Part shown: positions 1 to 64,000 of the stretch, in pieces
Layout: the number at the start of each line of letters is the position of its first letter
Position numbering within the stretch: position 1 is the stretch's first letter
Assembly (NCBI GenBank): GCA_964016885.1
Contig: OZ024759.1
Coordinates: 15,748,001-15,812,000, forward strand
DNA from: Eledone cirrhosa
Lineage: Eukaryota
Reading direction: 5' to 3'
Length of the DNA stretch: 64,000 bases
The notes under the pieces: generated by a model
Databases searched by the model: none
What the model was told of the DNA's origin: nothing
Seen by the model: the letters and a program-made list of their open reading frames with translations, nothing else
Position numbers and translations under genes: made by a program

Positions 1-220
1 AGTTCATAACCTCTTCACGCCGGTTTTTTTTATTTTCTTGGTGCAATACTTGCTTATATTAATATACTCCGTGATCTCTTCTGGACCTATATGCCATATT
101 CACCTACTTGGATTTATGCTATACAACTCATAGGAAACCATCGAGTCAAACTCCCTGGTAAGCAGCTTTCTTGTTTAAACATTCATTCTGGAGATACATA
201 AATAAATCCTAATCTACCTT

Positions 221-302
<82 letters not shown>

Positions 303-614
303 AGTGAAATGGCAGGAGACCAAATATGTTGAATTTCCTTCATTTTTTTTTTCTGCAAACACTATACAGATTTCAGTGCCCGGTTGCTTAAGCACTCTGT
401 GACCAGATCACGTGTTAATTGCGTAATAAATGTATACCAACAGAATGATGGTAAACTTTAAGGCAACAGGCAAAGAAAAAATGTTTTTGACCACCAAATT
501 TAAACGTATATATATTAGAGATGTCAAAATGAATGGACCTGATATTTTAATCTAAAGACATTTTTTTCAATTCCAACCTGCCCGTCCCTTCTATCTATTT
601 TATTTCTCATTCTT

Positions 615-650
615 TCTTCTGATGAAGGACTAGCGTCCAAAACGTTAAGA
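615..650 (+). ncRNA. Minimal type-I hammerhead ribozyme motif, G12>A mutated (family H1)
   Basis: TCTT-CTGATGA-AGGAC tagc GTCC-AAAA-CG-TT-AAGA. Lies in a ~220-bp repeat (515-736) flanked by (TA)n; homologues at 3496-3531 and 54602-54637. Confidence 0.75.
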
Positions 651-730
651 CCCTCTTCCTGCTATTTCAAGCGTTAACCTAATATATTCCTGCCATATAC
701 TGTACTGATTGTGTTGTTATTTCTGTTTAC

Positions 731-761
<31 letters not shown>

Positions 762-765
<4 letters not shown>

Positions 766-926
766 ATAATAATAAATGTGAAGACTAAAATCCAAAGAGG
801 GCTCGATAAGGATAAATATATAGGAACCCTAGTGCAAATATTTATTAAAATAATAGATTAAAATTTAAGCAAAGGGTGAAAGCAACGATACTTTGCTTAA
901 ACTTTAATCTGTTATTTTAATAAATA
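762..926. mobile_element. Fold-back PLE-like terminal fragment (family F1)
   Basis: Inverted arms 839-874 and 891-926, tail 762-838, (TA)n on both sides; homologue at 14504-14683. Confidence 0.7.
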
Positions 927-1429
927 AATATATATATATATCTCCATACATACATGTGCGTATCTTTATGTAGTAACGGTACTTCATTAACACTATTTGC
1001 CCATGAAACGAAGCTATTATCCTGTACTCTATCAGATAATCTACCGTACTATATTTTACTGTTTTCTACCAGACTGTGCCATACTGTACACTGTTATGAT
1101 TCAATTGATTATTCCGCCACCACCCTTATTACTACACTCGTAAATATCTGTAATTTTATGTCTGTGTTATAAATCAATCACCTTCATTATTACCTCAGTT
1201 ATTCCTAAGAACGGATATTAGCAATTACATAAAGTATAGATCGATATAATTAATACCAGACTGTTATAGGTCGAGATTATGACATAATCAAATTAAGCAA
1301 CCTAAATGAAGATTCCCCGGAAATGGCCGCGGCTGTCTAATAATGGTAACAAGTAAAATAACATACGAGTAAATATACAGAGCTCGATTTAACCCTTTCA
1401 ATAGCAAACTCGCTCAAGATCGACTGTTA

Positions 1430-1875
1430 ATATACAAATCTGTGATTCAAGTCCTCATTGTCACAAATCTGTTAAGATACAAAGCTGTCATATAAATCCT
1501 CTTTGTCACAAACAAATCTTTTAAGATACAAATCTGTGATACAAATCCTTTTTGTCACAAATCTTATAAGATACAAATCTGTGATACACATCCTCTGTCA
1601 CAAACCTTTTAAGATACAGACCTTTTAAGATACAAATCTTTTAAGATACAAATTCTCTGTGACACATATCTTTTACGACATATCATTTACGACATATCTT
1701 TTCGCAACATATCGTTTCACGATATCTCTTATAACAAACGTTGTCAACGATACAAAGTCATCAGTGACACATTCTTTTACAATACAAAATATTCTACGAT
1801 ACAAATCATGTATGACATAAATCATCGATAACACATATCTTCCATAAGACAATATTTTTACGATGCAAATCTTCT
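1430..1875. repeat. Degenerate tandem array of GATACAAATC-like units
   Basis: Recurring atacaaatc/acacatatc motifs at roughly 15-30 bp spacing. Confidence 0.7.
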
Positions 1876-1909
1876 AAAGTGGTCATATTTAAATTAAAAC
1901 ATTTCACCA

Positions 1910-2205
1910 TCGGCGTCGAAGACGCTACTTTTTCCCTAAAATAATACTAAAAAATTCAACCATACGTCCTGGAGACCGAAGGTTGTTTATTTATTTTTTT
2001 ATTTTTGGTTGTCAAATTTAGGGTGCGTCCTCGATGACAAAGCGTCTTCGGGGCCGGGAAATACAGTACATAATGCGAAAATGTGTTATTTTAAACATAT
2101 GGGCAGTAGAAAAGGAAAATGAAAGTTGCTGATAGTCAGTGGTGGTCACACATCCTGGCAGACAGGAAAGGGACCGATTGTTAGATCGGACCCCAAAAAA
2201 AATCA
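1910..2205 (+). mobile_element. Tc1/pogo-type MITE-like repeat plus shared flank
   Basis: Ends cggcgtcgaagacgc...gcgtcttcggggccgggaaatacagta; homologous to 14783-15290. Confidence 0.55.
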
Positions 2206-2419
2206 ATGTTTGTATTACTAATGCTATCTGTCTGTCACAACTCCTGGCAGAGGGAAGCAGGATTTGAATTCAGAACACTCAAAGTCTGTTGAAATATCGC
2301 CAACCACACAACACACAGACCAAAAGCACAACACAACCACACAACACAACAACCAACCACAGCACACAACAACATAAACACAGCACACAACAAAACACAC
2401 AACCGACCCGACTTTTCTC

Positions 2420-2660
2420 TTAATCCTTTAGCATTTAAACCGGTCATATCCGGTCAGAATTCTCTCACCTCTTCTGTCTGTTCAAACGAGCTGTAATTTT
2501 CCACTCATACTGATGTTAAGGTATTTTTCTCAAAATATATAATATCAAAATCTCACAGATTCGATATAATGTGATATAATTATGTTAGATAAAGTATTTA
2601 CCGTGAAGATACAACAGTAGAGTAATGTAATATAGAGTAATGTAAATGCTAAAGTGTTAA
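2420..2660. mobile_element. piggyBac-type MITE
   Basis: TTAA-tcctttagcattt...aaatgctaaagtg-TTAA terminal inverted repeats with TTAA at both ends; second copy at 32250-32687. Confidence 0.75.
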
Positions 2661-3164
2661 ACAATTCTGTCAACCTACTACCGATCCTGGATTGGTAATT
2701 TATTTATCGATGAAAAAATTCACAGTTAATCTCGGCGCTATTTGAACTCAGAGCGCAGAGAGGCGAAACAAACCATTAACATTCTAACGACATTAACCAA
2801 TTCGTCACCATAAACATTTGGTAGCTAAAAGGTTAATACATAGCACAACCTACTCACCTATATTAAAATATGTTGCCGTACACAATTGCCTCTCTATGAC
2901 ATCCATTTCTTTCACGCCCTCCCGTTGTCATTTCCACCACATCTCGCCGTGACGAGATAAAATTCACAGAGAAAGAGAGAGAGATGTTGTATCAGAAATT
3001 AAAAGCTGTAAACTTAACGTTGGGCAACATTAATTACTCGTCTCTTTTACCACTTCAACAAATTCCATTATCAACTCAGAATCATGTATGATTATGAAAT
3101 TTCATTAACTGCTAACTGATTTCCCAGTAGCTTTTTAGGACTTCGTATATAAATGCTCTCTGAT

Positions 3165-3437
<273 letters not shown>

Positions 3438-3495
3438 AGTAAACAATTCAATGAAGATATAGATTAGTTTAACGCTTGATATAATAGGAAAAGAG

Positions 3496-3531
3496 ACTTA
3501 ACATTTCGGACGATAGTCCTTCACCGGAAGA
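3496..3531 (-). ncRNA. Decayed hammerhead motif (family H1)
   Basis: Minus strand TCTT-CCGGTGA-AGGAC tatc GTCC-GAAA-TG-TT-AAGT. Confidence 0.6.
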
Positions 3532-3969
3532 TAGGATGAGAGATAGAAACACAGACGAGAGTAAGTAAAGAGAAAAAAACACATGAGCAGTTAGTCAGAT
3601 ATTTAGGAAAAGTGCAACCTAGAATTGGACTCATATATTACAGGAGATAAACATCGCTCAAGTGATATGTAAACCAGTGTGTTTGAGTATAAGTGTATGA
3701 GTGTGTTTGAATGAGTGATTAGGTGTATATAGAGGAATATAAGTAAGTCAGGGACTGAGGGAATGCGTATGTTTGTGTATGTCACTTATTTCCTGGAGCA
3801 GGTGGTGAAACCAAATTAAACAGTATATTTACGATAAATTCCGAACTAAGTCACTTTTTACAATTTAGCGTCATTCCTCTATGACTAACGCTTTAGTAGT
3901 GAAGCATCGTATCACTGTCATCTGTCTAACTACGATGGAAACCTCCAGTTCTTGGAAGAAATTCTCCAC

Positions 3970-3971
3970 AT

Positions 3972-4004
<33 letters not shown>

Positions 4005-4345
4005 CATATGTATACACACATACACACATATATATATACATATATACACACATATATATACATATATACACACATATATATACATATATACACATATATA
4101 CACATATATATATACACACACACATATATACACATATATATATACACACACACATATATATACATATATATACACACACACACACATATATACATATATA
4201 TACACACATATATATATACACACACACACACACATATATATATATACATGCACACACACACACATATACACACGCACACACACACATATATATACACACA
4301 CACACACACACATATATATACACACACACACACACACACATATAT

Positions 4346-4404
<59 letters not shown>

Positions 4405-4846
4405 TATACATACACACATATACATACACACACACATGTATATGTATACACACACACATGTATATATATATACACACACATGTATATATATACATATATA
4501 TACATACATACACACATATATATATATATACATAAACACACATATATACACACATATATATATACATGCACACATATATAATATACAAACACACACACAT
4601 ATATATATATATATACAGACACACATATATATATATATACAGACACACATATATATATACAGACACACACATATATATGTATATATATACACACATATAC
4701 AAATATTATATATATACACACATATATATATACATATACACACACACATATATATATATATATATACACACGCACACATATATATACACACACACCCATA
4801 TATATAAATATATATACACACACATATCTATATACACATACACACA
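3970..4846. repeat. (CA)n/(TA)n mixed microsatellite
   Basis: Directly visible; source of the YIYI/HTHT ORFs. Confidence 0.95.
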
Positions 4847-4982
4847 TAAAAATCACTCAAATTATCTTCATCTCTTTTTTCTTCCTTCGCCCCTTTTCTC
4901 GTTCTACTTTGCCTCCTTTCTTTGTCATTATTATATCCTTCCTCTTTTTCTTCTAGTTATTATCATTATTATTATTACGATT

Positions 4983-5351
4983 TGAAAAGGAAAATCAGGG
5001 TAGAGAGGGAAGTGCTCTCTTCCCAGCATTTTGTTGAAAGATGGGTGAGAGAAGCAAGAATGGCCCGAGTGAATGGGCCTACTCTGAGTATATATCTGTA
5101 AATTAAAGGTGGAAAACTGGGAGAGGGCACTTGCCTTGGTGGTCAGGGTCATTGTGGCCTTTTACCCTGCTTTCTCCACAAATGTCCCTCCGAAGTCTCC
5201 CCCCTATTGGGGAATTTTTCATTGTTATTTTTATTACATCCTCTGTTTTTTGTTTTTTTACACGCAGAAATGCCGATTTGTACCGTCCTGTATTGTCCTG
5301 TACTGTCCTTAGTGTCTACTTTATGTAAACCCTTGTGGTTAATAAAGAAAG
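4983..5351 (+). mobile_element. 5'-truncated Tx1/L1-like LINE 3' end
   Basis: Homologous to 41420-41795; AATAAA at 5341; 13-bp TSD TATTATTACGATT at 4970-4982 and 5352-5364. Confidence 0.85.
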
Positions 5352-5587
5352 TATTATTACGATTATTATTATTACTATTATTACTATTACTATTATCCTT
5401 CCGCTTTCTCTTCAATTCAAACATTATAAATCTAATTTAAATCATTTCAAGCTACTCAATCAAGTAGTAAAGTAAGTCGAATCTATTAAATATATAAAAC
5501 AGCCACCACCACCACCCCTCCCTCCACACACACAGTTACATTATACCTACACCACAGACGTAAGTATATATATAATATATATAGACA

Positions 5588-5624
<37 letters not shown>

Positions 5625-5891
5625 ATATAGACATATACATATATATACACATACATATATACACACATACATATACTTACATACATATATATATACATAC
5701 ATATATACACATATATATATACATATATACAAATATATATATATATACACAAACATATATATATATACACAAACATATATATATATACACACATATATAC
5801 ATATATACACATATATACATAGATATATATACACATATACATATAACTCATCTATACATTCAGGTATACTACGCTTACAATACAGATGTAA

Positions 5892-5926
<35 letters not shown>

Positions 5927-6374
5927 TCACTTATACAGTCAGCTATAAATATATAAATATATATACGACATCGTATACAAGAGAAAGTACAATCAGACGA
6001 ATATAACAGGTACTCCGTCGGGAATGACGACGACTGTTCCAGTTGATACGATCAACAGAACAGCCAGCTCGTAAAATTAACACACAAAGTTGCCGAATAT
6101 TGTATTGGCACGTGTACTCTTAATGTAGTTCAGAAGGACATTCAGCTTGACACGATATATTACAAGGTAGTTTCCTTCTAATTACAGGTAAAACTTCTTT
6201 TTTCTGCCATTTGAGTACACTGGAGCAACGTGAATTAAAGATAATTGCGCAAGGCCTGATAAATATATATATATCGACAGTCAATCAACCTTCGTCAAAT
6301 CTGACCGAGGAAACAATGTTTCCGTTGGTCTTTCCAATTGCTAATGTTATCTATCGGTCGCAACTCCAGGTAGA

Positions 6375-6487
6375 AGGAGCAACGTGAAATAAAGTGTCTT
6401 GCTCAAGGACATAACGCATCGCCCAGTCCAGGATTCGAACTCATAATCTCACGATTGTGAATCCAATTCTCTAACCATTCAGCCTTC
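6375..6487 (-). mobile_element. tRNA-derived SINE (CORE-like family S2), partial
   Basis: Reverse complement has B box GTTCGAATCC and the TGTCCTTGAGCAAGACACTTTATTTCACGTTGCTCC core. Confidence 0.75.
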
Positions 6488-6509
6488 ACACACACATACA
6501 CACACACTC

Positions 6510-6540
<31 letters not shown>

Positions 6541-6548
<8 letters not shown>

Positions 6549-6708
6549 ATATGCTCCGAAATCATTAGACGTGTCCGTCGAACCAGCGGGTCCAGAATCA
6601 GACAGATCAACACAATGATCGCGTCTCGAGTTTTCCGCCAGCGAAACAGTTGTAACACACAATAAATTGAGTTTAGATACATCACTGGTTTTTCGTTTTC
6701 TATTCTAT
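6541..6708 (+). mobile_element. Short (TA)n-embedded repeat; second copy at 25781-25920
   Basis: Shared atatgctccgaaatca..agacgtgtcc and ttgtaacacacaataaattgagtt segments. Confidence 0.6.
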
Positions 6709-6874
6709 ACATATATACATATATATATCGACATATCAAATATATCGATTTTCCTCTGAGGAAACCGTTCTCATAATCAACAGCAAATTCATGAAGGACA
6801 TCTCGATTGCATGGATAACCGTGGAAATAATTATTATGATTAAACGATATATGTAACCTCAGCATCATATTTTG

Positions 6875-6919
<45 letters not shown>

Positions 6920-6924
<5 letters not shown>

Positions 6925-7116
6925 GGAACGAGTAGGACCCCGACGGCTGAGCTCAAGTCGTTACGACGGCTAATTCTGGACTGAATTAGCCGTCGAAACG
7001 GCTTGAGCTCAGCCGTCGGGGTTCTACTCGTTCCTATTACCCACTCTACTACCCTAAGTATTGAGTACTTTGGTGTGTTATGGTCCACCTGGTTCCTTAC
7101 CACATTTCTTTCGTTA
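6920..7116 (+). mobile_element. Fold-back PLE-like element (family F2) with hammerhead 3' half
   Basis: 57-bp inverted arms 6920-6976 and 6983-7039, 77-nt tail, GAAA-CGGCT-tgagctc-AGCCG-TC at 6995-7017, (TA)n flanks. Confidence 0.8.
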
Positions 7117-7157
7117 TATATATATACGTGTATATATATATATATATATATATATAC

Positions 7158-7188
<31 letters not shown>

Positions 7189-7191
<3 letters not shown>

Positions 7192-7322
7192 CGAAGGAAA
7201 TGTGGTAAGGAACCAGGTGGACCATAACGCACCAAAGTACTCGATACTTGAGGTAGTAGAGTGGGTAATAGGAACCAGTAAGTTCAGCTCAGTTGAGCTC
7301 AGCTGTCGGGGTCTTACTGGTT

Positions 7323-7327
<5 letters not shown>
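7189..7327 (-). mobile_element. Fold-back PLE-like element (family F2), opposite orientation
   Basis: Tail 7189-7267; arms 7268-7282 and 7313-7327; short arm ends at TTCCTAT. Confidence 0.75.
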
Positions 7328-7350
<23 letters not shown>

Positions 7351-7357
<7 letters not shown>

Positions 7358-7940
7358 AAGAGAGCACTGCGTCCTGAATATATTTTTTTATCCCGTTAGT
7401 AAAATAAGTTGGATTACTTTGAATAAATAATGAATGAATATTACATAATTTATCTACTAAATTTCGTAACTCTTGATTAAATATAAATAATTTTATTGCC
7501 TATTTCAAGATTCACATCTTTTAAATGCCATCACTTCTGGTTAGCATTCTTTATATTATAACAGTTATTCCCGCCGTTACATTATAACACTCAAATCCCG
7601 CCGAGGATAACTTTGCCTTTCATCCTTACGGAGTAGGTAAAATAAAGTACCAGTAATGCACTGGGATGATTTCTGGCCTTGTGCCAAAAGTAGAAACAGT
7701 TATATTATAACACTTATTACCTCGCTTATATAAGCGTTCATATATTTGCATCGTTATATAAGGTTTATATTTCCGTCGCTAATTTTCTCCTGAAGCAGTT
7801 TATATCTGATATCGCCTTTTGAAATGTCTCATGGATTACTTTACTGATTACAGAAGATAGTGTAACAGACTTTCTTCAATTGCTGTGCATACTCTCAATT
7901 ACAATTTTATTTGACGTATCATATCTAAATGGATATATCG
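7351..7940 (+). mobile_element. Diverged copy of the non-autonomous Helitron-like family with a nested SINE fragment (about 7590-7702)
   Basis: Homologous to 15502-15968 and 36781-37452. Confidence 0.6.
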
Positions 7941-8169
7941 CAGCACAAAATGGCTACCTGGAGATGTGATGGCGGGGCATTATTTTATCTATGTTTTCCT
8001 CTGTTTTTAAACTCTCTGCGATATTTATTGTGTAGACAAATTAATGTCTTTGCTTTGACTATCAGAAAGCTTATTGTTAAATATTCATTAGGTACATTAT
8101 GATGCCATGCATCAAATTGAGTGGCTTGGAATATACTGCGTTCAGTACGTATGTTAAAGTCTTTATTTA

Positions 8170-9258
8170 TTTTTATATATATATTTTTTATATATATTAT
8201 ATATATATATATAAAATATATATATATATATATATATAATATAAATATATATATATATATATAATATAAATATATATAAAATATAAATATATATAAAATA
8301 TAAATATATATATATAAAATGTAAATATATATATATAAATATATATATATAAAATATAAATATATATATATTATATATAAAATATATATATATATATAAA
8401 ATATATATATATATATATAAAATATATATATATATATATATATAATATAAATATATATAAAATATAAATATATATATATAAAATATAAATATATATAAAA
8501 TATAAATATATATATATAAAATGTAAATATATATATATAAATATATATATATAAAATATAAATATATATATATTATATATAAAATATATATATATATATA
8601 AAATATATATATATATATATATAAAATATATATATATATATATATATAATATAAATATATATAAAATATAAATATATATATATAAAATGTAAATATATAT
8701 ATATAAATATATATATATAAAATATAAATATATATATATTATATATAAAATATATATATATATATAAAATATATATATATATATATATAAAATATATATA
8801 TATATATATATATAATATAAATATATATAAAATATAAATATATATATATAAAATATAAATATATATATATAAAATATAAATATATATATATTATATATAT
8901 ATATATATAAAATATATATATATATATATAAAATATATATATATATATAAAATATATATATATATATAAAAAATATATATATATATATAAAATATATATA
9001 TATATATAAAATATATATATATAATATATATATATATATAAAATATATATATATATATATAAAATATATATATATATATATAAAATATATAAATATATAT
9101 ATAAAATATATATATATATATATAAAATATATATATATATATATAAAATATATATATATATATATAAAATATATATATATATATATAAAATATATATATA
9201 TATATATAAAATATATATATATATATATAAAATATATATATATATAAAATATATATAT

Positions 9259-9313
<55 letters not shown>

Positions 9314-9449
9314 ATATATATATATATATAAAATATATATATATATAAAATATATATATATATAAATTATATAATATATATATATATATATAAAATATAT
9401 ATATATATAAAATATATATATATATAAAATATATATATATATATATAAT

Positions 9450-9502
<53 letters not shown>

Positions 9503-9549
9503 TATATATATAAAATATATATATATATATAAAATATATATATATATAT

Positions 9550-9602
<53 letters not shown>

Positions 9603-9748
9603 TATATATATATAAAATATATATATATATATATATAAAATATATATATATATATAAAATATATATATATATAATATATATATATATAAAATATATATAT
9701 ATATATATAAAATATATATATATATATATAAAATATATATATATATAT

Positions 9749-9795
<47 letters not shown>
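8170..9795. repeat. Long (TA)n tract with TAAAA interruptions
   Basis: Directly visible. Confidence 0.97.
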
Positions 9796-9797
<2 letters not shown>

Positions 9798-9910
9798 CAT
9801 GTGACTGAATGGGTAGAAAATTGGATTCGCAATCGTGAGGTGGTGAGTTCGATTCCCGGACAGGGCGATGCTTTATGTCATTGAGCAAGACACTTTATTT
9901 CACGTTGCAC
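9796..9910 (+). mobile_element. tRNA-derived SINE family S2, 5' part
   Basis: A/B-box-like head (GTTCGATTCC) and TTGAGCAAGACACTTTATTTCACGTTGC core. Confidence 0.75.
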
Positions 9911-10007
9911 CCACCTGGAGTTGCGACCGATAGATAGTATTAGCAATTGGAAAGACCAATGGAAACATTGTTTCCTCGGTCCAATTTGAAGAAGGTCGAT
10001 AGTTCTA

Positions 10008-11543
<1,536 letters not shown>

Positions 11544-11764
11544 ACAGAAAGATAGACCATTACATTGTATGCTCAAACGAAACACTACTGATACATGTTT
11601 TAATCCCAGAAGACGAGTGAACATGTCAGAGTATTTTGCTTGCAGTAATTAGGAATAGCGTGAAGGCGACTATAGAGTAATTGACTTCTCTTTCTTAGTT
11701 TCCACAATAATGGAGTTACATTAGGCTCATAGTCACACAGCTACAACTACGGCACAGCACTCAC

Positions 11765-13315
11765 GACACCCGTATAACACTCACAACACCCGTATAACAC
11801 ACACAACATACATATAACACAGAACTACTGTATAATACAGACTTAACACAGAACCACAGCAGAACACACACAAAACACAGAACTACAGTATAACACAGAA
11901 CTACAGTATAACACAGGACCACAGCAGAACACACACATAACACAGGACTACAGTATAATACAGAACTACAGTATAACACAGGACCACAGCAGAACACACA
12001 CATAACACAGGACTACCGTATAATACAGAACTACAGTATACCACAGAACCACAGCAGAACACACATAACACAGAACTACAGTATAATACAGAACCACAGC
12101 AGAACACACACATAACACAGAACTACAGTATAATACAGAACTACAGTATAACACAGGACCACAGCAGAACACACACATAACACAGAACTACAGTATAATA
12201 CAGAACTACAGTATAACACAGGACCACAGCAGAACACACACATAACACAGAACTACAGTATAATACAGAACTACAGTATAACACAGAACCACAGCAGAAC
12301 ACACATAACACAGAACTACAGTATAACACAGAACTACAGTATAACACAGGACCACAGCAGAACACACACATAACACAGAACTACAGTATAATACAGAACT
12401 ACAGTATAACACAGAACCACAGCAGAACACACACATAACACAGAACTACAGTATAACACAGAACTACAGTATAACACAGAACCACAGCAGAACACACACA
12501 TAACACAGAACTACAGTATAACACACACATAACACAGAACTACAGTTTAACACACACATAACACAGAACTACAGTATAAACCACACATAACACAGAACTA
12601 CAGCATAACACAGACATAACACAGAACCACAGTATAACACATAACTACAGTATAACACAAAACTACAGTATAACACAGAACTACAGTATAACAAACACAT
12701 AACACAGAACTACAGCATAACACAGACATAACACAGACCTACAGTATAACACAGAACTACAGTATAACACAGAACTACAGTATAACACAGAACTACAGTA
12801 TAACAAACACATAATACAGAACCACAGCAGAACACACACAACAGAATACAACACAACACAACATTACACATGACAACCACACAACAGTACACATCACAAC
12901 CACAACACAACCAGAGCACAAACAGCACACAACATTACACAACCCAATACACACAACACAACACAACAACAGCACAACCACAGCACACAACATTACACAT
13001 GACAACCACACAACAGTACACATCACAACCACAACAGCACACAACATTACACAACCCAATACACACAACACAACCACAGCACACAACATTACACAACCCA
13101 ATACACACAACATTACACAACACACCACAACACAACCACAGCACACAGCATTACACACGACAACCACACAACAGTACACATCACAACACAACCACAGCAC
13201 ACAACGTTACACATGACAACCACACAACAGTACACATCACAACACACAACAGTACATATCACAACACACAACAGTACATATCACAACACACAACAGTACA
13301 TATCACACCACTACA
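11765..13315. repeat. Minisatellite of 18-bp ACAGAACTACAGTATAAC subunits with a ~65-bp higher-order unit, grading into a CAA/CAC-rich array
   Basis: Directly visible tandem units. Confidence 0.9.
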
Positions 13316-13566
13316 GCAAATGTATTTAAAATGTCTGCTCTTAGTAATACAGCAGTGAAGTTATATTGAACTGGGATTGATTCTCAACAGAAATGGCTAG
13401 CAAATATATGAGAGAGGGAAGAGTGAAACAACAACAATACTAACAACAACGGCAATAAAATACATAAATATATATATTTGGCCATTTTCCAAATATATAT
13501 ATATGTCCGTCAAAATGTAGCTGGCAACATGTTATAAGTTCTGCAGATGTTTTGGTTACTACGCAC

Positions 13567-13619
<53 letters not shown>

Positions 13620-14083
13620 AACATATATATTCGCACATATATACATACAAACATAAATATATACATATATATACATATATACATAAATACACACATACAT
13701 ACAAACAAATATATACATATATATATATGTATACATAAAGACACATATTTATACATACATACAAACAAATATATACATATATATATATACATAAAGACAC
13801 ACATATATATACATACACACATATAAACATACATATACATACATACACACAAATACATACATTTATATATACATACACACAAATACATATAAACACACAC
13901 ACATATATATATGCATATATATGCATATAAACACATAAATACTTACATATATACATATATATGCATATAAACACACATAAATACATACATATATATATAT
14001 ATAAACACACATAAACACATGCATACATACATATATATATAAACGCACATACATACACATACATATATATTTCTCTGTGTGTA

Positions 14084-14151
<68 letters not shown>

Positions 14152-14184
14152 CATAATCGGAGAAAGCTAAAAGCGATACTCCGG

Positions 14185-14226
<42 letters not shown>

Positions 14227-14503
14227 ATTAAAAGTTTCAGCAAACAATTGCTGCCCTCACTCGAAGTATACGATAAGTTATATCTGTATAAATACAAAGA
14301 GGGTAACCGAGATTGCACCAACGTATATATAAATATACACATATGTAATATATATGTATGTATGTAAACATGCCAAAAAATACGAATTTCCCTGTCAATT
14401 GAAAAATGATACACACCTTTAATTGATATACGGACCTTATTGCACCAGGTGTGTATATCGTCTTAACGACCACAGGGAAACGTGTATATACACATTAGTT
14501 CAT

Positions 14504-14683
14504 ATATTTATTATAAGAGCAGATTAAAGTTTAAGCAATGAATCGCTTAAGGGTGAAAGCAGCGATTCTTTGCTTAAACGTTAATCTGTTGTAATAAATA
14601 TCTCCTCTACGGGTTTTTAATTTATATATATATAATCCTTATCGAGCCCTTGTCTGATTTTAGTCTTCATATCTATTATTACT
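14504..14683 (+). mobile_element. Fold-back PLE-like fragment (family F1)
   Basis: Arms 14504-14547 and 14561-14601; tail homologous to the reverse complement of 762-838. Confidence 0.7.
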
Positions 14684-14782
14684 ATATATATGTCTATATA
14701 TATATATATATAAGGAGACACAAAGCAGGCTTTGTTTTGAAACGGCTAGCGAATTTGAAAAGTAGGTAGTAGCATCTTCGAC

Positions 14783-15165
14783 GCCGTATTTGACGGCGTC
14801 GAAGATGCTACTTTTTTCCTAAAATAAGTCTCAAAAATCTACCATGCGTCCTGGAGGCTGAAGGTTGGTTATTTTTTTTCATTCAAATATATATAGGGCG
14901 GTGGATTGGCAGTATCGGTAGAGGGTCGGACGCCATGCTTTCCAGCATAGTTACGTCCCTTTACGATCTGAGTTCAAATCCCGCCGAGGTTGACTTTGCC
15001 TTTCATCCTTACGGGGTCGATAAAATAAAGTACCAGTAATGCACTGGGTAATTACTGGCCTTGTGCCTAAAGTAGAAACAATTATTTTTTATTCAAATTT
15101 TTGGTTGTCAAAATTAGGGTGCATTCTCGAGGACTAAGCCTCTTCGGCGCTGGGAATTACGCTAC
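14783..15165 (+). mobile_element. Tc1/pogo-type MITE interrupted by a SINE
   Basis: ccgtatttgacggcgtcgaaga...tcttcggcgctgggaattacgcta ends; uninterrupted copy at 1910-2068. Confidence 0.55.
14896..15082 (+). mobile_element. Full-length tRNA-derived SINE with Nin/Deu-like domain (family S1)
   Basis: TGGCAGTATCGG A box, GTTCAAATCC B box, TTTGCCTTTCATCC...GGTCGATAAAATAAAGTACCAG core; flanking repeat ttttt(c)attcaaat. Confidence 0.85.
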
Positions 15166-15501
15166 ATACGAAAATGTGATATTTTAAACACATGGGCAGG
15201 AGAATAGGAAAATGACAGTTGCTGATAGTCACAGCTCCTGGGAGAAAGGAAAGGGACCGATTGTCAGACCGGATCAAAAAAAAAACAATATAAGTATTAG
15301 GGTACGTCCTCGAGGACGAAGTGTCTTCGGCACCGGGAAATACGGTTATTTGTTAGTTGGGATTTTAAAAAGGTCTCTGAATAAAAAAATAGGATTGCTA
15401 TTGACGTCAATACTCATCCTTTTTTCCAGTCATATGCTTAAGCCGTATTTGACTATTTAGTCAAATACGGCTTCAGCATATGTTACTAGCTTATATATAT
15501 A

Positions 15502-15968
15502 TATAAACTATAATAAAGTAAGGAGTGCGGGACTGCGTACAGTTTATAATTTTTTATCCCATTAAGTAAAATAAGTTGGATTACCTTGAATAAATAATTA
15601 ATGAATATTACATAATTTATCTACTAAATTTCGTGGCTGTTGATTAAATATATTTTATTGTTCATTTAAAGATTCACTTCTTTAAAATTATCAAATTTCA
15701 ACACTTCCGGTTAGCGATCGCTTAAATAAACATTCATATATTTCCGTTACTAATTTTCTCCTAATGCAGTTTATATATAATATCGTCTTTTTTTAATGTA
15801 TCATGGATTACGTTACTGATTACATAAGAAAGTGTAAAACAGTCTTCTTTTTATTTCTGTGTATATTGTCAATTACGATTATATTCATGTATCATATCTA
15901 CATGTATATATACCTGCGTATAATAGCAAGCTAGCAGAAAACCACCCGAAGGGTGGGTTTTCTGCTAG
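15502..15968 (+). mobile_element. Non-autonomous Helitron-like element
   Basis: Homologous to 36781-37452; 3' hairpin and CTAG followed by T. Confidence 0.7.
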
Positions 15969-16087
15969 TATATATGTATATATATATATATATATATAAT
16001 TCTATGTGTGCGTACGTATACGTATGTTAGTAAATTGAATCTGCGCAACTCTACAATTACCATAAGGTAATATATTATGTTATATAT

Positions 16088-16147
<60 letters not shown>

Positions 16148-16675
16148 ATGCTACTCCAAGCGTTAAACTAATTTATTTCTTCCATGTACTGTGCCATTTG
16201 TTTTGTTATTTCTATTTACCTTTTACATACATACATACATGCATATATATACACATATATATACATATATATACATTGTATATATACACATGTATATACA
16301 TATGTATATACACACATACACATGTATTATATAATATATATATGTGTATGTATATATATATATACATACATATAAATATGTATATACACATGTATTATAT
16401 AATATATATATATATGTATGTATGTGTGTATATACATATATATATACACATATATACACATATATACATACATATGTATATATACACATATGTACACACA
16501 CACACACACACACATGTATTATATAATATATATATACACACATACATATAGATACATACATATGTATATATACACATACACACATGTATATATACACACA
16601 CATGTATATATACAAACATATACACACATATACACACACACATATATACACATATATATACACATATATACACAT

Positions 16676-16715
<40 letters not shown>

Positions 16716-17039
16716 CACTCTACTAGTAATCGACTAACTTTCTCTCCAGTTGTTCCCTGTTCGTTCAAATATATTTAGTAGAATAAGAACCATTTCTTTC
16801 CTGCCTCCCCTTCTTCCCCTTCTTCAGTAACAAGTATTGATCTGAGACAAATAATATTGTTTTTCTCGTGTTCTTATTATTGTTATTTTACACGTTTCTT
16901 TATCTATTCATTTATTTATTGGATGCTGTTAGTTTTATTGTTAATATTTTTTACTTTCTTCTCGTTGCTGTTGTTGTTTTTCATCATTCAGTCGCATTTG
17001 CAGCTGACCAATTTGATAATATGCCGAGTTACCAGCCGA

Positions 17040-17130
17040 TGTGTCTACCGTAAACTCATTTCCTGAATTGTATGTTCGTATGTGTATATTATACAGCCCG
17101 AGATATTTCGCTTTCAGTGTTAGTTTACAG
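17040..17130 (-). pseudogene. Possible decayed C-terminus of a PLE (Neptune-type) GIY-YIG ORF
   Basis: CKLTLKAKYLGLYNIHIRTYNSGNEF, then frameshifted GRH, resembles the CxLCLxEK...LNxRxE...CRH motif; recognised from memory only. Confidence 0.35.
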
Positions 17131-17816
17131 TTGGGATAGGTGTCAAAAAGCTGAACCACGATACAGTAACTATAGTACAAGAAAAAGAACTAAATTTTCC
17201 AGTTAGAGCCGTTACATCTATTGCCTTCTCTAGCAAACATCTTTTGTTATTCAGGCCTGGAAAGATGAAGGGCTCTGCCAGGTTTAGATAAAAACGCATC
17301 TCCGACTTCCCCGGGAGTTACAGGCCCACACGTACAAACATGGGGTCAACTTTAACTTTTATCCATTTGTGATTGATAAAAATGTACCAGTCTCCTACTG
17401 TAGTCAATTATTCCACTCTCTATATCTTTCTCTGGATGAAATATGTTGTATTCAGACCTAGGGAGAATGGGCTCCACCAGGTTTTGAAAAAAGAATGCCC
17501 TAGAAACGCTGTATATCAATTCGCCACCACTACGATTCCCACATGAGTTACTGGTATATACATACATACATCGCGGTACTATCTACCTATGGGGCATGAT
17601 GTAGTGGCCAAAACACTGTACATTGTAATCTGTAGAAAAGATAGCCCCGATAATAAACACATTAAAAGCTATAGCAATGTGGAAGACATACATTTATATA
17701 AGATGTAAAAAGTAGTTCTAATCTGAACTTATGTCAGTGATATATATCACAGATTTCAAATCTTCTATTTTAGAAATAAGAAAGTCGAAGTACTATGAGA
17801 ATCCTTCAAAGATACT

Positions 17817-18085
17817 TGTGACAGAAGCACAGGAAGTGTGTGACAGAAGCAAAGGAAGTGTGTGATAGAAGCAAAGGAAGTGTGACAATAACAGCAGCAA
17901 CAACAACGAAAATGGCAGTAGAGTCATTAAAACATCTGACTGATAAAATTACAAGTCAGAATGGACAGAATGGAGAAGGTGTTTCGCCGGAGGACGGCAA
18001 GGGAGACGCTGGAAAAGGCATTCAAGCTCGCGGGGCTCACACCTGAGGCTGGCCAGTTCAGCGCCTGTGGTGGTGAGTAGCGCTG
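17817..18085 (+). mobile_element. Possible LINE 5' end/ORF1 fragment
   Basis: Three to four GTGACAGAAGCAAAGGAAGT repeats followed by a GC-rich, frameshifted coding-like segment. Confidence 0.3.
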
Positions 18086-18099
18086 GTCATTAGATATAT

Positions 18100-18735
18100 A
18101 TAATATGAAAGAATACTGGTGGAATGTTCCAGTAAAAACCCCAATAAAATGCAGGCATAACAGACCAGATATAACGATATGCGACAGGGAAAAGAAGGCA
18201 TGCACAGTAGTGGAAGTTAGCTGTCCAGCAGATGCCAATATAATATCAAAGATTAGGGAAGATTATGCAGAACTAATGAGAAATCAGCAGATATCCGCCC
18301 TGATTATACCTTCAGATTTATGTCTGTGATTATTGGGGCACTGGGGTATGTTAGTAACTGCCTCAATACAAATCTTGAAAATCTGGGCTTCACAGAAGCA
18401 GAAAGAACACGACTAGTTAGGAAATTACAAGTACAATCCATTAATGGAACAGTAAAAATACGTAAAACATTCCAAAACTTCTGCATCTAATAATTGCATA
18501 TACACTTGTACAGATACAAAGCATATACATATGCACACATACAACTCAAAACACACATCCACACATACAATCACATCCATACCTGCACACACACACACAT
18601 ACACATACATGCAGACGTGCATACATATCTACCTAGTTGATGTTGTGTAAATTCCAATGAGAGCGTATTGTGTCTATTTTAGAAACCGACTCTCTCTCTA
18701 TTGGTAAAAATTTATAAAATTATAAAACCAGAACA
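18100..18735 (+). mobile_element. 3' fragment of an R4/Dong-like non-LTR retrotransposon (restriction-like endonuclease domain)
   Basis: WWNVPVKT...HNRPDI...VEVSCP (PD-D/ExK type), frameshift, then VIIGALGYV...KTFQNFCI*; second copy at 62419-62896. Confidence 0.8.
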
Positions 18736-19104
18736 TACATAAATCTAGTAAGCCATGACAGACTAGAGAAAGTATTTAGTACTTCTTACAGTTGAGAGAC
18801 AAAGACAGAACAAGATATACAGAGATAAGTGAATATAAAAGAATCTACGTTTCTTTCGACAATCGACGGTTCTATTTGATATAACTGGATCACCGTCATC
18901 TTCGACGATGATAAAACATCTAGTTGTTCAGACAACGGAACGGAACACGGTCAGCTTATGAAATTAACGTCCAAGTGGCTGAGCATTCTACAGATATGTT
19001 TATCCTTAACGTAATTCTCAGGAATGTTCCACGTTAAACGGTGTATGGACAATGCAACGCTTTTGAATTACAGTTACAAGTAGTTTTTGGCCAGTTATGA
19101 CTAC

Positions 19105-19220
19105 CACAACAACGTGAAATAAAGTGCCTCGTTCAATGACAGAAAACACCGCCCGCAATCGAACACATAACATTACTATTGTCAACCAAAAATTTCTAGC
19201 CATTAAGCCACGTGCCTCCA
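19105..19220 (-). mobile_element. SINE family S2, diverged
   Basis: caacgtgaaataaagtg...aatcgaac...aagccacgtgcc. Confidence 0.6.
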
Positions 19221-19256
19221 TGTTTTATTTGTGCAATTAATAGAAAGGCAGAATAT

Positions 19257-19462
19257 TGGTTTCTGATTTAGGTTAACGATTTGGGGACAGAGGAAAATCG
19301 ATTAAATTGACCTCCAGAGCATTGCTGTTACTTTATTTTATCGACACCGTAAAGATGCAAAGCTAACCTCGGAAGGATTTGAACTCAAATCGTAAAGGGG
19401 CGAAACCCTATGCTATAAAGCCTGTTGTCTGACGTTCTACCAATACTGCCAATCCACTGCAA
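19257..19462 (-). mobile_element. SINE family S1, diverged
   Basis: tactttattttatcgac...gatttgaactc...aatactgccaatccac. Confidence 0.7.
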
Positions 19463-20351
19463 TCGAAAAGCGTAATATTAAAATGAACGTTTAAGTCACT
19501 GTGTGTGTATGTATATGTGCTTTTGGTCCTTTGTGTGTGTGTGCGTGTATGTGTGCTATTGTATATGTGATCGTGTGTGTGACTGCATGTGTATGTGACT
19601 GGGCGAGGGCAACTATTTGTGTGTATGTGTATATAGCTTTGTGCCTTCCAAATGCGTGCAGATAACAAGCCTATTGAAACGCAGCTAAAGCAAGACGTCA
19701 ATGTATATACATACGAATGTGTTTGAAAGAGTTTATAGGTTTATAACTACCAAATGCAACGCGATAACAGGTGTGAGTGTGTGTATGTATGTATTTATGT
19801 ATGTATATGTACGACTGTATCTGTGCCTGTTGAGGTGTATGTGTGTCTATATATGCATGTGTGTGTGTTGGTATGTTTTACTGTGTCTACGGATGTATGT
19901 ATGTATTGATGTGTATGTGTAGGTTTCTATCGCCTAAATGCGAGCAGACGACTGTTCGTTCGAAAAGCAGTGAAGACAAAATGGCCGCCGGATAGATTAG
20001 TTTAATAGTCAAGAGATTAGACAGTAAACTAAGAATAACCTTTGCTGGGAATATAAGTATATAGAAATTAATTGAGAGGATTTTGTCGATGAATTTTTCG
20101 TCTCATGTCTGGGATTAAAGAGAGGGAGGAATGATAGAGGAAGGGACTGAAGGAGTGTGAGGTAGAGAGAGAAGTAGCCTGAAAGGGAGAGTGACAGTGT
20201 GGGAGAAAGAGGGGTAAAGAGGGTGTGAAGGAGAGAGTGAAGTAGAAAGTGTGCGAGGAAAAAAAAAGAGAGGACGAGGAAGAGAGACATAGGGCTTGTG
20301 AAATGCAGAAAGAAACTTCCTTTTCTTCATTATTCTTCCTTTTCCTCATTA

Positions 20352-20486
20352 TCTATCTTTCTCTGGAAGAAATCTGCTGTATTCAGACCTGGAGACCAGA
20401 TGTGCTCTGCCAGGTTTTAAAATATCATAAGAAACACCGTATGTCAATATGGCGCCCCTACGACTCCCTCCGGAGTTACGGGTCCA
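20352..20486 (+). repeat. Unclassified ~135-bp interspersed repeat; other copies at 17225-17328, 17422-17552 and 28691-28828 (-)
   Basis: Shared tctctgga.gaaat...gtattcagacct...ccaggtttt...cgactccc..gagttac.gg motifs. Confidence 0.6.
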
Positions 20487-20814
20487 TAGCAAATGTCTTA
20501 CCTTAGCCTAATGGATAAGTTCGCTTTACAACCATTAGGTTGGCGATTTGATTCCACTGTGTGGCAGCTTCGGGTCAAGAAAATTCCAGTTGTCATCTGG
20601 GCTTTGGGATTCAGTACCACTAAAACCGAGAAGGTATCTGAAGCAAGTAGATCTCGAAATTGCTCTCCTACAAAAACCAGCCCTGTTGGACTCTGCCCAT
20701 GTATTCACGAAAGTACTGTCTGTCTAAGGTCCCTGTTGAAGCCCAAGATTCAGTGATTATCATATTGAAAGTGCAAACCACTCATAATAGACATTTCTTT
20801 ATCGGACCAATAAT

Positions 20815-21800
20815 AATGATTTAGGTACAAGGCTCACATTTTTAGGGGGAAGGGAAAGTCGATCAACTCGACCCCAGTGCATGACTGGTACTTTATTTTA
20901 TCGACCCCTTAAGGATGAAAGGCGAAGCTAACTTCGGCGAGATTTGAACTCAGAACTTAAAGGGCCGTAACTATATACCGCGAAGCAGGGTGTACGATGC
21001 TCTATCACCCTTATTGGACTAATGATAATAACAATAGTTTCTGATTTTAGGCACAAGGCCAACGATTTTGAGGCAGGAAAAATTTAATTCACTTGACCCC
21101 AGTGCATTACTGGTGCTTTATTTTATCGACCCCGTGAGGATGTAAGGCAAAGCTATCCTCGGTGGGATTTGAACTCAGAACGTAAAGGGCCATAACTATG
21201 TCACAAAGCATGTTATCCGACGCTCTACCTATACTGCCAATCCATCGCCCTTATCGAACCAATAATAATAATAATGTTTCTACTTTTGGCACAAGGCCAG
21301 CAATTATCCCAGTGTATTACTGGTACTTTATTTTTATCGACCCCCGTAAGGATGAAAGGCAAAGTTAACCTCGGCGGGATTTGAACTCAGAATGGCAAGG
21401 GCCGTACGTAACTCTATGCGTCAAAGCATGGCGTCCGACCCTCTACCGATACTGCCAATCCAATAGTGTTTCTACTATCGGCACAAAGCCAACAATTACC
21501 CCAGTGCATTACTGGTACTTTATTTTATCGACCCCGTAAGGATGAAAGGCAAAGTTAACCTTGGTAGGATTCGAACTCAGAACGTTAAGGGCCATAACTC
21601 TGTTGCAAAGCATGGCGTCTGATGTTCTACCGAGAGGGCCAAACTACCGCCCGCTAACTTATATAATAATTGTTTCTACTATCGGCACAAGGCCAGCAAT
21701 TACCCCAGTGCATTACTGGTACTTTATGTCATCGACTCCATAAGGATGAAAGGTAAAGTTTAGTTCGTCGGCGGGATTTGAACTCAGATCAAAAGGGCCT
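20815..21800 (-). mobile_element. Cluster of five head-to-tail S1 SINEs
   Basis: Copies begin at about 20815, 21037, 21276, 21468 and 21670, all on the minus strand. Confidence 0.85.
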
Positions 21801-22599
21801 TATCTTCGTTGCTATCAGTGACAGAGGAAAGAATATTACAAATAGATATTACAAAAATGGTGGTGAAATATTTGTTTGGTGAGGGGGGGGGGGAGCACGA
21901 GAGAATCGATTGTACAGGGAAAAGTGCAATTATAATAAAACAATAAATACAATCATAAAAACAACTCTACACAAAAGGAATTGCATAATAATGATCATAA
22001 AGAAACCATTATTATTTCTATTATTACTATTAATATCATCATCATCATAAAACAATAATTACAATAGTAATGAGGATAAAAATGATGTAATTATCAACAC
22101 CACCACCACCACCACCACCATCATCATCACACTATTATTATTATTATTATTATTATTATTACTACTATTATTATTATTATTATCAGCAGCAGCAGTGAAA
22201 TTCCTTGTAGAAAACAGGTGTTCAATAATGAATTTCTGTTTTAGAAGTCGTAATGAAATATAACAGCAACAACAACGAGGTGAATGGAGTGGTGGGTAGA
22301 GGTGGTGGTGGTGGTGGTGGTGGTGGATAACTTGGGGGTGGGCTGAGTAGAAAAGGGGGGGAGGGGGAAGGGAGGGGGTGAAATAAATTTTAAAAAATGA
22401 ACCCAAAAAGAAAATAAGTGTAAGACGAAGTATGGTGATGACAACACCAACACCAACTGGGGGAGGGAGCTGGGGGGAGAGGATGGTGTTGGAGGGGGAG
22501 TCGGGGGAGCCGAGAGAAAGGGGGGGGGTGAAAGAAAGAAAGAAAAAAGGAAAAAAGAGGTAAACCAAAAATATAAAGATGATGACGAAGTTGGATAAT

Positions 22600-23540
22600 G
22601 ATGACAATACAATATATAAATAAATCATCAACGTCATCATCATCATCACCACCATCACCACTACCGTCATCATCACCATCGCTATCTCCATCCCCACCAC
22701 CACCACTGTCATCGACACTACCATCACCACTAACACCATTATGCTCACCATTACCATCACCACTACCAACATCATCATCATCACCATCACCACAATCATC
22801 ATCATCGTCATCATCATCATCGCTATCTCCATCGTCATCACCACCACCACCACCATCACCTACACTGCCGACACCACCCTCTCCATCACCTATTCTGTCA
22901 AACATCCCCGTCCCCACCATCAACACCACCAACCACACTATCACCACCACCACCTACACTGCCAACACCCATACCCACCACCACCACTACCAACACCGCC
23001 ACCATCACCCCCCCCCCCAACTATCATCACCTACTCTGCGAACATCCCCGTCCCCACCATCAACACCACCATCCCCACCACCAACCCACCAACCCCAACT
23101 ATCATCACCTACTCTGCCAACATCCCCGTCCCCACCATCAACACCACCCTCCCCACCTACCCCAACTATCATCACCTACTCTGCCCACATCCCCGTCCCC
23201 ACCATCAACACCACCCTCCCCACCTATCATCACCTACTCTGCCCACATCCCCGTCCCCACCATCAACACCACCCTCCCCACCAACCCCAACTATCATCAC
23301 CTACTCTGCCAACATCCCCGTCCCCACCATCAACACCACCCTCCCCACCAACCCCAACTATCATCACCTACTCTGCCAACATCCCCGTCCCCACCATCAA
23401 CACCACCCTCCCCACAACCCCAACTATCATCACCTACTCTGCCAACATCCCCGTCCCCACCATCAACACCACCATCACCACCACCACGTCTGCCAACAGC
23501 CCCCCATCCCCACCACCACCATCATCATGAACATCATCAC
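22600..23540. repeat. (CAT/CAC)n low-complexity DNA plus a ~66-bp C-rich minisatellite
   Basis: About 7-8 units of ctatcatcacctactctgccaacatccccgtccccaccatcaacaccacc. Confidence 0.85.
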
Positions 23541-23793
23541 CATTGTTCTAAATTGTAATTCTGTTGTTTGGTGTCAAATACGACCTTAATTATTTACGAA
23601 ATTCCTCGGTGTACGTGTGTGTATGTTTATGACAGTGTTATATATGTGTGTGTGTGGGTGTATATAATTGTGTATACATATATAATTTTGTGTATATATA
23701 TATATGTGTGTGTGTGCGTCTGTAATTGTGTGTGTGTATATATATATATGTTTGTGTGTGCGTTTGTGTGTGTATATTAGTATGTATGCCTGC

Positions 23794-23837
<44 letters not shown>

Positions 23838-24072
23838 AAATATGTGTTTGTGTATATGAGTATATATGCCTATGTATGTAAATATGAATGTGCGTCTGCA
23901 TATATATATATGTGTGTGTGTGCGTGTGTGTGTATGAGTGCATGTGTGTGTATATGAGCATGTATGTCTGTGTATATGTGCGTAAATGAGTATGTGTGTG
24001 TATGCCTGTGTATTTGTGTGCAAATATGTATGCATGAGTGCGTGTATTTGTGTATATGAGTATGTATACCTC

Positions 24073-24300
<228 letters not shown>

Positions 24301-24359
24301 ATACGTGAGTGGCATCTTCTGTCTACATACATGTGAATTGACATATGTTCTGGATGAGA

Positions 24360-24443
24360 AAATCCATGTGTGTTACTAAGTATTTTCTCTGCATATATAT
24401 ATATATACACACACACAAATCCATGTGTACGTTCCTAAGATTT

Positions 24444-24484
<41 letters not shown>

Positions 24485-24515
24485 AATCCATGTGTACGTT
24501 CCTAAGATTTTTCTG

Positions 24516-24549
<34 letters not shown>

Positions 24550-24702
24550 AATCCATGTGTACGTTCCTAAGATTTTTCTGTGTATATATATATATATATA
24601 TACACACACAAATCCATGTGTACGTTCCTAAGATTTTTCTGTGTATATATATATATATACACACACAAATCCATGTGTACGTTCCTAAGATTTTTCTGTA
24701 TC

Positions 24703-24734
<32 letters not shown>

Positions 24735-24809
24735 AATCCATGTGTACGTTCCTAAGATTTTTCTGTGTATATATATATACACAAATCCATGTGTACGTTC
24801 CTAAGATTT

Positions 24810-24852
<43 letters not shown>

Positions 24853-24878
24853 AATCCATGTGTACGTTCCTAAGATTT

Positions 24879-24915
<37 letters not shown>

Positions 24916-25003
24916 AATCCATGTGTACGTTCCTAAGATTTTTCTGTGTATATATATATATATACACACACAAATCCATGTGTACGTTCCTAAGATTTTT
25001 CTG

Positions 25004-25037
<34 letters not shown>

Positions 25038-25125
25038 AATCCATGTGTACGTTCCTAAGATTTTTCTGTGTATATATATATATATACACACACAAATCCA
25101 TGTGTACGTTCCTAAGATTTTTCTG

Positions 25126-25157
<32 letters not shown>

Positions 25158-25247
25158 AATCCATGTGTACGTTCCTAAGATTTTTCTGTATATATATATA
25201 GATATATACACACACAAATCCATGTGTACGTTCCTAAGATTTTTCTG

Positions 25248-25281
<34 letters not shown>

Positions 25282-25371
25282 AATCCATGTGTACGTTCCT
25301 AAGATTTTTCTGTGTATATATATATATATATACACACACAAATCCATGTGTACGTTCCTAAGATTTTTCTG

Positions 25372-25405
<34 letters not shown>

Positions 25406-25431
25406 AATCCATGTGTACGTTCCTAAGATTT

Positions 25432-25470
<39 letters not shown>

Positions 25471-25670
25471 AACCCATGTGTACGTTCCTAAGATTTTTCT
25501 GTGTATATATATATATATACACACACAAATCCATGTGTACGTTCCTAAGATTTTTCTGTGTATATATATATATATACACACACAAATCCATGTGTACGTT
25601 CCTAAGATTTTTCTGTGTATATATATATACACAAATCCATGTGTACGTTCCTAAGATTTTTCTGTATATA
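24360..25670. repeat. Minisatellite: constant 32-bp core with variable (TA)n(CA)n spacer, about 22 copies
   Basis: AAATCCATGTGTACGTTCCTAAGATTTTTCTG repeated at 49-69 bp spacing. Confidence 0.95.
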
Positions 25671-25919
25671 CTCTTTTACTCTTTTACCTGTTTCAGCCAT
25701 CCGGCTGAGGCCATGCTGGGGCACCGCCCTTGGAAAAAGATTAGCTTCGCCCACAGGGGGATATATATATATATATATACAGAAAGAGGATATGCTCCGA
25801 AATCAATAGACGTGTCCAAGGAACCTGCGAGCCTAGAGTCAGGTAGATCCACGCACGGATCGCACCTCGAGATGTTCGCCGGGGATCAATTGTAACACAC
25901 AATAAATTGAGTTCCATTC

Positions 25920-25955
<36 letters not shown>

Positions 25956-26152
25956 CATACATACAAGTGGAAGCTTAGTAAAATCGAAGCTTTGGCTGTG
26001 GCCAAGCAAAGTCGACCTACAATAGGAATGAGTTAGCAAAGCACTCAATAGTATGTTATTAGAGTAATAACATACGTTTAAATAGCTTGACAAATTGAAC
26101 ATAGTGGTAGGCAAAACCCAACCACACAATACCAAAGCACGAAAGAACTAAC

Positions 26153-26191
<39 letters not shown>

Positions 26192-26204
26192 AGTAAGTAA
26201 GACC

Positions 26205-26404
26205 NNNNNNNNNNNNNNNNNNNNNNNNNNNNNNNNNNNNNNNNNNNNNNNNNNNNNNNNNNNNNNNNNNNNNNNNNNNNNNNNNNNNNNNNNNNNNNNN
26301 NNNNNNNNNNNNNNNNNNNNNNNNNNNNNNNNNNNNNNNNNNNNNNNNNNNNNNNNNNNNNNNNNNNNNNNNNNNNNNNNNNNNNNNNNNNNNNNNNNNN
26401 NNNN
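26205..26404. other. Assembly gap (200 N)
   Basis: Run of N. Confidence 1.
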
Positions 26405-26724
26405 AGATCAATTGCAGGGGGTTGCTTCTTATAGAACCCTCTAGAAGACATGACTTGGGACTGGCTAATGATCCTCTAAAAAATAAGAAGAATATGACAA
26501 GAACAACCATCTCCGCCTCGGGTAGTAATAGGGGCCAGGCCAAATTTAAAATGTGATACCCATCAAAAAGTTTATAAGTATTTTACAAGGTTGAATCTGG
26601 TTGAATTCAAAATGAAGAGATTAAAACTTTGAAATTTAAACCGCATGAAATCGTCTCTGATTTTGTTTTTGTTTTAAAGTGTTTAATATTTATCTAAAAC
26701 CTTTTTCTTTGTCCATTTATTCAT

Positions 26725-26960
26725 TATAATGTTCTAAGGACAAGGTCCTCAGACACGACTTCCTGGGGGTTGTATTGGAAGCAACCGTCTGTAAATGATC
26801 CACCTGGATCCCCCAAGCGTGACCCCATGAAGATATGGATGTTATCCAACCATCTTGTTCGTGGTCTACATTTGAGTCTCCCGTCTGTTGGATTTGCCCG
26901 GAAAATTTGCCCTGTGATTCTTTCCTTAGACATTCTAACGACATGTCCATAGCACAGGAA
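26725..26960 (-). mobile_element. RTE-like LINE ORF C-terminal fragment
   Basis: YGHVVRMSKERITGQIF...RPRTRWLDNI matches the GHVxRM...GRPxxRWxD RTE C-terminal motif. Confidence 0.75.
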
Positions 26961-28452
26961 TTGTGATCTCTTGATATGGAGATTTAAAATTTTATGTATG
27001 TATTTATTCATTTAAGTTTGGTGGTTCACCGCTGGATAGAACTGGTCATTCCATATAGTCAACCATGATGTAATATTACGAAAAGCACTCGACGTTATGC
27101 AACTCATCCATCTTTGATGTTGAATCTTGTTGATGGTGCGAGAACGGGGTTAATTGTTATTGAGTAAAATGAGAAAGACAACAACTTGATCGACTTCGAA
27201 TCAAAAACATTTTTCTCTGTTTTTTGTAGCCTCTGAGATTGTGTTTACCAATATTCCTTTATTAGATAACCAACAGCTTAATAATTAAAGTTAGTTGTAT
27301 TACTAAATCTCTCAAAATTCTGAGTTATTCTCGAAATCAAATGAAGGAAACAGTGCCTTTTTCATTAGAAATGTGGCAACGAAAGGGATAAACATTGATA
27401 CCCACACGCATGGACCACAGCAGCTCAAGGTAGAAATATATAGAGATCAGAGTGATGTACTTTAGATATACTACGATACTACAGATATACTATGGATCAT
27501 ATCTTCATGGTCGACTATCGACGGAAAACCTATGATGGTAATTACCTCTCTGCGTGCATGATTGTGTGCGTGCGTGCATGTAAATGAATGGAAACCTTGC
27601 CAGTTTTCTTGCAAAAGAAAAAGGGAAATGCAAGAAAATTAAATCATTTTGTAATTCCCAGTCTCATATCTCTGCTTAACGCATAGCTAAATATTTGGAG
27701 GATCAAATTCCTACACCAGAATAAGAAGTTAGCCGTTTGTTATCTTTCATCAGCCGCAATAAAATGTGATGTATCACGCTAATGTCATATGGGAATAAGA
27801 AAATTCTACAAGAAAAAAAAACTCATTCCCTTAGGATAAAGTTTCCAAGAAATATATATTTCTCGTCTTAACGGCAATGTATCACGCCTAAAATGTTTTC
27901 CCTTAGCTAAATACTTTGAAACAACGCTAAAGCAACACGTGGTAGTGTAGAACATATATCAAGATCTATGACCTAACCTTCTCATTTATTGGCAAGTTTT
28001 CATGAAATATGCCGAGAGTTGTTCAAACTCGCGTGATTTTCGGCACAGCTATAACAAAAGCAAACGAATAAATCTTAACCAATGAGTAAAATATGTGAGC
28101 TACTACAAGGTCACTTCATTTGCTCGATATAAGAGACAAAGATCACTCAAAACATTATCTACACTACTATCAGAAGAATAAGAACGAGAAGGGAAAATAT
28201 AGTCCTTAGTACACAAGATGTGATGAGGATCAGGCCTAGAAGATCCCTGACCACCATGGACACCAGATGCAAATCCTATTCACTTCCGATTTTCCAGCCC
28301 ACGGCACATGCTTGGAGTAAACCTATTTACTTTGCCCATTCTCTATATAAGGCGCACCTCTGTCCGTCCCACCACCTCCATCGACATTAACAAATATACT
28401 TATGGCAGTGTAGTACTTCCCTCACTATTCGAACATTTATTTCAATAAAAAA

Positions 28453-28665
28453 GGTTTCTGATTTAGGTACAAGAACAACAATTTTGGAAGAAGGGAAAGT
28501 CGATTAAATCGACCCCCACTGCATTACTGGTACTTTATTTTATCGACCGATCCCTTAAGGATGAAAAGCAAAGCTAGCCTCGGTGGCATTTGAATTCAGA
28601 ACGTAAAAATTCATAACTAAATACCATAGAGCATTTTGTCCGACGCTTTACCGATTCTGCCAATA
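28453..28665 (-). mobile_element. SINE family S1
   Basis: Reverse complement of the S1 core and B box. Confidence 0.75.
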
Positions 28666-28859
28666 CACAATGTTAATAATGGTATGACAAGGACCCGTAA
28701 CTACCGAGGGGGTCAGAGGAGGGCCATATTGATATACATCATTTCTTAAGACATTTTTTTTTTAGATCTGTCGGAGCTCATCTCTTCTCCATGTCTGATT
28801 ACAGCAGATTTCTTCCTGAGAAGAATAGCGTGAGTAAGAGAGAAATGAAGTGAGAAAAA

Positions 28860-29850
28860 TATATAGAGGGAGAATCGATCCCAGTACTAGACTGGTATTT
28901 TCTTTTATCGACGTCGAAAAGAATAAAAGGTAAAGTTGACCTAGGCGGGATTTGAACTAATACAAATTTTGAAAAAACGTTATTTTTGTCATTGGTTCGT
29001 AAATGGAATGACAAAAAATGTAGAGGGAGATTCGATCCCAGTAGTAGACTGAGACTTTCTTTTATCGACCTCGAAAGGAACGAAAGACAAATTTGACCTA
29101 GGCGGGATTTGAACTAATAAAAATCTTCAAAAACGATCGTTTCCATTGGTTCGTAAATAGAGTGAGAAAAATATATAGAGAGGGAGAATCGATCCTAGTA
29201 CTGGACTGGGACCTTTCATCGACCTCGAAAGGAATGAAAAGCAAAGTCGACCTCGGTGGGATTTGAACCAGTAAATATTTAAAAAAACGATATAGTTTCC
29301 AGTGGTTCGTAAATGGAGTGATAAGAATGAGAGAACAATGATGAGAGAAAGGGAGGGAGAAACATATAAAGAGGGCGAATCGATTCCAGTACTAGACTGG
29401 TATTTTCTTTCATTGACCTCGAAAGGAAAGAAAGACAAGTTTGACCACGGCGGGATTTGAACTAATACAAATTTTAAAAAACGATATCGTTTCTATTGGT
29501 CCGTGAATGGAGTAAGAAAAAAATGTATATAGAGGGAGAATCGATATCAATAGTAGACTGGTATTTTCTTTCATTGACCTCGAAAGGAAAGAAAGACAAG
29601 TTTGACCTCGGCGGGATTTGAACTAATACAAATTTTAAAAACGGTATCGTTGCCATTGGCTCGTAAATGGCGTGAGGAAATATATAGAAAGGTAGAATCG
29701 ATCCCAGTAGTAGACTGGGACTTTCTTTTATCGACCTCGAAAGAAATGAAAGACAAATTTGACCTCGGCGGGATTTGAACTAATACAAATTTTTAAAAAC
29801 GATATTGTTGCCATTGCTTTGTAAATGGAGTGATAAGAATGAGAGAACAA
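28860..29850 (-). repeat. Six-copy tandem array (~155-195 bp) derived from the S1 SINE core
   Basis: Units begin at about 28862, 29020, 29172, 29365, 29527 and 29681; each has tcgacctcgaaagg..gaaag.caa..ttgacctcggcgggatttgaac. Confidence 0.85.
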
Positions 29851-30069
29851 TAGCAGAGAAGTGAAAATTGAGAAACAAAACTAAACGTTGCGTATGTCTG
29901 GCGTAAATAAATATTTAATCCATTAAATGTAGGGGGAAGGGGAGGTAATAATAGACAAAAAGAAGAAAATCTAAGCCATTTATAGAAAAAGAGAAAAAAT
30001 ACGGCAACGAAATAATGTAATATGAACATGAAGGAAATAAGACTTAGGATTTCAGATTTCAGAATCCAC

Positions 30070-30420
30070 ATATAAATTTATATATATACATACGCAGATG
30101 TGAATGTGTACGTATATATATATATATGCGAATGTGTATTTGTGTGTGTGTATATAAATACGTACATGTGAATGTGCATGTATATATATATATGCATATA
30201 TATATATATGCAAATGTGTATTTGTGTGTGTGTATATATATACGCACATGTGAATGTGTATGTATATAAATGCAGATGTATATGTGTGTATATATATATA
30301 TAAACGCATATGTGTATATATATATATATACATACATACGCATATGTGTATGTATATATATATATATATACATACGCATATGTGTGTATGTATATATATA
30401 TATATACATACGCATATGTG

Positions 30421-30462
<42 letters not shown>

Positions 30463-30694
30463 AATGTGTATTTGTGTGTGTGTATATATATACGCACATG
30501 TGAATGTGTATGTATATAAATGCAGATGTGTATGTGTTTATATATATATACGCATATGTGGATGTGTATATATATATATATATATATAACATGCAGATGC
30601 ATATACGTACATACACACAGATCTTCGTAATACTTACAAACGTATGTGCAACTTGTACATATTAATGTTTGTATACAAGCACATACACACACAG

Positions 30695-30737
<43 letters not shown>

Positions 30738-30887
30738 GATCAAAGTATACACACATGCATGCAACAAAGATCATAGTCTAAACTATCAAAGGCGATAGAT
30801 TGGCGCCAAAATCATACACTGTTCGTTATCCTTTCAAAAGGACAAAACAATATCATTTCAATCACTCTCATTCTAAACTTAACCCAC

Positions 30888-30952
<65 letters not shown>

Positions 30953-31017
30953 GTGGGTGTACATATAGGTGTGTGTGGGGATATATATATATATATATAT
31001 GGGGGGGGGGGGGCGTG

Positions 31018-31053
<36 letters not shown>

Positions 31054-31137
31054 TGTATGTATGTATGTATGTGAAAGCGTGTATATATATATATGTATAT
31101 GAATATATATATATGAATATGTATATATGTATATATA

Positions 31138-31211
<74 letters not shown>

Positions 31212-31356
31212 TATGTATATATATGTATATATATATATATGAATATGTATATATATATATATATGAATATGTATATATATATATATATGAATATGTATAT
31301 ATATATATATATATATGTATATATAAATGCATGAATATGAGTGTGTGTGTGAGTGA

Positions 31357-31388
<32 letters not shown>

Positions 31389-31431
31389 TATACATACATA
31401 TATACATATATATACACATCGATCTATTCGC

Positions 31432-31478
<47 letters not shown>

Positions 31479-31790
31479 ATAAGATGTTACGAATCTTAAG
31501 TGTAGGGTCTCATGATAAGTGTATGTATATATATATGTGTGTATATATATATATATGTATATATGTATGTGTATGTGCGTATGTGTGATTATATGTTGTA
31601 TATATATATATATGTATGTGTATGTGTGTATGTGTGATTATATGTATATATATATATATGTATGTGTATGTGTGTATGTGTGATTATATGTTGTATATAT
31701 ATATGTATGTGTATGTGTGTATGTGTGATTATATGTTGTATATATATATATGTGTGTATGTGTGTATGTGTGATTATATGTATATATAAG
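30070..31790. repeat. TA/TG-rich microsatellite and minisatellite region
   Basis: Directly visible. Confidence 0.9.
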
Positions 31791-32031
31791 ATTGTCCTTT
31801 ATATGAAGTTGTAGTCGTACGTTGTATAGTGACGTGGTCTTTTATAAATGTGAACGTTGCCATTACGATTATGCATCGTCAACCTTGATTCATGTTCACT
31901 GTTCATCATTCATTTGGAATTCTTCCAGTGTTTAACCTCTCAAAAAGTGCAACACTATGTTGTCTAAACGCTGATGGCATGGATATATCAAACTATTGCC
32001 TACACCCCCAAAAACTACTAGATTCTTGGTG

Positions 32032-32222
32032 TTTGGATTGGCAGTTTCGGTAGAGAGTCGGACGCCATGCTTTGCAGCATAGAGTTACGTCACTTTACGG
32101 ACTGAGCTCATCTCCCGCCGAGGTTAACTTTGCCTTTAATCCGTACGGTGTCGATAAAATAAAGTACCAGTAATGTATTGGATAAATTGCTGACCTCGTG
32201 CAAAAAAGTAGTAGCAGTTATT
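32032..32222 (+). mobile_element. SINE family S1
   Basis: Homologous to 14896-15082. Confidence 0.8.
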
Positions 32223-32249
32223 TAACTAAGGCTGGTGAGGGCGTTTGGC

Positions 32250-32687
32250 TTAACCCTTTAGCATTTAAACCGGTCATATCTGGCCAGAATTCTCTCACCT
32301 CTTTCTGTTCAAACCGGCCGTAACTGAGCCCTCATACCGATGTTACGGTATTCTTCTCAAAAATGTGTGAGAGAGAGAGAGAGAGAATTTGAAAGATCAA
32401 GTAAGTAAAGTTTTCTCTGCAAATTTCCATCTCAATTCATTTCTACAATTTAGTATTAAACCGATTATATCCGGCCAGAATTCTCTCACATCTTTCTGTT
32501 CAAACCGGTCATAACTGGCCGCTTATACCGATGTTAAGGTATTATTATCAAAATATATAATATCAAAATCTCATAGATCCGATATTATGTGAGATAAAGC
32601 CTTTACCATGAAAATACAATAGTATATATAGAGTAATGTAAATGTTATGAGATAATTATGTGAGATAAAGCCTTTACCATCGGTTAA
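32250..32687. mobile_element. piggyBac-type MITE with internal duplication, inserted at a TTAA in the head of an S2 SINE
   Basis: TTAACCCTTTAGCATTT start and GGTTAA end; SINE head ggcgtttggc-TTAA resumes after 32687 and runs to about 32990. Confidence 0.65.
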
Positions 32688-33748
32688 TGAGTTAAGTATT
32701 GTGTTCCCAATCGTGAAGTCGCTTTGATTCCATGATCAGGCGACGCTTTGTCTCCTTAAGAAAGACACTATTTCACGTGGCTCCAGTTCACTCAGCTAGC
32801 AAAAATGAATTATACATGAAATTCAAAGATCTGACATTATTACACACTGTGTTACACTGAAATCTTCCCCCGAGAACTATATTAAGAGTATAAATGTCTG
32901 TGGAAAGGTGTTTCACATGCATGTTAACTTCTTAAACAGTCTGTTTCGTTGATCTAATCAACTGGAGCACTTGTCGGAACCGACGGCGGTTCAACAACAT
33001 ACATATCGAGCGTCAATTTGATTAGTCCATCACCACAGATCCTCTTTAGAAATTGTGGTTTACTGTTCTGCAATGAAGTCAGTTCTTGAAGCTATATATA
33101 TCTCTTTCTTCTTCTGTATACATTTTAATAGAACGCAATGTGAAAACAGAAGACATCACAAGTTATATATATTGCATTACATAATAGTTTTACACTTTCT
33201 ATATAAGCAATGTCCTTTGAGTTTCATCCTTTCTTTTATTCATGTGTCATTCATTCATATATTTTCATTATATATTTCTCTTCTCTTTCGTTATTAACAT
33301 ATTTTATTATTATATATTCTGCTAGCTTTTTTTCTTGTCATTCTATTCTCTTACCAAATAAAAAAAAATCGTTGTATATTTTGTCCGATGGAATTCGTAA
33401 TATTTTCTTTTGAATATTCGTAATGTTTTTCCCGTGTTTGTTTGATTTGTTTAGTTGGGTTTTTTATTTTTCCAATCAAATCTTACTGTATGAAATACCA
33501 ACGCTGTTCATTATTCACAGTTCCCTGAGGATCAGAATCCCGAAACTAGTAGTAGTAACTTTTGAAGTTTTAGCTGCAAAATATAGGAAACAGCGGTTCT
33601 ATTTCACGTATTGAGAATTTTTATTTTGTGTGTGTATGTGTGTGCGTTCGTGTGCGTATCATTTGTAAAGACAAACAGAATTTGTTTTACATCTTTATTC
33701 TATATTAACACTAACACAGTATAGAGCTTCTCTCTCTCACACAGACAT

Positions 33749-33808
<60 letters not shown>

Positions 33809-34759
33809 AGTGTGAGTGTGTGTGAGTGTGAGTGTGTGTGTGTGTATATATATATCTGTAAAGATGTGTGTAAATAAATACACATATAGAAAAACACACA
33901 CAAAGTATAGTTGCTGTTAAGCGATTCGTCGCCGTCTCAGGATTACGAAGTGAACTTAAAACTCTAAAACTAAGAAATATGAAAAATGAAATAAGAAATA
34001 AGAAATACGAACATCGATGATCACGCGAGCTTTCGTCGCTTTATCAGACATCACGCATCATCATACATTGACAACAATATTTAAACAATATCACTGTAGC
34101 AATCTCAATTGCATACGTACGACGTTGCTAAAACTAAAGCTAGCTACATCGTTAAAGTGTGTGTATTTCGGTGGAAGACATTAAATTTACTGTTAACAGA
34201 TGAAACATTACCGCCATTTTTCTTTTATTGTTTTCATCTAAACTTTCTCGTGTTATTGCTTCTGTGTGTTTGTTTGTGTGTTTATTTGTTTTAGAATTTT
34301 TTGTTGTCTTAATATTCATCTTTTTCATCATCATCATCATCGCCATCGGCGTTATCGGCATCATCATCATCATCATCGGTATTATTATTTTTCCCACCTT
34401 CATTTTTATTCCTCAACTCAACTTCTTCGCCTTCTCTTCCTTCTCCACGTCCACCACCATCATATTCTGTTTTTTAATCTTCTTGAATATTTTTTCCATT
34501 TTCCTCTACTTCATCATCATCATCATCATCATCATCATCGCCATTTTTCTTCTTTATCTTCTTCATGTTTATCCTTCCTCGTGGTATCCTAGTTATTGTT
34601 CTTTTGTCACGTCTGAAATTTTTGTTACTCACTTATTAAATTAAACATGGCGGCCTCACTTATTAAAACTTTCGTTTATCATAATAAAGCTTCGTCACAT
34701 TGTTAGTATTTCTGTCATTTTCCTCATTCGTCTTCATTTTTGTCTATTATTAATATTTT

Positions 34760-34782
34760 ATTATTAAAATTATTATTATTAT

Positions 34783-34838
<56 letters not shown>

Positions 34839-35810
34839 ACAGTATTTAATTATTAGATATATTATTTCATTATTAAATTATGTTGTGTTTATTATTATAT
34901 TATGTTATGTTTATTATTATTTCATTATTAAATTATTATTAATAATATTATAATTGATGCTATTACAACTCAAATTATTATTATTAATACAACTATATTT
35001 ATTATTAATACAACTATAATGACAATAATAATTATTGTAGTAGTAGTAGGAGTAGTAGTAGTAATTGTAATAGGAGTAGTAGTTGTAGTAGAAGTAGTAA
35101 TAGTAGTGGTAGTGGTAGTAGTAGTAGTAATATTATTACAATGACCACTAACATTCCAACTACAATTGTTATAGCTATTTCAATGTTTACTTTCAATAAT
35201 ATTTGTGTATATTTATTATTTGTGTATATATATTATTTGTGTATATATATTATTTGTGTATATATATTATTTGTGTGTATATATATTATTTCATCACAAA
35301 TTATTTGTGTGTATATATATTATTTTAATGTTTATTTCGTCTTTTCTATATAATTACTTAGTTTACATAAAGTACTACATTACTATACGAACCATTATGT
35401 TATTAAATATACGGAATCTTGAAATGAGATTTTTATTATTTCCCGCTTATTTACATAATTATATTAGTTGCATCGCCATTTTGTTGTTGTTAGTGTTGCT
35501 GTTGTTACCGTTATTGTTGTCGTGGCTGATGTTGTTGTTGTGGTTATTGTTTCTGCTCTTATTGCTATTGCTGCTGCTGCTACTGTTGTTATTATTGCTG
35601 TTATTGTTGTTGTTACCGTTATTATTATTGTTATTGCTGTCTTTATTGTTAATGTTACTGGTGTTATTGTTATTGCTGCTGCTATTGTTGTTGCTGTCAT
35701 TGTTATTGTTACTGATGTTATTGTTGCTGCTATTGTTGTTACTGTTGTTGCTGTTGTTATTGTTGTTGTTATTGTTTCTGCTGCTGTTGTTGTTGTTACT
35801 GTTAAGGTGG
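34760..35810. repeat. (TAG)n, (TAT)n and (TGT/TGC)n low-complexity region
   Basis: Directly visible. Confidence 0.9.
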
Positions 35811-36452
35811 TAGTTTATTAAGAACATCAGAGCATTGAATAAATACTTTACAATATTTGTTCCGGCTGTCTAGATTCTGATTTCAAAACCTGCCAAGGTA
35901 AACGTTGCCTTTTATCCTTTCGGGATCAAATAAAATGGAGTACCAGTCAAATACTAGGGTCGATTTAATCGACTTTGCCCTGATTCTTGTCTTGGCTAAA
36001 TTAAAAATTTATTATTATTGCTTTATGTTCTGAGTTCAAATCCCACCGAGGCTAGCTTTGACTTTCATCCTCACGGAGTCGATAAAATAAAGTACCAGTA
36101 ATGCACTAGGGTCGATTTAATCGATCCCCCCCCCACTCCCCTTCAAATTGCTGGCCTTGTGCCTAAAGTAGAAACAATTATTATTATTATTATAGACGGT
36201 GGATTGGCAATATCGGTAGAGCGTCGGACGCCATGCTTTGCAACATAGAGTTGCGGCTCTTTAATTGCAGTAGTAGTACTGCTATTATCATTATTATTAT
36301 CATCATCACCGTTATCATTAGTTTATGGTCTGAGTTCAAATCCCTCCGTGGTTAACTTTGCCTTTCATCCTTACGGGGTCGATAAAATAAAGTACCAGTA
36401 ATACACTGATATAATTGCTGGCCTTGTGCCAATAGTAGAAACAATTATTATT
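35810..36452 (+). mobile_element. Cluster of three S1 SINE copies, the last interrupted by low-complexity sequence
   Basis: Cores at about 35880, 36030 and 36330. Confidence 0.75.
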
Positions 36453-36780
36453 ATTGCTGTTGGTGTGATTGTTGTCGTTGCTTTGCTGGGTGTGATGATG
36501 AGAAAGGTGATGATGATGAGAAATGGAAGGAGGGAAAGGGGAGGAGGAATAGGAAGTAGAGGAGAAGAAGGAGGGGAAGAAGAAGGAGGATGTTTACTAT
36601 TTACCATAATTGTTCGTTTTACATACCGAATTACTATCAGTAATTTAACACCCTCCATCCCTACAGCAACTCTACACACCCATTACTTTCCTTCAGTAGT
36701 TGACATTTTCTTTGGTTGTGCATATTTTTACTCAAACTGCCACTTGTAAATTTGTTCGAATTTCGAAATAACCATATCAA

Positions 36781-37452
36781 TCTAAACTATAATAAAGTAA
36801 GGAGCGCGGGACTGCGTACAGTTTATAATTTTGTATCCCATTATTAAAATAAGTTGGATTACTTTGAATAAATAATTGTTTCTACTTTAGGCACAAGGCC
36901 AGCAATTACCCAGTGCATTACTGGTACTTTTATTTTATCGACCCCGTAAGGATGAAAGGCAAAGTCAATCTCGGCGGGATTTGAACTCAGACCGTAAAGG
37001 GTCGTAACTATGCTGGAAAGCATGGTGTCCGACTCTCTACCGATACTGCCAATCCACTGCCCTTACTTTGAATAAATAATGAATGAATATTACAATTTAT
37101 CTACTAAATTTCGTGGCTGTTGATTAAATATATTTTGTTTATTTAAAGATTCACTTCTTTAAAATGTCTGAAATGTCAACACTTCCGGTTGGCTATCGCT
37201 TAAATAAACATACTAATTTTCTCCTAATGCAGTGTATATATAATATCGTCTTTTTTAATGTATTATGGATTACGTTACTGATTACATAAGACAGTGTAAC
37301 GCAGTCTTCGTTCAATTTCTGTGTATTATATATTGTCAATTACGATTTTATTTGATGAATCATATCTATATGTATATATACTTGCGTATAATATCAATAT
37401 ACACACTACACATGCTAGCAGAAAACCACACGAATGGTGGTTTTTCTGCTAG
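36781..37452 (+). mobile_element. Non-autonomous Helitron-like element
   Basis: A|TC 5' end (TCTAAACTATAATAAAG), 3' hairpin, CTAG|T 3' end, no TSD. Confidence 0.8.
36877..37062 (-). mobile_element. Full-length S1 SINE nested in the Helitron
   Basis: 18-bp TSD TTACTTTGAATAAATAAT at 36859-36876 and 37063-37080; the site is empty in the sister copies. Confidence 0.9.
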
Positions 37453-38566
37453 TGAGTTTAATGAAAATATCAACGAAGGAAATAAATAGTTTCTTCATCC
37501 AATTCTGTTAAGATATTTCAAACATGAAAGTAGATATTCAATGAAACAAACAGAATTACAGATTCATGTTTAAAAATAAAACACTACGAAGGTCCGCTGA
37601 AAATTTCAGAGGCTTACTATCAAGGAGGGATGCTAGATCTGTGAAATCTTACATGCATTAATTTCAATTCGTATTTACAACTGCATTGTTTGTTTATTTT
37701 CGGGGACTAGGTTGAAAAATAAACCTCATTTATTTATTCCATGAGCTGTCAAAGGCTGGTTATGAAAGAGTGATGCTAGAGCTATGAAATCTTGCATACA
37801 TTAATTTCAATTCGTATTTACAACTGCATTGTTTGTTTCTTTTCGTGGACTATGTTGAAAAATGTGTGGTTGGTACATTACTTCCGGAGATGGAACGAGG
37901 AAACTGGCAGACGGTAGAATATATTAGTCAGAATGTGTATCCCTTTCTAAAAATCAACTCAAAGCAATTTGCTTAAATATAGAACTCACATTCTGAAATG
38001 TAAATCAAAAACCTATTGAATTATAATTAGGACAAATTTAAAAACAAAACGAAAAACGAATACGAGAGTAACACGAAATGATACTATCACTGACGTGTCA
38101 CTTTTGTTTGTCACATCTGCTGTATTGTACAGACAGGTAGTGAACACGGAAGGGATCCGAAACTACATGTCACCCGATGCAGTCTACATGGTTCACCATT
38201 CCCTAATCACAGGCCTATCGAGATGATGAAATTTAATGAGGAAACAAGGATGGGGTCAATAGAACTGCTGATACAAGACAAAAGGCTCAGTTGTCGCACT
38301 TATTAGCAAAGACCCTTCGGTGGTCTTCTGCCTAACAGAAAGGGTATAAAGAGAAGAGGTTAAGAGACAAAAAAATAACAGGCGTAGTGACAATAACAGG
38401 TACTGCTGTCATAATATCTAGATTTTATGCTCAGTCACCTTTTAGGTCTTGTGTTATTTTAGATTATATTTGATCCGTAATTTATCTTTACAACTATTTC
38501 AGCCTTGAGTAAAGGCGAAAGAAAAGAGGAAGCGACTTATTATTCTCGTTACTTTTTAGTTTAAGG

Positions 38567-38884
38567 CAGTGTTTCCCAACCCTTTACATGCCCGCACCCC
38601 TAGAAGTTTTTTTTTAATGTTCTCGCACCCCTTAAAAAAGCAATAATTTATTTTAGGATAAATACGACGAATTAATTCTAAATTTGAGCAACAAATTTAT
38701 ATAATCTAATTTTTTAATAATATGAAAACAAAAATGAAACATGGAAAAGAAAAAAAGTATTATAACAAATTAAAATTTGAATAATACTATTAATAAATAC
38801 TGAAATGTTATCTCAAAAAAACAAAATACTGAAATGTTATCTCGCACCCCAGGGGGTGCGAGCACTTCTGGTTGGGAAATCCTG
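38567..38884. mobile_element. hAT-type MITE
   Basis: TIRs CAGTGTTTCCCAACC and GGTTGGGAAATCCTG; perfect 8-bp TSD GTTTAAGG at 38559-38566 and 38885-38892. Confidence 0.9.
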
Positions 38885-38999
38885 GTTTAAGGTATTAAAC
38901 CGAGTAAGCTTAAAAACAAAAAAACAGCTGTAACGATTTAGTAAGGAGCCCTTTTTCCTTTATGACTTTGTGTATCTCCTTTATTGTGTGTTATGTTAT

Positions 39000-39500
39000 A
39001 TTTCTGTGGTATTTGTTACTTCAGTTTTGTTTCGTTTACGTCTTTTTCTGTTGATGTCAAGAAGGGTTGAGTTTTGTGGGGGTTTTTTTAGATTTTTTTT
39101 CGGTACTTTTAATACGTTACTTCTGATGAAGGTACTTTCGTTATCCATGATGTTTGCTTTGGGTTTGATATTTTTTAAATGAGTGGATCAGATGCTGGAC
39201 TCGTATTTCTTTGTAAAAACCCTGACTGATGCATATAGTATTGTGTTTAATCTGTTGATATCGAAGAGATGCTTGTGTCTGTTTGTGATGGTCATGTTTG
39301 CATTTGATTTATTCTCTCGGAGCTTTATCCTCGGTAGATACTTCCGCCCGTCCATTAGAAGGTCTATTGATTTTTGTGCATTAATTATTTAAACCTTTAG
39401 ATAGTCATGTTCATGAGTTTTATGGTGGCGGCTGTGTAGATGTAACGATGGAGGAGATTCAGTCTGGTATTGATGAATAATGTGCTCCTGTAGTTTGTTT
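39000..39500 (-). pseudogene. Degenerate coding-like fragments, possibly from the N-terminal region of an R4-clade element
   Basis: Minus-strand peptides RKYLPRIKL...DINRLNTILYASVRV and RLNLLHRYIYTAAT; weak resemblance only. Confidence 0.3.
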
Positions 39501-39815
39501 ATGGCGAGTATCAAATCACCTACTGCTGTGAATATTTGTAATGCATTAAATATAAGAGTTAAAAATCAATAAATTTTACGGGAATTTCTTACGCGGTTAT
39601 ATTTCAACATGTTCTTCAATTCACTGTCGATTTTATTCATCGTATTTTAATTTGTGTTAGTGGGTATTTTCCGGAGAAGTCAAGTAGTGTTCTCACATTT
39701 TAAATGTCCCTCCAGTATTTCTTGAGCTTCCTACTGTGCTTCATCTTCGTCGCCATCTTTTTCTTCGACGCCGTCGACATTTTCTTGATCTTCAACTTCA
39801 ACTTATTATCATTAT

Positions 39816-40007
39816 TTGGATTGGCAGTATCGGTAGAGGGTCGGACGCCATGCTTTGCAGCAAAGAGTTGCGGCTCTTTACGATTTGAGTTCAAATCCGG
39901 CCGAGGTTAACTTTGCCTTTCATCCTTACGGGATCGATAAAATAAAGTACGAGTAATGCACTGGGATAATTGCTGGCCTTGTGCCAAAAGTAGAAACAAT
40001 TATTATT
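39816..40007 (+). mobile_element. SINE family S1
   Basis: Homologous to 14896-15082. Confidence 0.85.
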
Positions 40008-40235
40008 AATACCTTATCATTACTATTATTATCAAAGTTATCATCATCATCATCACCATCATCACCAATACTTTATCATCATTACTATCATTATCATCAT
40101 CATCATCATCATTATTTTTCTTCAATTACAAAAAGAAGTCAATTAACTATTATTCAAGTTTCAAATTTCATACAAATGTCTATTTATTTTTATTAGATTT
40201 ATTTTCATATTTATTTTTATCGTTTATATTTGTCG

Positions 40236-41800
40236 AACGCCAAACACATCGAGGCAATCGGCACTACACTAAGAGAATACGAAGCGGTGACTGGAGCAAT
40301 GATCAACCAGGAAAAGTCGGTGGGCCTGCAGCTCGGCACTTGGAGAAGCAGGTCCATGCCGTCCAACAGCATCGTCGGGCGCTGGACGGACCGGTTAAAT
40401 TGCTAGGGGTCTGGACCTCCAGACGGACAAAAACTGGGACGATGTTACGAGCAGGATGGCTTCTTTCACCCAGAAATGGGCAGAGAGGAAGCTATCCCTA
40501 AAAGGTCGCGCGGAGGTAGCGAATGCGTACATCACGTCTGTCATCTACTACCGCTTGTTCTAAGCCTCGCCTGACTGCGCTGGAGCGTTTGCTCTTTCGC
40601 TTTTTGTGGAAGGGACGCGCTCCGATGGTCAGGCGGTCCATCTGCTGTCAACATCCGCTACGTGGAGGGCTGGGCATGCTGTAGCTGATGATGCGCAGAC
40701 ACGCGCTCATACTACGACATCTCCACCTCTTCCTCGACGGTGATGAGGTGTGGTCGCCGTTTGCAAGACGCGTCTTTCCCCAGCTCGTCTCCTTGACGGA
40801 TCTGCAGTCCTGGGTCAAGCGAAGACCGAGAGGGAGCGCTTGGAGACTGGAATGTCTTCAGGCGCTCACAGCCCTCGACCAGTCGGGCAATGTGATCGGT
40901 GGAAACTCCATCTTAGCGTTCTATAGAGGATTAGTGGAGGGGAAGAACGACGACGTACTTGGGGAAACTCTAGGCGTCGACGAAAATAAACTAGCCAATC
41001 TCTTCGGAAAAGCTTTCGCGACGGGGCCTATGGACAACTTCCAGAAATCACTGGCCTGGCAGTGCTACCGAGGAGCTTTGCCAATTCGGGATAAACTCTA
41101 TAGGCATAGAGGTACAGTCAGCCAGGCATGTCCAAGATGCGCGCAGGGCGACGAAACCGTTCTGCACGCACTCGTCCAGTGTCCGAGCATTGTTGACTTG
41201 TGGGTTTATGTCGAACATCTGCTGTCGCGTGTAGGATGGATCCGGCTATCAGCTGAGTCCATCGTGAGGATTTCCCCGCCCTCTTCCTTTAGCCGGGAAG
41301 GGCAGGAAGTTTTTATGTCTGGTGGCCATGGCGAAAGTAGTATGGTGGACGCGTATGAAAGGGCTGAAGACGAGAACTTACCTCTTCGGTGATACACGGA
41401 TTAACTTTTTCAAATTTCATTTGAGAAGGAAAATCAGGGTAGAGAGGGAAGTGCTCTCTTCCCAGCATTTTGTTGAAAGATGGGTGAGAGAGGCAAGAAT
41501 GGCCCAAGTGAATGGGCCTATTCTGAGTATATGCCTGTTAATTAAAGGTGGAAAACTGGGCGAGGGCACTTGCCCTGATGGTCAGGGTCGCCGTGGCTTT
41601 TTTAATGGGCTTTCTCCACGAATGTCCCTCGGAAGTCTCCCCACTATTGGGGAATTTTTCATTGTTTTTTTTTTGTTACATCTTCTGTTTTTGTTTTTTT
41701 TTACACGCAGAAATGCTCATTTGTACCGTCCTGTATTGTCCTGTGTTGTCCTTAATGTCTTACTTTGTGTAACCCCGTGTGGTCAATAAAGAAAGCATTA
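40236..41800 (+). mobile_element. 5'-truncated Tx1/L1-clade LINE (ORF2 C-terminal remnant with frameshifts)
   Basis: YEAVTGAMINQEKS, RKLSLKGRAEVAN, zf-RVT-like CPRC..ETVLHALVQC; 3' UTR with AATAAA at about 41785. Confidence 0.9.
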
Positions 41801-42412
41801 TTTTTAATTTTTGTTATTTATTTACTTGATTATTTATTCATTTTTAAAATGGGAATAATATTTTGTTGGGGAAAATGTGTTAAAATTGAGTAGGTTTATA
41901 ATTTAGAATGATTCTCTCCGTTTTTCAAAGCCACATAACTCCCATCACACTTAAATAAAGACAATAAATAACAACAAAAGCAAACAAACGAATTTCTCTC
42001 ATAAAAACAAATCCGAAATATTAATTTTCTTGTTATTTTTTTGTTATTGCTAATTTCTGAACTCTCAATAGATTTTTATGATAATAAAATCGTTTTCAAT
42101 TGCAGGATTTATTAGCCAGTTATATTTTCACCTCAATATATTTGCTACCTTGTGTTAAGCTGTATAATTATTGGCATTCGAAAGCGAACAGAATGTAATT
42201 TCATTGTGTTATTACAGGTAGTTTTTTTTTAACTGTATATATCTATAACTTGGAACAGGTAACCATTAACAAATCTATCTAATATGAGCCACCGACGATG
42301 TCTCAACGTTGTCACTCGGCTTTCTAAAACATAGCAGCCAAATATCTCTCACATAAATGAAATAAAGGTATATATGAAAGCATATACATTGCATATATGG
42401 ACACGTAGTGAA

Positions 42413-42555
42413 GGCGCATGGCTTAGTGGTTAGAGTATTGGGCTTGCAATCGAAAGGTTGAGAGTTCGATTCTCGGACCGAGTGATGTGTTGTTTCCTTG
42501 AGCAAGACACTTTATTTCACGTTGCTCCAGTTTACTCAGCTGTAGAAATGAGATG
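42413..42555 (+). mobile_element. SINE family S2
   Basis: TGGCTTAGTGG A box, GTTCGATTC B box, CCTTGAGCAAGACACT core. Confidence 0.85.
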
Positions 42556-43229
42556 ATAGGACTGGAGTCCCTATCATTAAATTACCCAAGACACCTCCAA
42601 CGAGATATACCTTGGAGGAGGCCAGCTAAACCTGCACAGATGTGAGCTGTCACACATACTCACACACATATACACGTAAGTCCCGAGTGAGTCGTAGAAG
42701 CGCCATATTGCCATATGACATTTTTAGGGCATTTTTTTTGCACCTGGTGGAGCCCATCTCCTCTCCAGGTCGCATATACAATACGTTTATGTATCATAAA
42801 CATTCATAATCTACCTGTCAATATTTTAAGCAGTGGTCATGTCACAGCCACTTCAGTGACCGTATGGGGACGCCAAATACTAGTATTCCAAGATTGTTAC
42901 TTCATCATCAGTGATGCCTTACTCTCGTAGTAGTGAGGTATAAAAGCTGACATCGTCATTGTGATAGCTGAGGTACGACCAAGGCTTCAGATACCCACAG
43001 CGAGACTTGTATATGTTTAATATACAGAAAAATATTGCACTTGCTTCCATATACTCCTCTATTGTAAATCACGTTGTATTAATGCTACTCTGAATAAATA
43101 AAAGATACACTCACCCTCATTCACACACATACATACACTCTTTCACATACCCCTTCTCTCTCTCTGGCAACACTGCAGTAAGAATGGTTGTTGCTGTGTA
43201 TCACCTACAGCAGTCCCTTCTCATAGAAA

Positions 43230-44030
43230 AACTGATATGCGACCAAAACTGTAAAAGGACAACCAGGTGTTAAACACTGTCCAGATGTAAAAAAATGTTA
43301 TGTTACAATAACCCTACAAGGACAAGCAGGTGTTAAAAAACTGCACAGCTGTTAAAAATAGATATGCTACCATAATTGCACAAAGATAAGATGTTAAACA
43401 CTACACAAATGTTAAAAAACAGATACGCCCAATAACTGCACAATGACAAGGAGATATTCAAAACTGCACAGATGTTCAAAAACCGATATGCTACCATAAC
43501 TGCTCAAGGATAACAAGATGTTAACACTGCATAGATGTTAATAAACAGATGTGCTACCATAACACTACGACAACCAGATGTTAATAAACAGATATGCTAC
43601 AATAACTGCACAATGCCAACCAGATGTTAAAAAACTGCACAAATGTTAAAAACAGATATGCTTCCATAACTGTATAAGGATTACTAGATGTTAAACACTG
43701 CACAAATGTTCAAAAACAGATATGCTACGATAACTGTGCGAGGATAACCAGATGTTAAAAAACTGCACAAATGTTCAAAACAGATATGCTGCGATAACTG
43801 TACGAGGATAACCAGATGTTAAAAAACTGCACAAATGTTCAAAACAGATATGCTGCGATAACTGTACGAGGATAACCAGATGTTAAAAAACTGCACAAAT
43901 GTTCAAAACAGATATGCTGCGATAACTATACGAGGATAACCAGATGTTAAAAAACTGCACAAATGTTCAAAACATATGTTGCGATAACTGTACGAGGATG
44001 TTAAAAAACTGCACAGATGGTAAAAAATAG
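43230..44030. repeat. ~64-bp minisatellite
   Basis: aggataaccagatgttaaaaaactgcacaaatgttcaaaacagatatgctgcgataactgtacg; near-identical units at 43741-43990. Confidence 0.9.
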
Positions 44031-44099
44031 TTAAAATACGAAGACTGGGTTTTAAGATTTATTTCTGTTACATTCCAAGCAACAACAACTATTAAGCAT

Positions 44100-44964
44100 C
44101 ACTTACTCTCTCTCTCTCTCTCCCTCTCTCTGTTCTGTATTTTCCATTTCTATTCTTTCCTCTCTTTTTCTCTCATTCTCTCTCTCCCTATTTTCTCTCT
44201 GTTCCTGTACATCCCTCTATTCGTCTCTCCTCCATAATGTTCTCTCTCTCTCACACACACAGCTCTACCTCTCTCCCTCTTAATGCCCCCCTCTCTCACC
44301 CTTATATTTCCCTCCCCATTAAAGTTCTCTCTCTCTCACACACCCTTATATCCCCCCCCCCTTTCTCTCTCTCACATACTCTTATATTGCTCTATATCTT
44401 TCGCTCTTAATGTCCTCACTGTGTCTCTCACACACACACCATTATATTCCCCTGTCTCTCACAGACACCCTTATATTCCCCTGTCTCTCTCACAGACACC
44501 CTTATATTCCCCTGTCTCTCTCACAGACACACCCTTATATTCCCCTGTCTCTCTCACACACACATATATTCCCCTCTCTCTCTCACACACACATATATTC
44601 CCCCCTCTCCCTCACACACACATATATCCCCCTCTCTCTCAAAGTCCAAACTCTAGATATCTCTAACAGTCTTTTGAAGTATCTGTTGCTGTATTTTTGT
44701 TGATGTTTTCCTTTCATTTCTCTTTGTATTGTTTGGTTTGTTTGCTTTTTCGTTATTGTTTAGCTCTATCGTCAAAGGAAGAATGATGAATAAGAATGAG
44801 TTGCAAATAAGAAACCACCTCAGTCTCGAACGACTCATTCATGTAATATAATAAACCTCAAACTTGCACACAGTAAAATTCTCTTCATTTTTTTTCTAGT
44901 TGAATTCACATGACATAATATGTATAATACGTTTAAAAAAAAATCTATTCGAAAAAACACACAC

Positions 44965-44996
<32 letters not shown>

Positions 44997-45121
44997 TTCT
45001 ATATATATATATTTGTATATATATATATATATATTTGTATTGTATATATTTTTTCTAGTTGAATTCACATGACATATGTATAATACGTTAAAAAAAAATC
45101 TATGCGAAAACACACACACAC

Positions 45122-45167
<46 letters not shown>

Positions 45168-45514
45168 GAGACAGTGAGAGACAGTGAGAGAGAGGGGGTG
45201 AGAGTGAGAGATTGAGGGTGAGAGAGTGAGGGTGAGAGAGTGAGGGTGAGAGAGTGAGGGGGTGAGAGTGAGGGGGTGAGAGTGAGGGGGTGAGAGTGAG
45301 GTGTGAGAGTGAGGTGTGAGAGAGAGAGGGTGTGAGAGAGAGAGGGTGTGAGAGAGAGAGAAGGTGAGAGAGAGAGAGAGAGTGCGAGTGATAGAGAGAG
45401 TTAGAGAGAGAGTGTGTGAGAGTGTGAGAGTGTGTGAGAGTGTGAGGGTGGGAGAGAGACGCATGTATACACATTACTGTGTATGTATATCCATATAGAC
45501 AGACATATATGCAT

Positions 45515-45553
<39 letters not shown>

Positions 45554-45710
45554 CACACACACACATATACATATACACACATATATATATACAAATGCAC
45601 ACACATATATGCATATACACACACATATATACATAAACACACTCATATATATACACACACACACACATATACACACACACATATATACACACACACACAT
45701 ACAAATATAT

Positions 45711-45745
<35 letters not shown>

Positions 45746-45747
45746 TC

Positions 45748-45837
<90 letters not shown>

Positions 45838-45880
45838 AATACAATTACAAATACACATGTATGTATATATATATGTATGT
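44100..45880. repeat. CT-, GA- and CA-rich simple repeats
   Basis: Directly visible. Confidence 0.85.
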
Positions 45881-46199
45881 CGTCTGTAAACATTTTAGGT
45901 GCAATGTCTTTGAGTAAATATATTCAGCGGGTCAATAGATATCTCCGGAAATCGAAGAGATATAAGTGAAAGCCGTGAACCGACAGTAAATTTTCAGATA
46001 TTTATATTTCCATAATTATCTCCCTTTAATATATATTTTTTATGTAAATGAACGCGTATAGATCAAGGTGTGCAGCGGTGTAAATATACAGTTGGTAAAA
46101 AAAATCAGGAGAGTTATGTCATATGGATATATGAGGTTGTGCCTCCCACCTAAGAAATATACAAATTATATGCAGCCAATCTTGAATATTATATATGCA

Positions 46200-47826
46200 T
46201 TTATACATATACTCACATATATATATATATATATACATACTCGCACATATATATACATATATACTCATATATACATACGTTATTGTATATAATCATATAT
46301 TCATACGTATATATATATATACTCATATATACATACGTATATATATACTCATATATACATGCGTATATATATACTCATATATACATACGTATATATATAC
46401 TCATATATACATACGTATATATATACTCATATATACATACGTATATATATATACTCAAATATACATACGTATATATATATACTCATATATACATACGTAT
46501 ATATATATACTCATATATACATACGTATATATATATACTCATATATACATACGTATATATATATACTCATATATACATACGTATATATATATACTCATAT
46601 ATATATATACATATATATATATACTCATATATATATATACATATATATATATACTCATATATATATATACATACGTATATATATATACTCATATATATAT
46701 ATATACATACTCATATATATACATACGTATATATATGTACTCATACATACGTATATATATATACTCAGACATACGTATATGTATATACTCATACATACGT
46801 ATATGTATATACTCATACATACGTATATGTATATACTCATATATACATACGTATATGTATATACTCATATATACATACGTATATATATATACTCATATAT
46901 ATATATACATACTCATATATATATATACATACGTATATATATGTACTCATACATACGTATATGTATATACTCATACATACGTATATGTATATACTCATAC
47001 ATACGTATATGTATATACTCATACATACGTATATGTATATACTCATACATACGTATATGTATATACTCATATATACATACGTATATGTATATACTCATAT
47101 ATACATACGCATATATATATACTCATATATACATACGCATATATATATACGTATATATACATACTCATATATACATACGTATATATACATACTCATATAT
47201 ACATACGTATATATACATACTCATATATACATACGTATATATACATACTCATATATACATACGTATATATATATACTCATATATACATACGTATATATAT
47301 ATACTCATATATACATACGTATATGTATATACTCATATATACATACGTATATATATATACTCATATATACATACGTATATATATATATACTCATATATAC
47401 ATACGTATATATATATATACTGATATATACATACGTATATATATATATACTGATATATACATACGTATATATATATATACTGATATATACATACGTATAT
47501 ATATATATATACTCATATATACATACGTATATATATATACTCATATATACATACGTATATATATATATTTACTCATATATACATACGTATATATATATAT
47601 ATACTCATATATACATACGTATATATATATATACTCATATATACATACGTATATATATATATATACTCATATATACATACGTATATATATATACTCATAT
47701 ATACATACGTATATATAATATATACTCATATATACATACGTATTTATATATATATACTCATATATACATACGTATATATATATATATATACTCATATATA
47801 CATACGTATATATATATATATATATA

Positions 47827-47883
<57 letters not shown>

Positions 47884-47890
47884 ATACATA
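46200..47890. repeat. ~22-26-bp ACTCATATATACATACGT(AT)n minisatellite
   Basis: Directly visible; resumes at 48495-48660. Confidence 0.95.
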
Positions 47891-48009
47891 TATGGTGGCT
47901 GCTAACTCGTTTTCGAGTACGGCCACTACTTTATATCCATGTAGGAGAACCCCTACCGAAACGAGTGTGACTTTTTAGTCCAGCCAGCGACTTGAAAACT
48001 CTGGTACAA

Positions 48010-48494
48010 ACACTACACCTGTGACAATTATTGACACATAGTGCTAGGCCCATGGTACCATGTGACGACAAGTGCAGAGAGATCTCCAGATATAAAGCAA
48101 TGCCTGTGCCATGAAGCTTTTATAGTGAGCAAAGGCACTGCACAAAGCCAGTCCCACTCTCTTAACCAAGATGATATTTACCAAAAAGAACAAGAAGTCA
48201 ACATCATTGGATACCATCAGGGTTGCAGGTGATATATCAGAGTTTTCCTTCTCCTAGAATTCTGCCTTGACAAAGGCTAAGGGGTCATCTCTCCCAGTGA
48301 TTTTGGATGACCATTGACTCTTAAGAGCTCCTTTGCCCTTTGACAGGTTTTGTTTTTAGTCCTGCAGGATGTCCAAAGTCACCCTCCTCACCAAGAAACC
48401 TTGGTGGGGTTGCCAGTTTAGTCGCCAACGACCCGACCATGAGACAGGTTATACTGGGATACATGTTACCAGTAGCACCAACTGGTGACCTGAC
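48010..48494 (-). mobile_element. Probable RTE-like LINE 5' UTR fragment inserted in the minisatellite
   Basis: Minus strand contains GGAGAAGGAAAACTCTGA, which I recall from RTE 5' UTRs; not verified. Confidence 0.4.
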
Positions 48495-48660
48495 ATATAT
48501 ATATATATACATACATATATGCATACGTATATATACATACTCATATATACATACGTATATATACTCATATACATACGTATATATATATACTCATATATAC
48601 ATACTCATATATATATACTCATATATACATACTCATATATACATACTCATATATACATAT

Positions 48661-49059
48661 ATTGCTGATCCAGCAAAAATTAGGTATTAGTATTGGTGCT
48701 GTGAAATATCGATGTATACATGAATGTATGTATAGTATATTTGGCAATATACCGTATGTTTAATTAAAAACATTTTGAAGACCATACGCTATCGGTTTTA
48801 AAGTAGTGACTACGTCACTTCTTTTCTGCCAAAGAAGGGCGAGAAGCTGACAGTCTGTTTCACGCTGTTTGGCGATCATCAGAGCCACGCACTCCCGGCC
48901 TCCGCCGAAAATTATAGAAGCTGGATTCTTACAGTCACTACTTTAAAACCGATAGCGTATGGTCTTCAAAATGTTTTTAATTAAACATACGGTATATTGC
49001 CAAATATATTATACATACATTCATGTATACATCGCTATTTCAAAGCACCTATCCTAATA
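48661..49059 (-). mobile_element. Fold-back PLE-like element (F3) containing a complete hammerhead
   Basis: ~127-bp arms 48685-48811 and 48933-49059; short tail 48661-48684. Confidence 0.8.
48845..48886 (-). ncRNA. Complete minimal type-I hammerhead ribozyme motif
   Basis: GGCT-CTGATGA-TCGC caaaca GCGT-GAAA-CAG a CTG-TC-AGCT; GUC cleavage triplet. Confidence 0.85.
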
Positions 49060-49074
49060 TATATATATATATAT

Positions 49075-49263
49075 CACGATAAATTAACGGAGCCATAGAC
49101 TCGTTATTCGCTGTTAATAATGTGCTCAAAGGAAAAGGAATCCTGAGCTCTTTAAAATACAATATGTTGAAAAGGTAACTCACTAGAGAGAGATAGTGCG
49201 ACATCAATAAAATGGCGCACTATCTCTCTCTAGTGTGTTTCCTTTTCAACATATTGTATTTTA
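49075..49263 (-). mobile_element. Fold-back element (F4)
   Basis: 48-bp arms 49153-49200 and 49216-49263, tail 49075-49152, (TA)n flanks. Confidence 0.7.
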
Positions 49264-49316
49264 TGTATATATATATATATATACGTATAAACATATATAT
49301 ATATATACGTATAAAC

Positions 49317-49348
<32 letters not shown>

Positions 49349-49593
49349 TAGATATACGTATAAACATATATATAATATAGATAAACGTATATATGAGTAT
49401 ATATTATGAGACAGAGATAGACGGGTATATCTATTTGACTGTAGACAGATAGGTTGGTAGGTAAGTAAGTAGCAAGATATATTACTAGATAGATGAACTC
49501 ATTACTATGTCCAAGAGTATATAAGTTTATGTAGAAAAGAGATGAAACAAGAAAATAGTACGGCATCTACACACACATATGTGGGGGGGTGTA

Positions 49594-49628
<35 letters not shown>

Positions 49629-49879
49629 TAGTATTAAGGATACTATTTATGGTTATGTATATAATAAAACCTTTTATGGTTATATATTTTTTATATACAA
49701 ACCCCAAATAGTGAAAGATAGTCATCCATTACTATCTTATTACTAGTAAGATAAATAGCTCAATGTAATAACATATCATTATGATGGATGTCATCCCACT
49801 GTGGGTCAATATATGCATATGTTTTTATATGTCTCTTGTGTTGAAGAGGAGGTCAAGTATGTTATAGATCAATAAATAG

Positions 49880-49928
49880 TTGCTCCGAAGAATCCAAACC
49901 TCGGTTTGGAGGAAACAATTGTAAGCAA
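49880..49928 (+). ncRNA. Minimal hammerhead motif with a U4>C change
   Basis: TTGCT-CCGAAGA-aTCCAAAC ctcg GTTTGGAg-GAAA-CAATTG-TA-AGCAA, followed by AATAAA. Confidence 0.75.
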
Positions 49929-49988
49929 ATAAATGATTTAAACTGAACTTTGATTATTGTAATCTCTCTCTCTCTATATATATATATA

Positions 49989-50364
49989 GGGTGGGTAAAA
50001 TTTCCTAGATCCATGGACGAGTTCTCTCCAGCGGTCTCTGTCCTTCATCATTGCCGCCATGTCCTGAAGCACCCAGAAATCCGTGTCTGTCCTTAGGGCA
50101 TCAATATATATCAACCTCGGTCTCCCTCTTCTTGGACACTGACCACGAAACTCACTCAGATGGTGGATGGGTGCTACACGAAAACGCTGAGGATGGTTCT
50201 GAACATTAATCAGTATACACTGAGGATGAAAAACTCAGAGCCGTATGGGAGCCTCACAAAAGTCACCTCAAAAGTAACATAGAGGAGTGAGGTCAGCTGG
50301 ACATGCTCACCGACATTCAGAGTTGACACTGCACTTAGTGCTGTTGTGGGAGCCCCTACACGGA
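49989..50364. mobile_element. RTE-like LINE 3' fragment with 5' inversion
   Basis: 3' end on the minus strand (49989-50131); inverted upstream part on plus (50131-50364; WTLTTKLTQMVDGCYTKTLRMVLNINQY). Confidence 0.85.
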
Positions 50365-50413
50365 TATATATATATATAAGAAGAAATTAAAAGATGGTTA
50401 AGAAAGTTCCATG

Positions 50414-50484
50414 TATTTTATTATGCGCATTTCAAAAACAAATATCATCCTGGGACGATATTTGCGTTCTCATCAGATAAAATA
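50414..50484 (-). ncRNA. Complete hammerhead motif (family F5)
   Basis: TATTTTAT-CTGATGA-long stem II-GAAA-TGCGCA-TA-ATAAAATA. Confidence 0.85.
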
Positions 50485-50783
50485 GGGAGACATGATATGA
50501 AGCTTAAAAAAAACACTTGTAAGCAAGGTAGTGTCTAATCAACATATGATAAATAAATTTAAAAGGATATAGGAGATTGGAAAAAAGGAAAGGAAGAGGA
50601 GAAAAGTAAGGAAGAGGAAGAAAGGAAAAAAGAAAAAAAGAAGGAAAGGATAACGGAGGAAGAGTATAAGAAGGGGGAAGGAGAGAGAAAGAGGAGAGAA
50701 AGAGAGAGAGATAAACATTTAAACTGAGAAACGCTGTCTCCACAGAGAAATAACTGAAAAAACGGTTGTAAATTTGTAAATAA

Positions 50784-51653
50784 ACTAACAGCTGAGCCCG
50801 GTTGCACCCGGGGCCACTTTTTGTTAAGTTAATAATTTGAAAAATATTGAAAGTTTATTATAAAGAAGCAGTTTCAGGAAAAAAAATAGAAATATGCACT
50901 TGGGGTTGGACGGCGTACAATGAGAAATGGAGTGACGTGAAAAGCGTTGTTTATTAACAGCGAAATAGCAATGTCGATGATATGCAATTTGAAAAATACT
51001 ACTTACTGTTAGTGGTGGTTAACATGTATTAGAATTAAAATAAAAACACGCGTCCCCTCTTCGCAATTTAAGGGTTTTATTTCTTTTGATGGAAAACAGT
51101 GACCGTACTGCAGAATCGATTTCATAAAACGGTACTGTGAAAATGAAACGTACTGTAGAAGGCAACAGTTTATTAATCTGCATTTTCAAACTTGCATATC
51201 ATCGACATTGCTATTTCGCTGTTAATAAACAACGCTTTCCACGTCGCTCCACTTCTCATTGTACGCCGTCCAGCCCCTAGTGCATATTTCTATTTTTTTT
51301 CCTGAAACTGCTTCTTTATAATAAACTTTCAATAATATTTTTCAAATTATTGGTACTGTATGTTAACAGCGAAAGAACGTTGATGAGTTTAAAAATTTGT
51401 ATAAATTGTAAATAACTCATCCAAGTATTAGAACAGGGGGAAATAACTCACCGAACGCGATAGTAAAAAGACTGTTTGGGGACCCTAGGGCCCACATTTT
51501 TCAAGTTTGAGATTTGAAACCTCGTCTATTTGCTTCCTTGGCACTTTTTACATAAGTGTGTAAATTTTCATGTCCGTCCAACCACGTCTACTACCATTTA
51601 ACCGTGCACATCTGAATTTCAACCACCACCCATTTCACAAATATATATTAGAT
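50784..51653 (+). mobile_element. Helentron-associated (HINE)-like element with a 170-bp internal inverted repeat
   Basis: 5' ACTAAC plus CCCGG-ttgcac-CCGGG hairpin; 3' ATATATATTAGAT; arms at about 50831-50999 and 51180-51351. Confidence 0.6.
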
Positions 51654-51892
51654 TAAATAAATTAAGAAAATTGAAAGTTAATGCTTATGATTACAGATAT
51701 AGAAATTAAGTATACTATTTAGGGTTTAAATAGTGAAGGATTTATTAAGATGTGGAAACATTTATTAAAATGTATTATTAAGATAAAATAGAGTAAAATA
51801 AGAAGGTCAATGAAAATAAAATTAAATGATTTATAAGCTTTATTAAATGATTTATTGCTTTATTGCGCTACAATAAAACTCACCTCCTACAT

Positions 51893-51945
<53 letters not shown>

Positions 51946-51947
<2 letters not shown>

Positions 51948-52270
51948 AGTTAGAAACTCAAAATAATCTCTTACAATTAAATAGCTCAACGAAAGAGGTT
52001 TTTCTGAGCCGTGTAATATAATTGAATATAAAAGAGAGATAAACACAGATATAAACATACATGTGTTCAACTCAAAAGCTGACTGGGTGTTCCGGCAGTT
52101 GCCCAATATAGGTTTGTACTTCTTTTTCTTGATTTATTATTTTAAATTAAGTCTGGCAAACCATATTGTTAATAGTTAGTATTTGTTCACCCTAGCGAAC
52201 TTGGTCCCTTACGATTTGAACACATTTATGTTTATATCTGTGTTTATCTCCCTTTTATATTCAATTATAT
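51946..52270 (-). mobile_element. Fold-back element (F6)
   Basis: 55-bp arms 52016-52070 and 52216-52270, tail 51946-52015, (TA)n flanks. Confidence 0.7.
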
Positions 52271-52284
52271 ATATATATATATAT

Positions 52285-52798
52285 AATTGTTTGTAATATT
52301 CTTGATGTGATGTCTATATTGAATGAAAACAGACATTGTTATATTTGGGGTAGTCATTTTGCCAACTTTAGCAATAAAAACACATACATTTGCCTTTCAC
52401 TACGGCTTTATAATTATTAGGTTATTTTGTCAAAGCTTTTTCGTCACGCATCCTGTGACATCCTCATTAAGAAGAGTAGATACAAAGAAGAACAACAAAT
52501 AGTCATTGAAGAAGTCATATAATGTATGACGAAAGAACATTGACAAAATAACAACTAAAAACAAAGTCAAATAGTATGTGTGTATTTTTATTGGCAGAAA
52601 GACCATCTCCACACACATCTCTCTATATATGTACATATATACATAGGCGGTCACAGAATGTGCGACGAAAGAGCTCTGACAGTATATAAACAACCTTCCG
52701 GTTATCAAACCAACCAAACAAAAGTAAATTTATAATAAATTGAAGAGAAAACCAACAGATACGAGTGTTTTTATCGGCAACATGACCCTCCCAAAGTA

Positions 52799-52803
<5 letters not shown>
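52285..52803. mobile_element. Three copies (one inverted, two direct) of PLE-like family F7, each with a decayed hammerhead
   Basis: Motifs at 52429-52471 (-), 52502-52544 (+) and 52650-52680 (+). Confidence 0.65.
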
Positions 52804-52830
<27 letters not shown>

Positions 52831-52833
<3 letters not shown>

Positions 52834-53206
52834 TGATTAATGTTCAGAGCCATCCTCAGCATTCTTGTGTAGCACCCAACCACCATCTGAGTGAGTTTCT
52901 TGGTCAGTGTCCAAGTCTCAGACCCGTACAGAGCTGTATGGGAGCCTCCCAAAAGTCAGCTCAAATGTGACACAGGAGGAGACTGGGGTTAGCTGGACAT
53001 GCTCACCGACATCCATAGTTGACACTGCACTCAGTGTTCATGTGGGAGCCCCTGCATGGACACACTGGAAGAGGAAGACCGTGGTTAGCGTATGTTGATG
53101 CCCTAAGGACAGACACTGGTCTGTTGGAGATGCAGGACACGGCAGCGATAATGAGGGACAGAGACCGCTGGAGAGAACTCATGCATGGATCTCGGGAATT
53201 TTACCC
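52831..53206. mobile_element. RTE-like LINE 3' fragment with 5' inversion
   Basis: Minus 52831-52931 reads LYGSETWTLTKK...NINQY; plus 52929-53206 reads ELYGSLPKVS...GRGRP...MRDRDRWR. Confidence 0.88.
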
Positions 53207-53438
53207 GAGATCCATGCAGGAGTTCAAACGTCTACCTACGAGCCGTATTGTCAATGCATAGAAACTTTTGAGACACCCTGTATATATGTATAAAGACATA
53301 CATATATATAATCATGCATATATATAAACATACGTGTGCGGGTGTAAATATGTGCATAGGGGTATTATGTACAGTTTATATACTGAGTAAGATATTAGCA
53401 CACGCTCAGAACAGATGTGTGTTAATCCACACACACAC

Positions 53439-53580
<142 letters not shown>

Positions 53581-54147
53581 CACACAATGTATTGATAATG
53601 GGGATGTATGTTATGATAATGGGGGCTGAAGTAATTAAAACACGTTGCTTGATATTGCTTAACATAACAATATGGCTGACGGGAACGACTATGATGAGGC
53701 AAGCTGCTCCATTCAAAATGGCTACTTGTTATTTTCTAGATCTCCCTCTTATTTATATATTTATTTCAGCCGTTCTTTCATTTATCGGTACTTTGATGAA
53801 TATACATCTATTTAGAAGCAAGATCAATATTTTGACCATAAACAGATGATTGTTCCTGATTAATACCATAGAATTTGGGTTGTTTGTGTCATTTTTCAAC
53901 TGTCCGGTTCTTATATATATATATGTATATATGTATATATGTGTATATATGTGTGTGTGTGTGTGTGGTGTGTGTGGTGTGTGTGTGTGTGGTGTGTGTG
54001 GTGTGTGTGGTGTGTATGGTGTGCGTGTGTGTGTGTATACATATATGTACAATTGTGTATATATTTGTATTTATATAGAGAGAGAGATATATATTTAAGT
54101 GTGTGTATAATTGTATTTATACATACGTGTGTGTGTATTTCTATTTA

Positions 54148-54181
<34 letters not shown>

Positions 54182-54601
54182 AGAGATATATATATATATA
54201 TATATATATAAAGACATCCAATCTAAATACAACTATTATATGACTCATCCAAAAACTTACCATACAAATATGTTTATGACATTACTACCTACCCTTTTTA
54301 TCTGTATTCTTTTCTCCCTTCTCGTATTTTCCTGTCTCTCTTTCTCTCTTTCTACCCTAAATACCTATAAATACCGACCCTCACCAACTTTTCATGCCAT
54401 TCCTGATGATTTCACTGAAGGAAATGGTTCTAAAACTGTAGACGTCATTTCTATAAGAAACAAATATTTAACGGCATCTTTCAGGTCACATTCGGAAAAC
54501 CATTGTATGTGTGTGTGAAAGGTAGACAAAAATAACAACACAATCAGTACAGTATGTGGAAGGAATATATTAGGTTAACACTTGATATAGCAGGAAGAGG
54601 G

Positions 54602-54637
54602 TTTTAATGTTTCAGACGATAGCCCTTCATCAGAAGA
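54602..54637 (-). ncRNA. Hammerhead motif (family H1), CTGATGA/GAAA core intact but stems decayed
   Basis: TCTT-CTGATGA-AGGGC tatc GTCT-GAAA-CA-TT-AAAA within 54518-54705, which is homologous to 545-736. Confidence 0.7.
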
Positions 54638-54929
54638 AAAAATGAGAAATTAGAAAGATTGAACGGACGGGAGGGGTATAATTGGAAAAAAATGTTTTTA
54701 GATATTTATATATATATATTTATATATATGATAATAAGAATAATAGTGAGTATAATGGAAATTGCAGCTGCGAATAGCATTTTTCGAAATTAGTCTTCTG
54801 AGGCTGGCTAAAGCACTCAATGAGGTGATATGGATAAATTATAGCTCAGAGTAATAATAATACGTTAGGGGTGTGACACAGTGAAAATTGCGACCGGAGA
54901 GGTTTTGCCACACGGCCACTACAACAACG

Positions 54930-55478
<549 letters not shown>

Positions 55479-55480
<2 letters not shown>

Positions 55481-56034
55481 AAGTTGAAAAAAATGAAAAC
55501 GAAAAACGAAATTTCATTTCTCACTCTTAGTATGGCACTTACTTAAATGTAAGTATGTATGTATACGTACATACATATATGTATACAGACGTACAGTAGC
55601 ATGTATATATATATATATATATATATACATACATGCAGGTACACATACATATATGCACGCATCAGTTTAGCAGGCGCTTATCATAGCGCTGCTTTGTTCG
55701 TTTGTCAACAAACTGAACAGCCTGAATTTATGCCATACGGTGTTAAGGCAACCACGTCACCTTTTTGTTCAACACTGAGACAGGAACGATGTACTAGTTT
55801 CAAGCTTGTTAGCTATCATCAGCACCGTTTACCCATCTGCCAGATAGTTGAACGTTCGAAAGTATATACTTTCCTTATGAAAATTAACGGCTGAGCAGCC
55901 TAATTTGCATATTGAGTGAGTTAAATCGGTCAGGCATACCGAAAACGATAAGTTGAAAAAAATGAAAACGAAAAACGAAATTTCATTTCTCACTCTTAGT
56001 ATGGCACTTACTTAAATGTAAGTATGTATGTATA
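55479..56034 (+). repeat. 87-bp identical direct repeat at 55479-55565 and 55948-56034
   Basis: ataagttgaaaaaaatgaaaacg...gtaagtatgtatgtata occurs twice. Confidence 0.9.
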
Positions 56035-56063
56035 AAATTATTTATAAAACTGTTTATACATTG

Positions 56064-56129
56064 TATTTTGTCTGATGAAGGCATACCATATTTTAATTTG
56101 GTATACCTTGAAATATGTATAATGAAATA
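56064..56129 (+). ncRNA. Complete hammerhead motif (family F8)
   Basis: TATTTTGT-CTGATGA-AGGCATACCA..TGGTATACCTT-GAAA-TATGTA-TA-ATGAAATA. Confidence 0.8.
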
Positions 56130-56258
56130 AATATGGTTTTATAAATATAGTTTCCATTTATTAATATCGTATATCTACTCCAAAAACTTGTCGAGTGCTT
56201 TATATCAGTTATAAAATATTTACTTGTTGTATCCCAGCAATTTTAAATAGAACTTTTG

Positions 56259-58990
<2,732 letters not shown>

Positions 58991-59334
58991 TTTTATTGCC
59001 AAGACTAATACAAGTGACACACTGAAGTAAAATTTTATTCACTCTGTCATTGCAGTTTTTGTGTTATAATTTTTTTTAGTTTAGATTGCTGGTTATTTTT
59101 TTTTTGCAGTTTCTATCGTACTTTTACCAATTTTCCATGACGTATACTTCAAACTTATCCTCTTCCATATCCCTACACTTCCTCCTCTACATGACCATTA
59201 TCGCATATTTTCTCTGTACTATACTGTACAGTATATCTTGTGACCTACATGGTGAGAGCTTAAGTGTGTGGCGCACTAAATGGATCCGAAAACGGATCAG
59301 AGGATTCCAGGTTTGAATCCTGGTTAGCTAGCCT

Positions 59335-59700
59335 ATGACAGTATCGGGAGAGCGTCAGGCACCATGCTTTTCAGCATAGAGTTACAGCCCTTTATGCTCT
59401 GCGTTCAAATTCGCCGAGGTTAGCTTTGCCTTTCATAGTCTGACGATGCATGATTGATGCCTGAGCTGTGAAATCTTGCATGCATTAATTTCAACTCGTA
59501 TTATCAATAACTGGTGGATTTGGCAGTATCGGTAGAGGGTCGGACGCCATGCATTGCAGCACAGAGTTACGTCCCTTTACGGACTGAGTTCAAATCTCGC
59601 CGAGGTTAATTTTGCCTTTCATCCTTACGGGATCGATAAAATAAAGTACCAGTAATGCACTGATGTAATTGCTAGCCTTGTGCCAAAAGTAGAAATTATT
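59335..59700 (+). mobile_element. Two S1 SINE copies (59335-59436 partial; 59512-59700)
   Basis: Homologous to 14896-15082. Confidence 0.8.
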
Positions 59701-59711
59701 ATACTTTAGTG

Positions 59712-60030
59712 AAAGAGTATGGTTTAGTAGTTGGAGCGTTGGGTTTGCAATCGTGAGCTTGTCAGTTCGATGCCCAGACCGAGTGATGGGTTGTGTCCTT
59801 GAGCAAGACACTTTATTTCACGTTGCTCCAGTTTCCTCAGCTGTAGAAATGTGTTGCAACGTCACTGGTGCCAAGCTGCATCGGCCATTGCCTTTCCCTT
59901 GGACAAAATATGTGGGGTGGAGACTGGCATGCATGAGTGACTGCACACAAACAATCTTATCCGGACTCCAGGCTTGGAAAGAACTTTCTCCGTACAAAAC
60001 CCATGGTCATTCGTGACCGAAGTAGGTCTT
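59712..60030 (+). mobile_element. SINE family S2, near full-length
   Basis: tRNA-like head, TGTGTCCTTGAGCAAGACACT core, 3' region ending cgtgaccgaag..ggtctt. Confidence 0.8.
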
Positions 60031-60033
60031 TGC

Positions 60034-60089
<56 letters not shown>

Positions 60090-60209
60090 CAGGTGAGTTT
60101 TATTGTAGCACAATAAAGCAATGCAAATATCGGATAAGTAGCACTCTACAGTTTGTAAGACCGGAGTATAAATAATATAAGATCAAAAGATGGTTAAAAG
60201 AGTTCCAAG

Positions 60210-60280
60210 TATTTTATTATGCGCATTTCAAAAACAAATATCATCATGGGATGATATCTGCGTTCTCATCAGATAAAATA
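60210..60280 (-). ncRNA. Complete hammerhead motif (F5)
   Basis: 8-bp stem I, CTGATGA, ~15-bp stem II, GAAA, palindromic ATGCGCAT stem III, AUA triplet. Confidence 0.88.
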
Positions 60281-60408
60281 GGGAGACATGATATGAAGCT
60301 TAAAAAACAGTTGTGAGCAGTGAAGTTTTAAATCTTCAGTGAAGTTTTAAATCTTGATTTAAAAGTTCACTGCTCACAAGTGTTTTTTAAGCTTCATACC
60401 AGTCTCCC

Positions 60409-60479
60409 TATTTTATCTGATGAGAACGCAGATAACATCCCATGATGATATTTGTTTTTGAAATGCGCATAATAAAATA
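60409..60479 (+). ncRNA. Complete hammerhead motif (F5)
   Basis: TATTTTAT-CTGATGA-GAACGCAGATAACATC ccat GATGATATTTGTTTTT-GAAA-TGCGCA-TA-ATAAAATA. Confidence 0.88.
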
Positions 60480-60541
60480 CTTGGAACTCTTTTAACCATC
60501 TTTTGATCTTATATTAAATATATATATATATATATGTATAT

Positions 60542-60744
60542 ATATGAAAACATTCAGGACCCCGACGGCGGAGCTCGGGCCGTTTCGACAGCTAGATCCG
60601 AACAGTTCGGATATAGCTGCCGAAAAGGCCGGAGTTCAGCCGTCGGGTTCCTGAATCTTTTCATATTACCCACTCTACCACCCCAAGTATCGAGTACTCT
60701 GGTGGGTTATGGAGCACCTGATATATTACCACACCCTCTCTAAC
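60542..60744 (+). mobile_element. Fold-back element, F2 subfamily b
   Basis: Arms 60542-60603 and 60605-60666; tail homologous to the F2 tail. Confidence 0.75.
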
Positions 60745-60764
60745 ATATATATATGTATATATGT

Positions 60765-61164
60765 AGAAGTTATATTTAATTTGTTGGTATACAACAAGCA
60801 AATATTTTTATAACTGATATAAAGCACTCAACAAATTTTTGGATTAAAAATACAATATATTAATAAATGGAAACTATATTTATAAAACCATATTTATTTC
60901 ATTATACATATTTCAAGGACACCAAAGCAAATTATGGTGCGCTTTCATCAAATAAATTATAATATAGATCAGTTTTATAATCCGGGAGCTTCCAACCAAC
61001 ATGGTCGCATTCTTTAAGGGTATGTCAATATTTGTTTATAAAACTGATCTATATTATATTTTATCTGATGAAAGCGCACCATAATTTGCTTTGGTGTCCT
61101 TGAAATATGTATAATGAAATAAATTATGGTTTTATAAATAAAGTTTCCATTTGTTAATATATTG

Positions 61165-61166
<2 letters not shown>
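60765..61166 (-). mobile_element. Fold-back PLE-like element (F8) with a hammerhead in each arm
   Basis: Arms 60851-60980 and 61036-61166; tail 60765-60850 matches 56170-56260; left-arm core is mutated (TTGATGA). Confidence 0.8.
61057..61121 (+). ncRNA. Complete hammerhead motif (F8)
   Basis: TATTTTAT-CTGATGA-AAGCGCACCA..TGGTGTCCTT-GAAA-TATGTA-TA-ATGAAATA. Confidence 0.82.
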
Positions 61167-61203
<37 letters not shown>

Positions 61204-61208
<5 letters not shown>

Positions 61209-61392
61209 AACGAGTAGGACCCCGACGGCTGAGCTCAAGCCGTTTCGACGGCTAATTCTCAGAATTAGCCGTCGAAACGGCTTGAGCTCAGCCGTCGGGG
61301 TCCTACTCGTTCCTATTACCCACTCTACTACCCTAAGTATTGAGTACTTTGGTGTGTTATGGTCCACCTGGTTCCCTACCACATTTCCTTCG

Positions 61393-61395
<3 letters not shown>
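61204..61395 (+). mobile_element. Fold-back element (F2) with a perfect 56-bp palindrome
   Basis: 61204-61259 is the exact reverse complement of 61261-61316; 79-nt tail; (TA)n flanks. Confidence 0.85.
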
Positions 61396-61472
<77 letters not shown>

Positions 61473-62343
61473 GTGACAGTCTGTGGTACTGGCAAAGCTA
61501 ACCTGGCCAAGATTTGATCTCGGAACGTAATAGCTATAAAACATGCTAAAGCATTAATAATGAGATTCTTGTATGTTTACTATACATAAATATATACTAC
61601 ATGCGCCTATTATGTATGTATATGTGTGTATACGTGTGTATGTGTGTATACATACATTCACATTAGCGTTAATATATACATATATAGTTATATAAATTTC
61701 TCTGATGTTATATTTTGAAAGTAAAGTGGGAAATATTGACTGAAGAATTAAATCTGAAATATAACGTCTCTGTGTTTTGTGTGTGTGTATGTGTTTTGTG
61801 TTTTGTGTGTGTCTGTGTGTTAATGTATGGAACCGACTCACTTATTTGTAACTGTCAATTATTTGCTTCCTTTAAGTATAATTTTCTATGCGTGTCTGTC
61901 TATGCATACAGCCACACACACACGTGTGTGTATGTGTGTACATATATATGAACAAACAAACAGAAATATACACATACATATGTATTAGGTATTATATTAA
62001 CAATGAATATAAAAACAGCAAAGGCAAGTTACTTTACCTATTCATATCGTTGATTCACGATCGTTTCGGAGGGTCGATTATATTGATATATTGTCCGATC
62101 TATAGCAGTTATATAACTGTATACTATCAGACCTCATATATAGATTCGATCATACATTTATATATGCCCACACCTACTGATTTCAATTAGATTGCGGCCA
62201 TACTGTGGCACAGTTTTACAGCTTCGAAAGGATTTTATTCGATACACTACTCATGTTTTCAGGTTTGGTACATATTCTATCGAATCCTTATGTCGAACCG
62301 GTATGTTACGGGGTATAAACAATCATTTAACAAATACTCAAAT

Positions 62344-62418
<75 letters not shown>

Positions 62419-62419
<1 letters not shown>

Positions 62420-62896
62420 GCAGATTTATGTCTGTGATTATTGGGGCACTGGGGTATGTTAGAAACTGCCCCAATGCAAATCTTGAGAAGCTGGGCTTCA
62501 CAGGAACAGAAAGAACACAAATAGTTAGGAAATTACAAGTACAATCCATTAATGGAACAGTAAAAATATGTAAAACATTCCAAAAATTTGGCATCTAATA
62601 ACTACATATACACATGTACAGATGCAAAGCATATACACATGCACACAGACAACTCAAAACATCCACATCCACATACAATAACATCCATACCTGCACACAC
62701 ACACATACACATACATGCAGACGTGCATACATATCCACATCCACACATACAATAACATCCATATCTACAAATGCATGCATACATATCTACCTAGTTGATG
62801 TTGTGTAAATTCCAATGAGAGAGTCTTGTGTCTATGTTAGAAACCGACTCTCTTTCTCTATTGGTAAAACTTTGTGAAATTATAAAACCAGAAGAA
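62419..62896 (+). mobile_element. R4/Dong-like non-LTR retrotransposon 3' fragment
   Basis: RFMSVIIGALGYV...KTFQKFGI*; homologous to 18312-18735; preceded by (CA)n and followed by (TACA)n. Confidence 0.8.
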
Positions 62897-62931
62897 CATA
62901 CATACATACATACATACATACATACATAAAT

Positions 62932-62966
<35 letters not shown>

Positions 62967-62975
62967 TACATATAT

Positions 62976-63113
62976 ATAGGAAAAGAGTCAGGATCCCGAC
63001 GCCCGAACTGTTGGGTTCCTGACTCTTTTCCTATTACCCACTCTACTACCCTAAGTATTGAGTACTCTGGTGCGTTATGGTCCACCTGGTATCCTACCCC
63101 ACCCTCTTTGTTA
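62976..63113 (+). mobile_element. Fold-back element, F2 subfamily b
   Basis: Arms 62976-63000 and 63010-63034; tail to 63113. Confidence 0.78.
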
Positions 63114-63119
63114 TATATA

Positions 63120-63152
<33 letters not shown>

Positions 63153-63161
<9 letters not shown>

Positions 63162-63607
63162 TAAAAAAATAATGAATAAAACAATGAAACAGTTCCTTAT
63201 ATTAAACAAAAAGTTCATTATTTAACGATCGTTTCTAGGACATATATGTGTTAGAATTGGCATGCATATTCAACAGATCTATGTACAAAATTATACAAAA
63301 TTATACAAACTATCAAATAGAATATACATACCAACACATACATATGCCGTCTTCAGAAATAATCAATTCTAACACATATATGTCCTAGAAACGATCGTTA
63401 AATAATGAACTTTTTTTGTTTAATATAAGGAACTGTTTCATTGTTTTATTCATTATTTTTTTAATATTTTATCTTGACTCTGTATTCCGTTTATCTTTCA
63501 CCGAAAGTGATTTTTGAATGCATCTCTTCTTTCCATGATATCCGGATTACATTGAGTTCTTCATACGGATTGGACACTACCGTAAACTTTTGGTAGATTT
63601 ATCTACA
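63153..63607 (+). mobile_element. Fold-back PLE-like element (F9)
   Basis: ~108-bp arms 63153-63259 and 63364-63472, tail 63473-63607, (TA)n flanks. Confidence 0.8.
63217..63363 (-). ncRNA. Hammerhead motif with a greatly extended stem II
   Basis: ATTATTT-CTGAAGA-[114-nt imperfect hairpin]-GAAA-CGATCG-TT-AAATAAT. Confidence 0.78.
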
Positions 63608-64000
63608 TATATATATATATATATATATATACGCCACCTACAAATGGTTATAACCTATAGGCTATATTAGAAGACGTATAGGACTGTGTGTGTGTGTGTA
63701 TATGTGTATACCTTTATGTGAGTATGGGTGGCTCAGTGTGCATATCTATGATTTTGCGTATATGTGTGTGTGCATGTATATGTGTGTGTGTGTGCATGTA
63801 TATATATGTTTACTTGTATGTGTATGTGTGTGTTCGTCTATGAAATATGAAATTCTAGTCTAAATCTGGCAGACAGTTATTATGGTCAGTCTCTCCTATC
63901 TTTTATATTTGAAACATTTCTCATGTCTAGACAACGATGAATGGGTGTCCTATACAAACTTAAATGTCTATTATAATTATATATGAGTATATTTATATAT

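What the first reader, a model, noticed from the sequence alone, without database searches (positions are those of the whole stretch)
60037..61472. Insertion hotspot: one (TA)n tract split by four consecutive fold-back elements
F5, F2b, F8 and F2 follow each other, separated only by TA-rich runs. This puts four hammerhead motifs and four long palindromes in 1.4 kb. A similar chain spans about 48660-53300. Inference: insertions preserve or regenerate TA targets, creating self-reinforcing clusters that could be cruciform-prone and produce dsRNA or ADAR substrates.
Basis: partly seen in the sequence, partly recalled or inferred. Interest (0 to 1): 0.7.

Follow-up and report, generated by a model that had tools for sequence, protein, structure and literature searches.

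The report
Penelope retrotransposon ends stacked in TA
Four mirror-image fragments of Penelope-type jumping genes sit side by side in a TA repeat, likely from four separate landings at different times, and such pile-ups are no more common than these elements' liking for long TA repeats would predict, so the spot is ordinary rather than a self-feeding hotspot.

Summary
The chain is real: four fold-back elements separated by 19-36 nt TA spacers. Each is the 5'-truncated, inverted-duplicated 3' end (pLTR, hammerhead region, one-sided tail) of a Hydra-clade Penelope-like retrotransposon; I found ORF-bearing parents for all three families, one with an unbroken 742-aa ORF. They are not a composite: 0 of 106 other loci repeat the quartet, and arm-to-arm divergence (0/56, 4/126, 6/167, 8/60) points to different insertion dates. 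All four hammerhead motifs lie in F5 and F8 (one has a broken core); F2 and F2b hold only half a motif. The self-reinforcing hotspot idea is not supported. In 1.12 Mb of random genome, shared TA tracts (13) match fixed-target nulls weighted by TA length (11-16 expected), while length-weighted self-reinforcing models over-predict (20-57). A mild excess over a uniform null remains (8.6 expected, p=0.08). Tens to hundreds of four-chains are expected genome-wide, and I saw another. Cruciform, dsRNA and ADAR effects are untested. The more interesting side result is that arm geometry favours two cDNAs primed from both ends of the TA break; this scan had already noted that on other DNA of this genome.

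The parts
60036..60088 (.). Left (TA)n run, about 52 nt, at the 3' end of a SINE-like repeat (about 59690-60035)
60090..60515 (-). F5: fold-back 3' end of a Hydra-clade PLE. Tail 60090-60166, tailed arm to about 60345, tail-less inverted arm to about 60515; minimal type I hammerhead in both arms
60516..60545 (.). TA spacer 1 (30 nt, partly decayed), between the tail-less ends of F5 and F2b
60546..60746 (+). F2b: fold-back 3' end of an F2-type Hydra PLE subfamily; turn lies in hammerhead stem II so the 5' core is absent; tail at right; most diverged arms (8/60)
60747..60765 (.). TA spacer 2 (19 nt, decayed), between the tails of F2b and F8
60766..61170 (-). F8: fold-back 3' end of a Hydra PLE. 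Tail 60766-60850; the tail-less arm reaches 56 nt further 5' into the parent than the tailed arm; hammerhead intact in right arm, C3 to T in left arm
61171..61206 (.). TA spacer 3 (36 nt, nearly pure)
61207..61396 (+). F2: youngest element (arms 0/56 mismatches; 95-97% to 39 other scored copies); half hammerhead; 78-nt tail at right
61393..61472 (.). Right (TA)n run, about 80 nt
50371..51890 (-). Longer F5-family copy in the second chain: long tail-less arm running into parent pLTR sequence, a low-copy insert, and a short tailed end; used to find F5 parents

Best explanation
The stretch is a stack of four truncated, mirror-duplicated 3' ends of Hydra-clade Penelope-like retrotransposons from three families, likely inserted one after another into the same TA-rich spot because their enzyme is reported to prefer (TA)n. 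Steps. (1) Shown: each element matches the pLTR of an ORF-bearing parent elsewhere in the genome. (2) From the literature: the GIY-YIG/RT protein cuts AT-rich DNA on both strands and starts reverse transcription at two internal RNA sites that bound the tail. (3) Inferred: each cut end primes its own cDNA, one from the tail end and one from the tail start; both stop early and are joined head to head, giving a palindrome with a one-sided tail. (4) Shown: TA remains on both sides, so the spot stays a target. (5) Shown within the limits of a 1.12-Mb sample: pile-ups are as frequent as TA-length-weighted targeting predicts, so this four-chain is an upper-tail outcome, not a special hotspot. Likely order from arm divergence: F2b first, F5 and F8 next, F2 last.
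For: Parents: L124 is pLTR-ORF-pLTR between TA runs. L304 has an unbroken 742-aa ORF with F8-type repeats on both sides, about 80-82% to window F8. Hydra-type ORF hits lie within 1.5 kb of 17 of 29 F5-parent loci and 16 of 25 F2-parent loci, against 22 of 112 random 10-kb stretches. The ORF has RWR, DKT, YRDD, CxCx5C, CxxC and CxH, as in the Hydra definition, and by eye follows Hydra-1_Obim block by block. Not a composite: 0 of 106 non-self loci show the quartet; L004 holds a four-chain in another order. Different ages. Clustering. Two cDNAs: 109 of 114 fold-backs have one tailed and one tail-less end; the tail-less arm reaches further 5' in 60 of 109, the tailed arm in 14, 35 are symmetric; in L187, L190 and L200 the tailed arm is too short to have templated the other arm; both arms share copy-specific variants 5-6 times above the cross-copy level and no arm-fixed differences exist.
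Against: No empty site or polymorphism was seen, so sequential splitting of one tract is inferred. A 1.7-fold excess of shared tracts over the average side occupancy is present (26 of 185 flanks, 0.141 against 0.080, p=0.006), and a uniform-weight self-reinforcing model also fits (16.0 expected against 13). The test rests on 13 events, and summed TA length is circular if insertion adds TA. No tree was built; Pfam and PDB gave no significant match to the parent ORF. The F8 arm counts are biased because those copies were picked by likeness to the window copy. Arm-shared variants could also come from later gene conversion. Arm divergence counts are small, so F5 and F8 cannot be ordered.
Confidence: 0.85

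Rival explanations
1. Self-reinforcing hotspot: each insertion adds TA or otherwise raises the chance of the next insertion, so chains grow faster than TA content predicts.
For: Both flanks keep TA (185 of 210). Shared tracts are 1.7 times the average side occupancy. A uniform-weight model in which each daughter tract is a full target gives 16.0 against 13 observed. Tracts beside one element are longer than empty tracts (median 37.5 against 22 nt).
Against: Occupancy rises with TA length (0.047 to 0.342 per site). Once length is weighted, fixed-target models fit (11.0, 13.2, 16.0) and self-reinforcing ones over-predict (20.4, p=0.055; 23.7, p=0.005; 28.7; 57.0). The random sample held 118 singles, 11 pairs, 1 triple and no four-chain.
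Confidence: 0.2
2. The palindromes arise by self-priming: one cDNA folds back and copies itself (or an antisense template self-primes, as proposed for rotifer Penelope elements), rather than two cDNAs being primed from both ends of the break.
For: Many F2 turns fall in the stem II hairpin and 35 of 109 fold-backs are symmetric. Arms share variants. PMC3846280 reads such palindromes as self-priming (passages).
Against: The tail-less arm often holds parent sequence that the tailed arm lacks (60 of 109; 8 of 16 F2 copies outside the searched-for sets), including three copies with no overlap at all. Its end sits at a fixed position (-78 in 52 of 65 F2 copies), matching a second RT start site as in PMC11167929.
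Confidence: 0.25
3. The four elements travel as one composite repeat, or are non-autonomous fold-back DNA elements (MITE-like) amplified from fixed palindromic masters.
For: L002 has F5 followed by an F2b-type copy in the same orientation as in the window.
Against: That copy is only 82% like window F2b and nothing follows it. 0 of 106 loci repeat the quartet. Fold-back junctions differ from copy to copy (78 distinct of 109) and there are no arm-fixed differences. The sequences continue into PLE ORFs.
Confidence: 0.02

Closest known systems
Hydra clade of Penelope-like elements, including Hydra-1_Obim (Craig et al. 2021, PMC8557442; seen: abstract, outline, section 11, passages, supplement part 2 and alignment rows)
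   Same: Short single-ORF elements with RWK-like, DKT, CxCx5C, CxxC and CxH motifs, hammerhead in the pLTR, insertion into (TA)n, inverted 5'-truncated copies, one-sided tail.
   Different: The hammerhead stems of F5, F8 and F2 differ from the listed Hydra-1_oBim motif, so these are other families. Tails here are 76-85 nt against the 30-40 bp stated for PLEs in general. The paper calls Hydra a small set of families; here the ends are very abundant (83 merged hits per Mb for three families).
PAc Poseidon element of the green anole in vitro (Frangieh et al. 2024, PMC11167929; seen: parts 1-2 of 4, whole results text)
   Same: Cuts and extends both strands of AT-rich DNA; two RT start sites bound the tail. 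This matches the fixed long and short ends seen here.
   Different: Different clade, and the paper does not show how head-to-head palindromes form or address clustering.
Minimal hammerheads of metazoan PLEs (Cervera and de la Pena 2014, PMC4209133; seen: passages)
   Same: Minimal type I motifs with palindromic short helix III, often as opposite-strand pairs 100-700 bp apart in truncated PLEs; a U3-A8 core variant like that of many F2 parents.
   Different: No cleavage was tested here; F2 and F2b in the window have lost the 5' half of the core.
Animal non-LTR retrozymes (bioRxiv 10.64898/2026.07.22.740005; seen: part 1 of 5)
   Same: Type I hammerhead, PLE-related, non-coding copies.
   Different: Retrozymes are head-to-tail arrays with a hammerhead in each unit; these four are single head-to-head truncations of coding parents.

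Membership tests
Penelope-like elements (EN+) | Single ORF with RT followed by a GIY-YIG-type endonuclease, linked to these ends | tested here: met
   742-aa open frame in L304 flanked by F8-type repeats; YRDD and downstream nuclease-like region match Hydra-1_Obim by eye; ORF hits beside 17 of 29 F5 and 16 of 25 F2 parent loci. Pfam gave no significant hit.
Penelope-like elements (EN+) | pLTRs in tandem or inverted, with an inverted 5'-truncated copy | tested here: met
   Direct pLTRs 3.8 kb apart in L124; head-to-head copies in 114 fold-backs.
Penelope-like elements (EN+) | One-sided tail extension | tested here: met
   109 of 114 fold-backs have one tailed and one tail-less end; length 76-85 nt, longer than the 30-40 bp in the literature.
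Penelope-like elements (EN+) | Hammerhead motif in the pLTR | tested here: met
   F5 and F8 cores; F2 parents have a core with A at position 8, mostly U3-A8 (39 of 43 matches) and C3-A8 in 4. Cleavage not tested.
Hydra clade | RWK, DKT, CxCx5C linker, CxxC and CxH motifs | tested here: met
   F8 parent: RWR, DKT, CNCRDRSKC, CDLC, CRH. F2 parents: DKT, CxCx5C, CxxC, CxH. ORF pieces near an F5 parent: CxCx5C, RWK, DKT.
Hydra clade | Absence of the CCHH motif in the endonuclease | tested here: inconclusive
   Not scored formally; the region resembles Hydra-1_Obim by eye.
Hydra clade | Insertion into (TA)n | tested here: met
   185 of 210 flanks of 105 copies adjoin a TA run of 10 nt or more.
Hydra clade | RT groups with Hydra families in a phylogeny | not tested
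   No reference Hydra proteins were available as session sequences.
Non-LTR retrozymes | Head-to-tail tandem units each with a full hammerhead, no coding parent body | tested here: not met
   Single head-to-head fold-backs; sequences run into PLE ORFs.
MITE / fold-back DNA transposon | Fixed internal structure copied from a master, symmetric termini | tested here: not met
   78 distinct junctions in 109 copies, asymmetric ends, no arm-fixed differences.

The most novel reading that the evidence does not exclude
Every Penelope-like insertion here is built from two cDNAs, primed from both ends of a cut TA repeat at the two fixed RNA sites that bound the tail. This has seeded the genome with on the order of 10^5 self-dating palindromes whose arm divergence records the order of insertion, and stacks like this one give a layered record of retrotransposon waves and a reservoir of perfect-hairpin RNA for editing.
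Probability: 0.55. Interest if true: 0.55.

Novelty: new member of a known kind. Interest (0 to 1): 0.27.

Why it matters
As a locus it matters little: it is one of an expected tens to hundreds of four-element stacks. It shows that a PLE clade described from a handful of families is a major repeat class in this genome, mostly as short palindromic ends that Rfam and Pfam miss. The end geometry gives genomic support for a two-ended priming mechanism, an open point of PLE biology that can be tested in vitro with the intact parent ORF. If many such palindromes are transcribed, they would be a large source of double-stranded RNA, but that is not shown.

Tried and rejected
Rfam at gathering score: no match in the window. 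Pfam GIY-YIG search of the genome found many nuclease hits, but none of the 30 fetched loci was a parent of these families; two had unrelated F2 insertions and two had Hydra-like ORF hits. Pfam and PDB did not recognise the parent ORF; the ESM Atlas gave no result. The within-region permutation null was set aside because it is biased upward: each element supplies both a left and a right label. The geometric estimate (about 560-610 four-chains) counts elements differently and serves only as an upper guide. Sequencing runs: no RNA holder listed; this is no evidence on expression. The random sample could not be enlarged beyond 112 stretches. The arm-sharing test failed for F2 (1 copy passed the filter). 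Searches for prior work on TA-tract pile-ups, cephalopod Penelope hammerheads and twin priming in PLEs listed no title on those points beyond the papers cited; I saw listings only, and subscription journals are not covered.

Full report
Setting. The window lies on contig C20 of a 3.0-Gb genome, is 31% G+C and is dense in microsatellites. An octopod host is my inference from the repeat content and the likeness to Hydra-1_Obim; I did not try to identify the record.

Observation. Four fold-back elements follow each other at 60090-60515 (F5), 60546-60746 (F2b), 60766-61170 (F8) and 61207-61396 (F2), with TA-rich spacers of 30, 19 and 36 nt. Each is a palindrome plus a 76-85 nt tail on one side; orientations alternate (minus, plus, minus, plus). 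A hammerhead scan finds intact minimal type I cores at 60272 (minus), 60417 and 61065. The F8 left arm has C3 changed to T. F2 and F2b turn inside stem II and keep only the 3' half of the motif. The motif scan gave 71 hits in 1.12 Mb of random genome and 0 in the reversed sequence. The second chain at 48660-53300 is looser than claimed, with LINE-like and low-copy DNA between elements.

Dispersed families, not a composite. Genome searches returned 1215, 2357, 2321 and 4150 candidates for F5, F8, F2 and F2b, 40 scored each. In 100 random 10-kb stretches there were 50 F2-type, 27 F8-type and 6 F5-type merged hits, roughly 10^5, 10^5 and 10^4 copies by extrapolation; long copies may count twice. 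The random positions were drawn from minimum contig lengths of 26 large contigs, so distal parts of those contigs, other chromosomes and small contigs are missing. Of 110 fetched loci, 4 were the window itself; none of the other 106 repeats the quartet. L002 has F5 plus an 82% F2b-type copy only. L004 holds a four-chain in another order.

Parents. L124 contains pLTR-ORF-pLTR between TA runs, with F8-type pLTRs 3.8 kb apart. A search with its C-terminal 196 aa gave 67,201 candidates, 150 scored at 94-100%. L304 has an unbroken 742-aa frame with F8-type repeats on both sides. Loci picked with sequence upstream of F5 or F2 had ORF hits in 17 of 29 and 16 of 25 cases, against 22 of 112 random 10-kb stretches. 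The F2 parent stretch matched 39 other scored copies at 99%, a sign of recent activity. The ORF carries RWR, DKT, YRDD, CxCx5C, CxxC and CxH, the marks of the Hydra clade, which is reported to insert into (TA)n (PMC8557442 section 11; Hydra-1_Obim in its supplement). No tree was built, and Pfam and PDB gave no significant match.

How a fold-back forms. Of 114 fold-backs mapped on parent coordinates, 109 have one tailed and one tail-less end, with 78 distinct junctions. The tail-less end is fixed (-78 in 52 of 65 F2 copies). The tail-less arm reaches further 5' in 60, the tailed arm in 14, and 35 are symmetric. The F8 set (30 of 31) is biased by selection; among 16 F2 copies from random and neighbouring stretches the split is 8, 1 and 7. 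In L187, L190 and L200 the tailed arm ends before the other arm's sequence begins, so it cannot have been its template. Both arms of a copy share private variants (F5 2.40 per copy against 0.42 across copies, 10 copies; F8 0.82 against 0.16, 28 copies) and there are no arm-fixed differences (all). With the in vitro finding that a PLE protein cuts and extends both strands and starts at two sites bounding the tail (PMC11167929), I infer two cDNAs joined head to head. Self-priming (PMC3846280, passages) remains a rival for symmetric copies. This scan had reached the same reading on other DNA; I had formed it before that look-up (note) and tested it afterwards.

Order of arrival. Arm mismatches are F2 0/56, F8 4/126, F5 6/167 (two at the TA border) and F2b 8/60. 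Best relatives are 97%, 96%, 94% and 90% identical. The spacers next to F2b are the most decayed. This suggests F2b first, F5 and F8 next, F2 last; counts are small.

Is it a hotspot? With a library of 17 hammerhead-bearing end groups, 190 of 2368 TA-tract sides in 112 random stretches adjoin such an end (0.080). Thirteen tracts have one on both sides against 7.6 under independence (p=0.046), and 26 of 185 flanks of the searched copies do (0.141, p=0.006). Shared tracts are short (median 22-23.5 nt against 35-37.5), as expected from splitting. After rejoining tracts into 1137 original sites with 143 insertions (1007 empty, 118 single, 11 double, 1 triple), occupancy rises with TA length from 0.047 to 0.342 per site. 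The 13 extra insertions compare with fixed-target expectations of 8.6 (uniform, p=0.077), 11.0, 13.2, 16.0 and 24.1 for increasing length weight. Self-reinforcing expectations are 16.0 (fits), 20.4 (p=0.055), 23.7 (p=0.005), 28.7 and 57.0. So preference for long TA tracts is enough, strong self-reinforcement is disfavoured, and a weak form is not excluded. Caveats: 13 events, and summed length is circular if insertion adds TA. The four milder fixed-target nulls give 0.008-0.17 four-chains per 1.12 Mb, about 20-460 in the genome. The window has 28 TA tracts per 10 kb against a mean of 10.6, and this site's summed TA of about 200 nt puts it in the top length class.

Downstream effects. The stretch folds into four long hairpins in silico, which follows from its sequence. 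I have no evidence on transcription, editing or cruciform extrusion.

Papers seen. PMC8557442: abstract, outline, section 11, passages, parts of the supplement. PMC11167929: parts 1-2 of 4. PMC3846280, PMC4209133 and PMC13282606: passages. bioRxiv 2026.07.22.740005: part 1 of 5; its supplements are closed and might list related families.

Verdict. A real but ordinary upper-tail stack of new Hydra-clade PLE family ends. The hotspot inference is not needed. Interest 0.27.

Noticed in passing
L321-L345, L126, L306, L307, L314 (F2 parents): The F2 parent hammerhead has a long stem II and a core with A at position 8: U3-A8 in 39 of 43 matches, C3-A8 in 4. U3-A8 is a known PLE variant.
   Followed up: partly
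window 60130, 60817, 60683, 61335 approx.; other families: A short GAGY(A/G)C(T/C)-type motif lies 50-77 nt from the 3' end in six end groups, and a similar word stands near the 3' end of coral Hydra-2_Amil; a candidate RT recognition site.
   Followed up: partly
L304:3268-5493 (-), G000 C3: Hydra-type PLE with an unbroken 742-aa frame and pLTRs on both sides; several other copies have open frames of 730-780 aa.
   Followed up: partly
L004:349-1928: Another four-element chain (F2-type, F8-type, F5 fragment, F5) joined by TA-rich spacers, in a different order.
   Followed up: yes
L148 (hits at 206, 680, 1154) and L144, L183: A hammerhead repeating at 474-nt spacing, a retrozyme-like tandem array.
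   Followed up: no
window 50831-51351: Low-copy insert with 169-nt inverted ends (95%) inside the long F5 copy; possibly a MITE-like element.
   Followed up: no
window 63153-63472 and 48663-49059: Further fold-back elements of other families beside TA runs; the second carries a hammerhead core at 48882.
   Followed up: partly
window 40685-41786: LINE fragment with a zf-RVT domain (E 3.4e-8).
   Followed up: no
window 6879-7354: Two F2 copies tail to tail across a 76-nt TA run.
   Followed up: partly

What the first reader, a model, noticed from the sequence alone, without database searches (positions are those of the whole stretch)
60210..60479. Paired intact hammerheads on opposite strands
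Each arm holds a full motif with an 8-bp stem I, a long stem II and the perfect palindrome AUGCGCAU in stem III. Transcription in either direction yields one ribozyme together with its own antisense copy, which could silence it or generate dsRNA. A third intact copy is at 50414-50484.
Basis: partly seen in the sequence, partly recalled or inferred. Interest (0 to 1): 0.75.

Follow-up and report, generated by a model that had tools for sequence, protein, structure and literature searches.

The report
Two-armed Penelope retrotransposon stub with hammerheads
The two back-to-back ribozyme motifs are real, but they are one of over 2,000 such mirror-image stubs of a very abundant Penelope-type jumping gene in this genome, likely written when both ends of a DNA cut copied the start of the element's RNA, so this is an insertion by-product rather than a built-in ribozyme switch.

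Summary
Observation confirmed. Type-I hammerheads lie at 60409-60479 (+) and 60210-60280 (-), with a third at 50414-50484 (-). They belong to a 430-bp insertion in (TA)n whose arms are the pseudo-LTR of an autonomous Penelope-like element (809-aa ORF, telomerase-like RT plus C-terminal GIY-YIG). The genome holds 17,660 exact matches to the motif and 2,083 similarly spaced opposite-strand pairs. Arms have two fixed 3' ends; 28 of 31 pairs combine one of each. In 17 of those 28 neither arm contains the other, which a fold-back copy cannot produce. Arms of one insertion share rare variants (32 sites; 1.2 in permuted pairs). About 46% of arms reaching a base 69 nt upstream of the core stop there, likely the RNA start; there is no comparable pile-up at the ribozyme cut site. 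Best reading: both ends of a double-strand cut prime reverse transcription on uncut RNA and run off its 5' end. Read-through RNA is predicted to fold into a long hairpin with the ribozyme off, as a side effect. Opposite-strand hammerhead pairs and inverted pLTRs are in print, and this scan reported the same architecture before on other DNA. Cleavage and expression were not tested.

The parts
60030..60088 (.). (TA)n target repeat, left flank
   Evidence: sequence; copies elsewhere also end in (TA)n
60089..60334 (-). Left arm: pLTR positions about q9 to q255 (q1 = C of CATATG, 70 nt upstream of CUGAUGA), with the tail
   Evidence: blastn to natural copies: q9-252 at 60334-60091, 97-98%
60089..60166 (-). 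About 80-nt tail present on this arm only (the longer of two fixed 3' ends)
60210..60280 (-). Type-I hammerhead motif, left arm; predicted cut at 60218
60335..60353 (.). Junction filler: TT plus a 17-nt direct repeat of the preceding arm end; unique to this insertion
   Evidence: sequence; 1 match genome-wide at <=1 mismatch
60354..60520 (+). Right arm: pLTR q7 to about q170-176, no tail (the shorter fixed 3' end, ambiguous with the TA target)
60409..60479 (+). Type-I hammerhead motif, right arm; predicted cut after 60471
60521..60545 (.). (TA)n target repeat, right flank
   Evidence: sequence
50371..51900 (-). Separate insertion of an older subfamily: long tail-less arm (hammerhead 50414-50484, running into the 3' UTR) and a short inverted tailed arm at 51854-51886

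Best explanation
This is a short, two-armed insertion of the hammerhead-bearing pseudo-LTR of an autonomous Penelope-like retrotransposon, likely made when both ends of a cut (TA)n repeat primed reverse transcription on the element's uncut RNA. Shown: the arms are the pLTR of an ORF-bearing element; arms have two fixed 3' ends (about q170-176 and q253-258) and a dominant 5' end (q2); paired arms point outward and share rare variants. Inferred: the RT-endonuclease cuts both strands; one end starts at each internal site; both cDNAs run off the RNA's 5' end (q2, likely the transcription start) and are joined head to head by end-joining through the self-complementary ATAT/CATATG or a templated filler. 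The hammerhead is carried along because it lies between the RNA start and the RT start sites. Read-through RNA would be a long hairpin with the ribozyme off; that is a by-product.
For: Same hammerhead lies upstream and downstream of an ORF in 3.9-kb tandem units. The 809-aa ORF models at pLDDT 84.6; top fold matches are telomerase RTs (Z 15.9, rmsd 4.7, 306 aligned) and residues 685-790 match I-TevI GIY-YIG (Z 9.7, rmsd 2.3, 89 aligned). 17,660 motif copies and 2,083 opposite-strand pairs; 15 of 15 close neighbours among the first 100 listed point outward. Of 59 loci from single-arm queries, all end at one of two 3' positions, 31 have a head-to-head partner, 28 of 31 pair long with short, and in 17 of 28 the tail-less arm reaches further 5'. 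Rare variants shared by both arms: 32 sites in 46 fold-backs versus mean 1.2, maximum 3, in 61 permutations. 5,738 arms stop at q2 versus 6,800 that continue; one ORF-bearing copy starts exactly at q2 (L094). Estimated 5' ends at the cut site (about 39) are similar to neighbours (about 30 and 21). Purified PAc cleaves and extends both strands from two internal sites and uses unprocessed RNA (PMC11167929).
Against: No RNA-level data: q2 as transcription start is inferred from DNA ends only. The extra-G (cap) signature is weak: G precedes q2 in 17 of 67 stops, but several are ambiguous or explained by the partner arm. 28 of 59 loci show no partner in the 3-kb stretch held, some because the arm runs off it. 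The window's own arms share no rare variant (0 shared, 3 single), so common template is shown for the family, not for this copy. Shared variants could also come from gene conversion or from two RNAs of one donor. Tail (about 80 nt) is longer than the 30-40 bp in print and lies upstream of the first ATG (q312). Pfam found no family in the ORF.
Confidence: 0.8

Rival explanations
1. Same element, but the inverted arm is a fold-back (self-primed) copy of the first arm, on nascent cDNA or on an antisense RNA, as proposed by Arkhipova et al. 2013.
For: Arms share rare variants; many centres are perfect palindromes (7 of 16 shown); PMC3846280 reads junction palindromes as self-priming.
Against: A copy must be contained in its template; in 17 of 28 long/short pairs each arm has sequence the other lacks, and some do not overlap at all (L105, L112, L115). 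The palindromic centre follows from two cDNAs ending in ATAT.
Confidence: 0.08
2. The whole palindrome is itself a mobile unit (MITE-like or retrozyme-like) that moves intact, or is the RNA source of further stubs.
For: All 40 scored hits of the whole-palindrome query are full fold-backs of 327-355 bp; over 2,000 pairs have similar spacing.
Against: That query selects for full fold-backs. Centres vary from copy to copy and this one is unique; single-arm queries give a continuum of arm lengths up to full elements; no tandem short repeats as in retrozymes were seen; left and right arms carry mirrored private variants, not fixed left/right differences.
Confidence: 0.06
3. The pair is a host-used regulatory device: antisense-gated ribozyme or a source of functional dsRNA, siRNA or editing substrate.
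For: The fold-back is predicted to form a 165-bp helix with stem I abolished; the core is intact in both arms.
Against: Intact cores are expected of young copies (99 of 128 arms intact; median variation in the core 0.016, in flanks 0.008-0.023). Thousands of equivalent insertions exist; nothing marks this one. No gene context was established.
Confidence: 0.06

Closest known systems
Inverted-pLTR insertion units of endonuclease-bearing Penelope-like elements (PMC8557442 passages; PMC3846280 passages; PMC2377424 passages)
   Same: pLTR with hammerhead, adjacent inverted 5'-truncated copy, tail at one end only, partial tandems, AT-rich or microsatellite targets.
   Different: Here the unit is reduced to two pLTR stubs with no ORF; the tail is about 80 nt rather than 30-40; one 5' end dominates.
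Dual min-HHRs on opposite strands 100-700 bp apart in Schistosoma mansoni PLE remnants (Cervera and De la Pena 2014, PMC4209133, parts 1-2 of 4 read)
   Same: Opposite-strand type-I hammerhead pairs at short distance, tied to truncated PLEs; palindromic stem III; long stem II.
   Different: 8-bp stem I, a 6-nt palindromic stem III/loop rather than an empty helix III, and G.U or A-U instead of G10.1-C11.1.
PAc (Poseidon, Anolis) in vitro mechanism (Frangieh et al. 2024, PMC11167929, parts 1-2 of 4 read)
   Same: Both strands cleaved and extended, two internal RT starts defining the tail, AT-rich target, hammerhead cleavage not needed.
   Different: PAc's starts lie within the ORF and are close together; here they lie in the 5' UTR about 80 nt apart, and the protein has Neptune-type motifs.
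Animal non-LTR retrozymes (PMC7229834 passages; bioRxiv 10.64898/2026.07.22.740005 part 1 of 5)
   Same: Small non-coding repeat with a type-I hammerhead, PLE-related.
   Different: Retrozymes are head-to-tail tandem repeats of a 150-450-nt monomer; this is a head-to-head pair that is colinear with an autonomous element's pLTR.

Membership tests
Type-I hammerhead ribozyme | Core CUGANGA, GAAA, UH with stems I-III in type-I order | tested here: met
   stems I and II form in 80-nt fragments
Type-I hammerhead ribozyme | G10.1-C11.1 pair closing stem II (highly conserved per PMC4209133) | tested here: not met
   G.U in the window; across 128 arms 10.1 is A in 92 and G in 36, 11.1 is U in 124. A variant, possibly slower.
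Type-I hammerhead ribozyme | Match to an Rfam hammerhead model | tested here: not met
   no hammerhead family at E<=10 in 60150-61200
Type-I hammerhead ribozyme | Self-cleavage as monomer or dimer | not testable with these tools
   palindrome duplex predicted at -10.5 kcal/mol; no assay
EN+ Penelope-like element | Single ORF with telomerase-like RT | tested here: met
   809-aa ORF in L087; YRDD at 366; top fold matches TERT
EN+ Penelope-like element | GIY-YIG endonuclease C-terminal to RT | tested here: met
   model 685-790 matches I-TevI, Z 9.7, rmsd 2.3; 2 of 43 homologues hit PF01541 weakly
EN+ Penelope-like element | pLTR with hammerhead, partial tandems, inverted copy, one-sided tail | tested here: met
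EN+ Penelope-like element | Target-site duplication | tested here: inconclusive
   both flanks are (TA)n, so a duplication cannot be read
Neptune clade of PLEs | Cys-rich linker motif between RT and EN | tested here: met
   CNCRIKNKCPL..HC at 668; clade feature per PMC8557442 passage; the DKT motif as a Neptune mark is recalled
Neptune clade of PLEs | RT phylogeny groups with Neptune | not tested
   no named reference sequences were available; no tree built
Non-LTR retrozyme | Head-to-tail tandem short monomers, each with a hammerhead | tested here: not met
   tandems seen only as 3.9-kb ORF units; close pairs are all head to head, 15 of 15
Non-LTR retrozyme | Circular RNA | not testable with these tools
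   no RNA run was listed
MITE / fold-back DNA transposon | Fixed unit with identical termini moving intact | tested here: not met
   ends are asymmetric and centres vary

The most novel reading that the evidence does not exclude
These stubs are 'strong-stop' products that record the in vivo mechanism of Penelope-like elements: one RT-endonuclease complex primes both ends of a double-strand cut, at two fixed sites on the same capped, ribozyme-uncut RNA, and both cDNAs run off the transcription start. Thousands of copies would then map the start site to the base, overturn the self-priming explanation of head-to-head repeats, and seed the genome with perfect dsRNA hairpins.
Probability: 0.55. Interest if true: 0.5.

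Novelty: new member of a known kind. Interest (0 to 1): 0.3.

Why it matters
As a locus it is ordinary: one of thousands of stubs. As a population the stubs bear on an open question, how Penelope-like elements build head-to-head repeats and one-sided tails. The non-nested arms argue against self-priming (PMC3846280) and match the two-strand, two-start chemistry shown in vitro (PMC11167929). The element is young, with many open 809-aa copies, so the fixed RNA start, the two RT starts and the apparent non-use of cleaved RNA are all directly testable. Such stubs would also be mis-annotated as MITEs or miRNA hairpins, and may supply dsRNA when read through.

Tried and rejected
Expression: no RNA holder listed; laying four runs of unrecorded type gave only fragmented contigs and high summed depth, uninformative. 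Rfam: only low-complexity or hairpin miRNA matches below gathering scores. Pfam and PDB sequence searches did not recognise the ORF. The protein atlas did not hold the sequence. Cut-site footprint: one arm starting exactly at the predicted cut (L122) prompted a test; estimated about 39 ends at q126 (14 of 30 examined were true ends, of 83 hits) versus about 30 at q123 (16 of 30, of 57) and 21 at q131 (21 of 28): no clear pile-up. GG before q2 looked like a cap signature, but 6 of the 8 GG junctions fetched are explained by the partner arm's own sequence. Simple snap-back copying, my first model, was dropped after the nesting tally. Stem I in a right-arm-only transcript with flanks (60346-60560) had predicted probability only 0.026, so even the single arm may misfold in context. 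Lunse et al. 2017 on dimeric PLE hammerheads was not held; I saw only its title in a reference list. Searches for a printed account of two-ended priming or a fixed 5' end in PLE fold-backs found none beyond the papers cited; subscription papers and supplements were not seen and may contain it.

Full report
Observation. A descriptor scan of both strands finds type-I hammerhead motifs at 60409-60479 (+), 60210-60280 (-) and 50414-50484 (-), each with an 8-bp stem I, CUGAUGA, a long stem II, GAAA, the palindrome AUGCGCAU and an AUA triplet; none appeared in 30 shuffled windows. Eighty-nt fragments fold stems I and II. The two arms form a near-perfect 168-column inverted repeat. Stem II closes with G.U rather than G-C, and Rfam lists no hammerhead family here.

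Extent. Numbering from the C of CATATG as q1 (core at q71, predicted cut after q125), the left arm covers q9 to about q255 and the right arm q7 to about q170-176. Both ends lie in (TA)n. The centre is a 19-nt filler that repeats the left arm's end and occurs once in the genome.

What the arms are. Following single-arm hits upstream led to an ORF about 1 kb 5' of the same hammerhead. A protein search gave 38,859 candidates; among the 124 scored, many have an 821-codon open frame. In 20 fetched regions the hammerhead lies both upstream and downstream of the ORF, in 3.9-kb tandems and in inverted arrangements. The 809-aa product has no Pfam match, but its model (pLDDT 84.6) matches telomerase RTs best and the I-TevI GIY-YIG domain at residues 685-790. 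A Cys-rich linker suggests the Neptune clade (no tree built). The only eukaryote named among the homologues is Argonauta hians; with a 3.0-Gb genome this suggests a cephalopod host, which is an inference.

Abundance. There are 17,660 exact matches to a 26-nt part of the motif and 2,083 opposite-strand pairs spaced like this one, both subfamilies counted. All 15 close neighbours among the first 100 listed matches point outward.

How the pair arises. In 59 loci found with single-arm queries, every central arm ends 3' at one of two positions (41 short, 18 long). Thirty-one have a head-to-head partner; 28 of these pair a long with a short arm; in 17 of the 28 the tail-less arm extends further 5', in 7 the tailed arm does, and 4 are equal. 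A fold-back copy must be contained in its template, so the 17 non-nested pairs exclude self-priming, the explanation offered in PMC3846280 (passages). Arms of one insertion share rare variants at 32 sites in 46 fold-backs, against 1.2 in permuted pairs, with 110 variants in one arm only. This fits one donor or one RNA molecule, though conversion is not excluded and the window's own copy shares none. Purified PAc cleaves and extends both target strands from two internal sites that define the tail (PMC11167929). I infer two-ended priming.

Why the stubs have this size. 5,738 arms begin at q2 without the natural upstream base, against 6,800 that continue upstream; 22 of 59 sampled arms begin at q-1 to q6; and one ORF-bearing copy starts at q2 directly after (TA)n (L094). 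I read q2 as the transcription start, so that priming at the RNA's 5' copy of the start sites gives two short run-off cDNAs ending in self-complementary ATAT. Penelope's promoter and start site lie in its pLTR (PMC2377424 passages). The cap-G signature is weak. No RNA data test this.

Role of the ribozyme. Ends at the predicted cut site (about 39) are not clearly above neighbouring positions (about 30 and 21) and are over 100-fold fewer than at q2, though the patterns differ in stringency. The copied RNA was therefore mostly uncut, as in PAc. The core is intact in 99 of 128 arms, with no clear sign of per-copy selection.

Known or new. Opposite-strand hammerhead pairs 100-700 bp apart are described for Schistosoma PLE remnants (PMC4209133). 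The inverted truncated copy with a one-sided tail is the typical PLE arrangement (PMC8557442). Earlier notes of this scan reach the two-ended reading in this genome and in others; I tested it independently on this family. Verdict: real, a new member of a known kind, interest 0.3, with value mainly as population evidence on PLE mechanism.

Noticed in passing
window 60843-61170 and 56038-56167: A second hammerhead family (stem III UAUGUA, A10.1-U11.1) forms another outward-pointing inverted pair; its minus copy has U in place of C3. A solo relative lies at 56064-56129.
   Followed up: partly
window 60546-60665, 7020-7285, 61213-61420: Other short fold-back repeats between (TA)n runs, without a hammerhead by my descriptor; possibly stubs of other elements inserted the same way.
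   Followed up: no
window 50770-51790: The third copy's long arm is interrupted by about 1 kb of other sequence containing its own inverted repeat of about 170 bp.
   Followed up: no
L087-L090, L097-L099 (for example G000:C2:134082200-134092100): A very young subfamily of the autonomous element, with near-identical 809-aa ORFs in 3.9-kb tandems and inverted pairs; likely recently active.
   Followed up: partly
L064:6399-9057 (G000:C4:174425400-174435000, minus strand): An unrelated open 886-codon frame with RT and GIY-YIG-like motifs, apparently another Penelope-like family.
   Followed up: no
L092:7439-7587 and L094:1147: A third, small GC-rich hammerhead family (CUGAAGA core), also as an opposite-strand pair.
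   Followed up: no
L110, L118, L127, L128 (3' UTR, q-630 to q-447): Several copies share a break or internal duplication at the same 3' UTR positions, perhaps a subfamily or deleted derivative.
   Followed up: no
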